Shown piece after piece: positions 1 to 64,000 of a stretch of DNA of 64,000 nt. The stretch is taken from the IMG/VR virus record IMGVR_UViG_3300027749_000042; one strand, written 5' to 3'. A program made the position numbers and the translations under genes. Source of the stretch: a virus. The notes beneath the pieces were generated by a model. That model worked only from the letters and a program-made list of their open reading frames with translations. It ran no database searches and was not told the DNA's origin. Numbering within the stretch: the first letter of the stretch is position 1; every line of letters begins with the position of its first letter.

Positions 1-36
1 GATATACCGTTTCTGGTTCTTTCTATCACTTCAATC

Positions 37-318
37 TTAATCCCTTCGTGCGTCATTCTTACCATCCGCTCTTGCGATACGATCCACATCTGGCTTCACA
101 CCAAGAGCATTCGAAACCAAAGTGTCAATACGAATAACATCGTGGTTCATTGTCTTTACTCGATTGTCCAGCGCGGTGATGATGCCAGATAGACCCTTGA
201 CACTGGACATAACACCTGCTAGAATGAATTTCATTGTGAGGAATACGAAGTAGCCACCCGCACACGCAGCCGCGATAGGAAAGCCAACTTCTGCAACTAA
301 TTTGAACCATTGATCCAT
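37..318 (-). CDS. Small membrane protein (YvrJ-like N-terminal TM segment)
   Basis: 93 aa; hydrophobic N-terminus LVAEVGFPIAAACAGGYFVF; AAGGAG RBS and TATAAATA upstream on the minus strand. Confidence 0.6.
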   Translation of the reverse strand: MDQWFKLVAEVGFPIAAACAGGYFVFLTMKFILAGVMSSVKGLSGIITALDNRVKTMNHDVIRIDTLVSNALGVKPDVDRIARADGKNDARRD

Positions 319-336
319 GATTTTCTCCTTTACGCT

Positions 337-348
337 TATTTATAAATA
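337..348. promoter_or_regulatory. Bidirectional T4-type late promoter (palindrome TATTTATAAATA)
   Basis: TATAAATA on + (341-348) and on - (337-344), between divergent ORFs. Confidence 0.7.
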
Positions 349-375
349 GAATATAACCAAGAGAGAACCTTCACT

Positions 376-609
376 ATGCCCATGTACAGTATTGAAAACA
401 CCCAGACCAACGAGATTACCAGCGAGTTCATGTCATACTCCGCACTGGAAAATCATCTCGCAGAAAATCCCCACCTTCGTCAAGCTCTATCTGCGCCACC
501 AATCGTGTCAGGCGTAATCTCATCCCGCAATAAACCCGACTCGGGCTTCAATGATATCCTCAAGACAATCAAAAAGAAGCACCCTAGAAGTACGGTAAAT
601 GTTTGGTAG
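376..609 (+). CDS. Conserved T4-like phage small protein (FmdB-like N-terminus, no Cys)
   Basis: MPMY..ENT.T.E and C-terminal KPDSGFNDILKTIKKKHP pattern; lies directly before phoH. Confidence 0.6.
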   Translation: MPMYSIENTQTNEITSEFMSYSALENHLAENPHLRQALSAPPIVSGVISSRNKPDSGFNDILKTIKKKHPRSTVNVW

Positions 610-649
610 CACGTTCGTTATGTTCCTGTAACATCCAACGGAGAATTAT

Positions 650-1438
650 ATGTCCCTAGTCGCTGAGGTGGTTAACGAGAAGTTCCTAGAGCAAGAGGCA
701 GATAAGTACATTACAAGACGAGGTAGAAAAGAAAAAAAGCGAAAGACAAAAGCATACGGCCAACCGTCGTTTGTACCACCACCGCGATTGAAATCAATTA
801 TACCAAAGACAGAAGCACAGCGTAAAGTGTTCGAGGCATATGATGCAGGCAAGAATATGATCCTGCACGGTGTCGCTGGTTCTGGTAAGACATTCCTTTC
901 TCTATATCTCGCACTCTATTCGGTATTATCTGGTGAAGCTCCAAAGCCTATCGTTATCATTCGCAGCGTAGTACCATCGCGTGACATTGGATTTCTTCCA
1001 GGTAGCGCGAAAGAAAAGGCCGCAGTTTATGAAGCACCTTACTCAGCAATATGTGCTGAACTAGTTGACAAGCCAAATCCATATGAGTGGTTCAAAACAA
1101 ATCACTACATTGAATTTTGCACCACTTCATTTCTTCGCGGTATCACATACAAGAATAGCATCATCATCGTGGATGAATGCCAGAATATGAGTGATGCTGA
1201 ATTGAATACCATTATGACTCGTGTTGGTGAAGGTTGTCGTATCATTTTATGTGGCGACTTCAATCAAAAGGACTACATGCGCGAGGGATCTGGCATGCCA
1301 AATCTTTTGAAGATTGCAGACCACATGAAGTCCTTTGAAATTGTAAAGTTTGAGAAAGGTGATATCGTCCGCTCGGGCTTCGTGAAAGACTATATAATTA
1401 CACGAATCAATCTGGAAGAGCGAGGCATCATAAATTGA
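650..1438 (+). CDS. phoH: PhoH-family ATPase
   Basis: Walker A GVAGSGKT, IGFLPG, FLRGITY, IIVDECQN, TRVGEG, GDFNQKD, DIVRSG motifs. Confidence 0.95.
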   Translation: MSLVAEVVNEKFLEQEADKYITRRGRKEKKRKTKAYGQPSFVPPPRLKSIIPKTEAQRKVFEAYDAGKNMILHGVAGSGKTFLSLYLALYSVLSGEAPKPIVIIRSVVPSRDIGFLPGSAKEKAAVYEAPYSAICAELVDKPNPYEWFKTNHYIEFCTTSFLRGITYKNSIIIVDECQNMSDAELNTIMTRVGEGCRIILCGDFNQKDYMREGSGMPNLLKIADHMKSFEIVKFEKGDIVRSGFVKDYIITRINLEERGIIN

Positions 1439-2127
1439 AATTTGACTTTGATATGCACATAGATTTGCCAAAAGCAAAGCAAATCAACACAGACCTTGGG
1501 CGTCGGTATTCGACGCCTGAGGCTAACGTCTACCCATCCATCACAACTGTCCTTTCTTCTCAGCCAGAAAAGAAAAAGTCCATCGCAGAGTGGCGCTCTC
1601 GCGTGGGCGCGAACGAGGCTAACAAAATTAGCCAGGGAGCTGCTAAGCGTGGCACTCAACTCCACCACATTATGGAAAAATATATCCTTGGTGATGATTT
1701 GAATCTGGCTAAAGAGATGCCAGCGACTGTTGAAAGATTCCGCAAGGTGCAGAAATGCGTTGACACCAATCTCCAGTTGGTGTATGCTACAGAATCAGCA
1801 ATGTATTCCGACATTCTTCGCATTGCTGGCACAGCCGATCTTATCTGCGAATGGAATGGTAAGCCAACTGTGGTTGATTTCAAAACATCAATACGCCAAA
1901 AAAAGCGTGACCAAATCCACGATTATTTTCTACAGGCCACAGCCTACTCCATCATGTTCGAGGAGCACACTGGCATCCGTACGCTGGACTTTGCCATTCT
2001 GATTGTATCAGACGAAGGCGATTTTGATGTGTTTGAAGGCAAGCGAAATGATTATGTGGCTGATTTGGTTCGTGTGCGCGATGGCTACGAGCGTAGGCTC
2101 AAAGCCAGTTTGTCGGAGTTCGCATGA
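1435..2127 (+). CDS. PD-(D/E)xK exonuclease (Cas4/RecB-like fold)
   Basis: YPSITTVL, RGT.LH, GTADL, VVDFKTS, YFLQATAY; start may be ATG at 1453. Confidence 0.85.
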   Translation: MKFDFDMHIDLPKAKQINTDLGRRYSTPEANVYPSITTVLSSQPEKKKSIAEWRSRVGANEANKISQGAAKRGTQLHHIMEKYILGDDLNLAKEMPATVERFRKVQKCVDTNLQLVYATESAMYSDILRIAGTADLICEWNGKPTVVDFKTSIRQKKRDQIHDYFLQATAYSIMFEEHTGIRTLDFAILIVSDEGDFDVFEGKRNDYVADLVRVRDGYERRLKASLSEFA

Positions 2128-2258
2128 GTGAGCATTTTACCTCGTTCATGTTTATGTACTGGGATTGCCCACGCTATATCTGTATCAACAATTGGTCAGA
2201 GTCATCAGCCAGAAATTATCTACTTGACAAACACCCTCTTTCCATGTATTATAAATAA
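2124..2258 (+). CDS. Possible 44-aa hypothetical protein (not in ORF track)
   Basis: ATGA overlap with exonuclease stop, GGAG upstream; MSEHFTSFMFMYWDCPRY...; overlaps the tmRNA promoter. Confidence 0.35.
   Translation: MSEHFTSFMFMYWDCPRYICINNWSESSARNYLLDKHPLSMYYK
2224..2257 (+). promoter_or_regulatory. Composite sigma70-like plus T4 late promoter for tmRNA
   Basis: TTGACA(2224-2229)-N17-TATTAT(2247-2252) overlapping TATAAATA(2250-2257). Confidence 0.7.
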
Positions 2259-2261
2259 TAC

Positions 2262-2584
2262 GCTAAGGTTGTTGAGACGTTCGGAATAAACCATTTGGAC
2301 TCGGGGGCAGTACCCGACGCCTCCACCATGGATACACTAATAAAGACGATCCTTTATAAGAGTTCTACCGCCAAACAAGTTCTAAAGCATGAAGAGATAA
2401 ATGCTCCAGCTTGTTGTGTAGATTAGTGTATCTTTGATGGGGGCGATATAGGTTCGACAGATAGTAGTAAAGGCACGAGTAGACCAAGGCGCGTTTTAGA
2501 TGCTAACGATAATACACCTATCTCTTACGCTCTAGCAGCGTAAGTATGCGTTCGGGGGGAACGTGGAAACAGAATCCCCCCACT
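2262..2584 (+). ncRNA. ssrA: Circularly permuted (two-piece) tmRNA, alphaproteobacterial type; outer ends approximate
   Basis: Acceptor piece first: T-arm TCGGG-GGCAGTA-CCCGA then CGCCTCC-A-CCA ending at 2328. Coding piece starts GGGGGCG at 2439, forming a 7-bp acceptor stem with G3:U70. Tag frame 2502-2543 reads ANDNTPISYALAA*. Confidence 0.93.
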
Positions 2585-2608
2585 AACACTATTAGAGAGG
2601 TGAAAATT

Positions 2609-2833
2609 ATGAACGACGATAAGATGCTCCGCTTCAATATTCTTCAGATGGCTCAGTCCATGTGTGACCAAGAGTTTCTCTTCGCGAGCGAGCGCACAGG
2701 CGAGACACAGACTAAATTTCCCACAGCACAAGACGTTATCAAGAAGGCCGAAACGCTTATGACGTTTATCAATGCACCTGCACCGATCGGTGAGCAGGTT
2801 CGTGGTTCGGCTGAGCTTCTAAACGAGGCTTGA
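2609..2833 (+). CDS. Hypothetical phage protein
   Basis: GAGGTG RBS before ATG 2609; the longer track ORF start at 2546 lies inside the tmRNA. Confidence 0.7.
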   Translation: MNDDKMLRFNILQMAQSMCDQEFLFASERTGETQTKFPTAQDVIKKAETLMTFINAPAPIGEQVRGSAELLNEA

Positions 2834-2840
2834 TTTTTAT

Positions 2841-2916
2841 TCGGGGTTAGTTCAATTGGTAGAACTACGGACTTTGAATCCGTGTGTTGGTGGTTCGAGC
2901 CCATCACCCCGAGCCA
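2841..2916 (+). tRNA. tRNA-Gln (anticodon UUG)
   Basis: Acceptor TCGGGGT/ACCCCGA with G-CCA, anticodon arm ACGGA-CTTTGAA-TCCGT, GGTTCGAGC T-loop; 76 nt; U1-A72. Confidence 0.95.
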
Positions 2917-2931
2917 ATTTTGGAGAATGAT

Positions 2932-3138
2932 ATGGAAGTGGAACGCAGCTATAAGCTTATGATTGGCCCAGCAGAATTGGCCACTCTGACAGAATGGATC
3001 AAAGATATGGATCCTCAGCCACACAAGATTACTCTTATCGGTGGTAGCACCGGTATTGGTTTCTGTCTTCGCGCAGAAATTGAAACATCCGAAGGCGAAG
3101 GTCTTTGGAAAGATATCACAGACTATGAGAACTGGTGA
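2932..3138 (+). CDS. Hypothetical protein
   Basis: GGAG RBS before ATG 2932; track start 2884 lies inside the tRNA. Confidence 0.65.
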   Translation: MEVERSYKLMIGPAELATLTEWIKDMDPQPHKITLIGGSTGIGFCLRAEIETSEGEGLWKDITDYENW

Positions 3139-3141
3139 AAC

Positions 3142-3852
3142 ATGAAAGTCAAGATTGGACCATATCTAACCTGGTACGGACCGTATCAAATTACAGATTA
3201 CATTTTCTTCTGGACTAAGCGGCATCAGAGTGACGATGAAGATATGCGTTGGGATTATCGTCTCAAGGATAAGTTTGGTGATTGGCTTGCTGATACTTGG
3301 TTCGGTACTTTTTGTAATTGGATTCACGAAAAGCGCAAGCGTACAATCAGCGTAAAGATTGCGCCATATGATACTTGGTCAATGGATCACACTCTCTCAC
3401 TTATCATTCATCCTATGCTTGTACAGTTGAGAGATACCAAACACGGTGCTCCTTTCACCGATGACGAGGATGTGCCTGAACATCTGCGTTCAACTAATGC
3501 TCCTCCCAAGAAAGATGAATGGGATACCGACGATCTTTTCTTTGATCGGTGGAACTGGATCCTTGATGAAATGATCTGGGCTTTCTATCAGGAAGCAAAC
3601 GATGATCCCGATGCACCGCCGTTTCCTGAACTTGGTAGAAGCATTGTCAAGAAGATGGATCAGGAAGTCTTTACCGACATGCTTGTTCCACCAGAAGACG
3701 AGCAAGGTAACTGCTTTACCGACATGCTTGTTCCACCAGAAGACGAGCAAGGTAACTGGGAAAAGTATCGTGCCGAAAATGATATCTTCGAAGAGCGTAA
3801 GCGAAACGCATTCAAGCTTTTCGGAAAATACTATCGCTCACTATGGGATTAA
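3142..3852 (+). CDS. Trp-rich hypothetical phage protein
   Basis: 236-aa ORF; DTWSMDHTL, RWNWILDEMIWAF, LFGKYYRSLWD; contains a 15-aa duplication. Confidence 0.7.
   Translation: MKVKIGPYLTWYGPYQITDYIFFWTKRHQSDDEDMRWDYRLKDKFGDWLADTWFGTFCNWIHEKRKRTISVKIAPYDTWSMDHTLSLIIHPMLVQLRDTKHGAPFTDDEDVPEHLRSTNAPPKKDEWDTDDLFFDRWNWILDEMIWAFYQEANDDPDAPPFPELGRSIVKKMDQEVFTDMLVPPEDEQGNCFTDMLVPPEDEQGNWEKYRAENDIFEERKRNAFKLFGKYYRSLWD
3669..3758 (+). repeat. Perfect tandem 45-bp duplication
   Basis: CTTTACCGACATGCTTGTTCCACCAGAAGACGAGCAAGGTAACTG at 3669-3713 and 3714-3758. Confidence 0.95.
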
Positions 3853-3855
3853 GCC

Positions 3856-4023
3856 ATGTCAGATAGCAACTATTCAGTAGACACTTTGAAGAAAGCAGCC
3901 TTCGTAGACGAATTGAATAATGTGCTAATCTCAATGAGCGATAATGATCCACAGAAGCGATGGATCATTTCATATCTCAATGAACGAATAAAAGAGATCG
4001 ACGCTAGATATAAGGATCGGTAA
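3856..4023 (+). CDS. 55-aa hypothetical protein (below ORF track cutoff)
   Basis: MSDSNYSVDTLKKAAFVDEL...KDR*; fills the gap exactly, TAATG overlap with kdsA. Confidence 0.6.
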   Translation: MSDSNYSVDTLKKAAFVDELNNVLISMSDNDPQKRWIISYLNERIKEIDARYKDR

Positions 4024-4883
4024 TGTCATTCTATGATGATTGCGGCAATTCAAAACCACTTAGTATTATTGCTGGTCCTTGTGCATTCGAGTCTCAGAAA
4101 CATGCTATCTTTATGGCAGAGTCGCTGCAATCAATCGTAGATAGTGTTGGTAAACGATTCGGGCAAGAAATCAACTTCATTTATAAGACGTCCTTCGATA
4201 AGGCTAATCGAACATCCGCTACTGCTTATAGAGGTGCAGGCTTCGACGAGGCTTTTTATGGAATAGACGCCGTCCGTGGTAGGGGCATTGAAGTCCTCAC
4301 GGACGTACATGAAAACTGGCATTGCGATGCAGTGAATGCTGATGTTATTCAGATCCCCGCATTTCTTTGTCGGCAAACTGACCTTCTTGAATCGGCTGCA
4401 CAAACGCATAAGCCAGTCAATGTGAAGAAGGGCCAGTTTATGGCACCCGAAGAAATGGGTAGCGTAGTCAAGAAGCTTGAGTATTTCGGCTGCAAGAAAA
4501 TCATATTGACTGAGCGTGGTACCACGTTTGGCTATAAGAACCTTGTTGTCGATATGCGCTCGCTTGAGATTATGAAGTATTGGGGTTACCCAGTCTTCAT
4601 GGATTGCACTCATGCTGTACAGCTACCAGGTGGTAATGGATCAAGTTCTGGTGGGCAGAGTGAGTTTGTACCGCTTATCGCTCGCGCAGCCACGGCTGTA
4701 GGTATTGCTGGTTTGTTTATGGAAGTCCACGAGAATCCAAATAATGCACCATGCGATGGACCGAACATGATTGCACTTGACAAGTTCGACGCATTGTTGT
4801 ATAGTTTACTTGAGATTGATGATGTAGTGAAAAGAAGTGAAAGGTTAGACAATGGCAATTTGGAAGCTGGAAACTCGGTATAA
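4023..4883 (+). CDS. kdsA: 3-deoxy-D-manno-octulosonate 8-phosphate (KDO8P) synthase
   Basis: IAGPC, SFDKANRTS, QIPAFLCRQTDLL, NVKKGQF, ERGTTFGY, DCTHAVQLPGG, FMEVH, CDGP. Confidence 0.95.
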   Translation: MSFYDDCGNSKPLSIIAGPCAFESQKHAIFMAESLQSIVDSVGKRFGQEINFIYKTSFDKANRTSATAYRGAGFDEAFYGIDAVRGRGIEVLTDVHENWHCDAVNADVIQIPAFLCRQTDLLESAAQTHKPVNVKKGQFMAPEEMGSVVKKLEYFGCKKIILTERGTTFGYKNLVVDMRSLEIMKYWGYPVFMDCTHAVQLPGGNGSSSGGQSEFVPLIARAATAVGIAGLFMEVHENPNNAPCDGPNMIALDKFDALLYSLLEIDDVVKRSERLDNGNLEAGNSV

Positions 4884-5289
4884 GAAGAACATTCAGGAAA
4901 CTGAATACTTCAATAAGGATGGGCAAGTTATTGAATACGAGACTTGGTGGCGTTGGGGTTATGCCAAGTTCGATGTTCCTGATGATGTAGATTTCAAGGA
5001 TTATCTCAAAGCCGTTGAGGATATTGACCTTGATGATGATAATGGCATTGATATCTATTCGCTTGACTATGATTTGATGGATCATAGCTTTGATGATGGC
5101 GTCGCGTGTTCGTGGACTTTTCCTGATGACATGGACGAGGAAGAGCAAGAGCGTATCCAAGAGTTGTTTGATGAAGAGTGGCACGAAGGTATGGAAAACG
5201 ATGGTTGGGAAGCTACCGATAGAGAAGTCGTATTTCATGGTCCATTTGATTTGACAAAGGAAGAAGAGGACGGCGCTACTCATGGCTAA
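4852..5289 (+). CDS. Highly acidic hypothetical protein
   Basis: 145-aa D/E-rich ORF coupled to both neighbours. Confidence 0.65.
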   Translation: MAIWKLETRYKKNIQETEYFNKDGQVIEYETWWRWGYAKFDVPDDVDFKDYLKAVEDIDLDDDNGIDIYSLDYDLMDHSFDDGVACSWTFPDDMDEEEQERIQELFDEEWHEGMENDGWEATDREVVFHGPFDLTKEEEDGATHG

Positions 5290-6055
5290 CGTGACAGGTA
5301 AGATTTGGGGTGACACCAGTGTTATTATTCAGAACGCATTGGTCGAGCTACATAAGATCAACGTAAAGGCAGGTTTTCGCTGCTCGGAGCACCTACATGA
5401 ACATAAATGGAATGGATTCTACGTTGAATCAGGAGTACTGGAAATCCATGTACGAAAGAATAACTACGAGCTTACCGATGTTACTGTTCTCCGAGCAGGT
5501 GACTTTACTAGCGTTCGGCCTGGTGAATATCACTTCTTTGTTTGCACTGAAGCTTGCAGCGCACTAGAACTTTATTGGCCCGAACTCCTTAGCGAAGATA
5601 TCAAGCGCAAGAACACTGGCGGTCCGATGGCTTCTAATATGCCACCGATCAAAAAGAATCCTGTCGCAGTACCAGTGCCGATTGATTTTGAGTATGATAC
5701 TGGTCGTGTGATTCCTAAGTATGATAAAGCAGGCTATGCGACATTACCGCAGGGGCAAACAATTCATCCTGTAGGTATTGGACCAGTGATGTCGTCTATT
5801 ATTTCTCCATCAGCGCAATTTGATTCGATGATGTTTGGTTCTGTGACGACAACCGTTGCTTCTAACTCTGGTCTAGCAGAATCATTGCGTAAACTAAATG
5901 CTAATGATTTACCTATTGTGCCTAAAGACCTTGGAACTTGTGTTTCAATTTGCAAACTTGGAGATGATGGAAGATGCACGGGATGTGGTCGTTCTTTGGA
6001 GGAGATAGAGATGGCGGGAGTAGCAGCAGGGAAAGTCAAGAAAAAGAAGGAATGA
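5282..6055 (+). CDS. Cupin-domain protein with C-terminal DUF1289-like Cys motif
   Basis: KIWG...CSEHLHEHKWNGFYVESG...PGEYHFF cupin; C-terminal CVSICKL...CTGCGRSLEEI. Confidence 0.7.
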   Translation: MANVTGKIWGDTSVIIQNALVELHKINVKAGFRCSEHLHEHKWNGFYVESGVLEIHVRKNNYELTDVTVLRAGDFTSVRPGEYHFFVCTEACSALELYWPELLSEDIKRKNTGGPMASNMPPIKKNPVAVPVPIDFEYDTGRVIPKYDKAGYATLPQGQTIHPVGIGPVMSSIISPSAQFDSMMFGSVTTTVASNSGLAESLRKLNANDLPIVPKDLGTCVSICKLGDDGRCTGCGRSLEEIEMAGVAAGKVKKKKE

Positions 6056-6300
6056 TTGCAAGCATGAACGATACACCAGCGAGTATTATGACAAGCGAAA
6101 CATTTGCTCGCATGGTAGAAGATCGTGTCTTCAATAAAAGTATGACATATATTGACGCTTGCTTGGATGTGTGTACCGCGTCCGGGCTTGAACCCGAGAG
6201 TGTGCCTCGTCTCATCGGACCAAAAATCAAAAAGCTTATTCAATCAGAGGCGCTAGGTTCTAATCTAATCAAACGCACTGGAGCAAAGCTTCCGATATGA
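6052..6300 (+). CDS. gp33: Late transcription coactivator gp33
   Basis: F...VE.....MTYIDAC...LEPE....LI...IK..I..EA...NLI pattern; position upstream of 59 and 32; AAGGA RBS. Confidence 0.8.
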   Translation: MIASMNDTPASIMTSETFARMVEDRVFNKSMTYIDACLDVCTASGLEPESVPRLIGPKIKKLIQSEALGSNLIKRTGAKLPI

Positions 6301-7397
6301 TACCTGCATATAATAGTGGTGGTCCCACTTCAATGTCGAACCTTCATAGATGGTTTCAGGATCTAAAACTTCCACACATCCATTTGTATCAAGATTTTGC
6401 TCTCGATGGATTTACAATCAATTCATCAGTAACTAACAGATCGAAAAAAATCACTCGCTACGAACTTGAGGATGCGAGAGATCCATACTTTGTTATCTTA
6501 GAGGCTATTAGTGACGTTATGGCAGTACCGTTAGACAAACTCCGTGAAATACTAAATCCAAAGGTCAATCAAATGCCGAATAGCCAAACTGCTTGGTCAG
6601 ATGGTATCTACGATTATGCTGCTGATAGTACCATAATCGGTAGCACTCAATGGGTATCCGATAGCACCGTGGTAATAACAACAGGCGCTGGTGGTTCTGG
6701 TGGCATTGGTCATCCTGGTGCTGTAGGATCTAGTTTGCCTACGTTGGGTCAATGGATGGCAAATCCAAACGGCTCTATCACAAGGCAAGGGTTCGTTGAT
6801 GATGTGCTTGGTATTGACTATAAGCACGAACAGATGGCGCGCAATGCATTGTTTACAGATGCAGAGCAGGCCGAGATTCGCAATATGAAGTATGTTCTAA
6901 AGAATAACTATCTCAAGTTTGTGCCAGAAAAACTCATGTACAATGAAAAGGTAGTTGTCGCTGGCGGTTGTTTTGCGTCGTTTCTTAGCAAGGAACTGCC
7001 ACATGATATTGATGTTTTCATCCTTGATGATGCCAAGACAAAACAGTACGTCAAAGAATATGTTGATGCAAGGATCTTAGATAAACCTGGCATGTTCAAG
7101 ATCGGTAGCACCGACTATATGAACAATGACAAGATTGAATTTACTGCGTTTGATATGAATCATAAGAACCAGTTCGTTACTACATCATACACCACACGCG
7201 CGGAACTCATTGCTCATTTTGATATGGTGCATTGCTGCATATCATATACACCGTACAATGATAAACTCTATATCACACGCGACGTATTTGATACGATTAA
7301 GAACACACAGATTCGATCTAATCAGTGCGGTATTATGGAACTAGTAGCACCGTGGCGCATTGAGAAGATGAAATCTCGAGGCTGGAGAATCAACTAA
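6297..7397 (+). CDS. Nucleotidyltransferase-like protein (poly(A) polymerase/CCA-adding head-domain motif) with unknown N-terminal part
   Basis: VVVAGGCFAS...PHDIDVF (GG...DxD) and FDMVHC motifs in the C-terminal half. Confidence 0.6.
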   Translation: MIPAYNSGGPTSMSNLHRWFQDLKLPHIHLYQDFALDGFTINSSVTNRSKKITRYELEDARDPYFVILEAISDVMAVPLDKLREILNPKVNQMPNSQTAWSDGIYDYAADSTIIGSTQWVSDSTVVITTGAGGSGGIGHPGAVGSSLPTLGQWMANPNGSITRQGFVDDVLGIDYKHEQMARNALFTDAEQAEIRNMKYVLKNNYLKFVPEKLMYNEKVVVAGGCFASFLSKELPHDIDVFILDDAKTKQYVKEYVDARILDKPGMFKIGSTDYMNNDKIEFTAFDMNHKNQFVTTSYTTRAELIAHFDMVHCCISYTPYNDKLYITRDVFDTIKNTQIRSNQCGIMELVAPWRIEKMKSRGWRIN

Positions 7398-7990
7398 TGG
7401 AAGGCATGACAGCATACCAACGCTATCAGGCTCTCAAGCTTCACTTCACATCCGACTATGACTTCATCAAATACTCTGGCAAAATCAAAAAGATATCCGA
7501 AGCGTCCTTTCTAAAGCGCAAGGACCAATATCTCTTTCGCAAGATTGAACGCAAATATAGCGATGACGAACTAACCAATTTCTTTGTCGCTAACTTTGTC
7601 TCGTCTGCCGGTGTACGATGGGTCGGTGATATGTCAGGACCCGAGTCAGAGAAAGTTTATGTTGCTTGGTTGAAGCGCATGGAAACTTTCTCGTACCAGC
7701 TCAAAGAAGAACTAAATAAAATCGTTGATGATGTGGATGATCCGAAGTCTTTATTGAAGACGACTGGTGAGCATCCACAACTAATCAAACTCTATATGGG
7801 CAATAAGGTCTCTGCGGAAACCGTAATTGCTTTTGATATTGCCTTCAATGTGCTTGATGCATGGAACAAGGTAATTGGCGATACCATCATATGGCCTGAG
7901 GTGTATCGCCAACTAAAAAAGTACAGGCCATTCGTGAGAGTTGATCCTGATAACATCAAAAAGATTATGCGTCAGGTGTTTTTGTCTTGA
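7397..7990 (+). CDS. gp59: Helicase loader gp59
   Basis: AY..Y.ALKLHFTSDYDF.KY.GK, F.KRKD, FFVANF; directly upstream of gp32. Confidence 0.9.
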   Translation: MEGMTAYQRYQALKLHFTSDYDFIKYSGKIKKISEASFLKRKDQYLFRKIERKYSDDELTNFFVANFVSSAGVRWVGDMSGPESEKVYVAWLKRMETFSYQLKEELNKIVDDVDDPKSLLKTTGEHPQLIKLYMGNKVSAETVIAFDIAFNVLDAWNKVIGDTIIWPEVYRQLKKYRPFVRVDPDNIKKIMRQVFLS

Positions 7991-8017
7991 CATTTGCACC
8001 AGAATAGTGTATAAATA
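7987..8017 (+). promoter_or_regulatory. Composite sigma70/late promoter of gene 32
   Basis: TTGACA(7987-7992)-N17-TATAAATA(8010-8017). Confidence 0.75.
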
Positions 8018-8078
8018 ACATGTTATTATGATTGAGTGAATAAAAAATCCATACAACACATACAACGGAGATACACAT

Positions 8079-8987
8079 ATGAATGAAGCATTTATGAACC
8101 TCAAGCGCAATCGCGAATCCTCACTTGAGCGTCTTACCAAAGAAATCAACAAGCTATCAACTAAGGAAACTGGTTCGTCTAAGGACGAGCGTTTCTGGCA
8201 ACCTGAAGTAGACAAGATGGGTAATGGCTTTGCTGTTATTCGCTTTCTTCCTGCTCCTGCTGGTGAAGAAGTTCCGTGGGTCCGTGTTTGGAATCATGGC
8301 TTTCAGGGCCCAGGTGGTTGGTATATTGAGAACTCTTTGACTACCATCGGTCAGCAAGATCCTGTATCTGAGATGAACTCCAAGCTTTGGAATTCTGGCA
8401 ACGATAAGGATAAGGAAATTGTCCGTCAGCGTAAGCGTCGTCTCAACTACATCTCAAACATTGTCGTACTCAAGGATCCTGCACATCCTGAGAATGAAGG
8501 CAAAGTCTTTCTTTTCAAGTACGGAAAGAAGATTTGGGATAAGATCAATGAGGTTATGAATCCTCAGTTTGAAGATGAGAAGCCTGTCAACCCATTTGAG
8601 TTGTGGGATGGCGCGAACTTCAAGCTAAAGATCCGCAAGGTCGAAGGCTATCGCAACTATGATAAGTCCGAGTTTGAAGGCAAGGCTCCTCTTGCTGATA
8701 ATGATGAAGATATGGCTGCAATGTGGCAAGGTGCTAATTCGCTTCAGGCTTTTCTTGCGCCGTCTAACTTCAAGTCTTACGATGAGTTGAAGGCAAAGCT
8801 GGAGAAGGTTCTTGCTGAGCCGGCTGGTGCATCTTATCGCAATGAGGATGACATCCCTTTTGACCGTCCGACTGCCCGTTCAATGGCTGCACCAGCAGTA
8901 GGGAAGTCGGCACCTGCTCCAAAGGCTAAGGCTGTAGATGATGACGACCTGTCATTCTTCGAAAAGCTCGCTGAGGATGACGAGTAA
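8079..8987 (+). CDS. gp32: Single-stranded DNA-binding protein gp32
   Basis: DERFW...GNGFAVIRFLP, HGFQGPGGWYIENSLTT, GKVFLFKYGKKI, RNYDKSEF, acidic C-terminus. Confidence 0.97.
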   Translation: MNEAFMNLKRNRESSLERLTKEINKLSTKETGSSKDERFWQPEVDKMGNGFAVIRFLPAPAGEEVPWVRVWNHGFQGPGGWYIENSLTTIGQQDPVSEMNSKLWNSGNDKDKEIVRQRKRRLNYISNIVVLKDPAHPENEGKVFLFKYGKKIWDKINEVMNPQFEDEKPVNPFELWDGANFKLKIRKVEGYRNYDKSEFEGKAPLADNDEDMAAMWQGANSLQAFLAPSNFKSYDELKAKLEKVLAEPAGASYRNEDDIPFDRPTARSMAAPAVGKSAPAPKAKAVDDDDLSFFEKLAEDDE

Positions 8988-8993
8988 GACACT

Positions 8994-9021
8994 AGGGGGA
9001 ACCGGGTTCCCCCTTTTTTTT
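8994..9021 (+). terminator. Rho-independent terminator after gene 32
   Basis: AGGGGGAACC-G-GGTTCCCCCT hairpin followed by a run of 8 T; between convergent genes. Confidence 0.9.
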
Positions 9022-11143
9022 ATTGATGATTTTCCATCTTCTGTTTACCAAAAAATCTATTCAAGAATGGATTAGTTGCTGAGAGAGGTATGTTTGGTGT
9101 GACATTAGTATCACCACCTGCGCTCTTATTCATCACATTATAATCATTCATATTTGTCTGTAAGATTTGACCTAACTTACCTTTATAACCAGCCGACTCG
9201 TCTCCCTCTGGTTCAATCTTAGTTGGTGCTGTTGCAGCAGGTTTTGCTGATGGTGTACCAAAACCTAAAGAATCTAAAGCTTTCATTATAGAGTCACCTA
9301 AACCAGGCGCGCCTGGTTGATCTGCTGGTGTTCCTTGCATTCCTCTAATAGTTTTACCCATAGCATCGTGACCAGTTTCTGGTTCAATCTTACCAGCATC
9401 TATATCAACACGTTTTTGTTCCAGTGGTTTGGTAGCAGCAGAATTAGCTCTATCTTTATCATCTATACCTTGCATGTTTAACATCGCATCACGCGCAGCA
9501 TTAGAATCTACGGTGGATGTTATACCTTTTGCATGTGTTGCACCCATAGCATCTTCATCTTCTTTTTTATATTTTGCTTCCATCATATTGGATGCATTCT
9601 GCATATTTGCACCACGAACATCGGCTGCATTCATACCAGTTTCACCACTACCAAGATTACCCAGCTTCTCAGCGTCTAGTGCCTGCTGTAGAATATCTCC
9701 ATTTTTGCCTTCATACCCAACATTTGGATCACTATGAAGACCACCACCTCGCCCTAACATGCGAGGATCAGTATGGTCGCCACCACCACGACCAATAGCG
9801 CCGGTTGTTTCACCTGTAGTGTGACCACCACCACGTCCGAACGTAGCCGGATTTGTCGCGTCTTGAATAGATTTAGCAGCGGCTTTCTTTGCTTCTACTG
9901 GTGCACCAGGTGCAGCCGCAATAGCTTTTAAACCAGCAAGTTCTTTTTGTCTCTGTTGATCCGCAGCAAAGAACATCGCAGTAGCACCAGAATCTCCGTT
10001 TCTTTCCATGTCCTGTTGTTGTTGAAACATAGCTTTAGATTTAGCGTGTGGATCAGGCGGTGCCATTATAGGTGCACCTGTAGTTGCAGCAGGCGCAGTT
10101 TCCGCAGGTCTTCTCATTGGTTGTGGTGCAGCCGCCGATTGTCTAGCAGCACCAAATGCACCGGTCTCACCACCTATTGACATATCTGTTGGCGCAGCTG
10201 GCGCTGCTGGAGTTGACGCAGCTGCCTTTGATGGATCGTTAGCATCGCTACCTGGTGTCTTATATAAATCTTCCGCACTAGCTTCGCGTGTACTAGACCC
10301 TGTCGTTCCAGCAGCACTAGTAGAAGCAGCGGCAGGACCCGCACCACCTTCAGGTGCACCAGATCCACTTTTTGCTTTCGAACCAGCAGCCTCAGCAAAT
10401 GCACCAGTTTCACCAGACATTGACATATCGGTTAATTGTGCTCCCTGTGGTGCACCTATTGGTGGTTGAGCTTTATTATATGATGCCATTGCGCCATCAA
10501 TTTCAGATTGATCTGGTTTTTCATTTTTAAATTGCTTCCATAATTTATACAATTCAATAGCATCACCGATTGATAATGCAAGACCAATCGCAACGCCAAT
10601 CCACCCAATACCCGTAGCAGCAAGAATTGCCATTGTTGCTAACTTTTTACCGATTTTACCGAGTAATAGTGGCGCAGCAATTTTTAAAAATGAAATGAAT
10701 GCGTCCCATGTGGAATCGCCACTCGAAGGAATAGCGTCCGCTGCCGCAGCTGGTGCCGCAGCACCTAATGCAGCACCACTGATAGTAGCACCAGCACCAC
10801 CGGTAAGCGATGGTGCTATAGCAGCTAGACTTCTGGTAAACTCTGTACGAGACGCAGCCAGTTCTTTATTCAATGTTCTAAAACGGTCTGTCATATCTCT
10901 GTCAACCTTAGCAACAGTCTTTAGAACGCTTGCGATGCTTTTCATAATCTCGTTGGATACTTTTTGCAATTGCGTTAGTTGAATATTCAAACGCGACATA
11001 GAGTCCGCAAGGTCTCCCATTGAACTCTTGTTAGTCAATAGCGACGATGATGCTTTCTGCATATTACTATCAGCAGACTTGGTACTAAATGTTATTGCTG
11101 GTCTTTCAAATGGTGTACCAGTTACGAGTTTTGAAATAGCCAT
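9020..11143 (-). CDS. Tape-measure/baseplate-hub-like low-complexity virion protein
   Basis: 707 aa; N-terminal coiled coil, hydrophobic Gly/Ala segment, long A/P/G-rich region; downstream of gp26/gp51. Confidence 0.5.
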   Translation of the reverse strand: MAISKLVTGTPFERPAITFSTKSADSNMQKASSSLLTNKSSMGDLADSMSRLNIQLTQLQKVSNEIMKSIASVLKTVAKVDRDMTDRFRTLNKELAASRTEFTRSLAAIAPSLTGGAGATISGAALGAAAPAAAADAIPSSGDSTWDAFISFLKIAAPLLLGKIGKKLATMAILAATGIGWIGVAIGLALSIGDAIELYKLWKQFKNEKPDQSEIDGAMASYNKAQPPIGAPQGAQLTDMSMSGETGAFAEAAGSKAKSGSGAPEGGAGPAAASTSAAGTTGSSTREASAEDLYKTPGSDANDPSKAAASTPAAPAAPTDMSIGGETGAFGAARQSAAAPQPMRRPAETAPAATTGAPIMAPPDPHAKSKAMFQQQQDMERNGDSGATAMFFAADQQRQKELAGLKAIAAAPGAPVEAKKAAAKSIQDATNPATFGRGGGHTTGETTGAIGRGGGDHTDPRMLGRGGGLHSDPNVGYEGKNGDILQQALDAEKLGNLGSGETGMNAADVRGANMQNASNMMEAKYKKEDEDAMGATHAKGITSTVDSNAARDAMLNMQGIDDKDRANSAATKPLEQKRVDIDAGKIEPETGHDAMGKTIRGMQGTPADQPGAPGLGDSIMKALDSLGFGTPSAKPAATAPTKIEPEGDESAGYKGKLGQILQTNMNDYNVMNKSAGGDTNVTPNIPLSATNPFLNRFFGKQKMENHQ

Positions 11144-13527
11144 TAAAATAACCTTCTAAGAGCAGAACCAATTTGTGCGCCAATCATAAATGGTGACAGC
11201 ATTGCTTCTGGGCGATATGTTGGTCCTGCCATCTGTTGAAATATATTAGTTCTAATATCATTTGTGACGGTTCTATTGATAATGTTTGTATCAACTGGTG
11301 GACACGCACACGCACGATTCACAGCATAATCTTGTGATGCCGCACCAAATCCTCCACCTGCACCACCACCAGGCGCACCTGCGGGACCACCAGGGACTGA
11401 AGATGTACCAGAACGATCTATGGAAGCAGAACCACCTTCACCAGCACCCATAGAAAAGTGCATAGCATCTTTTGATGAACGCCAGTTGCCACCCCAACCT
11501 AACCCATACTTGGCAGCTATCGCACCAACATTAGGTGGCATATCTGTTTGTAATCTACCATCTTTCAAATGCGGATTAGCTGATGGATTAATGTCAATCG
11601 CGGCACCTAACGAATGATAACTCTTCGTATTTGTTCCTGCAATATTACGATTAGCATATCCACCAATACTCTTAATCTTGTATCCACTTTTTTCTAGCTC
11701 ATCAACAAACCCTTTGAAATTGCTTGCATACTGAGCGGCAACTGTATATTCTATACCACCTGGAGTTTTTAGCTTAACCATTCCAGGAATAGTAGACGCA
11801 CCATTTCCTAAACTCGCAAGTGAAGTCTGCACTTGTTGCTGAGATGGTGCACCTGTTGTATCTAATGGCCGAACAGTACCAACCTGCTGAATAGGTGCAA
11901 CACTAAATTTCTGATTAAATGCTGCTACTTTTCCTTCTAGCTCTTTTTTCTTTGCCTCATTAGCTTCACCGAGTCTAGCACCAGGACCTTTTCTTGCTGC
12001 AAGATCGTTTATGTTTTTTAACATCGTTACATTGGCTTGATGCGTTGCAGCCTCTTCTGGTGTTGCAGAAGGCCTACGTTCTGGTGCACCTGTAGTCGCG
12101 GCTGCTGGTGTTGATGCGGTAGTTGGACCACCAGATGGTGCAGCTGGTGTTGTTTGTTGAGCAGCAGCAGTTTGAGTGCCATTTTTAGGAACTTTAGGGT
12201 CGATGCCCATACCACGAATTGTATTGGATGTGCTTGTTACATACGACATCCAATCATTATTATAACCTTGTGCATATCTAGGCGTTTTTCCATAATTTTG
12301 AAGCATCATCAATGCTTCTTCAGCAGTCTTTGCATCTGCATATTTTGGTGCCCATTTTTTAACACGAAATGCAACAGCTTCATCAATAGATTCAAAACTT
12401 CTAAAAAATTTACTACCGCCACCAGGGTCTCTTGGCGTAGCTATTCTTACCCCCGGTTCTCTACCCTCTACTCCGGTTTGACCAAACGGGTTATTTTTAC
12501 CCGTCATATGTTTACCCCAACCAGATTCAATAGCCCATTGTGCAGCTACAACTTCTGGAAATGGATCTCCAGCTTTTTTAGCAGATTCCATAATTTGATT
12601 AAAACCAGCTTTACCCGTTGGTCTATCCCCTGCTTCTCCCGCACTAGCACCAGAAGAACCTAAAGGAACCGGTGCTGCTTGTGGCCCTGACCCACCACCA
12701 GGTGCACCGCTTGGACTCGTTGCAATCAAAGCAGCGCCGCCAGCAATTGCTGCGCCTGCTACCGCAAGACCTATACCTACTCTCGTATTTTTAGCAGATC
12801 GAGATTGCTGCATTCTCTGCGCTCGCGCAAGAACTGCGGTGCTTCGCGAAGCTTTGAGTGATTTACGCCCAGCACCTTTACGCCCTGGTTTAGGCGCTAC
12901 AGAACCACCAGCTTGTGTTGGTGCTTTTGCACCAGTTAGCGTCTCAATGACTTTATCTTGAAACTCTTGGTTATTTTGAATCATGGTACGGATGACAGTT
13001 TCATTTTGCTCTGTCATCTTTTGAACAACGCCACTCATCTGTTCAAATAGTTTTGGATATGACTCCATTATCTTCTGATTGGTGGTAATCAGATTGGTAG
13101 CGATAGATACGTTTCGATTGAATTGCTTGATGACCTTACTAGGTACACCTGTTGCTTTAGTTGCGGCCTTTATGCCTGGTGCTTTTGGCATTGCAGCAGC
13201 AATTGCTTCACGTTTTTCTTGCGGTGGAAAATATGCAGCAATCTTATCTGGCGCTGGTTTGCCTTGATCGTCAAGGATAGAACCATCTGGTGCATAGTAG
13301 TATTTGGTATTCTTTAATACGCCAGCAATTTGAGCGTTATTCTTCTTTCGCTTTTTAGGTGCTGCTATCACAACAGCAGCTTCTTCAACTGGAGCAGGCG
13401 CAGCAAACATCGCGGAAATTCGCGCAGACGCGGGAATGCCGTTCTCGTCCACAACCGTACCATCACTCTTGTAATAGTAATCGGTGTTTCCTAAACTGCC
13501 TGCTACTGGTCCTGGCTTTTTAGCCAT
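11143..13527 (-). CDS. Virion-associated peptidoglycan hydrolase: GH73 glucosaminidase plus M15 peptidase domains (tape-measure-like)
   Basis: AAQWAIESGWG...NNPFG...F.S...YA (GH73); GGYANRNI...SYHSLGAAIDIN...WGGNW...DAMHF (M15 Zn peptidase). Confidence 0.8.
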   Translation of the reverse strand: MAKKPGPVAGSLGNTDYYYKSDGTVVDENGIPASARISAMFAAPAPVEEAAVVIAAPKKRKKNNAQIAGVLKNTKYYYAPDGSILDDQGKPAPDKIAAYFPPQEKREAIAAAMPKAPGIKAATKATGVPSKVIKQFNRNVSIATNLITTNQKIMESYPKLFEQMSGVVQKMTEQNETVIRTMIQNNQEFQDKVIETLTGAKAPTQAGGSVAPKPGRKGAGRKSLKASRSTAVLARAQRMQQSRSAKNTRVGIGLAVAGAAIAGGAALIATSPSGAPGGGSGPQAAPVPLGSSGASAGEAGDRPTGKAGFNQIMESAKKAGDPFPEVVAAQWAIESGWGKHMTGKNNPFGQTGVEGREPGVRIATPRDPGGGSKFFRSFESIDEAVAFRVKKWAPKYADAKTAEEALMMLQNYGKTPRYAQGYNNDWMSYVTSTSNTIRGMGIDPKVPKNGTQTAAAQQTTPAAPSGGPTTASTPAAATTGAPERRPSATPEEAATHQANVTMLKNINDLAARKGPGARLGEANEAKKKELEGKVAAFNQKFSVAPIQQVGTVRPLDTTGAPSQQQVQTSLASLGNGASTIPGMVKLKTPGGIEYTVAAQYASNFKGFVDELEKSGYKIKSIGGYANRNIAGTNTKSYHSLGAAIDINPSANPHLKDGRLQTDMPPNVGAIAAKYGLGWGGNWRSSKDAMHFSMGAGEGGSASIDRSGTSSVPGGPAGAPGGGAGGGFGAASQDYAVNRACACPPVDTNIINRTVTNDIRTNIFQQMAGPTYRPEAMLSPFMIGAQIGSALRRLF

Positions 13528-13530
13528 TTG

Positions 13531-13707
13531 TTATCCTCGTTCGCGTTCTTCTTTTAGTTTCTCAAGGTATTCTAGTAGCATCTTAACGTAAATATCCCTC
13601 TCCCAGGGTATCATTCCTTCAATGTCACTCAGAGAATATTTGTGGTGTTGCATAAGCGAAAAATTGGTTTGATAGTAGTTTGCTAATGTGTTATGAGAGA
13701 GGACCAT
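13531..13707 (-). CDS. gp51: gp51-like baseplate hub assembly protein, 58 aa (not in ORF track)
   Basis: MVLSHNTLANYYQTNFSLMQHHKYSLSDIEGMIPWERDIYV...; TAATG overlap with gp26. Confidence 0.8.
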   Translation of the reverse strand: MVLSHNTLANYYQTNFSLMQHHKYSLSDIEGMIPWERDIYVKMLLEYLEKLKEERERG

Positions 13708-14414
13708 TAAAAAAAATCAGACAGGCCCTCCAACGTCACGGTATCTTCTTGCCCACAGCCACGGCACTTATAACTAAACGAATGCTTTAGCTTTGGAATC
13801 GTTTGAATGAACTGCATTACCTTAGCAAACTGGACGCTATTGAGGCCTTCAATAAACTGAATTGAATCAGCCAAATTATCCGGTTCGTAAACTTCTTCCG
13901 AGTCATATACCGACATAATACATTTAGCCAGCATCTCAATTTCATCGTCGCCTTGTGTAATTTGTTTAATATCACTGATGGTAGGATATCTCATTTCCAT
14001 ACCAAGAACACCATCAAGATCAATTCTGCTTGAGTGGCTATCACTTTTTTGGACCTTCACTTCTTCAAGATTGATATCAACTGGTGTAACAGCTTCACAT
14101 GCAATGCCAGCGTAATTTACACCGCCAGTGTGGCGATATTCCATCTTGACAATTTCACCAATCGACTTCGCTCTAATATTGAGAAAGATATATTCAAGGT
14201 CAAAATATGGTAGCTTATCCACATTGATATCGCTCGTCACACAGGCTGCGATAACATCTTTCACAGCGTCAATCATAGAATTTTGGTCTTCAGCAGATGC
14301 AGCCATAAGCAACATCTTTTCCTCTTTCACAACAAACGGTCTAAAATTAATTCTCTGCCCATTTGATGGTAGTTCTAATCCAAATTTTGGTGTAGCCAAT
14401 TTTGGTAGTGCCAT
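13707..14414 (-). CDS. gp26: Baseplate hub subunit/assembly chaperone gp26
   Basis: MALPKL..P...LPS....FRPF.VKEEK.LL, FDLEYIFL.IRAKSIGE, CRGC, ends EGLSDFF. Confidence 0.88.
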   Translation of the reverse strand: MALPKLATPKFGLELPSNGQRINFRPFVVKEEKMLLMAASAEDQNSMIDAVKDVIAACVTSDINVDKLPYFDLEYIFLNIRAKSIGEIVKMEYRHTGGVNYAGIACEAVTPVDINLEEVKVQKSDSHSSRIDLDGVLGMEMRYPTISDIKQITQGDDEIEMLAKCIMSVYDSEEVYEPDNLADSIQFIEGLNSVQFAKVMQFIQTIPKLKHSFSYKCRGCGQEDTVTLEGLSDFF

Positions 14415-14434
14415 AATTTACCTCACTTATGATA

Positions 14435-15166
14435 TTAAAAAAATCCATATGCAGAACGCGCATCTTGATTGAATGCATTATTATTTTTAAATGATCTATT
14501 AGCTTCAATAGATGTGCGATATCTCATTTCAACTTGAAGCTTTGCATATCCTTCATCACCCCATGACATAGCAATATCATTTACAGTGCTTGGGTAAGCT
14601 TCTAGAAATCTAATTTGATTTTGAATGACAGCGTCCGGTTGATCTTGCATTGTAAGCGCAGGATTACCTAATCCAGTCCCAGGTGTTTGATTGAGTGCTG
14701 GGCTACCTGCTACCCTAGGGCTCTGTGTTGGAAATTGTTGAGGTGTTGGTTGTGAATATTGCCAAATTTCAAATTCTCCAATACCATCATCATAATATTT
14801 TGAATCAAACATACCTGGTACAATAGCTGTATTATAATTGGTACGATTATGCCCAACAAAATAATCTTGCCACTTCATAAATGCTTCGCGCTCGCGCATG
14901 TCACGCGAGAGAATAACTGTGAAAGTAACTGGTTGGTGTGTAAAACGATATGGCATTGCGCGAACAGGACCATGATACTGTTGATCCAGAGTTGTCAATG
15001 TACGCCCCGGTAAATTAACTGCTTCGATACGAAAGCGCATACCTTGATCTAAACCAGGTAAACCGCGTCCACCTGGACCTCGTGTTATAACAGCTTCAAA
15101 GTGTGAAGGTGCTGCGATACCTGTTCTAGATATTTCCGAGTTGAAATCTGCTATATTGAATGGCAT
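14435..15166 (-). CDS. gp54: Tail-tube initiator gp54-like (gp19 fold)
   Basis: NLPGRTL, PYRF...VTF, ER..F..WQD, YYDD..G, EAYP motifs. Confidence 0.7.
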   Translation of the reverse strand: MPFNIADFNSEISRTGIAAPSHFEAVITRGPGGRGLPGLDQGMRFRIEAVNLPGRTLTTLDQQYHGPVRAMPYRFTHQPVTFTVILSRDMREREAFMKWQDYFVGHNRTNYNTAIVPGMFDSKYYDDGIGEFEIWQYSQPTPQQFPTQSPRVAGSPALNQTPGTGLGNPALTMQDQPDAVIQNQIRFLEAYPSTVNDIAMSWGDEGYAKLQVEMRYRTSIEANRSFKNNNAFNQDARSAYGFF

Positions 15167-15168
15167 GG

Positions 15169-15771
15169 TTAAATCCTATTGCGACTGTCTTTGTAGACAA
15201 CATTTTTACTTGCTCCGACAAATCTATCAAGCGGAAGAAACAAAGCCATATCCCACTCTGTAGGTTCAATATAGAAAAATTTAGATTGCACATGCGAGAT
15301 CAAGTAACGCTTGACACATGGCTTAAAGAAACGATAGCGCGATGCTTGGCTAAGGATGTCATAAGATATCTTTAGCTTTGTCTTATCGTCAAATGTTTTT
15401 GAAGATGCTACATTGTACAGCGCATCCATCAGTTTAGCTCGCAGAACCGGTGGTAGATAGTGAAGATTCAAACCAAGAAACGAACCACCAGATGATGCAG
15501 TACCACCAGTCTTGCCACCAGTGCCAATAGGAATCACAAGTGGATACCTATCATAATACGGTAGTTTGTTTTTAGTCTTTGGATCGTAGCGGAACAGATA
15601 CATGCGACCGATCAAAGGTATGTTTGTTAATCTGTTTGCTTGACTGCGAAGCATCAAAGCTGGATTGGCATTGACAGCCTGTGCTTGCTTACGGAACCAT
15701 GCACGAGAGTCGCGCTTAACGCCAGCACTCTCAGCTTTATGGATCAAACTATCGAAGATGTATGCGACCAT
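15169..15771 (-). CDS. gp2: DNA end protector gp2
   Basis: GRMYLFRYDPKTK.KLPYYD.YPL, GLNLHYLPP..R, KPCVKRYL, W..A.FLP. Confidence 0.92.
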   Translation of the reverse strand: MVAYIFDSLIHKAESAGVKRDSRAWFRKQAQAVNANPALMLRSQANRLTNIPLIGRMYLFRYDPKTKNKLPYYDRYPLVIPIGTGGKTGGTASSGGSFLGLNLHYLPPVLRAKLMDALYNVASSKTFDDKTKLKISYDILSQASRYRFFKPCVKRYLISHVQSKFFYIEPTEWDMALFLPLDRFVGASKNVVYKDSRNRI

Positions 15772-16217
15772 TAAAGACCGAGTTCCTTTTCTGTAAGCAC
15801 TACGAATTGCCAGTTGCGGTCAGCACAATATTCCTTTGCAGCTTCCCATTTGCTACTATTTATGCCCCAAGTCATCACTTCTTTCAAGTATTTCTTACTT
15901 GGCTTTGATGCGCTTTTCTTGATAGTAGGCGGCACAGATTGAGCTTTTGGTTTTACCTCTAGCATCTTCACGCTAACTTTTCCATCTCTATCGCGCATCT
16001 TCACAACAAAGTCTGGAAAGTATCGGTGCCATTTGCCATCTATTGGAGACTTGTATGGAATCGCAAGCTCTTCTGATGCCCACTGAATAATATTAGGATT
16101 ACTATCAAGATAACCCATCACGCGCAATTCCCACGATGATCGGTAAACAATCTTAGTAGGATCACCTTTATATTTCTGAGGGTTCTTTGGCGTAAAACGC
16201 CCACTGTAAGCTTTCAT
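15771..16217 (-). CDS. gp4: Head completion nuclease gp4
   Basis: PKNP.KY.GDP..IVYRSSWE, WASEE..IPY, HRYFPDF, EVKP. Confidence 0.93.
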   Translation of the reverse strand: MKAYSGRFTPKNPQKYKGDPTKIVYRSSWELRVMGYLDSNPNIIQWASEELAIPYKSPIDGKWHRYFPDFVVKMRDRDGKVSVKMLEVKPKAQSVPPTIKKSASKPSKKYLKEVMTWGINSSKWEAAKEYCADRNWQFVVLTEKELGL

Positions 16218-16234
16218 GCACTCTATGTATTGCG

Positions 16235-16242
16235 TATAAATA
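16235..16242 (+). promoter_or_regulatory. T4-type late promoter
   Basis: TATAAATA about 25 nt upstream of gp48. Confidence 0.75.
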
Positions 16243-16266
16243 GACTCAGTTAGGAGATAACAAAAT

Positions 16267-17424
16267 ATGCCACCAGACGATAACGCATCAGGAGTTGCTA
16301 TAGCAAGAGCGCAAGCAGGTGCACCACCGGTTCAAGCAGCCGCCCGCGCACCTGGGCTTACTTCTATAAATCAATCAATGCTTGGTAGCACTGGTGGTGA
16401 TCCTTTTAAAGGCGACATCAACACGTTTCCTAGAGACCTAACCATGAATAATAATTGGGTCGAGTTTGTTGCTAAGCCTACAAAAGGTGCAGCCGAAGAT
16501 TTTATCGGTGGTTTTCTTGGTGGCATATCATCTGTCGTTGGAACTGGTGGAACAATTCGTCTTCCATTACCAGCTAACCTTTCAACCGATTACAACCCAT
16601 CATATACCACACCAGATTTGAGTTTAGGCGTAGGCTCAGCACTCAAAGCTTTTGACCGTGGAATTTATAACAACCAAGATATCCCAGGGCAAGCAGCAAC
16701 TGGTGCATCATTAGCTGGAGCAGGAATATCAGCTGGTGCAGCACTAGCTGCAAAAACTGGTGCAGGAGCTGGATTAACTGCTGCTGGTGCAGCATTAGGT
16801 GTAGGCGGGAATGAACTAGCCGCTGCACTCAAAGTTTTTGGTGGCGTCGCACAAAATCCACACAAGATCGTACTATTTACTGGCGTTGATTTTCGTGACC
16901 ATACGTTTAGTTGGAAACTATCTCCACGCAATCGAGAAGAGTCGGATAGTATTCGCCGAATAATTGAAATGTTTGTTTACTACTCGCACCCTGAATTTGT
17001 TGCTGGTGGTTTATTCTTCAAGTATCCAGAATTTTTTGAAATTAAATTTGCCAGAGACTCGTACCTGTTTAGATTGAGACCATCCGTATGCACAGACATT
17101 AAGGTTGATTACCATTCGCAAGGCTATGCTGCGTATATCCGCGATGCTGATGGTAGTGGTGAACCTGCACCAGCTGAAGTTTCGTTATCATTGACATTTA
17201 AAGAGACTGAAGTTATTTCTAAGCAATACTTAAATCCGTCACCAGTGGCTCCAGCGGCTGTAAGAGAACCGCCATATGTAAATCCGCAGCCAAGAGGCAC
17301 AATGGCTCGTCCAGATGCTGGTGGTAATGCTGTTGACCGCGCACAACCACCAGTGCCTTTAGATCAACAACCTCGTATACGAGTTCCAACTACAGGCAGT
17401 AATCCAGTTTTGCCAAACTTTTAA
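16267..17424 (+). CDS. gp48: Baseplate tail-tube cap gp48
   Basis: IRLPLP, NP....LF.GV.FR...F.WKL.PRN..E...I..I, YPE.F.I, L.L.FKE. Confidence 0.85.
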   Translation: MPPDDNASGVAIARAQAGAPPVQAAARAPGLTSINQSMLGSTGGDPFKGDINTFPRDLTMNNNWVEFVAKPTKGAAEDFIGGFLGGISSVVGTGGTIRLPLPANLSTDYNPSYTTPDLSLGVGSALKAFDRGIYNNQDIPGQAATGASLAGAGISAGAALAAKTGAGAGLTAAGAALGVGGNELAAALKVFGGVAQNPHKIVLFTGVDFRDHTFSWKLSPRNREESDSIRRIIEMFVYYSHPEFVAGGLFFKYPEFFEIKFARDSYLFRLRPSVCTDIKVDYHSQGYAAYIRDADGSGEPAPAEVSLSLTFKETEVISKQYLNPSPVAPAAVREPPYVNPQPRGTMARPDAGGNAVDRAQPPVPLDQQPRIRVPTTGSNPVLPNF

Positions 17425-17439
17425 TAATAGAAAGTAGCA

Positions 17440-18027
17440 ATGTTTTATTTCACACCATTTCCTACTGTTCAATATAAGATACCAAATAGCACGAAGTCGA
17501 TCCTTGTTACTGATTTGACTCGCCGTTTTGCTTTGTCAAATTTCTTGAAAAATTCAAATGTTGCTTTTGATACCTATCATGTGAAAGATGGTGAGCGCCC
17601 GGATTCTGTTGCATATGATTATTATGGCGATGTAACTATGGATTGGCTTGTGTTATTGACAAACGAAATTCAAGATCCGTATTTTCAGTGGGTACTATCA
17701 TATGAAGAAATGAACGCATATTTGATTGACAAATACGGCTCAGTTGAATATACACAGATAACAGATCATCACTACGAAAAAATTATTCAGCAAGCATATC
17801 TTCAAAATGATTACGGCACACAAAGAATTGTTCCAGAAAAAACTGTTGTTGTCGATAAGACAACCTATTTGTCATTGACAGCAACCGAACGCAAAGTAAA
17901 AACAATCTACGACCACGAGTCGGAATTAAATGAAGAACGCAGAAAAATTTATCTAATGGATTTGAATTACCTTCTCATCATTAAAGATCAACACCCAAAT
18001 ATTTTTGATGGAGTCACTGTACGATGA
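17440..18027 (+). CDS. gp53: Baseplate wedge subunit gp53 (LysM-like)
   Basis: YF..FP...Y, Y.VKDGERPD.VA..YYG....WLVLL.N, HHYE, E..LNE. Confidence 0.9.
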   Translation: MFYFTPFPTVQYKIPNSTKSILVTDLTRRFALSNFLKNSNVAFDTYHVKDGERPDSVAYDYYGDVTMDWLVLLTNEIQDPYFQWVLSYEEMNAYLIDKYGSVEYTQITDHHYEKIIQQAYLQNDYGTQRIVPEKTVVVDKTTYLSLTATERKVKTIYDHESELNEERRKIYLMDLNYLLIIKDQHPNIFDGVTVR

Positions 18028-19286
18028 CAGATCAATCTACGGGTGCTGGGCTACTTACAACATGCACAATCAATGGCACTGATGTTCGCGCTATTGTAAA
18101 TCAGGTTGATTATTTTGAAAGTATCTATACCACAAGCACATCTTGCAATATCGTCGTCAACGATGCCAGTGGGTTTAGCCAAAACGCAAGCTTGAAAAAT
18201 GGCGAAGACGTTGAGATTGCGTTTGGTGGGCGTTCGGGATCACAAATCAAAATGAAGTTTGAGGTGTCGATTGTTGGTGATCGTATGCGCGTGAAAGATA
18301 ATCAGGACATGTACACACTCACGGCCGTATCGTCTGAGATGGCTTCGGATAATACAAAATCAATTGACAAGCCATACAAAGATATGAAGCTATCGGATAT
18401 GGTCAAGCAGGTTCATGAAATATACACCAAAGATTCTAAGACAATTAAGAAAGACCTGATTACCAACGAGGAAAGCGAAGGCAAACAAAACTACGTTGGT
18501 ACTGGACGCAACCCAACAACCGTATTCCGTTGGGCTGGCAAAGAGGCTAAATCGTCTAAAGCTAAAGCGTCAAATTATGTTTACTACCAAGACAGAGACG
18601 GATATCATTTCAAAACAATAGCATCAATGCTCGAAGGTTCTGAATCTATGACATTCTCATACGCTATGCAGAATACTGGTTCTGGTGGTGATGCAGCAAA
18701 ACGCATTATTTCATTCGAACAGAAACAAGATTTTAATGGGCTAGACGCAAGTGATAGTGGTGCAGAATCTCATCATCAATACATCTACGACCCATTGACA
18801 GGAAAAATAGATTCGGTTGCTAATGGTCAGAGAGATGGACAAGATTCAAAAACACTCAATGGAAAACCTATTATTGCAAAAGATGAGACAAAAGGAGCAA
18901 CACCTGGCTACAGAGGCAAAAGAGTTGATGTTGCTATTGCTCACGGTGGTGTAGGTAAAGGTGAAGGAACTGCCAGTAAATTTATTCAAGCTCGTTCCCC
19001 AAAAGACGTAGAAAATAAGAGAACTATAGGCGAGCATGGAGCACAAGCTACAATTGCTAATCAGCTTGAAAATCTTGTGATGAATGTCCTTGTCCCTGGT
19101 GATACCTCTATCAAACCCGGAATCAAAGTTAAATTGCAGGTACCAGCAAGCCAAGAAGGCAACGAATTAGACAACCGCTCTGGTGTGTTTCTCGTAACAA
19201 GTGTCCGCCACATCATATATAAAGATGACAAGGATATCAAATACAATTGTGTTTTGGAATGCAAATCCGATTCGCATAGTAAATAA
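18024..19286 (+). CDS. Baseplate hub protein (gp27-like)
   Basis: YFESIY, YYQDRDGYHFKTI, VPGD..I.PG, SG.FLVT.VRH; between gp53 and gp5. Confidence 0.7.
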   Translation: MTDQSTGAGLLTTCTINGTDVRAIVNQVDYFESIYTTSTSCNIVVNDASGFSQNASLKNGEDVEIAFGGRSGSQIKMKFEVSIVGDRMRVKDNQDMYTLTAVSSEMASDNTKSIDKPYKDMKLSDMVKQVHEIYTKDSKTIKKDLITNEESEGKQNYVGTGRNPTTVFRWAGKEAKSSKAKASNYVYYQDRDGYHFKTIASMLEGSESMTFSYAMQNTGSGGDAAKRIISFEQKQDFNGLDASDSGAESHHQYIYDPLTGKIDSVANGQRDGQDSKTLNGKPIIAKDETKGATPGYRGKRVDVAIAHGGVGKGEGTASKFIQARSPKDVENKRTIGEHGAQATIANQLENLVMNVLVPGDTSIKPGIKVKLQVPASQEGNELDNRSGVFLVTSVRHIIYKDDKDIKYNCVLECKSDSHSK

Positions 19287-19298
19287 GGAAACTTAGTC

Positions 19299-19682
19299 GT
19301 GGCAGAACCCGGTAGTACATTTGGTAAAAATTTAACATGGTGGGTAGGCACCGTTGAAGATCGTGGTACTGGGCAGTTCTCTGGTAAAAAAGATGAACTA
19401 AAGCTTGGGCGTTTGAAGGTAAGAATTCATGGGCACCACACAGAAGACAAAAGCGTTTTACCAACTAAAGAATTGCCATGGTGTGACGTTGCAACACCGA
19501 TGACATCCGCATCTATCAGTGGCGTTGGGCGCTCACCAACTGGTATCACTGAAGGATCAAAGGTATATGGATTTTTTTATGATGGTGAAGGAGCACAGTT
19601 TCCAGTGGCAGTTGGTTCATTCCCGCATATTCAACAAAAAGGCGGTTCAGGTAAAAAGTCACCAGGTTCAGGTAAGTCATAA
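19299..19682 (+). CDS. gp5: Stand-alone gp5 N-terminal OB-fold domain
   Basis: WW.G.VEDR...LGR.KVRI.G.H......LPT..LPW, G..V.GFF.DG...Q.P...G; only 127 aa, GTG start. Confidence 0.85.
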   Translation: MAEPGSTFGKNLTWWVGTVEDRGTGQFSGKKDELKLGRLKVRIHGHHTEDKSVLPTKELPWCDVATPMTSASISGVGRSPTGITEGSKVYGFFYDGEGAQFPVAVGSFPHIQQKGGSGKKSPGSGKS

Positions 19683-20653
19683 TGGCAATATCACAATCAC
19701 CATATGCAGATTACTTTATCAAAGTAAATTCTCTATCAACGACAAATCCAACACCGATCCTTACTGGTACGGTAAAATTTGACCGTATACAAAATCAAAC
19801 GATAGAGATAACTGTCAACTATATTACATACAAGTTATTTCAAGGTAATCTTGGAATTGATGAGACTGTTACACCTAACGTATGGAAGCTTCACTTCTCT
19901 GCACCTTTATATCCAGGGAATTATGACGTAGAAGCTAGAGTGATTGACGTTACCAATAATATCATCGTTGTTTCTGATAACGTATACGGCGAACTAACCA
20001 TTACACGCCCACAACCAGCATCACTTCAAGCTAGGTCTCAAAATCTAACGATTCCACAAAAAGTCATGCTTGTTGCTGGTCTATTAGATGCTGTATCTAA
20101 ACTGCCAGGTTCTGGTGGCAATTCTGGTGTTGGTGGTAACCCATCAGTTCATCCTGTTGTGGATGATGACTGTACAACATCATTTCCTGGGCGCGCTGAC
20201 CAAGAACGCGAGGAAGATCCTAGAGTCAAAGATAAAGACACAAGACAAAAACCAAATAAAATTCCTAAGCCACCTAAATCACACCCGTTTCCTGTTGTTG
20301 GTTCTGGTGGTGGTCCACTAGGTGCGCTTGGTGGTTTATTAGGTGCAGCATTAGGCGGTAAAGCTGGTGGGCTACTAGGTGCTGTTGGTGGTGCATTAGC
20401 AGGAAGCGCATTGGGTGGTGTTATTTCTGGTTTAGGTGGAAGTATACCAAGCTCATTAGGCGACCTTGCTAAGATGGCTACTGGTGGAACTGTTTTACCT
20501 AGTATGGAATCTGCCGCTGGTGATTTAGAAAAAGTTGCTGGTGAACAAGCTTCGGCGGCTGCCAGAGAAATTCCATTGCCACCAATTAAACCCGCTGATA
20601 TAGCAGGCAGACAAACAGAAGCTGGCACAGTAATGTCATCATCGGTAGGATAA
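19682..20653 (+). CDS. Hypothetical protein with Ig-like N-terminus and Gly-rich C-terminus, between the gp5 halves
   Basis: TT.P.LTGT...W.L...L.PG.YDVEA.V resembles bacterial Ig-like domains. Confidence 0.5.
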   Translation: MAISQSPYADYFIKVNSLSTTNPTPILTGTVKFDRIQNQTIEITVNYITYKLFQGNLGIDETVTPNVWKLHFSAPLYPGNYDVEARVIDVTNNIIVVSDNVYGELTITRPQPASLQARSQNLTIPQKVMLVAGLLDAVSKLPGSGGNSGVGGNPSVHPVVDDDCTTSFPGRADQEREEDPRVKDKDTRQKPNKIPKPPKSHPFPVVGSGGGPLGALGGLLGAALGGKAGGLLGAVGGALAGSALGGVISGLGGSIPSSLGDLAKMATGGTVLPSMESAAGDLEKVAGEQASAAAREIPLPPIKPADIAGRQTEAGTVMSSSVG

Positions 20654-20665
20654 GGGGAGTATATT

Positions 20666-21781
20666 ATGGCATTTCAAGATCCAAATGCAGCAGCATTAGC
20701 AGCAGGGGCACAACCTGGACAAACTGCTACTGTGACAGATGGCGGTGTTGCTGGTACACCATTTGAAGTAAAAGCACCAGAATCATCGCCTACAAGTTCA
20801 CCTGCACCTGCGGGTGGTGGATCAACGGCCGACGAAGCACCGCCTGGTGGTAAGAGTGCAAAGTATCTAGGTAATCACGTTACTACTACAGAATCCGGTC
20901 ATAAGATTGAAATTGATAATTCCCCTGGAGATCGTCGCTTACACATTTATCATGCATCGGGTACGTTCATCGAAATCAAAGACGATGGTATGCGTATCAG
21001 CAAAATTGTCGCAAAGGATCAAGAGTATGTGACTGGTGATAAAGATCAAGTTATTCATGGGAACTTTTTTGTTCATGTTGATGGCGACTATACGATGAAG
21101 GTTGAAAAGAAGTTCAAGCTTGAAGTTGGTGATTTTGAACTTATCAGTCATAAAGATATGAATTTTAAATCAGATGGCAATACGTTACAAGAGCATGGTG
21201 GCGATCAGCGCGTACAAGTTAATGGATTTGCTTCTCATCGTGCATCAAAAGATAGGGACTCTATTACAGGTGGCAATAGCTCAACCCACACATTAGGAAA
21301 CCATTTCTCAACAACCGTTGGTAATTTTACGAACACCGTTAATGGCGACAAATATGAAACGGTTGGCGGTATATTTTATCTTCATGGTAATAAAGATGCG
21401 TCGATTAGTTCAGGAAAAGATTTAGCATTGGGTGCTGTAGGTTCTGTTGGTATCAATGCCGAAACAGGTCAGTTTACAGCAAAATCTATAACAGGGTGCC
21501 AGATAGATGACCAAAACTTTATTCAGCTTTTCTCATATGGAGCTGGACCAGCATATTTAGGAAACTTTGGTGCTGGTGCAGCGGGTGTGCGAGCCAATGG
21601 TGGAGGCAATGCTGGTGTCGTTTCATCAAGTGCCAAAGCTATTCTATCAGGTGGAACCAACAATATCGTTAAGTCCGGAACGAGTACCATAATTGAAAGC
21701 GGTACCGCGGATACCGTTCCAACAAATACAGGAACATGGATTGGCGTAGGCGTAGTCAGTTCTATTACAACAGGATCTTAA
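20666..21781 (+). CDS. gp5: gp5 C-terminal beta-helix spike protein
   Basis: NHVTTTESGHKIEIDNSPG..RLHIYH.SGTF.EI..DG followed by V.G(D/N) repeats. Confidence 0.85.
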   Translation: MAFQDPNAAALAAGAQPGQTATVTDGGVAGTPFEVKAPESSPTSSPAPAGGGSTADEAPPGGKSAKYLGNHVTTTESGHKIEIDNSPGDRRLHIYHASGTFIEIKDDGMRISKIVAKDQEYVTGDKDQVIHGNFFVHVDGDYTMKVEKKFKLEVGDFELISHKDMNFKSDGNTLQEHGGDQRVQVNGFASHRASKDRDSITGGNSSTHTLGNHFSTTVGNFTNTVNGDKYETVGGIFYLHGNKDASISSGKDLALGAVGSVGINAETGQFTAKSITGCQIDDQNFIQLFSYGAGPAYLGNFGAGAAGVRANGGGNAGVVSSSAKAILSGGTNNIVKSGTSTIIESGTADTVPTNTGTWIGVGVVSSITTGS

Positions 21782-21787
21782 ACTAAA

Positions 21788-23584
21788 ATGGCAGATCAAC
21801 TCCAATTAGACTACCAGCTAAGAGCCGTTTTAGGGCAGACGATAAATCTTGTTGCCGGCACTGAATATGTGATATATGGCACACCGCACAAGTATATGGG
21901 TACTGATCTAATTCATCAACAAGCTACAAGATTGATGAACGACCATCCAGATTTATTCAATGCGTCTGTTGCGCTTGGTATGATGCGCGATCCTCTTGGG
22001 TATAGACCTCCACCATTTCAATTATCACCTAATGTTGTCGCTGGTCTAGCGGCTGCGTCAGCCGTTGGTAAGCTTGCGGATCTAGCAGGAATGGGAAAAG
22101 CAATAAGCGATCTTGCTCCTGGTCTTAGTTCTGCGATGGAAGGTTTGACAGGGCAAATGGGTTCCTTGATGAAGTCTTTACCGTTTACCAAACTTGGTGC
22201 GATTGGTTTGACATTGCCTGGAAACATTCTCGCAACTAAAGCTATATTGACAGCCGCAATTGAAGGACCATTTTCAGCGATAGCAATGGCCATGAAAGGT
22301 AGTCTACTAGCCGATGTTGTCAAAGCTGCCGAATCTGCTGCTGGTGCGCTTGGTGCCGCTGTAAACCTTGCAAGTCAAGTCGGTGGTTTGGCTAAAGCTA
22401 TGAGTTCTGGAAATCCTGTTGCTATGGCAGGTGTGGCTGCTGGGATTGCATCTCAATTCCCTATGATTAATCCAAATGCAATTGCTGGACAAATGATTTC
22501 TGGTGCTTTGTCTGGTGCTGGTTTTGATATCGCATCAAAGATCCCAAACATGAGCATGGTAGGCGGAATTATGAACATGCTTCATATACCAGGCAAGCTT
22601 CCTACAAAGGATGCACCTAAGCCTATCAAAACTGCTGCACCACCAAAGCCATTAAAACCAGTCGAGTTAAAGAACCTATTTGCTGAAGGCGCAGCCGCTG
22701 GTAGTATTTCAGATTTAACTAAACCATTATCACAACTCATGGGTATTGCTGCAACGGTTGCGGGTGCTGTTGGTGTCGCAAGCATGGTCGCGCATAGCGC
22801 GTCAGCCACATCATCTGGTCGTCAAAAACTAACAGGGAATGCAAATACTGTAAACTGGGGATCTAATGGGTATACACGCGATCCATACGTGGATGCTATT
22901 ACTGCTCGTCGTATGGCTTTATCATCATCAATTGAAAAACACACCAAAGAACTAAACGTGATGACAGCTGACCCATATAATATTCTTTATTCATTGCCTT
23001 ATTCAGAATTGGTGCGCCGTTATCCTCAAATTAGACCAAATACTCCTGTTGCTCAAGCCTTGCAATTTATTAAAACAGCGCAAACAGTTGCATTGTTGGC
23101 TGGTATTACCGTTGATATCGTTTCAAGTATTGGATCTTACAATTTTGAGTCTGGAGGTGTTATAGATAGTGGTGCGGCTAAATCTAGCACCAGCACGACA
23201 CCAGCATTACTTGATGATGCGTATGGATCTTTGAGAGAACCAACGCTACAAGATCGTACAAATCCAGCCACATTCCGTGGTGCACAAGTACCCAACCCAC
23301 AAGAACCATACGATTCTAGCGCGTCTGCATACAAATATCTTGACGGTGAATTTGGCAACGAATCAAACTATGCATCAATAAACAAAACTATTGATAGAGG
23401 ATCTGATCCATATCAGTTAGGTGATGGGTTTAATGACCCACAAGCTTGGGTTCAGACGGTAGAAGATAAGATTACAGAAGAAGTTGTATCTGGTCCAAAT
23501 CTACCAGATCCTAATCAAGGTTATGATTATGGGAAACAAGGTGACAATAGTGTAGGTGAAGCTTATCCTAATTATAGCGAATGA
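21788..23584 (+). CDS. Ala/Gly-rich hypothetical baseplate-region protein
   Basis: 598-aa ORF co-oriented between gp5C and gp25. Confidence 0.6.
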   Translation: MADQLQLDYQLRAVLGQTINLVAGTEYVIYGTPHKYMGTDLIHQQATRLMNDHPDLFNASVALGMMRDPLGYRPPPFQLSPNVVAGLAAASAVGKLADLAGMGKAISDLAPGLSSAMEGLTGQMGSLMKSLPFTKLGAIGLTLPGNILATKAILTAAIEGPFSAIAMAMKGSLLADVVKAAESAAGALGAAVNLASQVGGLAKAMSSGNPVAMAGVAAGIASQFPMINPNAIAGQMISGALSGAGFDIASKIPNMSMVGGIMNMLHIPGKLPTKDAPKPIKTAAPPKPLKPVELKNLFAEGAAAGSISDLTKPLSQLMGIAATVAGAVGVASMVAHSASATSSGRQKLTGNANTVNWGSNGYTRDPYVDAITARRMALSSSIEKHTKELNVMTADPYNILYSLPYSELVRRYPQIRPNTPVAQALQFIKTAQTVALLAGITVDIVSSIGSYNFESGGVIDSGAAKSSTSTTPALLDDAYGSLREPTLQDRTNPATFRGAQVPNPQEPYDSSASAYKYLDGEFGNESNYASINKTIDRGSDPYQLGDGFNDPQAWVQTVEDKITEEVVSGPNLPDPNQGYDYGKQGDNSVGEAYPNYSE

Positions 23585-23611
23585 TAGTATCTGACCGGTT
23601 ACAACATCCTT

Positions 23612-23640
23612 ATTATACCTTAAAAATAACTAAATGTCAA
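23612..23640 (-). promoter_or_regulatory. Perfect-consensus sigma70 promoter, antisense to baseplate genes
   Basis: Minus strand TTGACA(23640-23635)-N17-TATAAT(23617-23612). Confidence 0.75.
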
Positions 23641-23652
23641 GAGTTTTTTCGT

Positions 23653-23660
23653 AATAAATA
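23653..23660 (+). promoter_or_regulatory. Late promoter variant
   Basis: AATAAATA upstream of gp25. Confidence 0.5.
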
Positions 23661-23681
23661 ACAGATAAAGGAAAAAACTTA

Positions 23682-24110
23682 ATGGTCAAAAAGTTACCAC
23701 CATCGCTTACCAAAACGTCTTATAGGGACTTTGATCTGTCCTTTAAGAAGCATCCTGTCACGGGAAAATTGTTGGTAAAGAAAGACGATGATGCTGTTAA
23801 ACAGGCCGTTAAGAATTTGGTTTTAACAAACAAATACGAGAGACCGTTTAGCCCAGAATTTGGGGGCGACGTTAGATCGAAACTTTTTGAGAACTTTTCG
23901 CCATTTATTCAATCCGATATGGAAACGCGAATCAACACCACGCTCAAAAATTATGAGCCTCGTGTTAAAATTATGAACGATCTTGGTATTGATACCGTAA
24001 CCGTAATTCCTTACCCTGACTATAATGGTTTAAATGTTACCGTTAGATTCAAAGTAATTGCTTCATTGAGCGACGTTTCGCTAGACATTAATCTTAACAG
24101 GGTCCACTAA
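23682..24110 (+). CDS. gp25: Baseplate wedge subunit gp25
   Basis: Y.DFDLSF..HP, AVKQAVKNLVLT...ERPF.P.FG, YEPRV. Confidence 0.93.
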   Translation: MVKKLPPSLTKTSYRDFDLSFKKHPVTGKLLVKKDDDAVKQAVKNLVLTNKYERPFSPEFGGDVRSKLFENFSPFIQSDMETRINTTLKNYEPRVKIMNDLGIDTVTVIPYPDYNGLNVTVRFKVIASLSDVSLDINLNRVH

Positions 24111-26011
24111 TGGCTGCTAATACCGATCTCATCGTAACAGGGTTAGATTTTACCGCTATTCGCGCAAATCTACGCAATTTTCTTGCAGCTAAGCCAGAAT
24201 TTACCGATTATGACTTCCAAGACTCAGCAATGGGCACACTATTGGATTTGCTTGCATATAATACCTACTATCAAGCTTTTTATGCCAACATGGCTACCGC
24301 TGAGGGTTTTCTTGATAGCGCACAGATTTACGATAGTGTTGTTTCTCGTGCCAAAGCAATTGGATATCTGCCATCATCCGCACGTGGCGCGACTGCAAAT
24401 CTTCAGATCATATTTACGGCTAGTGTGGCTACACCTACATTCCGTTCCATTTTGATACCAAAAAACACTCGATTTACCACAACAATCAACGGCACAGCAT
24501 ATATTTTTGTAACACCACAAACATATACGGTCACTGCAAATTCAACAAGTGGGTTTGCCAGTTATATAAACATTACAGAAGGCGAACCGCTTACCCATAG
24601 ATATCTATTCAATCGAGCATCAAACACATCATTCGTATTACCGAATGAAAATGTAGATACATCAAGTATTACCGTATCGGTAACTACAGCTGGGAATACG
24701 CAAACATACGTTCGCGCAGATGATATTTTGACTGTTAATTCTAGCTCAAAAGTTTATTTTATTGAAGCTGACAAGGGATACAAATACAAAGTTTCATTTG
24801 GAGATGGTGTGTTTGGTACATACCCAATAAACTCAAGCGTCGTTAATATTTCGTATCGCGTATGCAATGGCGAAATGACTAATGGCGCCAACGATTTTAG
24901 ATTGGTTGGATCTACAATTGACGGACAAGCCAGTGTTTACATAGCCTCAGTTGGACGTGCTTCCGGAGGCGCTGAAGTTGAAGGTATTGAGTCGGTTCGA
25001 CTCAATGCTCCTCTCTCATACGAAACACAAAATCGAGCTGTAATTAATAACGATTACGAGCGTATTATTTTACGCGACAATCCAGATATTCAAGCGATTA
25101 GTACCTGGGGTGGTGAGGATAATTATCCGCCTATCTACGGTAAAGTTTTTGTGTGTGCTAAACCAAAAATAGGTAATATTTTTTCATCAAGCCGTAAAAA
25201 TACCATCAAGATCAATCTAAAAAAATATAACGTACAGTCTATCGACGTTGAAATGGTTGACCCTACTTATTTGTATATCATACCTAGCGTCATTGTTCGT
25301 GCTGATTTCCGAAACACAACATTGACACCAGGTGAAATTGCATCGCGTGTTGCAAGTAAAATTATCTCATATGAGACAACTGGTTTAAATTTATTTGGTA
25401 AACGCTTTCGCTTTTCTAAATTTTTAGAAACTATAGACGCAGCTGACGATTCAATAATGACTTCGGACGCTAATATTCAAACAAAAAAAATGTTCATCCC
25501 GTCTTTGACTACGCCAAGCACATATACGCTGCGTTTCAATCATTCAATTCAAGGGCTAGGTGGGTATATTTCTAACATACCAGATAATATCAGTTTGGGT
25601 ACAGTTACTTCATCTAAATTTACATATCAGGGGTATGAAAATTGCTACTTTGATGACAATGGGTATGGAACTCTTCAAATCTATTATCCAAATCGCACTG
25701 ATAATAGCGCAGAAATTCTTTCTCGTAATTATCTATCAGTTAACGCCGGAACAGTCGATTATGAAAATGGCATAGTAACGATTACATCTTTCTTACCCCA
25801 ATCATATGATGGGTCAACTATGTCTATAGTGTGTTCGCCAACAACAACAAATATTGTACCAATTCGAAATCAAATCTTACTTATGGCACAATCAAAAATT
25901 CAAGTTATTGATGATCTTTCTGGTGTTGTGGTAGCATCCGTCACAAGCGTGGAAACTATTGGGCAAACACAAACATCGGTAATCCCAGGCGGAAGGTTAA
26001 ATAACTTCTAA
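24110..26011 (+). CDS. gp6: Baseplate wedge subunit gp6
   Basis: LDF..I..NL, LLDLLAYNT, FLDSA...SVVS.AK..GY.P, FGDG..G, QNRAV...DY, WGGE. Confidence 0.93.
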   Translation: MAANTDLIVTGLDFTAIRANLRNFLAAKPEFTDYDFQDSAMGTLLDLLAYNTYYQAFYANMATAEGFLDSAQIYDSVVSRAKAIGYLPSSARGATANLQIIFTASVATPTFRSILIPKNTRFTTTINGTAYIFVTPQTYTVTANSTSGFASYINITEGEPLTHRYLFNRASNTSFVLPNENVDTSSITVSVTTAGNTQTYVRADDILTVNSSSKVYFIEADKGYKYKVSFGDGVFGTYPINSSVVNISYRVCNGEMTNGANDFRLVGSTIDGQASVYIASVGRASGGAEVEGIESVRLNAPLSYETQNRAVINNDYERIILRDNPDIQAISTWGGEDNYPPIYGKVFVCAKPKIGNIFSSSRKNTIKINLKKYNVQSIDVEMVDPTYLYIIPSVIVRADFRNTTLTPGEIASRVASKIISYETTGLNLFGKRFRFSKFLETIDAADDSIMTSDANIQTKKMFIPSLTTPSTYTLRFNHSIQGLGGYISNIPDNISLGTVTSSKFTYQGYENCYFDDNGYGTLQIYYPNRTDNSAEILSRNYLSVNAGTVDYENGIVTITSFLPQSYDGSTMSIVCSPTTTNIVPIRNQILLMAQSKIQVIDDLSGVVVASVTSVETIGQTQTSVIPGGRLNNF

Positions 26012-29000
26012 TGGCAACATATGCAGTAGGTATTGTAGAATTTATAGCCGTTACAGCAGACCAAGTTCTTCAATGGGGTGCTGGTGCTGCTGCCACAGCG
26101 AATGTGGCCGTTTCGGAAATTGTTGGTGGCCCTGTTTGGTCGCTTTCGATTACTGAATCCGCTCGCGCAAACAATACCACATTTATGAGATATACTGGTG
26201 CCGCGGCTATGGCCGAAAGTGTATCTATTACCGATACCCCTGCTTCTATATCAAATATTGTTGAAACTATAACCGCGTCTACAACTCAAAGAGCAAATGT
26301 AGTATTTGCGGCTAGTATTACCTCACCAGTATCTGCAACCGATGCGTTTATTCGCGTTACACCAGTTTCTATCGTAGAATCCGTAACACTTAGAGATCAA
26401 CCATTTTACGAAAAGCATGTTGTATCTGGTGCTGAGGAAATTTATCGTAAGATATCACCAAAAATTGAAATGCAATTCCCAGGATTCATTCGTGAAGAAG
26501 GACCTCAGTTTGTCGCATTTCTCAAAGGATATCACCAGTTTGCTGAACAGACTGGTATGCCTATTGATGCCATTCGTGGGTTACCAGATAATCAAGACAT
26601 TGATCGTTCATTAGATATGTTTGTTGAATATTTTAGACGCGAATTTATGCCAAACATACCAAAATATGTTGCGGCCGATCAGCGTTTGATGACAAAGTAT
26701 ATTAGAGAATTTTACAGAAGTCGTGGTTCAGACGATTCTTTTAGAGCTATCTTCCGTGCTATGTTCAACAAAGAAATTGATCTGTACTATCCTGGTCAAG
26801 ATGTTCTTCGTGCGTCTGATGGGCGTTGGGTAAAAGAAACCATCATTCGTGTTGGTACACCATATAACACTATACCAACAAGCATGGCTGGTAACATCAT
26901 TACCGGGCTAACGTCTGGCGCGACCGCGCGTGTAGAAAATACACAGACACTAGAAGCATCAGGCATCTTGGTATATGATTTAACAATTCAAGGCGTTGTT
27001 GGAACATTTTCTGACGGTGAAATCGTACAAGATGAATATGGTAACCGTGCTACAATCAATAACCAGCTAGGTGCTTTGACTGGTATTGATGTTTTACAAG
27101 GCGGCGCATTTCACTCGGCTGGTGGATCGTATCACAAAAAAGGTGACGTGGTTGAAATAACCGGCGCTTCTTCTTCCGAACCAGCGTACGGAATCGTGAC
27201 CGAAGTTAGCAATAAAAGCGCAGTGCAAGTTACGTTACTTAATGGTGGGGCTGGGTACACAAAAGATCACACCGTCATAACAACATCTGGCGGATCTGGT
27301 GTTGGACTCGCTATAAGAATCAATTCATGGACACAGACGGCTGTAAGTACAGCAATCAATAGTGATGCTATTGCGCCTATGGCTTTGGTTATGATTGGTA
27401 CTCCAAATTATTTCGTATCTACTGGAGCCAATACGGCGACAGTATCGTCAAAATTATCTGGTAAACTAATTTTTAGCACCACGTCAAATACAATTTCTGG
27501 TATCGGCACCACATTTCAATCGCAGCTTTCAAATGATTTGTTGGTTCGAGTTGCTGGGCAAGCTAATACATTGCGCGTTCATTCTGTATTGAGCGACACA
27601 TCATTTGTATCGGCATTTAGACCTTTAAATAATCAAACATCACCAGGGGCCGATGCATATATTCGCTTGGCTGCCGCTAACGTAAATTCTACATTGGCTT
27701 CGGCATTTGCGTTCTCGACAACAGGGACATATTCGATCAATTCGATTGCTATCATTAGCCCTGGATATGATTATAAAACACTACCTACGATTACGATTAC
27801 TGACGACACTACATCCGTATTGAATATCGAAGATGGTAATGGTGGATTCCTTGGACGTAATGCTGTTATTGGTATTGATAATGCACCAGGTGCTATCGTA
27901 AGCATCGACATTACCGCTGGTGGTGCCAACTTCAATAGAAACGAACTTGCTACGATTCAAAACGTAACGCAAGGTAATAGTGTCATCATCGAATCTACGC
28001 CAGGCAATCTTGGCACCACGTGGCGCAAAACAAAGACAACATTCAATGCTTCCGGTACACCTCAAGTTTCTGGCATCACAAAACTTCCTGGACGATACAC
28101 AGATACTAAAGGTTTCCTAAGTTGGAACAATAGACTTCAGGATAACTATTATTACCAGGAATTCTCTTATGTTGTTCGTGTTACTGAGCTTGTCGATAAG
28201 TATCGTGATATTATCAAAAATCTTGTGCACCCTGCTGGAACCAAGATGTTTGGTACATACAATATGCGCTCAGCAGCCACAATGCCATTCACTCTTGTTC
28301 AAGCAAGCTCAAATATCCAAAACGTAAGAGATAATGAGCCAGTTACGGCATTGGATAGCTTCACTGGTACGATGGTCAGCAATGGCAGCATAACATCTTC
28401 TTCGATAACACCAGCAGAAATTACCGCTGCGTATGTGTCGAAAGATGTTAATATATCAAATGTTGCTAATGCTAATGGCGTACCAGCTGCTCTTGCTACA
28501 TACCCAGGTGCAGGCACTGCTAACGTCACAGCGACAACCACAAAAACTGCTATTGGTACATACCCAGCTGCTGGTACAGCTAACACAGCCGTTACAGATA
28601 CTCCAGTTGCTATCGGTACATACCCAGCCGCGCGCACTGAAGCAGCTACCGCAAATAATACTCAGGTTGCTATTGCTACATATCCAGGTGCAGGTACTGC
28701 AAATATCGCTCTTAATACAACACAAGCGGCTGAGAAATTAATTCTTGCATCAGGAAGATATGTCACTGTTCAATACGCCAATAGCACCGTTTCTCTGTAC
28801 GAATCAATACCAACAAGCGTGTACGACGCGATTGCAATTTCGATGTTCGACGACAAACCAAGATTGGTTCGTATTGCGAAAGGCACACCGTGGTTTGCAA
28901 ACAACGCTCTCCGTGCAAATACAGGAAGCATTCAAGTCGGTGGAAACGGAACAAGCGTTATCGTTTCCGCTGTTGGAAGCGGAAGTACTACTGTGTATCA

Positions 29001-29094
29001 AGTCAATGCGATCTTCTCGAATACGTTCCTGTCGCTTCGCACGAACTATCTACCAGTCACTTCAAACGCAACATTTGCTTATAGCGTAGGGTAA
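26011..29094 (+). CDS. gp7: Baseplate wedge initiator gp7-like with extensions
   Basis: QFP.FIRE..P.FV.FL..Y, REFY.S.G...SF, LQD.YYYQ.FSYV, LVHPAG.K.FG; C-terminal TYP(G/A)AGTAN repeats. Confidence 0.8.
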   Translation: MATYAVGIVEFIAVTADQVLQWGAGAAATANVAVSEIVGGPVWSLSITESARANNTTFMRYTGAAAMAESVSITDTPASISNIVETITASTTQRANVVFAASITSPVSATDAFIRVTPVSIVESVTLRDQPFYEKHVVSGAEEIYRKISPKIEMQFPGFIREEGPQFVAFLKGYHQFAEQTGMPIDAIRGLPDNQDIDRSLDMFVEYFRREFMPNIPKYVAADQRLMTKYIREFYRSRGSDDSFRAIFRAMFNKEIDLYYPGQDVLRASDGRWVKETIIRVGTPYNTIPTSMAGNIITGLTSGATARVENTQTLEASGILVYDLTIQGVVGTFSDGEIVQDEYGNRATINNQLGALTGIDVLQGGAFHSAGGSYHKKGDVVEITGASSSEPAYGIVTEVSNKSAVQVTLLNGGAGYTKDHTVITTSGGSGVGLAIRINSWTQTAVSTAINSDAIAPMALVMIGTPNYFVSTGANTATVSSKLSGKLIFSTTSNTISGIGTTFQSQLSNDLLVRVAGQANTLRVHSVLSDTSFVSAFRPLNNQTSPGADAYIRLAAANVNSTLASAFAFSTTGTYSINSIAIISPGYDYKTLPTITITDDTTSVLNIEDGNGGFLGRNAVIGIDNAPGAIVSIDITAGGANFNRNELATIQNVTQGNSVIIESTPGNLGTTWRKTKTTFNASGTPQVSGITKLPGRYTDTKGFLSWNNRLQDNYYYQEFSYVVRVTELVDKYRDIIKNLVHPAGTKMFGTYNMRSAATMPFTLVQASSNIQNVRDNEPVTALDSFTGTMVSNGSITSSSITPAEITAAYVSKDVNISNVANANGVPAALATYPGAGTANVTATTTKTAIGTYPAAGTANTAVTDTPVAIGTYPAARTEAATANNTQVAIATYPGAGTANIALNTTQAAEKLILASGRYVTVQYANSTVSLYESIPTSVYDAIAISMFDDKPRLVRIAKGTPWFANNALRANTGSIQVGGNGTSVIVSAVGSGSTTVYQVNAIFSNTFLSLRTNYLPVTSNATFAYSVG

Positions 29095-29097
29095 TCT

Positions 29098-29105
29098 TAT
29101 AAATA
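29098..29105 (+). promoter_or_regulatory. T4-type late promoter
   Basis: TATAAATA in the intergenic gap. Confidence 0.75.
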
Positions 29106-29161
29106 GCAAGCTAAATAGTCGTAGTTAGATTATTTAAAATCAATCCATAGAGGAGAGAAAA

Positions 29162-29731
29162 ATGGAAAATAAAGTTGAACCAAATACTATGGCTGACGCT
29201 TCGGTTATCCGTGGTGCTGGTGTAGGTGAAGGACTAACAGTTTCTGGTTATTACACAGTGTCATGCGTTGATGAAAATGGTGTTGTAAAGTGGACCGATG
29301 AGTTCTCAAATCTTGTAACCACTGTTGGTAAGAATGACCTTCTAGACAAGTATCTAGCCGGTTCTGCTTATACCGCTGCTTGGTATATGGGTCTCATTAG
29401 CTCCACATCTTACACAGCCGTAGCTGCTGGTGACACAATGTCATCTCACACAGGTTGGTTGGAAGCTGGCGCTACCTATAACCCAACATATTCACAGGCT
29501 ACTCGCCCAACTCCAGCTTGGTCTGCCGCATCTGCCGGGTCTAAGGCTACATCCGCTGCGGTTTCGTTCTCAATCACTTCTTCTGGTACTGTCAAGGGCG
29601 CATTCTTGAATTCAGTATCAACCAAGGATGGCACAACTGGCGTTCTTTACTCTGCTGGTTTATTCACTGGCGGCGATAAGGTCGTATCAAGCGGCGACAC
29701 TGTAAACGTAACCTACACAGCGAGCGCGTAA
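29162..29731 (+). CDS. Virion structural protein (hypothetical)
   Basis: W.D...NLVTT.GK..LLD...WY.GL...GDT..VTYT; strong GAGGAG RBS. Confidence 0.6.
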
Positions 29732-29737
29732 GCTAAT

Positions 29738-31330
29738 ATGGCTGGTGGATTAATCACTTCTCATTTTCGTATTCACAATGCGATGCAGTTTGCTGAATCG
29801 TTTAGCGAAACTACGCCTTCGCGATATTATTTCTTTATCGCGAAGAGCTATGCATGGGTTAATGAGGTTGATCCACCAAGTCCAGTAGACACATATCAGG
29901 AAACTTACTACAATCAGTGGCGTGATATGATGTCGGTTAAACGCATATATGCATCACAGGTTTCTCATGTAGTACCTCGTTATGATTGGACATCTGGTAC
30001 GGTTTATGATGAGTGGGACGACAAGGAAGATTTGCAAACTTATGTAAGTCATTCTATTCAAGAGCATAACTATTACGCACTTACAAATGAAAATAACGTG
30101 TACAAGGTCATCGACAATAATGGATATGCTGCCTCTACGGTTAAACCAACCGGGACAGGGACATCCATTATTTCAACAGCAGATGGTTATCGTTGGAAAT
30201 ACATGTACACAATTTCTGCTGGTGAAGCGCTGAACTTTCTTACACATGATTATATGCCAGTAAAAACATTATTGTCTAACGATAATAGTTCCCAGTGGAC
30301 AGTACAGGATAATACCGTTGAAGGATCTATCAATAATATCATTGTTAGTAACACAGGAAGTGGTTACCTTGTAACGTCAAACACATTTGCATCTGTTACC
30401 AATTCAACTGTTATGACATTAAAAAGTAATGCTCTTGCTGTGGACGCCGCATATACAGATTCAGCCATTTTCATTAAAGCTGGAACTGGTTCTGGGCAAA
30501 TTAGATCCATCACTGATTATATGGGTGCAACTAGAAAACTAACAGTGAATAATGCGTTTACAACTCTACCCGACACCACAAGTGAATATTATATCTCTCC
30601 TCGCGTAATTATTCGTGGTGATAGTGGTTCTTCGGTATCCACACGCGCATCGGCATATGTGTCGAATGCTTTGGGTGGTATCGTTCGAAGCGTTACTGTA
30701 ATTGCGCCAGGGTCAGGTTATACACAAGCTAATGTTGTATTTAAACGTAATCCATCATATGGTTCTGGCGCAAATGCTTATGTTATCATACCGCCAGTAG
30801 GTGGGCATGGGTCTGATCCAGTTGATGAGCTTCGTGGTTACAATATTATGATTAACGTAAATCTTGTAGGTTCGGAAGCTAACACATTTACATCGAACAA
30901 CGATTTCCGAATTATTGGGCTTCTTCGTGACCCGCTTTTGGCTGGTGGTTTAGTAGCAAATGCGTCAGTTATCGACCAGTGTACCAGAATTAACGTAACA
31001 AATGTTAGCGGTGATTTTCGAGCTGACGAAGTGATTACTGGACTAACAACAGGCGCAACCGCAAGAAATGTGTATTTTGCAAATTCAAATTCAACACGAA
31101 CTTCTGGCATTGTCCGTGTTATTCGTGAAACAACAAACGGTACTGGGCAATCATTTTTGACCGGCGAAACTATTGTTGGGGCCACAACAGGCGTGACAGC
31201 TTTGGTATCATCTCGTATTGATCCGGCTATGAAACGCAACACTGGTTTCATACTATATACTGAGTATAGAGAAAAGGTCGAACGCGCCGGCGATCAAACA
31301 GAAAATATTAAGATAGTACTCAAATTTTAA
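29738..31330 (+). CDS. gp8: Baseplate wedge subunit gp8
   Basis: PRYDW.SG..Y, VYK.IDN, DGY.WKYMY, GGHG.DP..EL, Q.E.IK.VL.F. Confidence 0.88.
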   Translation: MAGGLITSHFRIHNAMQFAESFSETTPSRYYFFIAKSYAWVNEVDPPSPVDTYQETYYNQWRDMMSVKRIYASQVSHVVPRYDWTSGTVYDEWDDKEDLQTYVSHSIQEHNYYALTNENNVYKVIDNNGYAASTVKPTGTGTSIISTADGYRWKYMYTISAGEALNFLTHDYMPVKTLLSNDNSSQWTVQDNTVEGSINNIIVSNTGSGYLVTSNTFASVTNSTVMTLKSNALAVDAAYTDSAIFIKAGTGSGQIRSITDYMGATRKLTVNNAFTTLPDTTSEYYISPRVIIRGDSGSSVSTRASAYVSNALGGIVRSVTVIAPGSGYTQANVVFKRNPSYGSGANAYVIIPPVGGHGSDPVDELRGYNIMINVNLVGSEANTFTSNNDFRIIGLLRDPLLAGGLVANASVIDQCTRINVTNVSGDFRADEVITGLTTGATARNVYFANSNSTRTSGIVRVIRETTNGTGQSFLTGETIVGATTGVTALVSSRIDPAMKRNTGFILYTEYREKVERAGDQTENIKIVLKF

Positions 31331-31342
31331 TCGGAAGGTATC

Positions 31343-34300
31343 ATGGCTGGAGAAGCAAATTCCGTCACGCTCTCAACAAACTTTAACGTAGATCCATTCT
31401 ACGATGATTTTGATGAGGCAAAGAACTATCATAGAATCCTTTTTCGTCCAGGACTAGCAGTTCAGGCCCGTGAACTGACTCAAATGCAAACGATCCTGCA
31501 AAACCAGATTGATCGTTTTGCTGAACATATTTTTAGAGAAGGTTCAACCGTTAACGGTTTTGAAATGAATTATGATGTAATGTATAATTATGTTCGTGTT
31601 CGCGACCGTTCGAGTACAGGTTCTGCTATTTCTCCAGTTGATTTCGTAGGTAAAACAATTCAAGGCCAAACATCTGGCGTTACCGCTCTTGTTGTCAATA
31701 CAAATGACGGTTCAGAAGCTAACACACCACACACGAAAACTCTATTCATTAAGTATCAATCAGCAAGCGGTGGAACACGTTATTTTGGTAATAACGAAAT
31801 TCTAATCGCTACAGACGGTAGCGGTCTTACTGCTAATACGATTGTGGGAACAGCAACATATCCAGCCGAAGGTTATGGGTTAGCAGCAACATTCAATTCT
31901 GGTATCGTGTATGCGCGAGACCATTTCATCCGTGTTCCGGCTCAAACTTTGATTCTTGATAAGTATGGCCGCCGCCCAAGTGTTCGTGTTGGTTTTGATA
32001 TCACAGAATCAATCGTTACAGAAGTTGATGATAGTACCCTCCTTGATCCCGCTTCCGGTTCATATAACTATGCTGCCCCAGGTGCTGCTCGTCTCAAACT
32101 TGAAGTTTCATTGAAAAAGCTTGACCTTGATGCTGCTATATCAAATACCTTTGTTGAATTGATGCAGATAAAAGAAGGCATTGTTCAATCAATTTCAAAT
32201 CGCACACAATACTCACAAATTCGTGATTATATGGCTCAGAGAACATCTGACGAGTCTGGAGACTATATTGTTTCTGGGCATAGTTTGTCTGTCAAAGAAC
32301 ATCTAAAATCAGGTAATAATCAAGGCATCTATACTGCTGCTGAAGGTGGCGTTTCAACTAGATTGTGTGTTATAGTTGCACCAGGAAAATCATATGTAAA
32401 AGGGTATGATAATCAAACAATCGTATCGTCTCGCGTTAATATGAATAAAGCAACTGACACTGCTTCTGTTTCCGATGCGAAAGCTCTGGTTGATTATGGT
32501 AACTATCTTCTTGTAGACAATGTTGTTGGTAAGTGGAATCTGGACGCACAGTCTTTAGTCAATTTAAAAAACGATCAGTCAAATGCTGTAAGCACACTTG
32601 CATATTCGACAACATGGCCAACTGGTGGTGCTAAAGGCACAACAATTGGTTCTGCTCGCGTTAAGGGGCTTGAGTACTTCTCAGGTACACCTGGTGCACC
32701 AGACGCGGTTTATAAATTGTATCTAACAGATGTAAAAATGACTGCGCCCTACACGTTCCCGCAAGTTAAAGGTATTGCGTATTCCGCAAATACACCTGGT
32801 AAAGCAGACGTTCGTTATGCGTCAGCTAATACACAAGATGCAGCGACAGATATTTCCGTTTTCCGTTTGCCTACAATCGCGACAAAGACACTACGCAATA
32901 CATCTGGCGTAATCAATAACGATTTTACATTCTATAAGACATATTCACAAACAACAGACACATCTGGTGTGGCTGCAATTAATACAGGCGACGATAATCA
33001 GACGTTTGATGGCGGTGGTTCAGTATTAAGTCAATCTGGTCGACGCACTGATTTCCATGCTGTAGTAACAAGTGCTGCTAATACCGTTGCCGCTGGTTCT
33101 GTTACCATATCTCTTGCTGGTAATACAGTTACAGGAGCTGCTGGTTCTGCGTTTACAACTAAGATTAATAAAGGTGATGTGCTTCACATCGGCGTTGCTG
33201 GTGATCTTATTGTCAGTGCGGTAAATAGTGATACATCATTAAGTGTTCTTGGTACAGCCGCAGGTGCTGTAGCTGCTGGCAAGTACTACAAGAAATTCAT
33301 ATCTGGGCAGGTTGTTGATCTTGGTGGTTATGGTGGAGACGGCGCTCGTACAGTTACCATTTCTTCAACACCATCTCGAATTGCAACGATTGATTTGAAC
33401 GAAACTTTCAATAGCACAGGTGCGCCTCTAAGCATCATCGCGAAAGTCAATCAGATTGATGGGCAAGAAGCTGCAAAATCAGTTATTCGTAGTCGTTTAG
33501 TCCAGATCAATGTTGGTATGGGCGGAGGCACTTCATATGTTGCAAATACAACTGGTCCTTGGTCACTAGGTTTGTCTGATGGTTTCAAGCTTGTATCTGT
33601 GCGTAAGGTTACCGGTGGTGCACCAGCTTCATTTACAACCACAACATCTGGTACCGACGTAACAAATGATTTCGTACTCGACACTGGTATGCGTGATAAC
33701 TATTATGACCATGCTCGTTTGGTAAAGAAGTCAACAAGTAGCTTGTCGCTCAGCAGCTTGGATCGTTTGCTTGTTACATTGGATCACTTCACACACAGCC
33801 ATTCCTCTGGTGTAGGATTCTTCTCAATCAATTCATACCCAGTAGATGATTCTCTTGCTGGCTCTGATACGACTAAGATTTACACATATGAAATTCCAAT
33901 CTTTACGTCACCAACATCTGGTGTCTCTTATGATCTTCGTGACTCGTTGGATATTCGTCCGCGTATCGCAGACACAGCCAATAGTGTTACGGTACTTACA
34001 GGAATTTCAAAGAATCCTCTTACATCAACAACATTCTATAATCCAACCGGTTGCTTGAAATATTCTCCAACAGGTGAAGATTTTACAACGGACGCTGATT
34101 ATTATCTAAAGCGTACCGACACTGTTGCAATCTCAAAGACGGGGGGCATTAACATAGTTCGTGGTGTTCCTGCAGCGCGCCCATCAGCTCCTGCGGTACC
34201 AGAAGATATGATGGCCATTGCAACAATTCAACTTGCGCCATATCCATCCCTTCCTAATGAAATTGGGCGTCGGATCAATCGCGCAGACTTAACAAATGTG

Positions 34301-37300
34301 ATTCGTAAGATTCGCAATGAGCGTTATACCATGCGCGATATCGGGACAATGCGTGATCGTATCGACCGCCTTGAGTACTACACATCTCTAAACTTGTTGG
34401 AAAAAAATTCTAAGGATCTATTAATTCCAGACGTAAATGGAAACGATAGATTTAAGAATGGTATTTTGGTTGATCCATTCAAAGGATATGCAATCGCAAA
34501 TCCTTATGATAATGATTCAAAATGGACAGTTGATACCGAGAAGGGCGAGATGCGCCCATTATCATCGGTTCAGGAAATTGTTCCGGTATATTCTGCAAAT
34601 TCAGTAAATGTGGTACGCACTAACGTAACACCGGCTGGTGTGTCGCGTGACCAAACGATTACGATATCCGATTATGATGCGCGAGTAGCAACTATTGGGT
34701 CAACAGTAACATCTGGTGCAATTACAGGCGTCATTAGAAATGCTGTAGGTAATTTTGCAACAGATTCAACTAAAATATATCTAGAACAATGTACAGGCAA
34801 CTTTACATCTGGTGGCACATGCTCACTTTACATACCTACGCTAACACCTAATTTTAATATTACCGCGGTAGCTATCACAACTCCAGGTGATCTGGTAACT
34901 CTACCATATACACATAAAATTTTGGTTGAGCAACCATGGGCTACCACAACTCGTAACTGCACTGGTACTGCATATAACTGGATGGGCACTCTTACCCTAA
35001 CACCAGATAGCGATTATTGGTGCGATACAACAACAAGACCAGATGTTAATATCAGCTTGGATATGAATACTGATAACTGGTTATATATTGCTGGCGCATG
35101 GCCAACATCATACGATGCTTGGAAAACTACATTCACTGGACAACCCGTATTATCAAGTCAGAGAGAAATTGATAATGGAACTGTAAACGTCCCACAAGCT
35201 GACGGCTCAACAAACATTGTTCAAAATTTCACTACAGAAAGTATTTTTACCACGCCAACAATTGAGACGCGCACTTATAATAATCTAAAAGCGAAGATTG
35301 TAGAAGCTACTGAGGTAGTAGGCAATTTTGTCAAGGACGTAAACATTCAACCATTCATGCGCTCGCGTATGATCCTTTTCAAACTTGATGGTATGAAGGC
35401 AAGCAGTCGCATTTATGGGTTCTTTGACGGTATTGATATTAATGCATATATCACACCACTTACAGCAGCAGAGTATGCATCTGGTGGTAACGGTCTAAAA
35501 GTTGGAGTTGGTGGAATTAGATTTGCGCCGCTAACATACGCTGAAGGCGCAGCACTAGTTACAAATAGCGATAGCACAGCATATGGTATTTTCCGTTTGC
35601 CTAGTGACTCTCGTTTGAGATTCCATACTGGCACAAAGCGTATGCGTTTTGTTGACAATTCAACAAATAGCAAAACATTTGGTCAATTTACAACATCAGC
35701 AGAATCAGATTATTCTGCTGAAGGTTTGATGGCAGGTATTTCTGATCTAACACTGTCAACTAAGAAAGCTATTATTGCTCAGCAATTCTTGACAGAATCA
35801 AAAAATGCGGAGTTCAATTCAACATCATTGGTTGGTGGTCAACGTATCGTTGGTGTTATTGCAGCGCCTAATCAGGATGCTGGGGATGGTGGACCATGGG
35901 GAGATAGTCCTGCAGCGCCACCCGTATGGGATGTTGCACCAGTAGCAGATGGTAACTGTGGATCAGCAAACGATCCTATCGCACAGACAATGCTTATTTC
36001 AGCATTGTTGACAAATAGAATACATTCTAGCGGAATGTATTTGACAAAAATCGACCTGTTCTTTGCAACAAAAGACGCAACTCTACCATTTACTTTTGAA
36101 CTGCGTGAAGTTGACTCAGGAACTGGTTACATCACATCTCGCGTTGTCCCATTCTCTCGCGTTGTAATTCCTTCAACCGATGTGAATATTAGCAGCGACG
36201 GTTCAGCAGCAACACCTGTATATTTCGCGTCACCAGTTTATGTTGGCGAAGATAAAGAATATGCTATCGTCATTATTCCTGCTGCTGCAAATCCAAATTA
36301 CAATGCGTTTACAGCGGTTCTTGGGCAACCAGACTTGCGTTATGGTGTAAAAATTACTCAACAGCCAGCTGCTGGGTTCTTGTTTACTTCTGCAAATCAA
36401 AGCACATGGGTACCAGTTGAAAATGAAGATTTGAAGTTCGTCGCATATCATGCAGTATTTCCTACAGGTGTAAATGGTGATATCATTCTCAAAAATGAGT
36501 CACGCGATTACCTAACCATTGCTAATACAACAGGCGCATTCAACCGAATCGGTGAGCCTGTATTTGGTGAAGTTCATCTTGATGGTAAATTTACCAACAC
36601 AGCTACCATCACTGTTGGCAATACATCATACACAGGCACACACTTCGCGCATGGTCTAACTTCAAATGCTTACGGTACAATTACATACTGGAGCACAACA
36701 GGAATTCGTGTGCGTGGTGTTCCGACAGGTAGAATGTTTAGGGGTGGTGAAACGATTAAGATTCGTAAAACTTCACCGACAACTGGAACTATCATTGGTG
36801 CGAATACGAGCGGTAGATTTAAGTCTGCAACATATCCATCTGGGCGCGTAACTTATTATGATGTTGTAAACTATGCAAATACCAAGCTGCATATTGCAAA
36901 TACATCATACGCAAACAGTGGACCAGCAAACAATCTAAATCGTATGTTTACAAGAAACATGACGATTGTTGGTCAAACAAATGGTTACAGTGGGCGTATT
37001 GTTTCGATAGATAATTTGACTGCTGATAAAGTCAATTTGATTACCAATTTGATTCAGCCTTCAAATACTACCATAACACCATATACAAAATTTGCTACAA
37101 GCACGAGCGCAAGAGATACTGCATATGTTCGTGCGTTGTTGAATGACGATACAGCTTTTGATGCCCCTAGATATATTTTGAGTCGTAGCAATGAATCAAA
37201 CACTTCGTCATCATCTGCATCTATGGCACTCAATAAATCTGCTGAAGTTCTTTATAGATTGACTTCGATAAACACTGTAGCCTCTCCGGCAATCGACTTG

Positions 37301-37867
37301 AGCCGTATTTCGGTTGTTACTACAAACAATCTGATTAGCTCAAATGCTGAAATTGGATCATCTGAAGATTGGGTAAAATCTGGTGGCAATTCAAAGACTC
37401 GTTATATTACTCGTCGCGTGTCACTAGCTGACGGACAAGATGCGGAAGACCTTCGTGTTTATCTTTCTGGCTATCAACCATCAGGCGCTCAGATTTTTGT
37501 CTATGCTAAGATTTTGAGTGGCGATGATAACGATCTGTTCTCAGACACACGTTGGGTTCCAATGGAACGTGACGACTCGCAAGGATTTACTTTGACAACT
37601 GCATATTCAAGCAGTGTCAATAGAGATGACTTTATTGAGTTTGTATATAATATTCCAGATTTCCCAACAACTGCAATTGCTGATACCAGTGGACGTGCAA
37701 TAAATCAATACGGAGCAAATACGGCAACAGGCATCGTTGAATATCGCAACTCTGGAAAAGTTCGTTTCCAACGATTCAAGTATTTTGCGATTAAGGTGGT
37801 ATTGGTTGGATCTAGTTCAAATCCACCACGTGTTCGCGAACTTCGTGCGATTGCGCTACAGAGGTAA
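31343..37867 (+). CDS. Large virion structural protein (VrlC/DUF4815-like)
   Basis: PFYDDFD..KNY.RILFRPG.AVQARELTQ.Q, APGA.RL, LEYYTSL.LLE, RFKNG..VD.F, DPIAQT, EDLKF. Confidence 0.85.
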   Translation: MAGEANSVTLSTNFNVDPFYDDFDEAKNYHRILFRPGLAVQARELTQMQTILQNQIDRFAEHIFREGSTVNGFEMNYDVMYNYVRVRDRSSTGSAISPVDFVGKTIQGQTSGVTALVVNTNDGSEANTPHTKTLFIKYQSASGGTRYFGNNEILIATDGSGLTANTIVGTATYPAEGYGLAATFNSGIVYARDHFIRVPAQTLILDKYGRRPSVRVGFDITESIVTEVDDSTLLDPASGSYNYAAPGAARLKLEVSLKKLDLDAAISNTFVELMQIKEGIVQSISNRTQYSQIRDYMAQRTSDESGDYIVSGHSLSVKEHLKSGNNQGIYTAAEGGVSTRLCVIVAPGKSYVKGYDNQTIVSSRVNMNKATDTASVSDAKALVDYGNYLLVDNVVGKWNLDAQSLVNLKNDQSNAVSTLAYSTTWPTGGAKGTTIGSARVKGLEYFSGTPGAPDAVYKLYLTDVKMTAPYTFPQVKGIAYSANTPGKADVRYASANTQDAATDISVFRLPTIATKTLRNTSGVINNDFTFYKTYSQTTDTSGVAAINTGDDNQTFDGGGSVLSQSGRRTDFHAVVTSAANTVAAGSVTISLAGNTVTGAAGSAFTTKINKGDVLHIGVAGDLIVSAVNSDTSLSVLGTAAGAVAAGKYYKKFISGQVVDLGGYGGDGARTVTISSTPSRIATIDLNETFNSTGAPLSIIAKVNQIDGQEAAKSVIRSRLVQINVGMGGGTSYVANTTGPWSLGLSDGFKLVSVRKVTGGAPASFTTTTSGTDVTNDFVLDTGMRDNYYDHARLVKKSTSSLSLSSLDRLLVTLDHFTHSHSSGVGFFSINSYPVDDSLAGSDTTKIYTYEIPIFTSPTSGVSYDLRDSLDIRPRIADTANSVTVLTGISKNPLTSTTFYNPTGCLKYSPTGEDFTTDADYYLKRTDTVAISKTGGINIVRGVPAARPSAPAVPEDMMAIATIQLAPYPSLPNEIGRRINRADLTNVIRKIRNERYTMRDIGTMRDRIDRLEYYTSLNLLEKNSKDLLIPDVNGNDRFKNGILVDPFKGYAIANPYDNDSKWTVDTEKGEMRPLSSVQEIVPVYSANSVNVVRTNVTPAGVSRDQTITISDYDARVATIGSTVTSGAITGVIRNAVGNFATDSTKIYLEQCTGNFTSGGTCSLYIPTLTPNFNITAVAITTPGDLVTLPYTHKILVEQPWATTTRNCTGTAYNWMGTLTLTPDSDYWCDTTTRPDVNISLDMNTDNWLYIAGAWPTSYDAWKTTFTGQPVLSSQREIDNGTVNVPQADGSTNIVQNFTTESIFTTPTIETRTYNNLKAKIVEATEVVGNFVKDVNIQPFMRSRMILFKLDGMKASSRIYGFFDGIDINAYITPLTAAEYASGGNGLKVGVGGIRFAPLTYAEGAALVTNSDSTAYGIFRLPSDSRLRFHTGTKRMRFVDNSTNSKTFGQFTTSAESDYSAEGLMAGISDLTLSTKKAIIAQQFLTESKNAEFNSTSLVGGQRIVGVIAAPNQDAGDGGPWGDSPAAPPVWDVAPVADGNCGSANDPIAQTMLISALLTNRIHSSGMYLTKIDLFFATKDATLPFTFELREVDSGTGYITSRVVPFSRVVIPSTDVNISSDGSAATPVYFASPVYVGEDKEYAIVIIPAAANPNYNAFTAVLGQPDLRYGVKITQQPAAGFLFTSANQSTWVPVENEDLKFVAYHAVFPTGVNGDIILKNESRDYLTIANTTGAFNRIGEPVFGEVHLDGKFTNTATITVGNTSYTGTHFAHGLTSNAYGTITYWSTTGIRVRGVPTGRMFRGGETIKIRKTSPTTGTIIGANTSGRFKSATYPSGRVTYYDVVNYANTKLHIANTSYANSGPANNLNRMFTRNMTIVGQTNGYSGRIVSIDNLTADKVNLITNLIQPSNTTITPYTKFATSTSARDTAYVRALLNDDTAFDAPRYILSRSNESNTSSSSASMALNKSAEVLYRLTSINTVASPAIDLSRISVVTTNNLISSNAEIGSSEDWVKSGGNSKTRYITRRVSLADGQDAEDLRVYLSGYQPSGAQIFVYAKILSGDDNDLFSDTRWVPMERDDSQGFTLTTAYSSSVNRDDFIEFVYNIPDFPTTAIADTSGRAINQYGANTATGIVEYRNSGKVRFQRFKYFAIKVVLVGSSSNPPRVRELRAIALQR

Positions 37868-37869
37868 AA

Positions 37870-38085
37870 ATGATAATAGCGAAGGTTAAAGACGCGCCTG
37901 GTTTGGTACGAGATATGTCAAACCAGGCGGTACTCAACACAGACATTTCTGCCCTGGAAGCTTATAAGCGCAAGAGAAATAAGCAACAGGAGATAGACGA
38001 GGTCATCTTGGATATAAATAATATGAAGTCTGATATAGATCAAATAAAATCGCTGATGCAGCGACTTTTAGACAAGATAGGATAA
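37870..38085 (+). CDS. Small coiled-coil protein following the VrlC-like gene
   Basis: KV....LVRD....A.LN.D....Y; heptad C-terminus. Confidence 0.7.
   Translation: MIIAKVKDAPGLVRDMSNQAVLNTDISALEAYKRKRNKQQEIDEVILDINNMKSDIDQIKSLMQRLLDKIG
38013..38020 (+). promoter_or_regulatory. T4-type late promoter (intragenic)
   Basis: TATAAATA about 70 nt before the fibre gene at 38089. Confidence 0.5.
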
Positions 38086-38088
38086 TAG

Positions 38089-39210
38089 ATGGCTAAGATA
38101 GCTAACGTCGCCCTTACGGATACATTTAACACGTGGAGAACACGAACCAACACTGTTTTGGATCGTGTAAGCCAGTTTGCTATCAATAACTCATCTCTGT
38201 ATGCTAACACTCTGACATCCAACGTAGCTTTTACCGCAAAAGGAACTGCTACTGTCACGGGTTTATTTACTGCATCAGGTAGAGCTACTATAGGCACCAA
38301 TCTTACCGTCTCTGGTAATACTACAATAACCGGTTTGACTACAATGAGTGGGCGTGCTACTGTAGGAACAAACCTAACTGTTTCTGGTAATACAACTTTC
38401 GGTGGCGCAAGCAAAACCATAACAATGGGTGGTGCTGCATCTACTCTAACAATTGGTGGCGCTGGACACACAACTAATGCCACAGGTTGGTTCGGTGTTG
38501 CGGGTCGTGCGACAGTTTCGACCAATCTGTTTGTTGGTGGTAATACTGGTATTGGAATAGTACCACAATCTGCTCTATCTGTCAAAGGATACATTCAAGG
38601 CGCGCCAACAGGCGGTGATGGCATTCATATGGGAGCCTCTACAGGCTATGCTGTTGTAGAAATGTCTGGAACAACTGGTGGTTATATTGATTTTAATAAG
38701 GGAGATGGAGTAGATTATAGAGGTCGTATTTTTTATCAACACTCTACAGATGCTCTCACTTTTCATACGGCTGCTGGTTCAGCTTCATTAACAATTGCAG
38801 GTAGTGGTCTTGTAACTGCTGCTAAATCTGCTACAGTTACTCAGAACCTCACAGTTTCTGGTAACACCACACTAGGCGGTACAATAAACGTAGCCGGCGC
38901 AAACATTCTTCAACAAACACTTGCTGATGGTGCTACAGTTAACTGGAACGTAGCACTTGGGCAAATTGCAACTGTTACTCTTGGTGGTAACCGCACAATG
39001 GCTGCACCAACAAATCTAAAAGTAGGTACATATATTCTCCATGTGTATCAAGACGGTACGGGTTCACGCACAATAACATGGAATGCCGTATTCAAGTGGA
39101 CTGCTGCTACTGCTCCTCCATTGACTTCAGCAATCAATTCACATGATGTTTTTTCGTTCGTTTCTGATGGTACAAATCTCTATGGTTCATTCATGCCGGA
39201 TGTAAGATAA
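38089..39210 (+). CDS. Tail fibre/whisker-like protein
   Basis: N-terminal DTFNTWR..TN, repeated GRAT.GTNLTVSGNTT, C-terminal QDGTGSRT.TW...FKW. Confidence 0.7.
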   Translation: MAKIANVALTDTFNTWRTRTNTVLDRVSQFAINNSSLYANTLTSNVAFTAKGTATVTGLFTASGRATIGTNLTVSGNTTITGLTTMSGRATVGTNLTVSGNTTFGGASKTITMGGAASTLTIGGAGHTTNATGWFGVAGRATVSTNLFVGGNTGIGIVPQSALSVKGYIQGAPTGGDGIHMGASTGYAVVEMSGTTGGYIDFNKGDGVDYRGRIFYQHSTDALTFHTAAGSASLTIAGSGLVTAAKSATVTQNLTVSGNTTLGGTINVAGANILQQTLADGATVNWNVALGQIATVTLGGNRTMAAPTNLKVGTYILHVYQDGTGSRTITWNAVFKWTAATAPPLTSAINSHDVFSFVSDGTNLYGSFMPDVR

Positions 39211-39212
39211 AC

Positions 39213-40499
39213 ATGTTCACATTTCTAATGGCAAGACCAACTAAGGTTGTTAATTTCAATAGCTCTACGAACAACGTGGATCTATATAATTCATCGAGTG
39301 CGCCTGCGTACCCGCTGAACTTGCTATGCTTTATCAATAGTAACATTGGATCGACTTCTCCTTCGACTCCTGCATTCAAAACAGGAACAGGTTGGAAAGC
39401 TGGTACATTTCTTTATGTTAAAAATGCTGCTACTATCACAGGTGGTACAGGTACTGCGGGTACACCGGGAAGTACAGGTACTTCGGGTAATATAGGAACA
39501 TCAGGAACTACGGGCGCAGCAGGAAATCCGGGCGCAGCAGGAAACGCTGGTGCAGCAGGAAATGCTGGATCGAACGGCGTTGGTGGTAATGGCGGACAGG
39601 GTGCACCATATAGCGGGATTAACGCAGGAGCTAATGGTGGTGGTGGATCTCCTGGGGCTACTGGTAACGCAGCTGGTGTACCTAATAATGGCGCAGCGGG
39701 CGGCACAGGTGTTACTGGTAATGCGGGCGGAACAGGTAATGCGGGAGGGCCTGGTGGTGCCGGCAATAACGGCGGCACAGGCGGTATTGCATTTCAAATT
39801 GATTCGGTCGCAGGACTAATAAGTGTTATCGAAAATACAACCACATTTACTGGTGGCACCGGCGGTACATTAGGACCAGCAGGACCGGGAGGTCCAGGAG
39901 GACCCGGCGGCGTTGGTGGATCAGGCGGGGTCGGTGGACCAGGAGGTGCGGGGGGACCAGCAGCAAGCGGTGGAACTGGTGGAACTGGCGGCGGTGGCGG
40001 TGGTGGTGGCGGTCGATCACGAGCTGGAGGAAAAGCAGATCCACCATATACAGGTGCTGGTGGTGGAGGTGGTGCAGGATCGACTGGTGGAAATGGTGGT
40101 GCAGCTGGAGTTTATCCTGGTCATATCACTTTTCCAGCCGGAGCTGCTGGAACAGCAAATGCTGGTGGACTTGGCGGTGATGGTGGTGCATGGGGTACTG
40201 GTGGTGGATTAGGTAGCGCTGGACTAGCTGCATATAGCGGCGGCGCCCAGATTTTCGCGGGTTCAACTGCCGGAAGCGGTGGTGGTGCGGGCGGTGCAGG
40301 TAGCTCTGGAACTAGTTACCCAGCAGGCAATAACGGCGCTACCGGACCAACCGGGGCGACGGGCGCAACGGGACCCACGGGTGCAACGGGACCAGCAGGG
40401 GCAGCGGGATCAGCTGGCGCGCAGGGAAGCGCGGTACTTGGTAATGCGTATGTGACAAGTTGGATTAACACAGGAACAAGAAACGGACCAGTAGGATGA
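39213..40499 (+). CDS. Gly-rich adhesin-like fibre-tip protein (Gly-X-X repeats)
   Basis: Long Gly-X-X tracts; ends W.N.G.R.G like polyglycine gp38-type adhesins. Confidence 0.6.
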   Translation: MFTFLMARPTKVVNFNSSTNNVDLYNSSSAPAYPLNLLCFINSNIGSTSPSTPAFKTGTGWKAGTFLYVKNAATITGGTGTAGTPGSTGTSGNIGTSGTTGAAGNPGAAGNAGAAGNAGSNGVGGNGGQGAPYSGINAGANGGGGSPGATGNAAGVPNNGAAGGTGVTGNAGGTGNAGGPGGAGNNGGTGGIAFQIDSVAGLISVIENTTTFTGGTGGTLGPAGPGGPGGPGGVGGSGGVGGPGGAGGPAASGGTGGTGGGGGGGGGRSRAGGKADPPYTGAGGGGGAGSTGGNGGAAGVYPGHITFPAGAAGTANAGGLGGDGGAWGTGGGLGSAGLAAYSGGAQIFAGSTAGSGGGAGGAGSSGTSYPAGNNGATGPTGATGATGPTGATGPAGAAGSAGAQGSAVLGNAYVTSWINTGTRNGPVG

Positions 40500-40933
40500 A
40501 CATTCATTACAAAATCATTGAAGTATGGCCTAATGACCATTTGTTCGTCGTTAGGTATTACACTGACAATCTGAACGAAGAAATGTTGATTTCAGCAAAC
40601 GATTACAATCGTCGTGAAGATGGTTCGCCTATGCGCTGCCGTACAGACGTTGCGATTGATATGCCTATTCCTGCATTAGAAGGTAAAGAGCTAGAGAGTT
40701 TAATTCTATATAATTCTCCTATCTCATTTCTTCGTAAGATGGAAGACGTATTGAATCCTGATATTGATACATCAATGAGCGGTATTATTGATATGATTAA
40801 TAAGCCAGTAACTAAAAGTACTACAGAACTTCTTGCTAAGAAGGCTGACGTACTATCGGATGATGATATCAAGAACCTTATCGAGTCTCTATCGAAGGAC
40901 AACTTTACCAACAAATCATCTAACTCAAAGTAA
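40496..40933 (+). CDS. Hypothetical protein coupled to the Gly-rich gene
   Basis: 145 aa, ATGA overlap. Confidence 0.6.
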   Translation: MNIHYKIIEVWPNDHLFVVRYYTDNLNEEMLISANDYNRREDGSPMRCRTDVAIDMPIPALEGKELESLILYNSPISFLRKMEDVLNPDIDTSMSGIIDMINKPVTKSTTELLAKKADVLSDDDIKNLIESLSKDNFTNKSSNSK

Positions 40934-40948
40934 AGGTGTGTACGTCTG

Positions 40949-42007
40949 ATGATGTTTTATTATGACGATAAAAAGAACGTCTATCGTACACAAACTGACG
41001 CAATCAAGTCAGCCAAATTTTGTCATTTCTATTACCACGACGATGTTTTCAGTAAGGTCGATTGGAAAACAGAACCTACTGAAACGCTTGAACAGATATA
41101 TCGCGAACGCGCACAACAAATTCGTGACCAATATGAGTATGTGATTCTTTGCTATTCTGGTGGGTACGATTCGACAAACATTTTGGAATCGTTCTACTAT
41201 AACAATATTCACATAGATGAGATATTGCTTGTTGGAGCATTCTCGCAAGATTCTAGGTATGGCACCGATGAAAATCATAACGGTGATATATACCACAATG
41301 CTTTTCCAACCCTCAGAAGCATGAATTTGCCTAATACCAAAATCACTGTAGCAGATTACACTGACCATTTTAATGATCCAAATAATTTCACACTTATCAA
41401 AAAGTATGGTAATGAGTGGACAAATCATATCGGTGGATTTAAAAGCGTTCACAATCTATTTTGGTACGACCTCAAAAAATTTGTTGGTAAAAACAATAAC
41501 AAGAACACATGCTATATCATGGGTTCTGATAAACCAGGTTATGAATTTGAGGAAAAAGCTATACGCTTTAATGATTTGTCGGTAAATGATTATGGTGCAA
41601 ATTACCAAGACGAAAATTTCACACGAATCAATTTCTACAATGGTACCGATGATGTGGTTATCAAGCTTATGGTAAAGCAAGGGCATGTTGTTATGAAATT
41701 GGACGACATTTTTTTCAAGATGTACGAAGAGCAAGAAAAGAATGCCCACCCATTACTCAATCGAGAACTTGCTTATTGGAATAAAACAAAACGCATAAAC
41801 GAGATTATATACAATCTAAAAGCACCGATGAAATTTGAATCAACCAAGTCGATGTATAATACACTCAGTGCCAGAGATATGTTCATGTTAAAAAGCCAAA
41901 ATAGCGAGATGTATCGGATGTTCTTAGAAGGCATGAAAAACCTATCATCGTTTAGTCACATTTACAAAAAGTATTGCTTCTGGTCACAACCATACTATCT
42001 AACATGA
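40949..42007 (+). CDS. PP-loop (N-type ATP pyrophosphatase, adenine nucleotide alpha-hydrolase fold) protein A
   Basis: ILCYSGGYDS motif; paralogous to 44142..45344. Confidence 0.75.
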   Translation: MMFYYDDKKNVYRTQTDAIKSAKFCHFYYHDDVFSKVDWKTEPTETLEQIYRERAQQIRDQYEYVILCYSGGYDSTNILESFYYNNIHIDEILLVGAFSQDSRYGTDENHNGDIYHNAFPTLRSMNLPNTKITVADYTDHFNDPNNFTLIKKYGNEWTNHIGGFKSVHNLFWYDLKKFVGKNNNKNTCYIMGSDKPGYEFEEKAIRFNDLSVNDYGANYQDENFTRINFYNGTDDVVIKLMVKQGHVVMKLDDIFFKMYEEQEKNAHPLLNRELAYWNKTKRINEIIYNLKAPMKFESTKSMYNTLSARDMFMLKSQNSEMYRMFLEGMKNLSSFSHIYKKYCFWSQPYYLT

Positions 42008-42471
42008 GCTACGTTCTCGTCTTTCTTCTATGGACTTTCGTTGTCTATTGGGCGCATCGTGCGGCCCATGTGATTCCTGTTGTGCGTAAATTCCATATGG
42101 ATCATCACGCGCAGGTAACCGACCAGACAATTCAAGGGTTAAACTGGAAGAATGCGTTTCTCTTTTTTGATACCTGGAATAGCACCATAGATCAGTGGTT
42201 GACAGAAGTGATTCCAACGATTATAATATCTTTAATCACTGGGCATTGGTGGTTGCTCATTGCGTACTACATCTGGGCTGGTTTTATCCAAGAAGCTGTC
42301 GAGCATAATAAACGCATCAATCTCTACCCATTTCTAACAAGTGGTAGATGGCATCTAATTCATCACGAATATGCGACAAAGAATTATGGTGTATTCGTGC
42401 CTATTTGGGACTTAGTTTTTGGTACATGGAAAGGCTTAGATGGCAACGGAAAACAATTGGCTTCGAAGTAA
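42004..42471 (+). CDS. Sterol desaturase/fatty-acid hydroxylase superfamily membrane enzyme
   Basis: His boxes YWAHRAAH, FHMDHH, EH, WHLIHH, NYG...WD..FGT; ATG 42004 overlaps upstream stop. Confidence 0.85.
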   Translation: MSYVLVFLLWTFVVYWAHRAAHVIPVVRKFHMDHHAQVTDQTIQGLNWKNAFLFFDTWNSTIDQWLTEVIPTIIISLITGHWWLLIAYYIWAGFIQEAVEHNKRINLYPFLTSGRWHLIHHEYATKNYGVFVPIWDLVFGTWKGLDGNGKQLASK

Positions 42472-43240
42472 TCTATCAGAAAGATTGCTCAATAACTCAA
42501 CCGATTTTGTGGTACACTTAGACACTAAACCATATAAGGTAATGAGTTTTGACGATGCAGCCAATTATACGGCTGACATAATAGCCACTAAATCATCGAA
42601 GGTGTTTATCGGATTCAGCGGTGGTATGGATTCCGAGTTCGTGTTCAGACGTATGATTGACCGTGGGCACAACGTGATACCTGTAATTGTCAATACACCA
42701 ATCAACAAATATGAATCTGCTTATGCTTTTCGTGTATGCAAACAATATGGTATTGAACCTATTGTAATTGACAAAACGCCTACCGAATTGCTTACGATAT
42801 TCGTTGATGATATTTTTAAAAAACTAAGTGGGTATGGACACAACTCTGTACCAGGGCTCATTGTAGGGCGATATGCAGAAGATCATGGTGGCATTATGAT
42901 TATGAGCGAACATATCATTGACGACAACGATGATAAAATGTATGTTGGGGCTAATGAATGGGACTTCTATAATGACGTTTTAATTCATAACGATAACACA
43001 CACTATTTCTTCACATATACACCAGAGCTATGTTGTGCTATGGTAAAAGAAATGATAGATGAGACCGTTCAAGATTTCAAATCGAGAGTATACAATATCC
43101 CGTGGCGTCCAAAATTTTCATATGATTATGGGTCGGCATATGATCTAGCATTTGTCCGTATTAGACAGCATCGACTACACACGCCAGACCCTAATCACAA
43201 TTTTGGCACCAAAGAGCAATTTTTATCATTGTTTGATTGA
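42440..43240 (+). CDS. PP-loop protein B
   Basis: VFIGFSGGMDSE motif. Confidence 0.7.
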   Translation: MATENNWLRSNLSERLLNNSTDFVVHLDTKPYKVMSFDDAANYTADIIATKSSKVFIGFSGGMDSEFVFRRMIDRGHNVIPVIVNTPINKYESAYAFRVCKQYGIEPIVIDKTPTELLTIFVDDIFKKLSGYGHNSVPGLIVGRYAEDHGGIMIMSEHIIDDNDDKMYVGANEWDFYNDVLIHNDNTHYFFTYTPELCCAMVKEMIDETVQDFKSRVYNIPWRPKFSYDYGSAYDLAFVRIRQHRLHTPDPNHNFGTKEQFLSLFD

Positions 43241-44152
43241 GTCTTCATATTTCTTGACCAATTGCTTTTGTCTTGCAATTTCGGTTCGAAGAAACTGTTC
43301 GTTGTTATTACACTCGAATACCAATTTCAATTTGGCAATAACGTCGCGTACGGCATCTGACGCGCAAGCTTCGTGTACTGATTTTTTAATCTCGTCAATG
43401 AACTTAGCATTTACTTTAGGTGCATAGAGAAGTAGTGAAGATGCGTAATTGAAGTCTTTAATGCCCAATTCAAGTCCAGTCGGCACATTTGGATATTGAG
43501 AATTCCTATTGGGCAATGAGATAGCCAACAATTTTAGACCAGGTGTGTCGATAGGATTTTGAACTGAGTAATCTACTTCACCCATAAGAATACTTTTGGT
43601 AATTTCTCCTGGTGTTTTGTACTGAATCATTTTGACATTATTGATATCATACTGCTTGCGAAAGATTGCATCAAGAAGTTTTGGTGAAATAGCTTGCACT
43701 GTGGCTCCATTAAACACCTCCTTCTTTTCCTTCATATATTTAACAAATTGGTCTAACGAATCTATCTTCAAATCAGGAGAAACCATTATAGCGTTTGGCA
43801 CCAAAGCGATAAGTTCAATCGGAATAAAATCGGCATCGCGATCAATTGTCGAATTGTATATGATTGGATTGAGTGTGAAATTGGAAATTGTACCAGATAC
43901 AATAGTGTTTGTACCTAATTTGGCTTCGGCTAATGCTTTACCGTCAGCAGCTTCTCCTCCAGAACCAGGAATAGTGCCTAATCTAAAATCATATTTTTCA
44001 TCAAGCTTTTTGTTCAACTCGGTAATGAGTGTCGCTGTAACAAAAGCTGTTGGGTCGTTAGCAGGAAATCTGGTATACACGTTTATGCGTTCTTCAGCAC
44101 ATACACCAAATGTTGCAAGAGAAAAACAAATCAGTAGTAGTTTACGAAGCAT
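43226..44152 (-). CDS. Bug/TctC-like periplasmic solute-binding protein 1 (divergent)
   Basis: Signal peptide MLRKLLLICFSLATFGVCA; PGSGG, DFIPI, Y......I..GEVD, LA....R....PNVPT..ELG. Confidence 0.7.
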   Translation of the reverse strand: MLRKLLLICFSLATFGVCAEERINVYTRFPANDPTAFVTATLITELNKKLDEKYDFRLGTIPGSGGEAADGKALAEAKLGTNTIVSGTISNFTLNPIIYNSTIDRDADFIPIELIALVPNAIMVSPDLKIDSLDQFVKYMKEKKEVFNGATVQAISPKLLDAIFRKQYDINNVKMIQYKTPGEITKSILMGEVDYSVQNPIDTPGLKLLAISLPNRNSQYPNVPTGLELGIKDFNYASSLLLYAPKVNAKFIDEIKKSVHEACASDAVRDVIAKLKLVFECNNNEQFLRTEIARQKQLVKKYEDSIKQ

Positions 44153-45344
44153 GATTTAACTCCAATTTTCCGATAAGGTAAGGTTGTGATCTTAACATTG
44201 AGTAGAATTGATATTTTTTATTTATCTTTTCAAATCGTTTTTCTTTTGATTCGCGATACTCTTTCAAAAACCCTTCAGTCGTATGAGTTCCAACTACAGT
44301 CTCATACAGTTTAAATTCTGGGTTTTTTATCGTTGGTTTAGGTCCAGCATACGTTTGTGGATTCCAATCTGGATATATCATCGAACTAAAACTTCTTTCC
44401 AGCATAATAGCTGAGGAATGAATAGGTTTTACCGAGTTATGATTTTTAAGCTCTTCTCTACTTTGTGTAAAAAATTCGTAGTATTTTCTATCGGTTTCTA
44501 GTCGCTTTTTAATGATATGGGATTGCTTGATTGGAATCAAAGGCATATCTCTTGACCAAAAAAAATCTTCTGTAGTATAAGTTGCTGCAAATTCGCGTAG
44601 ATTGAGCGATGCTGTTGTGACCATTGTTTGGTCAGTAAAATGAAAAAATAAAGAGTTGTTTTTGATATGCAAAGCAGGTTTTTCCATACCGCGCACGATG
44701 CACATAGAGTTTTTGTCTTTTGATCTTTCATAGTTGGTTGTATAAAATAATTGCCACCATTGATTGTTTGGTCCCATAGATGATGAGATTCGTGGGTATT
44801 GATGTTTGATTCTACCATTATTTCCAATGATTGTATATTTGCCTGTTGAAAGCTGATCGTGCAGAAGATCGGATGCATCAACGATAGTGATTTTTGTTTT
44901 TGGACTTAATTCCAACACTTTCTTGAGCATTGGTAAAGCAGCAAGTTCGTACTCAAGCAAAATTTGAAATTCGTTGTCTCTCAACATATCTGCTCGGTCA
45001 AGATTTTTTGTCATTTTATGAAGATTTGCAACTTGGATTTCGTCAATGAATATATTGTTTTTTAGAAATGACCATAGAACTTGTGTTGAATCGCTACCAC
45101 CAGAGAAAGCAAGAACCACATACTTGTACTTGTCTCGTATCTGTTGGGCTCTGATTTTGTATAGTAGACCAATATCGAAATCTGGTTCTGCCATCCAATC
45201 GCATTTTTCAAACACATCATTATTGTAATAGTATTTAAGTTTTACATCATAATCTTGACGAATTAGCGCATAATCAAATGCGTCTTCGCGAGTAAAAAAT
45301 CGTTTGTCGTCGTATACATAAAACCCACAATGCAGATGATTCAT
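44142..45344 (-). CDS. PP-loop protein C (paralog of 40949..42007)
   Basis: RAQQIRDKYKYVVLAFSGGSDS...NNIFIDEI, GMEKP, KQSH. Confidence 0.75.
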   Translation of the reverse strand: MNHLHCGFYVYDDKRFFTREDAFDYALIRQDYDVKLKYYYNNDVFEKCDWMAEPDFDIGLLYKIRAQQIRDKYKYVVLAFSGGSDSTQVLWSFLKNNIFIDEIQVANLHKMTKNLDRADMLRDNEFQILLEYELAALPMLKKVLELSPKTKITIVDASDLLHDQLSTGKYTIIGNNGRIKHQYPRISSSMGPNNQWWQLFYTTNYERSKDKNSMCIVRGMEKPALHIKNNSLFFHFTDQTMVTTASLNLREFAATYTTEDFFWSRDMPLIPIKQSHIIKKRLETDRKYYEFFTQSREELKNHNSVKPIHSSAIMLERSFSSMIYPDWNPQTYAGPKPTIKNPEFKLYETVVGTHTTEGFLKEYRESKEKRFEKINKKYQFYSMLRSQPYLIGKLELNHAS

Positions 45345-45422
45345 GTTATATGATTTCCTTATCTTGCAATTTCATAGTCTTATATATGATAAATAGAATA
45401 AAGTCGAATAGGGAGAATTTTC

Positions 45423-45869
45423 ATGACCGACGCACCGGTAAAACTTGTATGGATAATCACTGGCTTGGTTGATTATCATTGGAACGACATATATTTTCCG
45501 ATAGATTCGCCAAATGCGCATGGTGTTGAATATGATGCTAGGGATGAGCTGCAACGCATCGACCGTCGGGAAGGCTATTCAAAGGTCAATTTTGATCATG
45601 CGTTAATTCGTCAAAATAGAGAAACTATTGCACCAGAATTATTTGAAGGTTTTGAAGGTTGGACTAGAAGATATGCAGACGACAATACCAATTTAACCGT
45701 TGAAATTTATTTTCAAAATGCAAACTTAGCGATGGCTTACAACCAAAAAGTAATTGAAGTCCGCGATAAACTGGAAGCAATTGAATTGAAGCCTAAGATT
45801 AATAAATACCAATTTTATTGGGCAATCCTTAACAGAAAAACAGGACAATTGTATCTACAAAACGAGTGA
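45423..45869 (+). CDS. Hypothetical protein
   Basis: 148 aa; GGGAG RBS; GATAAATA late-promoter-like motif at 45388-45395. Confidence 0.6.
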   Translation: MTDAPVKLVWIITGLVDYHWNDIYFPIDSPNAHGVEYDARDELQRIDRREGYSKVNFDHALIRQNRETIAPELFEGFEGWTRRYADDNTNLTVEIYFQNANLAMAYNQKVIEVRDKLEAIELKPKINKYQFYWAILNRKTGQLYLQNE

Positions 45870-45876
45870 AACGATA

Positions 45877-46497
45877 TCATTGGAACTTTGGACCAAGCAC
45901 CCATACGACAATAGATAAGCGTCTACCTTTAGTTACTGGCGCAACCCGATGGATCAAAAAGGAAGGGAATAGAACAGCCCTTCCTTTTACTTTTGGTACT
46001 GTAATAGGATCATTTTCTTTACCGTCGTTAATTTGAAATTCACCACCCTCATAATCATCATTTAACATCATAGTGAGTGATAGTTTGCGCGGTTCAATAT
46101 CTAAGTTTCCTTTCGAATCACCAAGCGCCATATCCATATGCCAATCATATCGTCCTTCTCTGGTTGAATCATATGTTGTGTATTGAAATGTTGCGTAACC
46201 ATTCAATTCATAACCATAATACATTTCATTGATTGACTGAATAATAAAATTCAATCTATCAAATATCCACGCAGTTTCTGGTGTTCTGTTGTGAAATGCA
46301 ATTTGTGATATTCTATGCTTTTCAACTTCAATCGGATCTGAAGATTCCATAATTGTGCTTTGTTGAACGCCTTGTGCATCACAATATTCAATGATAGCTT
46401 GGAGTTCTTCGTCGGTAAATGCGCCGTCCCAATAAGCCCAAGGTTCTGTCACTTTGGTTCGTTTATGCGGATCATTATAAATCGTTGTGTGCTTCAT
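45877..46497 (-). CDS. 2OG-Fe(II) oxygenase (PKHD/prolyl-4-hydroxylase-like)
   Basis: YDWHMD, RKLS....LN.DYEGGEF, FPS...HRV.PVT.G.R.S.V.W. Confidence 0.9.
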   Translation of the reverse strand: MKHTTIYNDPHKRTKVTEPWAYWDGAFTDEELQAIIEYCDAQGVQQSTIMESSDPIEVEKHRISQIAFHNRTPETAWIFDRLNFIIQSINEMYYGYELNGYATFQYTTYDSTREGRYDWHMDMALGDSKGNLDIEPRKLSLTMMLNDDYEGGEFQINDGKENDPITVPKVKGRAVLFPSFLIHRVAPVTKGRRLSIVVWVLGPKFQ

Positions 46498-47177
46498 TAA
46501 AAGGTTCTCCAGTTACTTACGGGTTGCACACCCAATGGTTTTGCTGCTTTCTCTTTATACGTCATCAGAATATCGGCAGCAAGACATATTCGCATCTGAT
46601 CTAAATTATTTGGCGTAAAACACCCAGTTTCCATCTGCTCTGATTGCCCTACTGTGTCGTGCGGTACGTTTGATGGAAAAACAAATAGCTGCCCTTCTTT
46701 CGGTTCTAGTTGCCATGTGTATGCATTGAATGCGTCCCAATGTGATGGGTTATTAAATTTGATGCATCCAGGAAATGGTTCATATCTATGCTCATAATTA
46801 TAGAAGCGAATTGGCTTTGAGAAATCTTTTGGTATGTTAATGTAGTATGTAAACGACATGTGAGCGTCACCATGACTATGCATAGGCGTCTGTCTGTTCT
46901 TGGTAATGTTCATCCAAGTTTTGACTAGATTAAATTCAAATACGTTTGGATCAACGTAGAGTCTCGCAACGTATTGTCTAACCGAGTCTACAGCAAATTT
47001 GAATAGTGGTTCAAATGCAGGTTCGTGGTGAAGATTGACATGCCCAGTGTATTCATTCGAGAATCCATCTGGTGACATATAATCGAAAATCTTGTCGTAG
47101 AAAACTTGCTTGAAATTGTCTTTGTCTGGATATTCAAATTCAGCTAGAAGTGTTGGAAATAAAATATGTTCTTTCAT
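46497..47177 (-). CDS. Putative 2OG-Fe(II) oxygenase (TIGR02466-like)
   Basis: LFPT, W.N......HSH....S..YY, P.EG.L..FPS...H, RICLA. Confidence 0.8.
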   Translation of the reverse strand: MKEHILFPTLLAEFEYPDKDNFKQVFYDKIFDYMSPDGFSNEYTGHVNLHHEPAFEPLFKFAVDSVRQYVARLYVDPNVFEFNLVKTWMNITKNRQTPMHSHGDAHMSFTYYINIPKDFSKPIRFYNYEHRYEPFPGCIKFNNPSHWDAFNAYTWQLEPKEGQLFVFPSNVPHDTVGQSEQMETGCFTPNNLDQMRICLAADILMTYKEKAAKPLGVQPVSNWRTF

Positions 47178-47178
47178 A

Positions 47179-48141
47179 TCACTTCACCTTATAAATCTGT
47201 TTGAGACTATTGAGCGTTTCTATACCTACTGGAGTTTTTATCATGGTTTCCATATCAGCACCGCTGATTGCATTGATATCTATGTTTGCACGGCGAGCGT
47301 CTTCCACATATTCAGCATCTACCATTACTTTTGAGAACGCATTGCGTAGTTCATCTATGCGTGATTTTGGCACGCCAGGTGGTGCTACGAATGGGCGCAA
47401 CATTATGAACTGGGATTCAAAAGCATGAAGGAGCTTTCTGTCTTTATCGTCTGTTATATATTCAGCCAGTGCTGGAACTTCCTTATATTCTGGTAGACGG
47501 GCCGTACCGTTGCCAAACTGGAGCGTTGGATAGATGCCGCTGCCTGACTGTAACCAGTTGGGCTTTTGCGTTTTGATACCAATCAAGCTATAGATAACCG
47601 CATCCACTTCCTTGCGCTCAAGCGCGAGACGGTTAGCACCGGTCGTTGGATAACCACCGACAATCTTGAAATTGGTGCCAAGCATTCTGTTGACAAACAA
47701 AGCCATGTTGCCTGATGTGGCACCCTCAGCACCTACAACGAAGTCTGACCGAAACTTCGGTTCATTGGCCCATAGAATAACAGCATCCTTGCGGCCGTCT
47801 GCTACTGATCCAATCCAGTTGAAATGGTTAGGGTCAAACTGAACTCCCTCACCACCTAATAGCCCTACAAACGGAATCTCTTTATAGACGATGCCGATAA
47901 CGCTACCATCTCTCGGCGCAATATTGTATAGGTAATTGGCTGCAACTAAGCTCGCAGCGCCTGGCATGGATTGGATAGTTATAGTAGGATTGTCTGGTAA
48001 GTATTTACCGAGATGCCTGGATAGAATCCGAGCGTTGATATTATAACTATCGTCATTGGATGGAGTGATTATTTTTAGTTCAGACGCCGCAGCCGCAAGC
48101 GAAATGAAGCCAATAAAGAGCATTACAATCAAACGAATCAT
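47179..48141 (-). CDS. Bug/TctC-like periplasmic solute-binding protein 2
   Basis: Signal peptide; ARIL.RHL.KYLP.NP.I....MPGA.SL.AANYLY..AP.DG, F.WIGS, LALER.EVD, RPFVAPPGVP..R...LR.AF. Confidence 0.85.
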   Translation of the reverse strand: MIRLIVMLFIGFISLAAAASELKIITPSNDDSYNINARILSRHLGKYLPDNPTITIQSMPGAASLVAANYLYNIAPRDGSVIGIVYKEIPFVGLLGGEGVQFDPNHFNWIGSVADGRKDAVILWANEPKFRSDFVVGAEGATSGNMALFVNRMLGTNFKIVGGYPTTGANRLALERKEVDAVIYSLIGIKTQKPNWLQSGSGIYPTLQFGNGTARLPEYKEVPALAEYITDDKDRKLLHAFESQFIMLRPFVAPPGVPKSRIDELRNAFSKVMVDAEYVEDARRANIDINAISGADMETMIKTPVGIETLNSLKQIYKVK

Positions 48142-48200
48142 ATCACTATATAGACTAAATAGTCAAGAACATAAATAGTAGAACTAACTCGGAGTGATAA

Positions 48201-48944
48201 ATGGCTATTCCAGCATCAAGACAGGAATTCAAAGACTATATCCTGCGCCGCCTCGGAGCGCCAGTTATTGATATCAATGTGGATGACGAGCAGGTTGAGG
48301 ATCGTATCGACGACGCTATTGCGAAATACCGCGATTACCACTATGATGGCACTGAACATGTTCTGTATAAGCACATAGTTACGCCTACCGACATTACCAA
48401 TCGCTATCTTACACTCCCAGAAAGCATTATCGGCGTAACCCGTATCTTTGATCTCGGCGATAGCTATAGCACGACCAGTATGTTCAATGTGCGATATCAG
48501 CTTCACCTGAACGAACTATTCAATATTACCAGCGTATCGGTAGCACCATATGTTATGGCTATGCGCCATATTGAGACGCTAGAAGAAATCTTCGTCGGTA
48601 AGAAACCACTTAGATTTAATCGCCACACCAATACGCTTCATATCGACATGGCATGGGCTACTGACGTACAGCCAGGATATACGATTATCGTGGATGGATA
48701 TGCAAGTTTGGACCCAAACACATATACCGACGTGTGGAATGATTCGTGGCTAAAGCAGTACGCGACCGCGCTTGTGAAGCGCCAGTGGGGTGAGAATCTA
48801 AAGCTATATGAAGGTATGCAGCTTCCTGGTGGTATCACATTCAACGGGCAGAAGATTTGGGAAGAAGCAAACGACATGATAACAACGATGGAAACGTCAC
48901 TCATTAACGATTATAGCTTGCCCGTTACGGATATGATCGGCTAA
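48201..48944 (+). CDS. gp13: Neck protein gp13
   Basis: LRRLGAPVIDINV...Q.EDRIDDA...YH.DG, WLK.YATAL.KRQWG.NL, LPGG. Confidence 0.95.
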   Translation: MAIPASRQEFKDYILRRLGAPVIDINVDDEQVEDRIDDAIAKYRDYHYDGTEHVLYKHIVTPTDITNRYLTLPESIIGVTRIFDLGDSYSTTSMFNVRYQLHLNELFNITSVSVAPYVMAMRHIETLEEIFVGKKPLRFNRHTNTLHIDMAWATDVQPGYTIIVDGYASLDPNTYTDVWNDSWLKQYATALVKRQWGENLKLYEGMQLPGGITFNGQKIWEEANDMITTMETSLINDYSLPVTDMIG

Positions 48945-48946
48945 GG

Positions 48947-49780
48947 ATGACAACAAACAAATACTTCCGACCATTCACATACGGGCGTCAGCAGGATCTT
49001 GCTGAGGATCTTATCGTGCAAGCGATTAAGATTTATGGTCTGGATATAAAGTATTTGCCACGCACTCTTCGCAACGTCGATCCTCTTCTAGGTGAAGACC
49101 CAACATCGACGTTTGACGACGCGGTGGATATTGAGGTCTATGTCAAGAATGTCCAGGGTTTCGAAGGTGAGGGAGATTTTCTATCCAAGTTTAATCTTCA
49201 GATCAACGACTCCATCACATTTACGATGGCTCGTAAGCGTTGGAATCAAATCACAACCGAGAAGCTCATAACGGAAGTTGGCTATAATTATCAGGTAGAA
49301 TCCGCTGATACTAACTCTTGGGGCAATACACAGTGTATTATGCTTGAAGCAGGTAATGGTAATAATTATAGCATTACGACACCTCGCCCATTTGAAGGTG
49401 ACTGGATCTATTTTCCACTGAATAAGAAGCTATACGAAATCAAGTTTGTTGAACACGAAGCCATTTTCTATCAGCACGGTAAACTTTACACATATGATTT
49501 GAATTGCGAACTCGTGGATCGTATTGGTCCAGATTCGATTGCTACAGGTAATACCGCCATCGACGCGATTGGTACGCGCTACGATCAGAATATTCTCCAG
49601 TACCAGACTATGTTGGAAGATGGCACTTATCTGCTAAACGAAGATGGCGGATTCATGTTGAATGAATATCGTGTCGAGGTACAGACAATTACAGCCAATA
49701 ATGAATACTTCACTCAGAAATCGTTGGATTATCTTGACTTCAGCGAACGTAATCCATTCTCAGAGGTTGATAGATACTAA
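48947..49780 (+). CDS. gp14: Neck protein gp14
   Basis: Q.L..DL....IKIYG....YLPR, GFEG.GD..SKF, P.EGD.IY.P, FVEHE..FYQ. Confidence 0.93.
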   Translation: MTTNKYFRPFTYGRQQDLAEDLIVQAIKIYGLDIKYLPRTLRNVDPLLGEDPTSTFDDAVDIEVYVKNVQGFEGEGDFLSKFNLQINDSITFTMARKRWNQITTEKLITEVGYNYQVESADTNSWGNTQCIMLEAGNGNNYSITTPRPFEGDWIYFPLNKKLYEIKFVEHEAIFYQHGKLYTYDLNCELVDRIGPDSIATGNTAIDAIGTRYDQNILQYQTMLEDGTYLLNEDGGFMLNEYRVEVQTITANNEYFTQKSLDYLDFSERNPFSEVDRY

Positions 49781-50652
49781 TGTTCGGATCACAGTTTTAC
49801 CACCAGTCACTGCGTAAATATGTTATCATGTTTGGTAACATGTTCAACGATATCGTGGTCAAGCAATACAATCGCGATGGAACAACTGCATCAGCTATCG
49901 CAGTTCCTATTGCGTATGGTCCAAAAGAAAAATTTCTAGTTCGTACACAACAAGATCCTAACTTAGATCAGCAAATTTCAATCCAATTGCCTCGTCTTGC
50001 ATTTGAAATGACAACCCTAAACTATGACGGCACACGTCGTTTTAATAGCAAAGGCAAAAATGTAGTTATTGTTTCAGATAATAACAAAGCCGATTACCAG
50101 CATATGCCTGTGCCGTATGATATGACATTCAATCTCTATGCGTATGTGCGTAACGCGGACGATGGCGCGCAGGTCCTTGAACAGATTGTACCATATTTTG
50201 GACCAGAGTGGACAAACACCGTCAAGATTATTCCTGGTATGAATTTATCAATTGATATTCCTACCGTACTAAACACGGTGTCGATTGAAGATACATATGA
50301 TGGTAGCTTTGAGAATCGTCGTGCTATCATTTATACGATGGATTTTACAGTCAAAGGATACTTCTACGGACCAGTTCGTCGCCAGGGAGTTATCAAACGC
50401 GCACAAGTCGATTTTGGTGTGGTTGCAAATACTGCTGGCAAAATTACGTTGGACGATGTTGCTCGCACCGGTCGCAGTTCTCGTGTTGTTATAACTCCAG
50501 GACTTCTTGCAAATGGATCTCCAACAACAAACAGCGCAGCTTCTATACCATACTCACAGATTTCTGCAAATTCAGCTTATGGGTTTGCATCAAATAATTT
50601 CTTCTACATTGATGGATTGAAATATAACCCAAGAACAGGTAATGATGAGTGA
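49780..50652 (+). CDS. gp15: Tail sheath stabilizer/terminator gp15
   Basis: FYH...RK....FG..FN, VPIAYGPK.KFL, LPR..FE, EQI.PYF.P. Confidence 0.93.
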   Translation: MFGSQFYHQSLRKYVIMFGNMFNDIVVKQYNRDGTTASAIAVPIAYGPKEKFLVRTQQDPNLDQQISIQLPRLAFEMTTLNYDGTRRFNSKGKNVVIVSDNNKADYQHMPVPYDMTFNLYAYVRNADDGAQVLEQIVPYFGPEWTNTVKIIPGMNLSIDIPTVLNTVSIEDTYDGSFENRRAIIYTMDFTVKGYFYGPVRRQGVIKRAQVDFGVVANTAGKITLDDVARTGRSSRVVITPGLLANGSPTTNSAASIPYSQISANSAYGFASNNFFYIDGLKYNPRTGNDE

Positions 50653-51049
50653 CAAAACAATATTTGAGCAGAGTATAGAATCTGCACTAAATTTACCGAT
50701 CAACTCACCACCAATGGTGCAACCGTTGAAACCAATTGCTGTTGATTCTGATCTTGATAGTGATTTTGCTACCGCTCGAAACAATCTTCATCAAATCATC
50801 AATCAGGGTAGCGACGCTTTGGAAGAAGCTCTTATTGTAGCCAAAACATCTGAACATCCGCGAGCATTTGAAGTGGTTGGTCAGCTAATCAAAACGCTTG
50901 TCGATGCTAACAAAGACCTCCTTGACATTCAGAAAAAGTTAAAAGAGTTAAAGCGCGTTGATGAAAAAGATGTGCCACAAACAATTAATAATTCGATTTT
51001 TGTCGGTAGCACATCTGAGCTACAACAACTAATCAACGGGAGAAAGTGA
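50642..51049 (+). CDS. gp16: Terminase small subunit gp16
   Basis: D....R.NL, HPRAFEV..QLIK, FVGST.EL. Confidence 0.93.
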   Translation: MMSDKTIFEQSIESALNLPINSPPMVQPLKPIAVDSDLDSDFATARNNLHQIINQGSDALEEALIVAKTSEHPRAFEVVGQLIKTLVDANKDLLDIQKKLKELKRVDEKDVPQTINNSIFVGSTSELQQLINGRK

Positions 51050-51195
51050 TGTTAAAGAAAATCTTACAGGACACCCTATTAAATTCTAATCTTGTTCTCC
51101 CTCCACCAGTTCAAACTGGCACTAAAAAAGAGCCAACAATTGAAGAGCTAAAGGCTAGAGAAGCTGCCGCACCTAAAAAGAATAAGGTAAGATGA
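51049..51195 (+). CDS. Possible 48-aa protein between gp16 and gp17
   Basis: MLKKILQDTLL...KVR*; overlaps gp16 stop (TGATG) and gp17 start (ATGA). Confidence 0.5.
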   Translation: MLKKILQDTLLNSNLVLPPPVQTGTKKEPTIEELKAREAAAPKKNKVR

Positions 51196-52811
51196 GCAAG
51201 ACATATCTTGGTAACCCAAATCTTAAACGATATGGGGTGCCTATTCAGTATACCAAAGAGCAGGTTGAAGAGTATATAAAATGTGCAAAAGACGTTGAAT
51301 ATTTTGCTCGGACTTATGTTAAAATCGTCAACGTGGATCACGGCCTTATACCGTTCAATATGTGGGACTTTCAAGCGAAGATGCTCCACACGTTTGCGGA
51401 CAACCGCTTTTCTATCTGTAAACTCCCTCGTCAGGTCGGCAAGTCTACCACATCTATCGCATATATCCTCTGGCTCATTCTATTCACAGACCAACAGAAT
51501 GTGGCTATTCTCGCGAACAAGGGCGCGCTTGCGCGTGACCTATTAGCCAAACTTCAGCTTGCATATGAATATCTTCCGATCTGGCTTCAGCAGGGTGTTG
51601 TCGTCTGGAACAAAGGCAACATCGAACTAGAGAATGGGTCGAAGGTTCTCGCTGCGGCTACGTCATCCAGTGCTATCCGCGGAGGCTCATTTAACCTTAT
51701 CTTCCTTGACGAGTTCGCGCACGTCCAGCGCAATCTAGCTGATGCATTCTTTGCATCTACATACCCTACCATTTCATCTGGTAAGACGACTAAGATTATA
51801 ATCGTATCTACGCCACTTGGTATGAATCATTTCTATCGCATGTGGTCAGACGCCATCGAAGGTAATAGCGAATATGCGCCAGTTGAAATTAACTGGTCGG
51901 ATGTCCCAGGGCGTGATGAAGAATGGAAAAAACAGACCATCGCTAATACTAGCGAAGAACAGTTTCGTCAGGAATTTGAGTGCGAGTTTATTGGTTCGTC
52001 TAGCACCCTCATCAACCCTATGAAGCTTCGCGAACTAACACACGTTCGCCCACAAAAAGATAAATTTAATCTTGATTACTATGAAGCACCAGACCCAAAG
52101 AAATCTTATATTATGGTATTCGACGTGTCCGAAGGTGTAGGTGGCGACTATTCTGCGCTATCTGTTTTTGATGTGTCGCAAGTCCCATATCGGCAGGTAG
52201 CTAAATATAGGGACAAAAATGTCTCGCCACTTTTGTTCCCAGACGTAATTTACCGATTTGCTCGCTGGTACAATAACGCATATGTTTTAGGTGAAACAAA
52301 TAACATTGGGCAGCAGGTTGTCAATTCGTTGTTTATGGATCTGGAATATGAAAATGTTATTGCTACGTTTAGTAAAAACAAAGCAATCAAGATTGGTGGT
52401 GGGTTTGCCACTAAATCGGCTTTCGGTGTGCGTACCACAAAACAGGTCAAAAAGATCGGTTGTTCGAATCTGAAGACGATTATCGAAAGCAATAAGCTAT
52501 TGATAACCGACTTTGACACGATTGAAGAACTTACCACCTTTGTTGAAGACAAAGACACATATAAAGCTGAAGAAGGTTGCCACGATGATCTAGCTATGAC
52601 GTTGGTTCTTTTTGGGTGGCTCATAACTCAGGCGTATTTTAAAGACTTAATGAACAGTGATATTAGGCAAAATTTAGCCCGCGAAACAATGAAAGATGTG
52701 CATGACGACTTACTTCCGGTAGGGTTTATAGACGATGGTAGACAGGAAATAGAAGCCATTGATGACCCAATACCCGCTGGGATGGGCTTCGGTGATTTTA
52801 GATTTGGGTAA
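51192..52811 (+). CDS. gp17: Terminase large subunit gp17
   Basis: YLGNPNLK, PRQVGKST, IFLDEFAH, IVSTP.G.NHFY, F.QEF.C.F, DV.EG...DYS, HDDL.M. Confidence 0.97.
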   Translation: MSKTYLGNPNLKRYGVPIQYTKEQVEEYIKCAKDVEYFARTYVKIVNVDHGLIPFNMWDFQAKMLHTFADNRFSICKLPRQVGKSTTSIAYILWLILFTDQQNVAILANKGALARDLLAKLQLAYEYLPIWLQQGVVVWNKGNIELENGSKVLAAATSSSAIRGGSFNLIFLDEFAHVQRNLADAFFASTYPTISSGKTTKIIIVSTPLGMNHFYRMWSDAIEGNSEYAPVEINWSDVPGRDEEWKKQTIANTSEEQFRQEFECEFIGSSSTLINPMKLRELTHVRPQKDKFNLDYYEAPDPKKSYIMVFDVSEGVGGDYSALSVFDVSQVPYRQVAKYRDKNVSPLLFPDVIYRFARWYNNAYVLGETNNIGQQVVNSLFMDLEYENVIATFSKNKAIKIGGGFATKSAFGVRTTKQVKKIGCSNLKTIIESNKLLITDFDTIEELTTFVEDKDTYKAEEGCHDDLAMTLVLFGWLITQAYFKDLMNSDIRQNLARETMKDVHDDLLPVGFIDDGRQEIEAIDDPIPAGMGFGDFRFG

Positions 52812-52826
52812 CAAAAGTCTCGTTTT

Positions 52827-52834
52827 TATAAATA
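52827..52834 (+). promoter_or_regulatory. T4-type late promoter
   Basis: TATAAATA upstream of gp18. Confidence 0.8.
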
Positions 52835-52886
52835 AAAGAACAAGAATGAATCGAAGAATACCTTCGTCTATAGAGGAGATAAGTCT

Positions 52887-54836
52887 ATGCCATTTCAAAT
52901 CTCTCCCGGAGTCAACGTAAGTGAGATTGATCTTACTACGATTATCCCGGCAGTCAGCACAACAACAGCAGCTTTTGCGGGACATTACTCTTGGGGTCCT
53001 GTAGGCGTTCGCGTTCTTACTGACTCAGAAGATACGCTTGTAAATAATTTCCGCGTGCCAAACACAAACACTGCTGTTGACTTCTTTACCGCTGCAAATT
53101 TTTTGTCTTACGGTAATGCATTATATTTGACTCGTGTTGTTCGCGATGCAAACGCATCAAATCGTTCAACTGATGTTGCAATTGCTCGTAATTCTGTAAG
53201 TAACAACTCTCTAGCTACAAACATAATTATCAAAAACATAGATGATTATAATCAAAATTATTCAAGTGGCATTGTTTCTGCCGGATTGTGGACAGCTAAG
53301 TATCCAGGTAACATCGGCAACAATATTCGTGTATCTGTTTGCCTTTCATCAAATGCTTACGAATCAACCGTTTCCGGTACGATTGCATTTGCAAACGGAT
53401 CAACCACTGCAACTGCATCAGCTAACCAAGCAACACTTTTGACAGTAGGAGATATTCTTCTTGCTGGTCCTGATAAGGTTGAAGTTCAAATTTCGTCACT
53501 CGGCACAGGTAAAAATCTTACACTAAGAAGCGCATATGTTGGTAATAACATAACACAGTCTTCTGTAACTCGTCGTTGGGAATTTCATAAGAATGTGAAT
53601 GGACCACCTGGAACATCTCAAGATGCTGCTCGTCATGGTGGTTCAAATGATGAAATGCATATTATTGTTGCCGACGAAGATGGTGGCATCACAGGTTATG
53701 CCAATACGGTTCTTGAAGTACACCAAAATATTTCAAAGGCTATTGATTCGCAAAGCGAAAATGGTACAAATATTTACTTTAAAGATTATATCAATCAAAA
53801 TTCTCGTTGGATTTGGTGGACTTCTAACCCAACAGGATTCCGTTCAGGCCTCGCTATTAAATCATCGGTCAACTTTAATGCCGCAACTGGAAGTACCAAC
53901 AAACCAGTAAACTCTTCACTAGGTAAAGGGCGTGATGGATCACTTCCACGTGAAGCAGATTATATTAATGCATATAATCTATTCAGAAGTGCGGAAGATA
54001 TTGATATTTCACTTGTTCTTGGTGGTGCATCGACACAAACACGCGCAATTCACATCATTAATAACATTGTTGAATATCGCAAGGATTGTGTAGCCGTATT
54101 ATCACCACCATCGGCTTCTGTAGTAAACAACAACGCATATTCTGGTAAAGAGCAAACTGATATCATTACATTCCGCAATTTGCTACCATCAACATCTTAT
54201 GCTATCATGGACTCTGGATGGAAGTATCAATATGACAAGTACAATGACGTTTATCGTTATATACCTTGTAACGGCGACGTTGCTGGTCTCATGGTTCGAA
54301 CAGACAATGATCGTGATCCTTGGTGGTCTCCTGCTGGCTACAATCGCGGTGGCATTAAGAATGCTATCAAGATGGCTTATAACCCAGGTAAGGCTGATCG
54401 TGACCAGCTATACAAGAACGGTATCAATCCAATTGTGACGTTCCCAGGTCAGGGTACAATTTTATTTGGTGATAAGACAATGCTTTCAAAGCCATCAGCT
54501 TTCGACCGCATCAATGTTCGTCGTCTATTCATTGTGCTTGAAAAGGCAATTGCAACTGCTGCTAAGTTCACATTGTTTGAATTCAACGATGCATTCACAC
54601 GCGCACAGTTCAAGGCTCTAGTAGAACCATTCCTTCGTGACGTTCAGGGGCGTCGTGGTATCACGGACTTCCGTGTGGTTTGCGACGAAACAAACAACAC
54701 AGGCGAAGTTATCGACCGCAATGAGTTTATTGGTGATATCTACATCAAGCCAGCTCGTTCAATTAACTTCATTCAGCTTAACTTCGTGGCAGTACGTTCA
54801 GGCGTAGATTTCACCGAAGTGGTAGGAAAGTTCTAA
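52887..54836 (+). CDS. gp18: Tail sheath protein gp18
   Basis: SPGV...EIDLT, PW.SPAG..RG, FGDKT, SAFDRINVRRLF, KPARSINFI.LNF. Confidence 0.97.
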   Translation: MPFQISPGVNVSEIDLTTIIPAVSTTTAAFAGHYSWGPVGVRVLTDSEDTLVNNFRVPNTNTAVDFFTAANFLSYGNALYLTRVVRDANASNRSTDVAIARNSVSNNSLATNIIIKNIDDYNQNYSSGIVSAGLWTAKYPGNIGNNIRVSVCLSSNAYESTVSGTIAFANGSTTATASANQATLLTVGDILLAGPDKVEVQISSLGTGKNLTLRSAYVGNNITQSSVTRRWEFHKNVNGPPGTSQDAARHGGSNDEMHIIVADEDGGITGYANTVLEVHQNISKAIDSQSENGTNIYFKDYINQNSRWIWWTSNPTGFRSGLAIKSSVNFNAATGSTNKPVNSSLGKGRDGSLPREADYINAYNLFRSAEDIDISLVLGGASTQTRAIHIINNIVEYRKDCVAVLSPPSASVVNNNAYSGKEQTDIITFRNLLPSTSYAIMDSGWKYQYDKYNDVYRYIPCNGDVAGLMVRTDNDRDPWWSPAGYNRGGIKNAIKMAYNPGKADRDQLYKNGINPIVTFPGQGTILFGDKTMLSKPSAFDRINVRRLFIVLEKAIATAAKFTLFEFNDAFTRAQFKALVEPFLRDVQGRRGITDFRVVCDETNNTGEVIDRNEFIGDIYIKPARSINFIQLNFVAVRSGVDFTEVVGKF

Positions 54837-54879
54837 TTTAGGCGAATAAATAGAAAGAAAAGGTAGGGAGACAAATAAT

Positions 54880-55488
54880 ATGCCCTTTAATGTTAATACA
54901 TTCGCTTCGCTAGGACTTCCGTATGGTGGCGCAAGAGCATCTCTTTTCGAGGTGTTCTTGACACTACCACAGGGCCTTTCAAATCCTACGGCAGAAGCAC
55001 AGTTTCGATTTGTCTGTAAAGCCTCGTCGATTCCACAATCAACAGTAGGGCAAATTGAAGTGCCCTACTTCGGTCGCAAAGTTAAAATGGCTGGTAATAG
55101 AACATTTGATAATTGGACCGTAACTATTATGAACGACGAAGATTTTGAAATGCGTCATGCGTTCGAAGAATGGTCAGCAGCAATTAATAGTCATGTAAAT
55201 AATCTTCGTGACTCTGCTCTTATCTTTGAATCTGGACAGGCAGCATATCGCTCACGCGCTACTGTTCGTCACTACGCAAAGACAGGTGTATATGGTTCTG
55301 GTACAGCAGCCGGTGATGCAGCTATTCCAACACGCCAATACACATTCAATAACATCTTCCCTCTAAACATTTCAAACATTGATCTAAACTGGGAAACAAC
55401 AGACGCGATTGAAGAATTTACCGTGGAGTTCGCATACGATTATTGGACAGTTGAGGCTGACCTACTCGGCAACTTGATTGACAATTAA
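54880..55488 (+). CDS. gp19: Tail tube protein gp19
   Basis: GGAR..LFEV, GR..K.AG.RTF..WTVT..NDEDF..R..FE.W, IEEF.V.F.YDYW; AATAAATA at 54845. Confidence 0.95.
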   Translation: MPFNVNTFASLGLPYGGARASLFEVFLTLPQGLSNPTAEAQFRFVCKASSIPQSTVGQIEVPYFGRKVKMAGNRTFDNWTVTIMNDEDFEMRHAFEEWSAAINSHVNNLRDSALIFESGQAAYRSRATVRHYAKTGVYGSGTAAGDAAIPTRQYTFNNIFPLNISNIDLNWETTDAIEEFTVEFAYDYWTVEADLLGNLIDN

Positions 55489-55537
55489 GATCGCTTTAGT
55501 TTTCCTATATAATTGATTAGACCTTGAAGGAAAATAA

Positions 55538-57409
55538 ATGGCGATTGAACTTTTTGGATTCCGTATTGGAAAAGCAGACGATGGTACTGAGGTCAAACAG
55601 GCCGAACAGATACCTTCGTTTGCTCCTCCACCAAATACCGATGGTGCGCTTGAAGTAGCGCCTGGCGGCGCATACGGCACTTACGTCGATTTCGAAGGTA
55701 CTGCAAAAAGCGAAGCGGATCTAGTAACCCGCTATCGCGAAATGGCGTTGTATCCAGAAGTAGAATCAGCCATTGATGATATCGTAAATGAAGCAATCAT
55801 CACAGACGACAACGCTGAACCCGTATCGCTGGATATGGATGATCTAAAACAACCAGCATCAATCAAAAAGAAAATCGAAGAAGAGTTCAAGACCGTTCTT
55901 GAGTTATTGGATTTCTCTAATCTTGCTTATGATATTTTCCGTCGTTGGTATGTTGACGGACGCATGTTCTATCATATTATGGTTGACGTTAAAAATCCTC
56001 GCGCTGGTATTCAAGAGCTTCGCTATATTGACCCAAGACGCATTCGTAAAATTCGTCAACCAATCAAGCGCACACCTATCGTTGGTACTAATGCGAAGCT
56101 AATCGTTCCTCCATACGAAGAATACTTTCTTTATAATGTAGCTGGTCTCCAATCGGGCACTGCTACTCAGGGAGTGAAGATTGCTAAGGATTCTATCTGC
56201 TATACACACAGCAGCATTATGGATCATCGTAATCGTATGGTTCTTTCTCATCTCCACAAAGCAATTAAACCACTCAATCAGTTGCGTATGCTTGAGGACG
56301 CGGTAGTTATCTATCGTCTCGCTCGCGCACCTGAGCGTCGTATTTTCTACATCGACGTTGGTAACTTGCCTAAAGCAAAAGCCGAGCAGTATGTCCGTGA
56401 TATGATGGTTCGTCATAAGAACCGTCTTGTCTATAATGCTGAAACTGGTGATGTTCAAGATACCCGCAAGTTTATGACTATGTTGGAAGACTATTGGCTT
56501 CCACGTCGTGAAGGTGGGCGTGGTACTGAAATTACTACCCTCCCAGGTGGTGAGAATCTTGGGCAGATGGACGATGTTGAGTATTTCAAAAAGAAACTAT
56601 ACAAGGCCCTATCTGTTCCTGTGTCTCGTCTTGAGCCAGAAGGCACATTCTCTATGGGGCGTCAAGGTGAAATCTCACGCGATGAAATCAAGTTCGCGAA
56701 ATTCATTGACCGTCTGCGCCATAGATTCGCACATCTGTTTGACCATCTCCTAGAAATTCAGCTCGTTCTCAAGGGTGTTATGACCCGCGAAGAGTGGAAA
56801 GAATTGAAGAATGATATCCGCTATGATTTCCAGCGTGATAACTATTATTCAGAAATAAAGGAACAGGAAGTTCTAAACCAACGTCTTGCAACTCTACAGG
56901 TTGTGGATCAGTATGTTGGTAAGTATTATTCGGTTGAATGGATTCGCAAGCATGTTCTTCGTCAGACTGAGGAAGAAATTGAGGAAATGGACAAGCAGAT
57001 TGCATCTGAGCCAGATCCAATGGGCAATGAACTAGAGATGCAGAAACAAGACCACGAACAAGAAATGCAGAAAACTCAGCAACAGATGGACATGAAAGAC
57101 ATGGAAATCAAAGGCAAAGAGTTGGATGCAAAAGCTGCTGCATTAGGTTCTAAGAATAAACCATCTGATAAAGCAAAGGCCGTTGCAAAACCTGCTGCGG
57201 CTGCTGCACCTAAGACGCAGAAGGTAGAGATCAAAGTCTCTGGAGATACTAAGAAGAAAGCATCTATCAAGAAAGAAGAGTATGAGCCATTTGTGCCAAA
57301 GCCTCTTAGCGAAGAAGATAAGCGACTCATTGAAAGAATGACTGCGGTTATGGAACATGTGGCTCATGAGGACATTGAAGAAGTGGAAGAGATCAAGGAT
57401 GCCATCTAA
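55538..57409 (+). CDS. gp20: Portal vertex protein gp20 with C-terminal extension
   Basis: LFGF, FRRWYVDGR, NQLRMLED..VIYR..RAPERRIFYIDVGNLPK.KAEQY, EDYWLPRREGGRGTEI. Confidence 0.97.
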   Translation: MAIELFGFRIGKADDGTEVKQAEQIPSFAPPPNTDGALEVAPGGAYGTYVDFEGTAKSEADLVTRYREMALYPEVESAIDDIVNEAIITDDNAEPVSLDMDDLKQPASIKKKIEEEFKTVLELLDFSNLAYDIFRRWYVDGRMFYHIMVDVKNPRAGIQELRYIDPRRIRKIRQPIKRTPIVGTNAKLIVPPYEEYFLYNVAGLQSGTATQGVKIAKDSICYTHSSIMDHRNRMVLSHLHKAIKPLNQLRMLEDAVVIYRLARAPERRIFYIDVGNLPKAKAEQYVRDMMVRHKNRLVYNAETGDVQDTRKFMTMLEDYWLPRREGGRGTEITTLPGGENLGQMDDVEYFKKKLYKALSVPVSRLEPEGTFSMGRQGEISRDEIKFAKFIDRLRHRFAHLFDHLLEIQLVLKGVMTREEWKELKNDIRYDFQRDNYYSEIKEQEVLNQRLATLQVVDQYVGKYYSVEWIRKHVLRQTEEEIEEMDKQIASEPDPMGNELEMQKQDHEQEMQKTQQQMDMKDMEIKGKELDAKAAALGSKNKPSDKAKAVAKPAAAAAPKTQKVEIKVSGDTKKKASIKKEEYEPFVPKPLSEEDKRLIERMTAVMEHVAHEDIEEVEEIKDAI

Positions 57410-57411
57410 CC

Positions 57412-58977
57412 ATGGAAGAGCTGGAAAAAGCTAAACTCCTTGCTGTTGCACAAAAGATTGCAAAATCTGAAGTTGCTGAAGTTCGCAATGAGTTAATAGA
57501 ACAAATCAATAAAATTCAATCAATTACTCCTGCGTCTGGTATTCCCGGGCGTGGGATTATTGACGTTGCTCTAATTGAAGAGGAGTTAGTTCTTCAATTC
57601 AACGATGGTTCATTTGCAAATCTTGGGCGCATAATTGGTGAGCAAGGCATTCAAGGGCAACGCGGAGAACAAGGATTACAGGGCGAGCAGGGTATTACTG
57701 GTGAACAAGGTATTCAGGGTGAGCAAGGCATTCCTGGGATTCAAGGCGAGCAAGGTATTCAAGGAGATAAAGGTGACCGTGGGGATCAAGGAATTCGCGG
57801 CGCAAAGGGAGAGAAGGGAGATACCGGTGACAGAGGCGAACAAGGAATTCCTGGTAAACGCGGAGAACGCGGAGAACAAGGATCAGCAGCTATTGACGGA
57901 GCCGCTGGACGTGATGGAGCAAAAGGCGCAACAGGAGCGCGAGGGGATCAAGGTCTTCCTGGCAGAGATGGCAAAGACGGAAAGAGCGGCAAAGACGGTG
58001 GTCAAGGATTAAAGGGTGATAAGGGAGACACAGGAGAAAAAGGCGATAAAGGTGATCCTGGCTCTGATGCTGATGTATCAAAGCTAGAAAAGAAACTAAG
58101 TGAATTTAGTGAACAAGTTGATAAGAGACTATCAAAGGTAGCTTTCAATGTAGTTGCTAAAGGTGGTCCTGCAGGTTCTGGTGAAGTACTTCTGCACCGC
58201 CTCGATGACGTTGACTATAATAGCGTAAAGAATCCAAGCAATGGGCAAGCACTTGTTTGGAGTTCTAGTACATCTAAATGGAAAGCATCTAGTGACATAT
58301 CAGTAGGAACGCTTACGGTTTCTGGTGCAATAATGCCTTCTGGTAATACGCCTATTAGTATCGGTTCACCCAGCAAACCATTTGGTTCTTTATATCTATC
58401 AAGCAATACGATATACATCGGCAATGCTGCTATTTCATCTAATGGCCCAAAGTTAATTATTCCTAATCAAACTTTTTTTGCTAACGGAGTACAAGTCGGT
58501 TCTGGAACTGGTGGAGGCGGCGCTGGAGGTGGCGCTGTTAATCTTGCGCCATATCTACAAGTTTCTAACGCTAATGCTAAGTTCGCAACAAAAGCATACG
58601 CCGCAGCAAACTCATATGTTAAAACACTATTAGCTAACACAAACGCATATATCGCAACTAAACCACAATATTATTATTCAACTACGATGTACAATTATAC
58701 CGCATATGGTCTGGGTTATATGAATGTTGCGCCTAATCAAAATCCTACTACGTTGGCATTTAGAACGGATGTTTCTTCTCCACCATTCGGTTCGATATGG
58801 ATTCTTGCGGTAAATGATGGATTAGTTGATCCAGCACCAATATCAATATACTCGCCTAACACACGAACCACACCAATGCTTTGGATGTCTATAGATGGAA
58901 GTGGTCCATTTTCGGATGCTAATCCAAATGGTCAAGCGTATTGGTTTAACATCACACCACCACCGTCGGGGGCATAA
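57412..58977 (+). CDS. Collagen-like fibre protein
   Basis: 47 Gly-X-Y triplets (28 + 19, one interruption), then LDDV...NGQ.L.W fibre motif. Confidence 0.85.
   Translation: MEELEKAKLLAVAQKIAKSEVAEVRNELIEQINKIQSITPASGIPGRGIIDVALIEEELVLQFNDGSFANLGRIIGEQGIQGQRGEQGLQGEQGITGEQGIQGEQGIPGIQGEQGIQGDKGDRGDQGIRGAKGEKGDTGDRGEQGIPGKRGERGEQGSAAIDGAAGRDGAKGATGARGDQGLPGRDGKDGKSGKDGGQGLKGDKGDTGEKGDKGDPGSDADVSKLEKKLSEFSEQVDKRLSKVAFNVVAKGGPAGSGEVLLHRLDDVDYNSVKNPSNGQALVWSSSTSKWKASSDISVGTLTVSGAIMPSGNTPISIGSPSKPFGSLYLSSNTIYIGNAAISSNGPKLIIPNQTFFANGVQVGSGTGGGGAGGGAVNLAPYLQVSNANAKFATKAYAAANSYVKTLLANTNAYIATKPQYYYSTTMYNYTAYGLGYMNVAPNQNPTTLAFRTDVSSPPFGSIWILAVNDGLVDPAPISIYSPNTRTTPMLWMSIDGSGPFSDANPNGQAYWFNITPPPSGA
57637..58068 (+). 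repeat. Gly-X-Y collagen repeat tract
   Basis: GEQ/GIQ/GDK/GDR... triplets with 9-bp periodic DNA. Confidence 0.9.
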
Positions 58978-58980
58978 CAA

Positions 58981-59742
58981 ATGGCATTACCCTCACGCGG
59001 CTCGTCGTTAGGACAAATAGTTGCTTATAATGGATATAATTATCAATGGACAGGAGCATCTTGGCTTAACATAGGACAAGCGTCTTCAGCCGTAGGTAAT
59101 ACATCTATAACAGGTGCTGGTGTTTCTGTAGGTACAACTTCTGTCACATCAACAGCAGTTTCGGTTGGTTCAACATCCGTATCTAATACCGGATTATCCG
59201 TAGGTTCAACATCGGTAACAAAAACTGCTGTTACTGTAGGTTCTACCACAGTTTCAAACACAGGCGTTTCGGTAGGATCCACATCGGTAACAAAAACTGC
59301 TGTTACAGTTGGTGCGACTACGGTTTCGAACACAGGTGTTTCAGTTGGTTCTGTATCCGTATCAACAACAGGTGTTTCAGTTGGTGCTGTTGCAGTATCA
59401 ACAACAGGTGTTTCTGTAGGATCTGTTGCGGTATCTACTGGTAGAGTAGCTGTTGGTTCTGTTACGGTTTCCAACACTAGTGTTTCTATCGGTTCTGTAT
59501 CGGTGACATCAGCCGGCGTATCACTAGGTGGATCTAGCACCATTAGCGCCACAACATATACAGGAACTTCAAACAATTCAATCCATTTAGGCGGCATACA
59601 CTCTTCGCTTTATCTATTAGAGTCAGCAGCCGATGCTAAATATAGTGCGGGCGGTGGAGGTTTCGCAGCAGATACGTTTGATTACGGTTCAATAGCGACA
59701 CAGATAGATATCGAACTCAACAGAGATTACGGAACTCTTTAA
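58981..59742 (+). CDS. 12-aa repeat (GVSVGSTSVSNT-type) virion protein
   Basis: About 11 tandem 12-residue repeats; N-terminal Y.W.G..W fibre-like motif. Confidence 0.7.
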   Translation: MALPSRGSSLGQIVAYNGYNYQWTGASWLNIGQASSAVGNTSITGAGVSVGTTSVTSTAVSVGSTSVSNTGLSVGSTSVTKTAVTVGSTTVSNTGVSVGSTSVTKTAVTVGATTVSNTGVSVGSVSVSTTGVSVGAVAVSTTGVSVGSVAVSTGRVAVGSVTVSNTSVSIGSVSVTSAGVSLGGSSTISATTYTGTSNNSIHLGGIHSSLYLLESAADAKYSAGGGGFAADTFDYGSIATQIDIELNRDYGTL

Positions 59743-60854
59743 TGTCAATTCAAGTCAAGTTTAGAAGAGGTACAACAACTCAACACAATTCGTTCACGGG
59801 AGCGGATGGTGAGATTACTGTTGATAGTACAATCAAAACTCTTCGCGTACATGACGGCGCTACTGTTGGTGGAATTCGTCTTGCTAGATATAGTGAAATA
59901 GGCACAGCTACTCAATATCTTCAGGTTGCTAACGCATCGGCATTATACACAACTAAAGCATATGCAGCAGCCAATTCTTATGTTAAATCTACTCTTGCTA
60001 ACACAAACTCATATATCGCAACTAAATTAAACACCACCACATTTAATAGCGCATTAGCAAACACCAATAGCTATATTGTGGCTCGCGCATCGTGGTCAGC
60101 ACTTACCGCGACTAACACAGCAATTCGCACACTCATTAGTGATAGAATTCAAGTGGCCAATGCGGTAGCCACGTATCAAACAAAATCTGTTGAACGTGCT
60201 GCGTTAGCCAATACCAATCTTAGAATTACTCTTGTTAATACAAATTTGCTTAGTACTAACACGTCGATTCGTAGTTATATTGATACTAAAGTAGCCGCTG
60301 TTGTCAACTCGGCTCCTGGCACTTTAGATACACTGCGCGAGCTTGCGAATGCTTTGGGTAATAATGCAAGTTTTGCAACTGCTACTGCTGCTCTTATCGG
60401 CACTAAGATATCTGTTGCGAACGCAGTAGCCACATATCTAACTAAATCTAATCCAATCATAACAGGCACACTGACTGCCAATAGTTCAACAGGAACATCT
60501 GGATATTATCTACGCACTTCTGGTACTGGAATATATTGGTCTCCAGTAGCAACTCAAGCAGCAGCAACCGCAACATCACAGATATTTGCCGGCACAGGTT
60601 CGCAAACTATTTTCACACTTAGTGCTTCAGTATCTCAGCAGAGAAATGTTATTATTACAGTTAATGGCATATTGCAAATTCCTGTGACGCACTATACGAT
60701 TTCTGGTACTACGTTAACATTTACTTCTGCGCCATATTCTGGTGCTGTTATTGAAGCACGAAATATGGAAGGTGTTGTCATTTCTGGCGGTTCGGGCGAA
60801 ACAATATCAAGCGGTGATTTGTTTTTAGGTTCAATGCTATTAGGCGGAATGTAA
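59742..60854 (+). CDS. Fibre protein with Mtd-like N-terminal domain
   Basis: Q..FRRGTT.QH.SFTGA.GE.TVD....L.VHDG.T.GG; C-terminal G.G..T.F.L...V.VNG.LQ.P...Y. Confidence 0.75.
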   Translation: MSIQVKFRRGTTTQHNSFTGADGEITVDSTIKTLRVHDGATVGGIRLARYSEIGTATQYLQVANASALYTTKAYAAANSYVKSTLANTNSYIATKLNTTTFNSALANTNSYIVARASWSALTATNTAIRTLISDRIQVANAVATYQTKSVERAALANTNLRITLVNTNLLSTNTSIRSYIDTKVAAVVNSAPGTLDTLRELANALGNNASFATATAALIGTKISVANAVATYLTKSNPIITGTLTANSSTGTSGYYLRTSGTGIYWSPVATQAAATATSQIFAGTGSQTIFTLSASVSQQRNVIITVNGILQIPVTHYTISGTTLTFTSAPYSGAVIEARNMEGVVISGGSGETISSGDLFLGSMLLGGM

Positions 60855-60863
60855 GAGGAAACA

Positions 60864-61193
60864 ATGGCAACAACATATAAAGTTTTAGGAACAAGCAATC
60901 CAACTGCAACAACAGCAACAGCATTATATACGGTGCCCGCATCAACAAGCACAATTGTTTCTACGATAACTGTTTGCAATCAAGCTGCATCTTCCGCCAC
61001 ATATAGAATTGCAGTAAGACCTTCAGGAGCAACATTAGCTGCTAGTCATTATATTGCGTATGATGCCGCTCTTCCTGCTAACGATTCTATTTGTTTAACT
61101 CTTGGCATAACACTAGCTGCAACTGATGTGATTACAATTTACGCCAGCACAACCACAATATCATTCCTAGCTTTCGGAACAGAGATAACCTAA
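60864..61193 (+). CDS. Small virion protein
   Basis: YKVLG...P.ATT.T.LYTVP...ST..V.N...GITL...D...FG.E; GAGG RBS. Confidence 0.65.
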   Translation: MATTYKVLGTSNPTATTATALYTVPASTSTIVSTITVCNQAASSATYRIAVRPSGATLAASHYIAYDAALPANDSICLTLGITLAATDVITIYASTTTISFLAFGTEIT

Positions 61194-61969
61194 TGACAAT
61201 TAGATTGCTTTCGAAAGGCTCTATATCCTTACGAAAACTAAGCACAAGAAAACTATCTAGTAAGACAGCTTCTACAAAGAAGTTTTCTTCGGCAGCAATA
61301 AACAATTATAGTGGCGCTACCATTTCATATAATTTTACTAGTAGCAATGCAACAGCAGTATTCAATGGCGTAACGATAGCTGGTAACGCTGCTGGTGGAG
61401 GTGGTGTAGGATCAGGCGGCGCAGCTGGAACTTATACTATTACTAACAATAACGAAGCTGGTGGTGGTGTAAATGGCGGTGCTGGTGGTTCAGGAAGCAA
61501 TTCATCAGCGGGTGGTGGAGGTTCAATTGGTGCTGCTAATGGTGTGAATGGTGGAGCTAGTTATGCTGGACCAACAGCACCAAATGATGTGAGTGGATTA
61601 CTCGCGGCTGCGACCGCTGCTGGTGCGTCTGTTTATTTCGCATACGGAGGCGGTGGTGGTGAAACTGGATTTGGTCCTGCTGGTTATTTCGCAGGTGGTG
61701 GTGGAGGTGGTAGAGGATTCTTTTATTATTATCCAGCAGGAGCAGGTGGTAATGCAGGCATATTGATTAAATATATCGTCAATGGTAGCGCGACTTATCA
61801 AACGATTAATCAGTCGGCTGGCACTGGAACAATCACTACAGCGGCCGGGACAACATATGTTAAAATATGGTGCATCGGAAGAGGTGGTGATGGATCTCCA
61901 AATAATATATCAAATCTAATGGGCGGTGGTGGAGGTGGCGGTGGTGTTGCATATTGTGAATTTGCGTAA
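61193..61969 (+). CDS. Glycine-rich virion protein
   Basis: Multiple GGGG tracts; basic N-terminus. Confidence 0.6.
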   Translation: MTIRLLSKGSISLRKLSTRKLSSKTASTKKFSSAAINNYSGATISYNFTSSNATAVFNGVTIAGNAAGGGGVGSGGAAGTYTITNNNEAGGGVNGGAGGSGSNSSAGGGGSIGAANGVNGGASYAGPTAPNDVSGLLAAATAAGASVYFAYGGGGGETGFGPAGYFAGGGGGGRGFFYYYPAGAGGNAGILIKYIVNGSATYQTINQSAGTGTITTAAGTTYVKIWCIGRGGDGSPNNISNLMGGGGGGGGVAYCEFA

Positions 61970-61996
61970 GATAACAATAACTCAATTGGAAGTGTA

Positions 61997-64000
61997 ATGG
62001 CTGAACAGAAAATATTTCCTCAACAAATAACTGTCACCGGATCGACCAATGGTCAGGTGTTGACTGCTAACACAACCAGTAACACGGCTTATTGGGCTCC
62101 AGCAAACTCGTGGTTAACTACGGTCACTTCTAAGAACATAATTCCTGCTGCGGCAAACACATACAGTCTCGGTTCACCAACTCGCAGATTCAAAGATTTG
62201 TTTTTGTCTGGTGCGACAATGTACCTTGGCAACACTACGCTGAGTTCTACGAAAAAAGGTGCACTGACAATTCAAGCGCAAGGTAGCGCAACAGTACAAA
62301 CATTAGTTTCCAATTCATATCTTACTTCTGTGTACATTGCAAACACTACCGCTCGCACCCTTATCAGCGACCGACTTCAAGTAGCAAATGCTGTTGCAAC
62401 ATATCTGACAAAAACTAATCCAGTGGTATCCGGCACATTGAGTGCTAACGGTTCTACAGGCACAGCTGGTTACTATCTTCGCACATCTGGTACAGGCGTT
62501 TACTGGTCACCGGTTGCTGCAAGTTCTAGTGGTGCAACATGGGCTGCTCTTACAGGAACTAATACGGCCCTTCGTACACTTATCAGTGACAGATACCAAG
62601 TTGCAAACGTAAACACGTTACTATTAGCTAAAGCATCTTGGGTTGGTTTAACTGGTACTAACACTGCTATTCGTACATTAGTGTCTGATAGATTGCAGGT
62701 AGCAAACGCTGCGTCTGTTTACCAAACAAAAGCAATTGAACGTGCTGCACTCGCAAACACGAACCTGCGCATCAATCTAATTAACACCAATTTAACCGGC
62801 ACTAACACGGCACTTCGTACATTGGTATCTGATAGGTATCAAGTAGCAAACGTCAACACACTGTTAGCAGCTAAAGCCACATGGACAAGCCTTACAACAA
62901 CCAACACCGCTCTTAGAACTCTTATCAGTGATAGATTGCAGGTTGCAAACGCATCAACGATATATCTAACTAAAAATAATCCAGTAATCACTGGTACACT
63001 AACAGCTAATAGTTCTACCGGTACTGCTGGTTATTATCTTCGTACATCAGGTGCAGGTATCTACTGGAGCCCAGTTGCAGCTGGCGGTGGTGGTACGTTT
63101 ACTGGTGGAACAGTTACTGGCGCAACTACATTTTCAAGCGGAGTAACATTAAGTAGTACACTATCCGCTGCTGGATCTACAGGAACAGCTGGTCAGGTGT
63201 TAGTTTCAGCGGGTAGTAGCGCAAGTTCATATTGGGCAAGTGCAATACCAGTGAGTGCTTATAGTGTTCAACTTGCTGGCGCTCAGTCATTGAACCCGCC
63301 TTCTGGTACTACTTGGCAATTTGCAGGAAATTTTACTATTGAATGTTGGTTATATAGAACTGGTACAGGTGATCAATCTGTTGTTGTTCAAAATTCTGGC
63401 GCAAATTATTTTGCATTTAACGTGAATGCAGGAACTGGATTTAATATTTACTTAAATGCTGCATCTGTATCTTTTGCACCAACAGATATTGTTCCTCTAA
63501 CTAATCGTTGGAATCATATTGCATTAGTTCGTAATGGTTCAACCGTTAGTGTTTATTTGAATGGGGTTGCTTCTGCAACTACATCTACTAACAGTTCAAC
63601 AATTGGTTATAATTTACCTTTTTATATTGGTTGTTTAGGAACACAAGCTACAGGCGGAACAATTGGATTTATTTCCAACCTAAGAGTATCTACAGCCGCA
63701 GTATACACAGGCACATTTACTCCACCAACAAGTCCATTAGGAACAGCACAAGCAGCAGGAACTAACATATCGGCGTTGACTCCTTCGCAGGTTAGTTTAT
63801 TAACTTGCAATGGTCCAGGATTTACAGACTCGTCACCAAATGCATTTGTTATAACTAATAATGGTAATGTCGTAGCAACTCAATTTGCTCCATTCTCATC
63901 ATTCTCTGCAATAGCAAGATCAGCAACACAAACACAAACAATATTAACATCTGGTTCTGGAACATATTATACTCCATCGGGTGTTGCTTGGTTACGTGTC
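61997..64000 (+). CDS. Fibre protein with SDR(L/Y)QVAN repeats and a LamG/ConA-like domain; runs off the window end
   Basis: Open frame from ATG 61997 (MAEQKIFPQQ...); FTIECW, WNHIALVR.G...YLNG, G.ISNLRV LamG motifs. Confidence 0.8.
   Translation, partial: MAEQKIFPQQITVTGSTNGQVLTANTTSNTAYWAPANSWLTTVTSKNIIPAAANTYSLGSPTRRFKDLFLSGATMYLGNTTLSSTKKGALTIQAQGSATVQTLVSNSYLTSVYIANTTARTLISDRLQVANAVATYLTKTNPVVSGTLSANGSTGTAGYYLRTSGTGVYWSPVAASSSGATWAALTGTNTALRTLISDRYQVANVNTLLLAKASWVGLTGTNTAIRTLVSDRLQVANAASVYQTKAIERAALANTNLRINLINTNLTGTNTALRTLVSDRYQVANVNTLLAAKATWTSLTTTNTALRTLISDRLQVANASTIYLTKNNPVITGTLTANSSTGTAGYYLRTSGAGIYWSPVAAGGGGTFTGGTVTGATTFSSGVTLSSTLSAAGSTGTAGQVLVSAGSSASSYWASAIPVSAYSVQLAGAQSLNPPSGTTWQFAGNFTIECWLYRTGTGDQSVVVQNSGANYFAFNVNAGTGFNIYLNAASVSFAPTDIVPLTNRWNHIALVRNGSTVSVYLNGVASATTSTNSSTIGYNLPFYIGCLGTQATGGTIGFISNLRVSTAAVYTGTFTPPTSPLGTAQAAGTNISALTPSQVSLLTCNGPGFTDSSPNAFVITNNGNVVATQFAPFSSFSAIARSATQTQTILTSGSGTYYTPSGVAWLRV

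Follow-up and report, generated by a model that had tools for sequence, protein, structure and literature searches.

A putative acid capture and tailoring cassette in an uncultured marine T4-like phage

The DNA analysed here, a 64-kb window (64,000 nucleotides) from an uncultured marine T4-like phage, carries a cassette that is a conserved, virus-only gene set, comprising three ATP-using enzymes, two exported acid-binding proteins, three oxygenases and two small helpers (Table 1). With belief and doubt about evenly balanced, we take this island to be one instance of a virus-specific, modular cassette for acid capture and tailoring, which most likely captures a small organic acid and then chemically tailors it.

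Results

Organization of the island

All eight genes named by a first-pass annotation were recovered where it had placed them, and the three PP-loop ATPases that it had claimed, A, B and C, each have an SGGxDS motif (SGGYDS, SGGMDS and SGGSDS, respectively). In a six-frame translation of the window this motif occurs exactly three times, always within the island, whereas 200 shuffled sequences averaged 0.065 occurrences and never had more than one. Gene orientation is mixed, and the overlapping or abutting genes that had been described were confirmed: the spacing is -4 bp for A/FAH, -32 for FAH/B, -15 for B/TctC1, -11 for TctC1/C, -1 for OG3/OG5 and +1 for OG5/TctC2, so that overlaps range from 1 to 32 bp. 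The position assigned to the island, between fibre and neck genes, is also correct, with a collagen-repeat fibre gene (PF01391) on one side and the gp13/gp14 neck genes on the other. The island starts about 450 bp earlier than first noted, since the conserved 145-aa gene up145 belongs to the set, and the open reading frame taken as unknown, P0006, is a conserved component too.

Table 1. Genes of the island and the late-promoter box upstream of its first genes.
Feature	Coordinates	Strand	Description
Late-promoter box TATAAATA	38013..38020	+	Upstream of fibre genes and up145, A, FAH, B
up145 (P0127)	40496..40933	+	Conserved 145-aa protein, GSPxRCRTD motif
PP-loop A (P0001, 352 aa)	40949..42007	+	Predicted AsnB-type synthetase-domain paralog of C
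FAH (155 aa)	42004..42471	+	Membrane di-iron hydroxylase, FA_hydroxylase family, between A and B
PP-loop B (P0002, 266 aa)	42440..43240	+	Small PP-loop ATP pyrophosphatase, separate lineage
TctC1 (P0004, 308 aa)	43226..44152	-	Exported TTT-family solute-binding protein
PP-loop C (P0003, 400 aa)	44142..45344	-	Hallmark enzyme, predicted stand-alone AsnB-type amide synthetase domain
P0006 (148 aa)	45423..45869	+	Small helper family, ABM-like fold in model
OG3	45877..46497	-	2OG-Fe(II) oxygenase, prolyl-hydroxylase-like; last in TctC2-OG5-OG3 operon
OG5	46497..47177	-	2OG-Fe(II) oxygenase, TIGR02466/2OG-FeII_Oxy_5 type
TctC2 (P0005, 320 aa)	47179..48141	-	Divergent exported TctC-like protein; first gene of operon with OG5 and OG3

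On the + strand of the window, 10 of the 12 NATAAATA boxes sit 30-75 bp 5' of a gene start, and no gap between neighbouring genes in the stretch 38089 to 43240 exceeds 15 bp. The box TATAAATA probably drives the fibre, the collagen-like fibre, up145, A, FAH and B as one late transcript, because the next + strand box occurs only at about 45389; a late-promoter box, GATAAATA, lies near P0006 (45388-45395). The apparent late co-transcription of A, FAH and B with fibre genes fits virion or envelope modification as well as metabolism.

The PP-loop enzymes

Structural modelling indicates that A and C are stand-alone synthetase domains of the asparagine synthetase B (AsnB) type. The AlphaFold model of C (pLDDT 89.7) has human ASNS as its best PDB neighbour (Z 11.4, 285 residues aligned, rmsd 5.0), followed by E. 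coli AsnB (Z 11.3), TsnB9 and beta-lactam synthetase (both Z 9.9) and carbapenam synthetase (Z 8.6), as opposed to Z scores of at most 8 for generic PP-loop folds; an N-acetyl sugar amidotransferase is a further fold neighbour (Z 5.6). The Foldseek comparison that had been suggested agrees with these neighbours in likening C to AsnB-class synthetases. The glutaminase domain is absent from the A/C enzyme, only about 55 residues precede the PP-loop region of C, and the 17 invariant residues of the C family alignment include no cysteine. By sequence, C has no Pfam Asn_synthase match and no match in the PDB, and A has no Pfam, NCBIfam or significant PHROG match. Orthologues of A in three related loci (L001, L002 and L004) are 50-59% identical to it. 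Clustered at 50% identity, the A/C-type family yields at least 1,738 clusters, and no Pfam, NCBIfam or PHROG model covers it.

The grouping of three PP-loop genes holds for A and C, which are paralogs (26% identity, E 1e-25), and not for B, which belongs to a different PP-loop lineage. According to profile comparison, B is a second kind of PP-loop ATPase with an N-terminal half resembling NadE, TtuA and LarE; its family profile matched NH3-dependent NAD synthetase (E 1.8e-5) and TtuA (E 4.8e-5) in the PDB. It does not have the conserved cysteines that would serve an Fe-S cluster, zinc or sacrificial sulfur, and its C-terminal half carries an invariant NEWDFYN-type motif and matches no known family. 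In P0011, P0035 and P0081, B is joined to the N-terminus of C-type proteins, and P0128 is a further B-C fusion.

Exported binding proteins

TctC1 matches PF03401 with 56 bits (cut-off 27), and its PDB relatives include BugD and proteins that bind adipate or terephthalate. TctC1 and all 57 homologues examined have a signal peptide. TctC2 scores 11.7 bits against PF03401, under the Pfam cut-off; its earlier assignment as a TctC protein was nevertheless upheld, as a divergent member, by alignment of profiles with the TctC1 family (hhalign probability 99.3%, E 3.6e-20, 282 columns). Ten of 11 TctC2 orthologues match PF03401 weakly (best E 3.8e-7), and a signal peptide was found in 15 of 15. The canonical first "pincer" loop of TctC proteins, PxGGxxD, is replaced by FPANDP in TctC1 and PSNDDS in TctC2, so the ligand may not be a classical carboxylate. 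The identity of either protein to a cellular TctC does not exceed 28%, and there is a steep fall in bit score, from 232 to 61. Both are linked by translational coupling to cytoplasmic enzymes, TctC1 to C through the 11-bp overlap and TctC2 to OG5 and OG3.

Oxygenases and small conserved proteins

The gene first described as a desaturase does encode a protein with three His boxes (HRAAH, HMDHH and HLIHH); its family, however, is FA_hydroxylase (PF04116; E 9.5e-17, 62 bits, cut-off 31, profile positions 2-132 of 132). FAH probably starts with the ATG at 42004, which makes it 155 aa long, the length of its orthologues. Both 2OG oxygenases stood as proposed, with Pfam matches above cut-off and the HxD...H residues in place: OG3 matches PF13640 (E 5.9e-16) and phrog_61 (E 3.7e-32) and has the facial triad HMD...H, and OG5 matches PF13759 (E 9e-11) and phrog_81 (E 1.2e-25) and has HGD...H.

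The up145 gene lies directly 5' of PP-loop A, as its orthologues do in all T4-like loci, and other orthologues adjoin C-type genes in the non-syntenic loci L048, L079, L084 and L091. Its GSPxRCRTD motif is nearly invariant; no Pfam, PHROG or PDB sequence match and no fused form of up145 were found. P0006 belongs with a small-ORF helper family of 125-140 aa (hhalign probability 96.4%, E 1e-9) that is usually encoded directly upstream of C-type genes. Its model (pLDDT 77.6) has a dimeric alpha+beta barrel (ABM-like) fold, and the roughly 30 closest PDB structures are ABM/ferredoxin-like dimers (best Z 8.4, 88 aligned residues, rmsd 2.6).

Distribution

A neighbourhood search showed that the island genes recur in the same order in related T4-like phages (L001, L002 and L004-L029), with the order A-FAH-B conserved, and a 186-kb non-T4 contig carries A-FAH-B-TctC-C. 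Sub-modules also recur in unrelated contexts, jumbo phages among them, and in many uncultured phages A, FAH, B and C occur alongside the ABM-like protein, up145 and TctC-type binding proteins. The compared loci have 27-48% protein identity on contigs of 5-524 kb, which argues against near-identical relatives of one phage. The hallmark A/C-type enzyme was detected on at least 479 viral contigs, and among 185,579 prokaryotic species on only four MAG contigs, all of which bear the same cassette. No match to the C and TctC1 families was found in 50,697 deposited phage genomes. The proposal of a functionally linked and apparently undescribed system is thus backed by syntenic and non-syntenic co-occurrence, B-C fusions and translational coupling.

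Gene content varies among relatives, with duplicated pairs, an extra 290-aa gene and, in some, radical SAM/SPASM genes inserted between C-TctC pairs. A TctC-like gene lies within 200 bp of 57 of the 115 distinct A/C-type genes (such pairs occur in 46 of 74 loci), and about half of the A/C-type genes have no adjoining TctC. Among 121 other neighbours in distant loci, DctP was the commonest Pfam family (11), with TctA (2) and SBP_bac_5 (1) also present; in L063 a phage-encoded TctA adjoins C and a DctP-like gene. The partner in many relatives is a DctP-like protein without signal peptide, which suggests a cytoplasmic ligand-presenting role rather than uptake. FAH is absent from many C-TctC loci, and L004 has a weak Amidoligase_2 neighbour. 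Distant cassettes also contain FA_desaturase, NMO (FabK-like) and DUF2061 membrane proteins, and their neighbours are replication, nucleotide and metabolic genes.

Two features of the original description do not extend to the cassette at large. Proximity to fibre genes is confined to the T4-like clade; distant cassettes lie among unrelated genes, and no fibre family is found among the 25 commonest neighbour PHROGs or Pfams. The 2OG genes are present in the island as cassette partners, but the type is widespread in phages without the cassette, including many cyanophages, and outside the T4-like clade they seldom accompany PP-loop genes.

Discussion

The scheme outlined in the first-pass annotation, carboxylate capture, ATP-dependent ligation and hydroxylation, is chemically compatible with the folds, C being an AsnB-type domain by its model and the binding proteins coming from organic-acid-binding families. 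High-affinity binding proteins made by the phage would be exported to the host periplasm, where they could dock on a presumed host TctAB membrane unit and bring in at least one small organic acid, much as cyanophage PstS is thought to work with host PstCAB. SAR11-type hosts have several highly expressed versions of TctCBA (PMC11796062). In the cytoplasm, the AsnB-type enzymes would adenylate the carboxylate, giving acyl-AMP and PPi, and would then join it in an amide bond to ammonia or some other amine, partners that are proposed because the glutaminase domain is absent. B may activate a second carboxylate or work on the same intermediate, and the membrane di-iron hydroxylase, the ABM-like protein and the two 2OG oxygenases would add or rearrange oxygen functions.

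The place of the cassette after the collagen-repeat fibre gene, seemingly under its late promoter, raises the possibility of virion or protein modification, which we consider unlikely. The AsnB-type ligases would then have a protein or peptide carboxylate as substrate, in the manner of lasso-peptide cyclases, whose targets are Asp/Glu side chains, or of QueC-like Cap9, which joins a base to protein; the prolyl-hydroxylase-like oxygenase would hydroxylate the collagen-like fibres whose genes lie directly upstream, and up145 or the small helper would be a substrate or recognition subunit. The prolyl-4-hydroxylase-like family of OG3 (PF13640), the radical SAM/SPASM inserts, a hallmark of peptide maturases, and the Amidoligase_2 neighbour are in line with such a role. 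However, cytoplasmic fibre maturation suits neither the binding proteins, which are exported without exception, nor FAH, an integral membrane enzyme whose family oxidises lipids; distant loci have replication, nucleotide and metabolic neighbours rather than fibre families, no lasso-type B protein, RRE or short precursor gene was detected in the island, and up145 fusions were not found. Another reading is envelope remodelling, in which FAH and the ligases would modify host lipids or cell-wall/LPS carboxylates and the exported TctC-like proteins would act on the same components from the periplasm, for example in a superinfection block. Models for this are OlsE-type aminolipid hydroxylation, AsnB/LtsA-type peptidoglycan diaminopimelate amidation and WbpG-type sugar-acid amidation, and the family of FAH with its weak OlsE match (E 0.027) and the membrane and lipid genes of distant cassettes, together with the sugar amidotransferase among the fold neighbours of C, point the same way. 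The stretch from a VrlC-like gene to the neck genes, within which the island lies, is a plastic "host recognition cluster" in marine T4-like phages, whose envelope-modifying genes were proposed to prevent co-infection (PMC7029224). Nevertheless, the OlsE match of FAH, at 13.8 bits, is far under the cut-off of 475, many C-TctC loci do not have FAH, no glycosyl-, acyl- or lipid-transferase is found in the island, and the consistent partners of the ligase are transporter-family solute-binding proteins, with TctA in some phages. Remodelling of the envelope is, in our opinion, quite improbable.

The same plasticity (PMC7029224), the mixed orientation, the variable content of relatives and the presence of the oxygenases alone in many other phages could also be expected if unrelated accessory genes had gathered where insertions are tolerated. 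This seems very improbable, and a random hypervariable island is largely refuted by the co-occurrence and fusion data: sub-modules recur beyond this spot and beyond T4-like phages, some phages have B-C fusions, genes overlap by 1-32 bp, and the same small helper family precedes C-type genes. Moreover, it is implausible that three PP-loop and two TctC genes arrived together by chance, because the C and TctC1 families are without match in the deposited phage genomes.

Comparison with known systems

The closest known counterpart of C is the C-terminal synthetase domain of the AsnB class, including members that stand alone or have a dead glutaminase: E. coli AsnB (1ct9), human ASNS, beta-lactam synthetase (1jgt), carbapenam synthetase (1q15), TsnB9 (7ylz) and the lasso-peptide cyclases. 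C shares with the AsnB class the SGGxDS PP-loop and the overall synthetase fold (Z 8.6-11.4 over 247-288 residues) and, judging by its model, would be expected to adenylate a carboxylate and then form an amide; 2OG oxygenase genes are nearby, a feature also of the beta-lactam and carbapenam synthetase pathways. It differs in missing the Ntn glutaminase domain, in its sequence identity of 7-10% to AsnB-class structures, in being restricted to viruses and in having binding proteins as partners instead of precursor peptides or crotonase-type partners. The N-terminal half of B matches profiles of NadE, TtuA/NcsA, LarE and QueC, and QueC-like Cap9, which modifies protein, and QatC belong to anti-phage systems. 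B departs from that group in its lack of conserved Cys for Fe-S, zinc or sacrificial sulfur, in its matchless C-terminal half and in being fused to or beside an AsnB-type enzyme.

As regards the TctC/Bug family (BugD, BugE, Bug27, AdpC and TphC), TctC1 can be aligned over nearly its full length with TTT binding proteins of known structure, Sec-type signal peptides are present in both phage proteins, and their genes adjoin enzyme genes and not tctAB, as those of many "orphan" Bug proteins do. Unlike the cellular proteins, they are virus-encoded, are coupled to a PP-loop ligase or 2OG oxygenases and have an altered first pincer loop, with TctC2 falling under the Pfam cut-off. Cyanophage PstS is a phage-encoded periplasmic binding protein used as an auxiliary metabolic gene, and if acid capture is the function of the cassette, here too the virus would, by analogy, contribute to a host transporter no more than its soluble component, the one that sets specificity. 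In contrast to PstS, the phage TctC proteins belong to TTT/TRAP instead of ABC systems, and there are several paralogs per phage, each with its own cytoplasmic enzyme.

Genomic context and gene content

By its PHROG profile matches, which comprise baseplate wedge, a 2,174-aa VrlC-like protein, fibre, gp13, gp14, gp15, both terminase subunits, sheath and portal, the source of the window is classified as an uncultured T4-like myophage; cyanomyophage portals share at most 58% identity with its portal. Nine ORFs occupy positions 40949-48141, with fibre genes on one side and gp13 on the other, and in marine T4-like phages the interval from VrlC to the neck genes is a plastic "host recognition cluster" (PMC7029224). 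The final fibre gene ahead of the island carries collagen triple-helix repeats. It lies directly upstream of up145 (the gene of a 145-aa protein) and encodes a 428-aa protein, of which only the first ~80 residues are common to its counterparts in the viral loci L001 and L004, the rest being different, which suggests a swappable distal part.

Overlaps of 1-32 bp join A/FAH/B, C/TctC1 and TctC2/OG5/OG3. Pfam scores above the cut-offs bear out the first-pass annotation for TctC1 and two 2OG-Fe(II) oxygenases, and place its desaturase in the FA_hydroxylase family. FAH spans the whole PF04116 profile (62.1 bits, cut-off 31) and has the His boxes HRAAH, HMDHH and HLIHH, as expected of the FA_hydroxylase/sterol desaturase family, and the oxygenases match PF13640 (59.7 bits) and PF13759 (42.5 bits, cut-offs 27), both with the HxD...H iron-binding triad of their family.

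The PP-loop enzymes

Three PP-loop ATPases had also been claimed, and the six-frame translation of the 64-kb window contains exactly three SGGxDS motifs, against 0.065 expected, all within the island, in A, B and C. This loop, following the first strand (SGGxDS/T), together with a Rossmann-like HUP fold, here modelled for C, places them in the PP-loop superfamily. A is a paralog of C (26% identity, E 1e-25), and the similarity of B to them is limited to the motif region. Across 52 aligned relatives of C, 17 residues are invariant, among them S81, G82, G83, D85, S86, D101, D156 and K222, and none of the 17 is a cysteine.

The AlphaFold model of C (pLDDT 89.7, pTM 0.91) was ranked by an all-against-representatives structure search. 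The top neighbours were of the AsnB class: human ASNS (Z 11.4) and E. coli AsnB (11.3), with 285-288 residues aligned, then TsnB9 (9.9), beta-lactam synthetase (9.9) and carbapenam synthetase (8.6); NadE, GMP synthase, LarE, TilS, QueC and PAPS reductase gave Z of 7.9 or less. Foldseek, one of the checks suggested earlier, returned the same ranking, with AsnB-class synthetases first. The predicted fold of C is therefore that of the AsnB C-terminal synthetase domain. The Ntn glutaminase domain with its catalytic Cys1 is absent from A and C, in which only ~55-70 residues precede the PP-loop region and no Cys is conserved, and from the model of C. This ranking and the missing glutaminase suggest that the C family resembles carboxylate-adenylating, amide-forming enzymes. 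By sequence, the family lies outside the AsnB family: PHROG, Pfam and NCBIfam scans of A and C gave nothing usable (no Pfam match at E ≤1e-2, no meaningful NCBIfam match), and the A/C profile found no AsnB among PDB sequences, only a single chance match.

B is a small PP-loop protein of a kind other than A/C; the N-terminal half of its profile matches NadE (E 1.8e-5) and TtuA (E 4.8e-5) in the PDB, and its family has no conserved cysteine. No signal peptide was found in A, B or C. The predicted complex of C with B scored 0.00 against a mark of 0.32, a result that counts neither way. The possibilities that C is a QueC/LarE-type enzyme or thiolates tRNA were rejected, since its family lacks a conserved Cys and its best structural scores are with the AsnB class.

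Binding proteins and small helpers

The island had been said to encode two Bug/TctC proteins. TctC1 belongs to PF03401 (56.1 bits, cut-off 27), whereas TctC2 scores only 11.7 bits and its single-sequence searches of PDB and Pfam returned nothing significant, so its identity was settled only through profile-profile comparison: the two families align with an hhalign probability of 99.3% (E 3.6e-20). Ten of 11 TctC2 orthologues touch PF03401. The second assignment thus fails on the protein's own score and stands at family level. A basic-hydrophobic-AxA signal pattern, read off the N-terminal sequences, is present in all 57 TctC1-type and all 15 TctC2-type ORFs, and these proteins are predicted to be exported to the periplasm. 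The DctP-like ORFs that accompany the cassette in other phages all begin at the mature domain, without a signal (28/28). In several unrelated loci such signal-less genes are split into two ORFs of ~160 aa, beside intact copies of ~320 aa.

No TctA or TctB membrane component is encoded within the island; a TctA gene adjoins the cassette in one relative (L063). Identity within the TctC1 clade is 37% and falls to 28% or less against any cellular Bug/TctC protein, which points to an old phage clade.

The ORF P0006 (148 aa), previously left as unknown, belongs with the small ORFs that precede C-type genes (hhalign probability 96.4%, E 1e-9). The top structure matches of its model (pLDDT 77.6) are consistently of the ABM type, the best with a Z of only 8.4 over 88 residues, and it has no sequence-level match to ABM or dimeric alpha+beta barrel proteins; its modelled fold may be an ABM-like alpha+beta barrel. 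The up145 gene is also found beside C-type genes in non-syntenic loci, and no fused form of it was found among longer proteins.

Recurrence of the cassette

C has numerous unnamed homologues. Long contigs from related T4-like phages arrange their genes as up145 > A > FAH > B > (290-aa gene) > small ORF > C > TctC > small ORF > C > TctC; OG3, OG5 and TctC2 come next, on the other strand, and gp13 after them, at a protein identity to the window of only 30-65%. The conserved ~290-aa gene after B (L001, L002, L009, L011, L014, L015, L027, L061) is missing from the window. The order A > FAH > B > TctC > C recurs in a 186-kb contig without T4 synteny; two further contigs of unrelated context hold TctC > C, then DctP and TctC genes, and A > FAH > C > B > TctC > small ORF > amidoligase-like gene, adjoined by the two oxygenases. 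Moreover, four metagenome proteins of 651-688 aa (P0011, P0035, P0081, P0128) are B-C fusions with a B-type PP-loop N-terminal part and a C-type AsnB-like C-terminal part. In these fusions B sits where AsnB has its glutaminase domain.

At least 479 IMG/VR loci, on as many viral contigs, encode relatives of C; the 80 retained for analysis come from contigs that range in size from fragments of 5 kb to jumbo phages of 524 kb. When these 80 loci and four others were scanned with family HMMs, ~25 T4-like loci had the full cassette and the remainder had mostly C-TctC pairs. With broader HMMs, a TctC-like gene lies within 200 bp of 57 of the 115 distinct A/C-type genes, and 46 of 74 loci contain such a pair. 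The co-occurrence search proposed earlier thus found the cassette genes together in both related T4-like and unrelated viral contexts, and a random island is all but ruled out. Of the Pfam families represented among 121 other neighbours in distant loci, DctP is the most frequent (11), ahead of GNAT acetyltransferases (5), radical SAM (4), NMO (3), TctA (2), DUF2061 (2) and FA_desaturase (2). Radical SAM/SPASM genes lie between or beside C-type genes in three loci; in L074 the radical SAM core follows an N-terminal SPASM part. In freshwater phage contigs, a tryptophan-halogenase-family, an FA_desaturase or a TctA gene lies directly beside a C-type gene.

A search of 1.84 billion 50% clusters with the A/C profile matched 1,738 representatives at E ≤1e-3, of which 874 reach E ≤1e-30. 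In prokaryotes, with genomes from 185,579 species covered, relatives occur on only four contigs, all from MAGs, three of them with a DctP-like or up145 gene alongside. Searches of 50,697 deposited phage genomes (megablast with the island, tblastn with C and TctC1) gave no match, and cultured phages therefore give no annotated relative. The nearest virus record, G001, has the same families as the window; one of its A/C-type genes has an in-frame TGA, and a third family member lies ~90 kb from the cassette.

Expression signals and host

Since sigma-70 promoter and terminator counts in the island equal those of shuffled sequence, late-promoter boxes alone were used. There are 12 copies of the box NATAAATA on the + strand of the window, 10 of them 30-75 bp upstream of a gene start. 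No + strand box separates the one ahead of the fibre genes from that at 45389, which makes a single late transcript of fibre > collagen-like fibre > up145 > A > FAH > B probable. P0006 and gp13 each have a box, and a - strand box precedes TctC1. None was found for C or the TctC2 > OG5 > OG3 operon, and these genes may therefore be of the early or middle class. Within FAH, ~210 bp upstream of B, a perfect sigma-70 consensus (TTGACA, 17 nt, TATAAT; 12 of 12) could allow B to be expressed independently of the late transcript.

ARAGORN predicts a permuted tmRNA with the tag peptide ANDNTPISYALAA, then a tRNA-Gln (TTG). The tmRNA is a possible, and the sole, hint to the host lineage; a late-promoter box lies within its region.

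Coordinates of features in the window and in related viral sequences
Feature	Sequence	Position	Strand
Permuted tmRNA	window	2236-2634	
Late-promoter box in tmRNA region	window	2250	
tRNA-Gln (TTG)	window	2841-2916	
Late-promoter box ahead of fibre genes	window	38013-38020	+
428-aa collagen-repeat protein	window	39213-40499	
up145	window	40496-40933	+
A (PP-loop)	window	40949-42007	+
FAH (FA_hydroxylase family)	window	42004-42471	+
Sigma-70 consensus	window	42199-42227	+
B (PP-loop)	window	42440-43240	+
TctC1 (binding protein)	window	43226-44152	-
C (PP-loop)	window	44142-45344	-
Late-promoter box preceding TctC1	window	44225	-
Late-promoter box	window	45389	+
P0006 (small ORF)	window	45423-45869	+
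OG3 (2OG oxygenase)	window	45877-46497	-
OG5 (2OG oxygenase)	window	46497-47177	-
TctC2 (binding protein)	window	47179-48141	-
A/C-type genes	G001:C1	9843-10904; 99901-100956	-
~290-aa gene	L001	6193-7077	
~290-aa gene	L002	3578-4450	
Split DctP-like gene	L003	12319-13276	
Split DctP-like gene	L056	11309-12264	
Split DctP-like gene	L065	7943-8987	
Radical SAM/SPASM gene	L002	7050-8330	
Radical SAM/SPASM gene	L074	7641-9038	
Radical SAM/SPASM gene	L083	8296-9669	
Tryptophan-halogenase-family gene	L034	7799-9403	
FA_desaturase gene	L035	9168-9983	
TctA gene	L063	12301-13638	

Discussion

Genes for acid-binding proteins that are recurrently coupled to those of cytoplasmic enzymes, the occasional phage TctA and the AsnB-type fold suggest a cassette in which both proteins handle one small ligand. 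In the simplest model, the acid would be imported through the host TctAB and then undergo ATP-dependent amidation, followed by oxidative tailoring. Several points weigh against this model: the first ligand loop is altered in both TctC1 and TctC2, other phages have DctP-like partners that are cytoplasmic, and A, FAH and B are probably transcribed late together with fibre genes. Abundant marine and freshwater bacteria, in which TTT/TRAP transporters dominate the uptake of dissolved organic matter, are the probable hosts, so the cassette could change how carbon flows through infected cells; in SAR11-type hosts several versions of TctCBA are strongly expressed (PMC11796062).

It is conceivable that the enzymes act instead on fibres or other proteins, a role that would fit the position of the island and its collagen-like fibre, as well as the radical SAM/SPASM inserts and an oxygenase of prolyl-hydroxylase-like type; no fibre family is among the 25 commonest neighbour PHROGs of distant loci. 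Among ORFs of at least 50 aa, the nine island proteins have no RRE/PqqD-like or transglutaminase-like peptidase Pfam domain, and a lasso-peptide cluster was set aside as improbable, its B protein not having been found among them. Envelope or lipid remodelling is another possible role, in line with FAH and with the neighbours of lipid type that distant loci carry. A part in NAD salvage is speculation: B resembles NadE and Bug27/Bug69 bind pyridine carboxylates (PMC11452294), but the similarity of B to NadE is confined to the generic PP-loop half.

Returning to the capture and tailoring of an acid, a phage-specific pathway, in which phage-made binding proteins import a scarce environmental acid and two or three successive ATP-dependent amidations, together with hydroxylations, turn it into a dedicated small molecule that infection needs, seems to us rather unlikely. 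If it were true, the product could be an amide, cofactor-like or related to NAD, that offsets starvation or the defences of the host, or else it could act as a diffusible signal; phage-encoded secondary or auxiliary metabolism would then gain a new class, resting on a family of more than 1,700 clusters without a characterised member. The binding proteins could serve as bait for fishing out the ligand.

Our full-text literature search found no account of PP-loop ligases being coupled, in phages, to binding proteins of the TctC type; a pelagimyophage paper on the host recognition cluster notes only "substrate transport" and "radical SAM" cassettes, and a SUP05 virus paper mentions a tctA domain match. 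The A/C enzymes form a large, diverse and almost purely viral family that has no Pfam, NCBIfam or PHROG model. The cassette combines kinds of protein already known, PP-loop amide synthetases and phage-borne transporter binding proteins, and the steadiness with which the A/C enzymes are paired with acid-binding proteins, both exported TctC-type and cytoplasmic DctP-type ones, points to phage access to host solute uptake and small-molecule chemistry.
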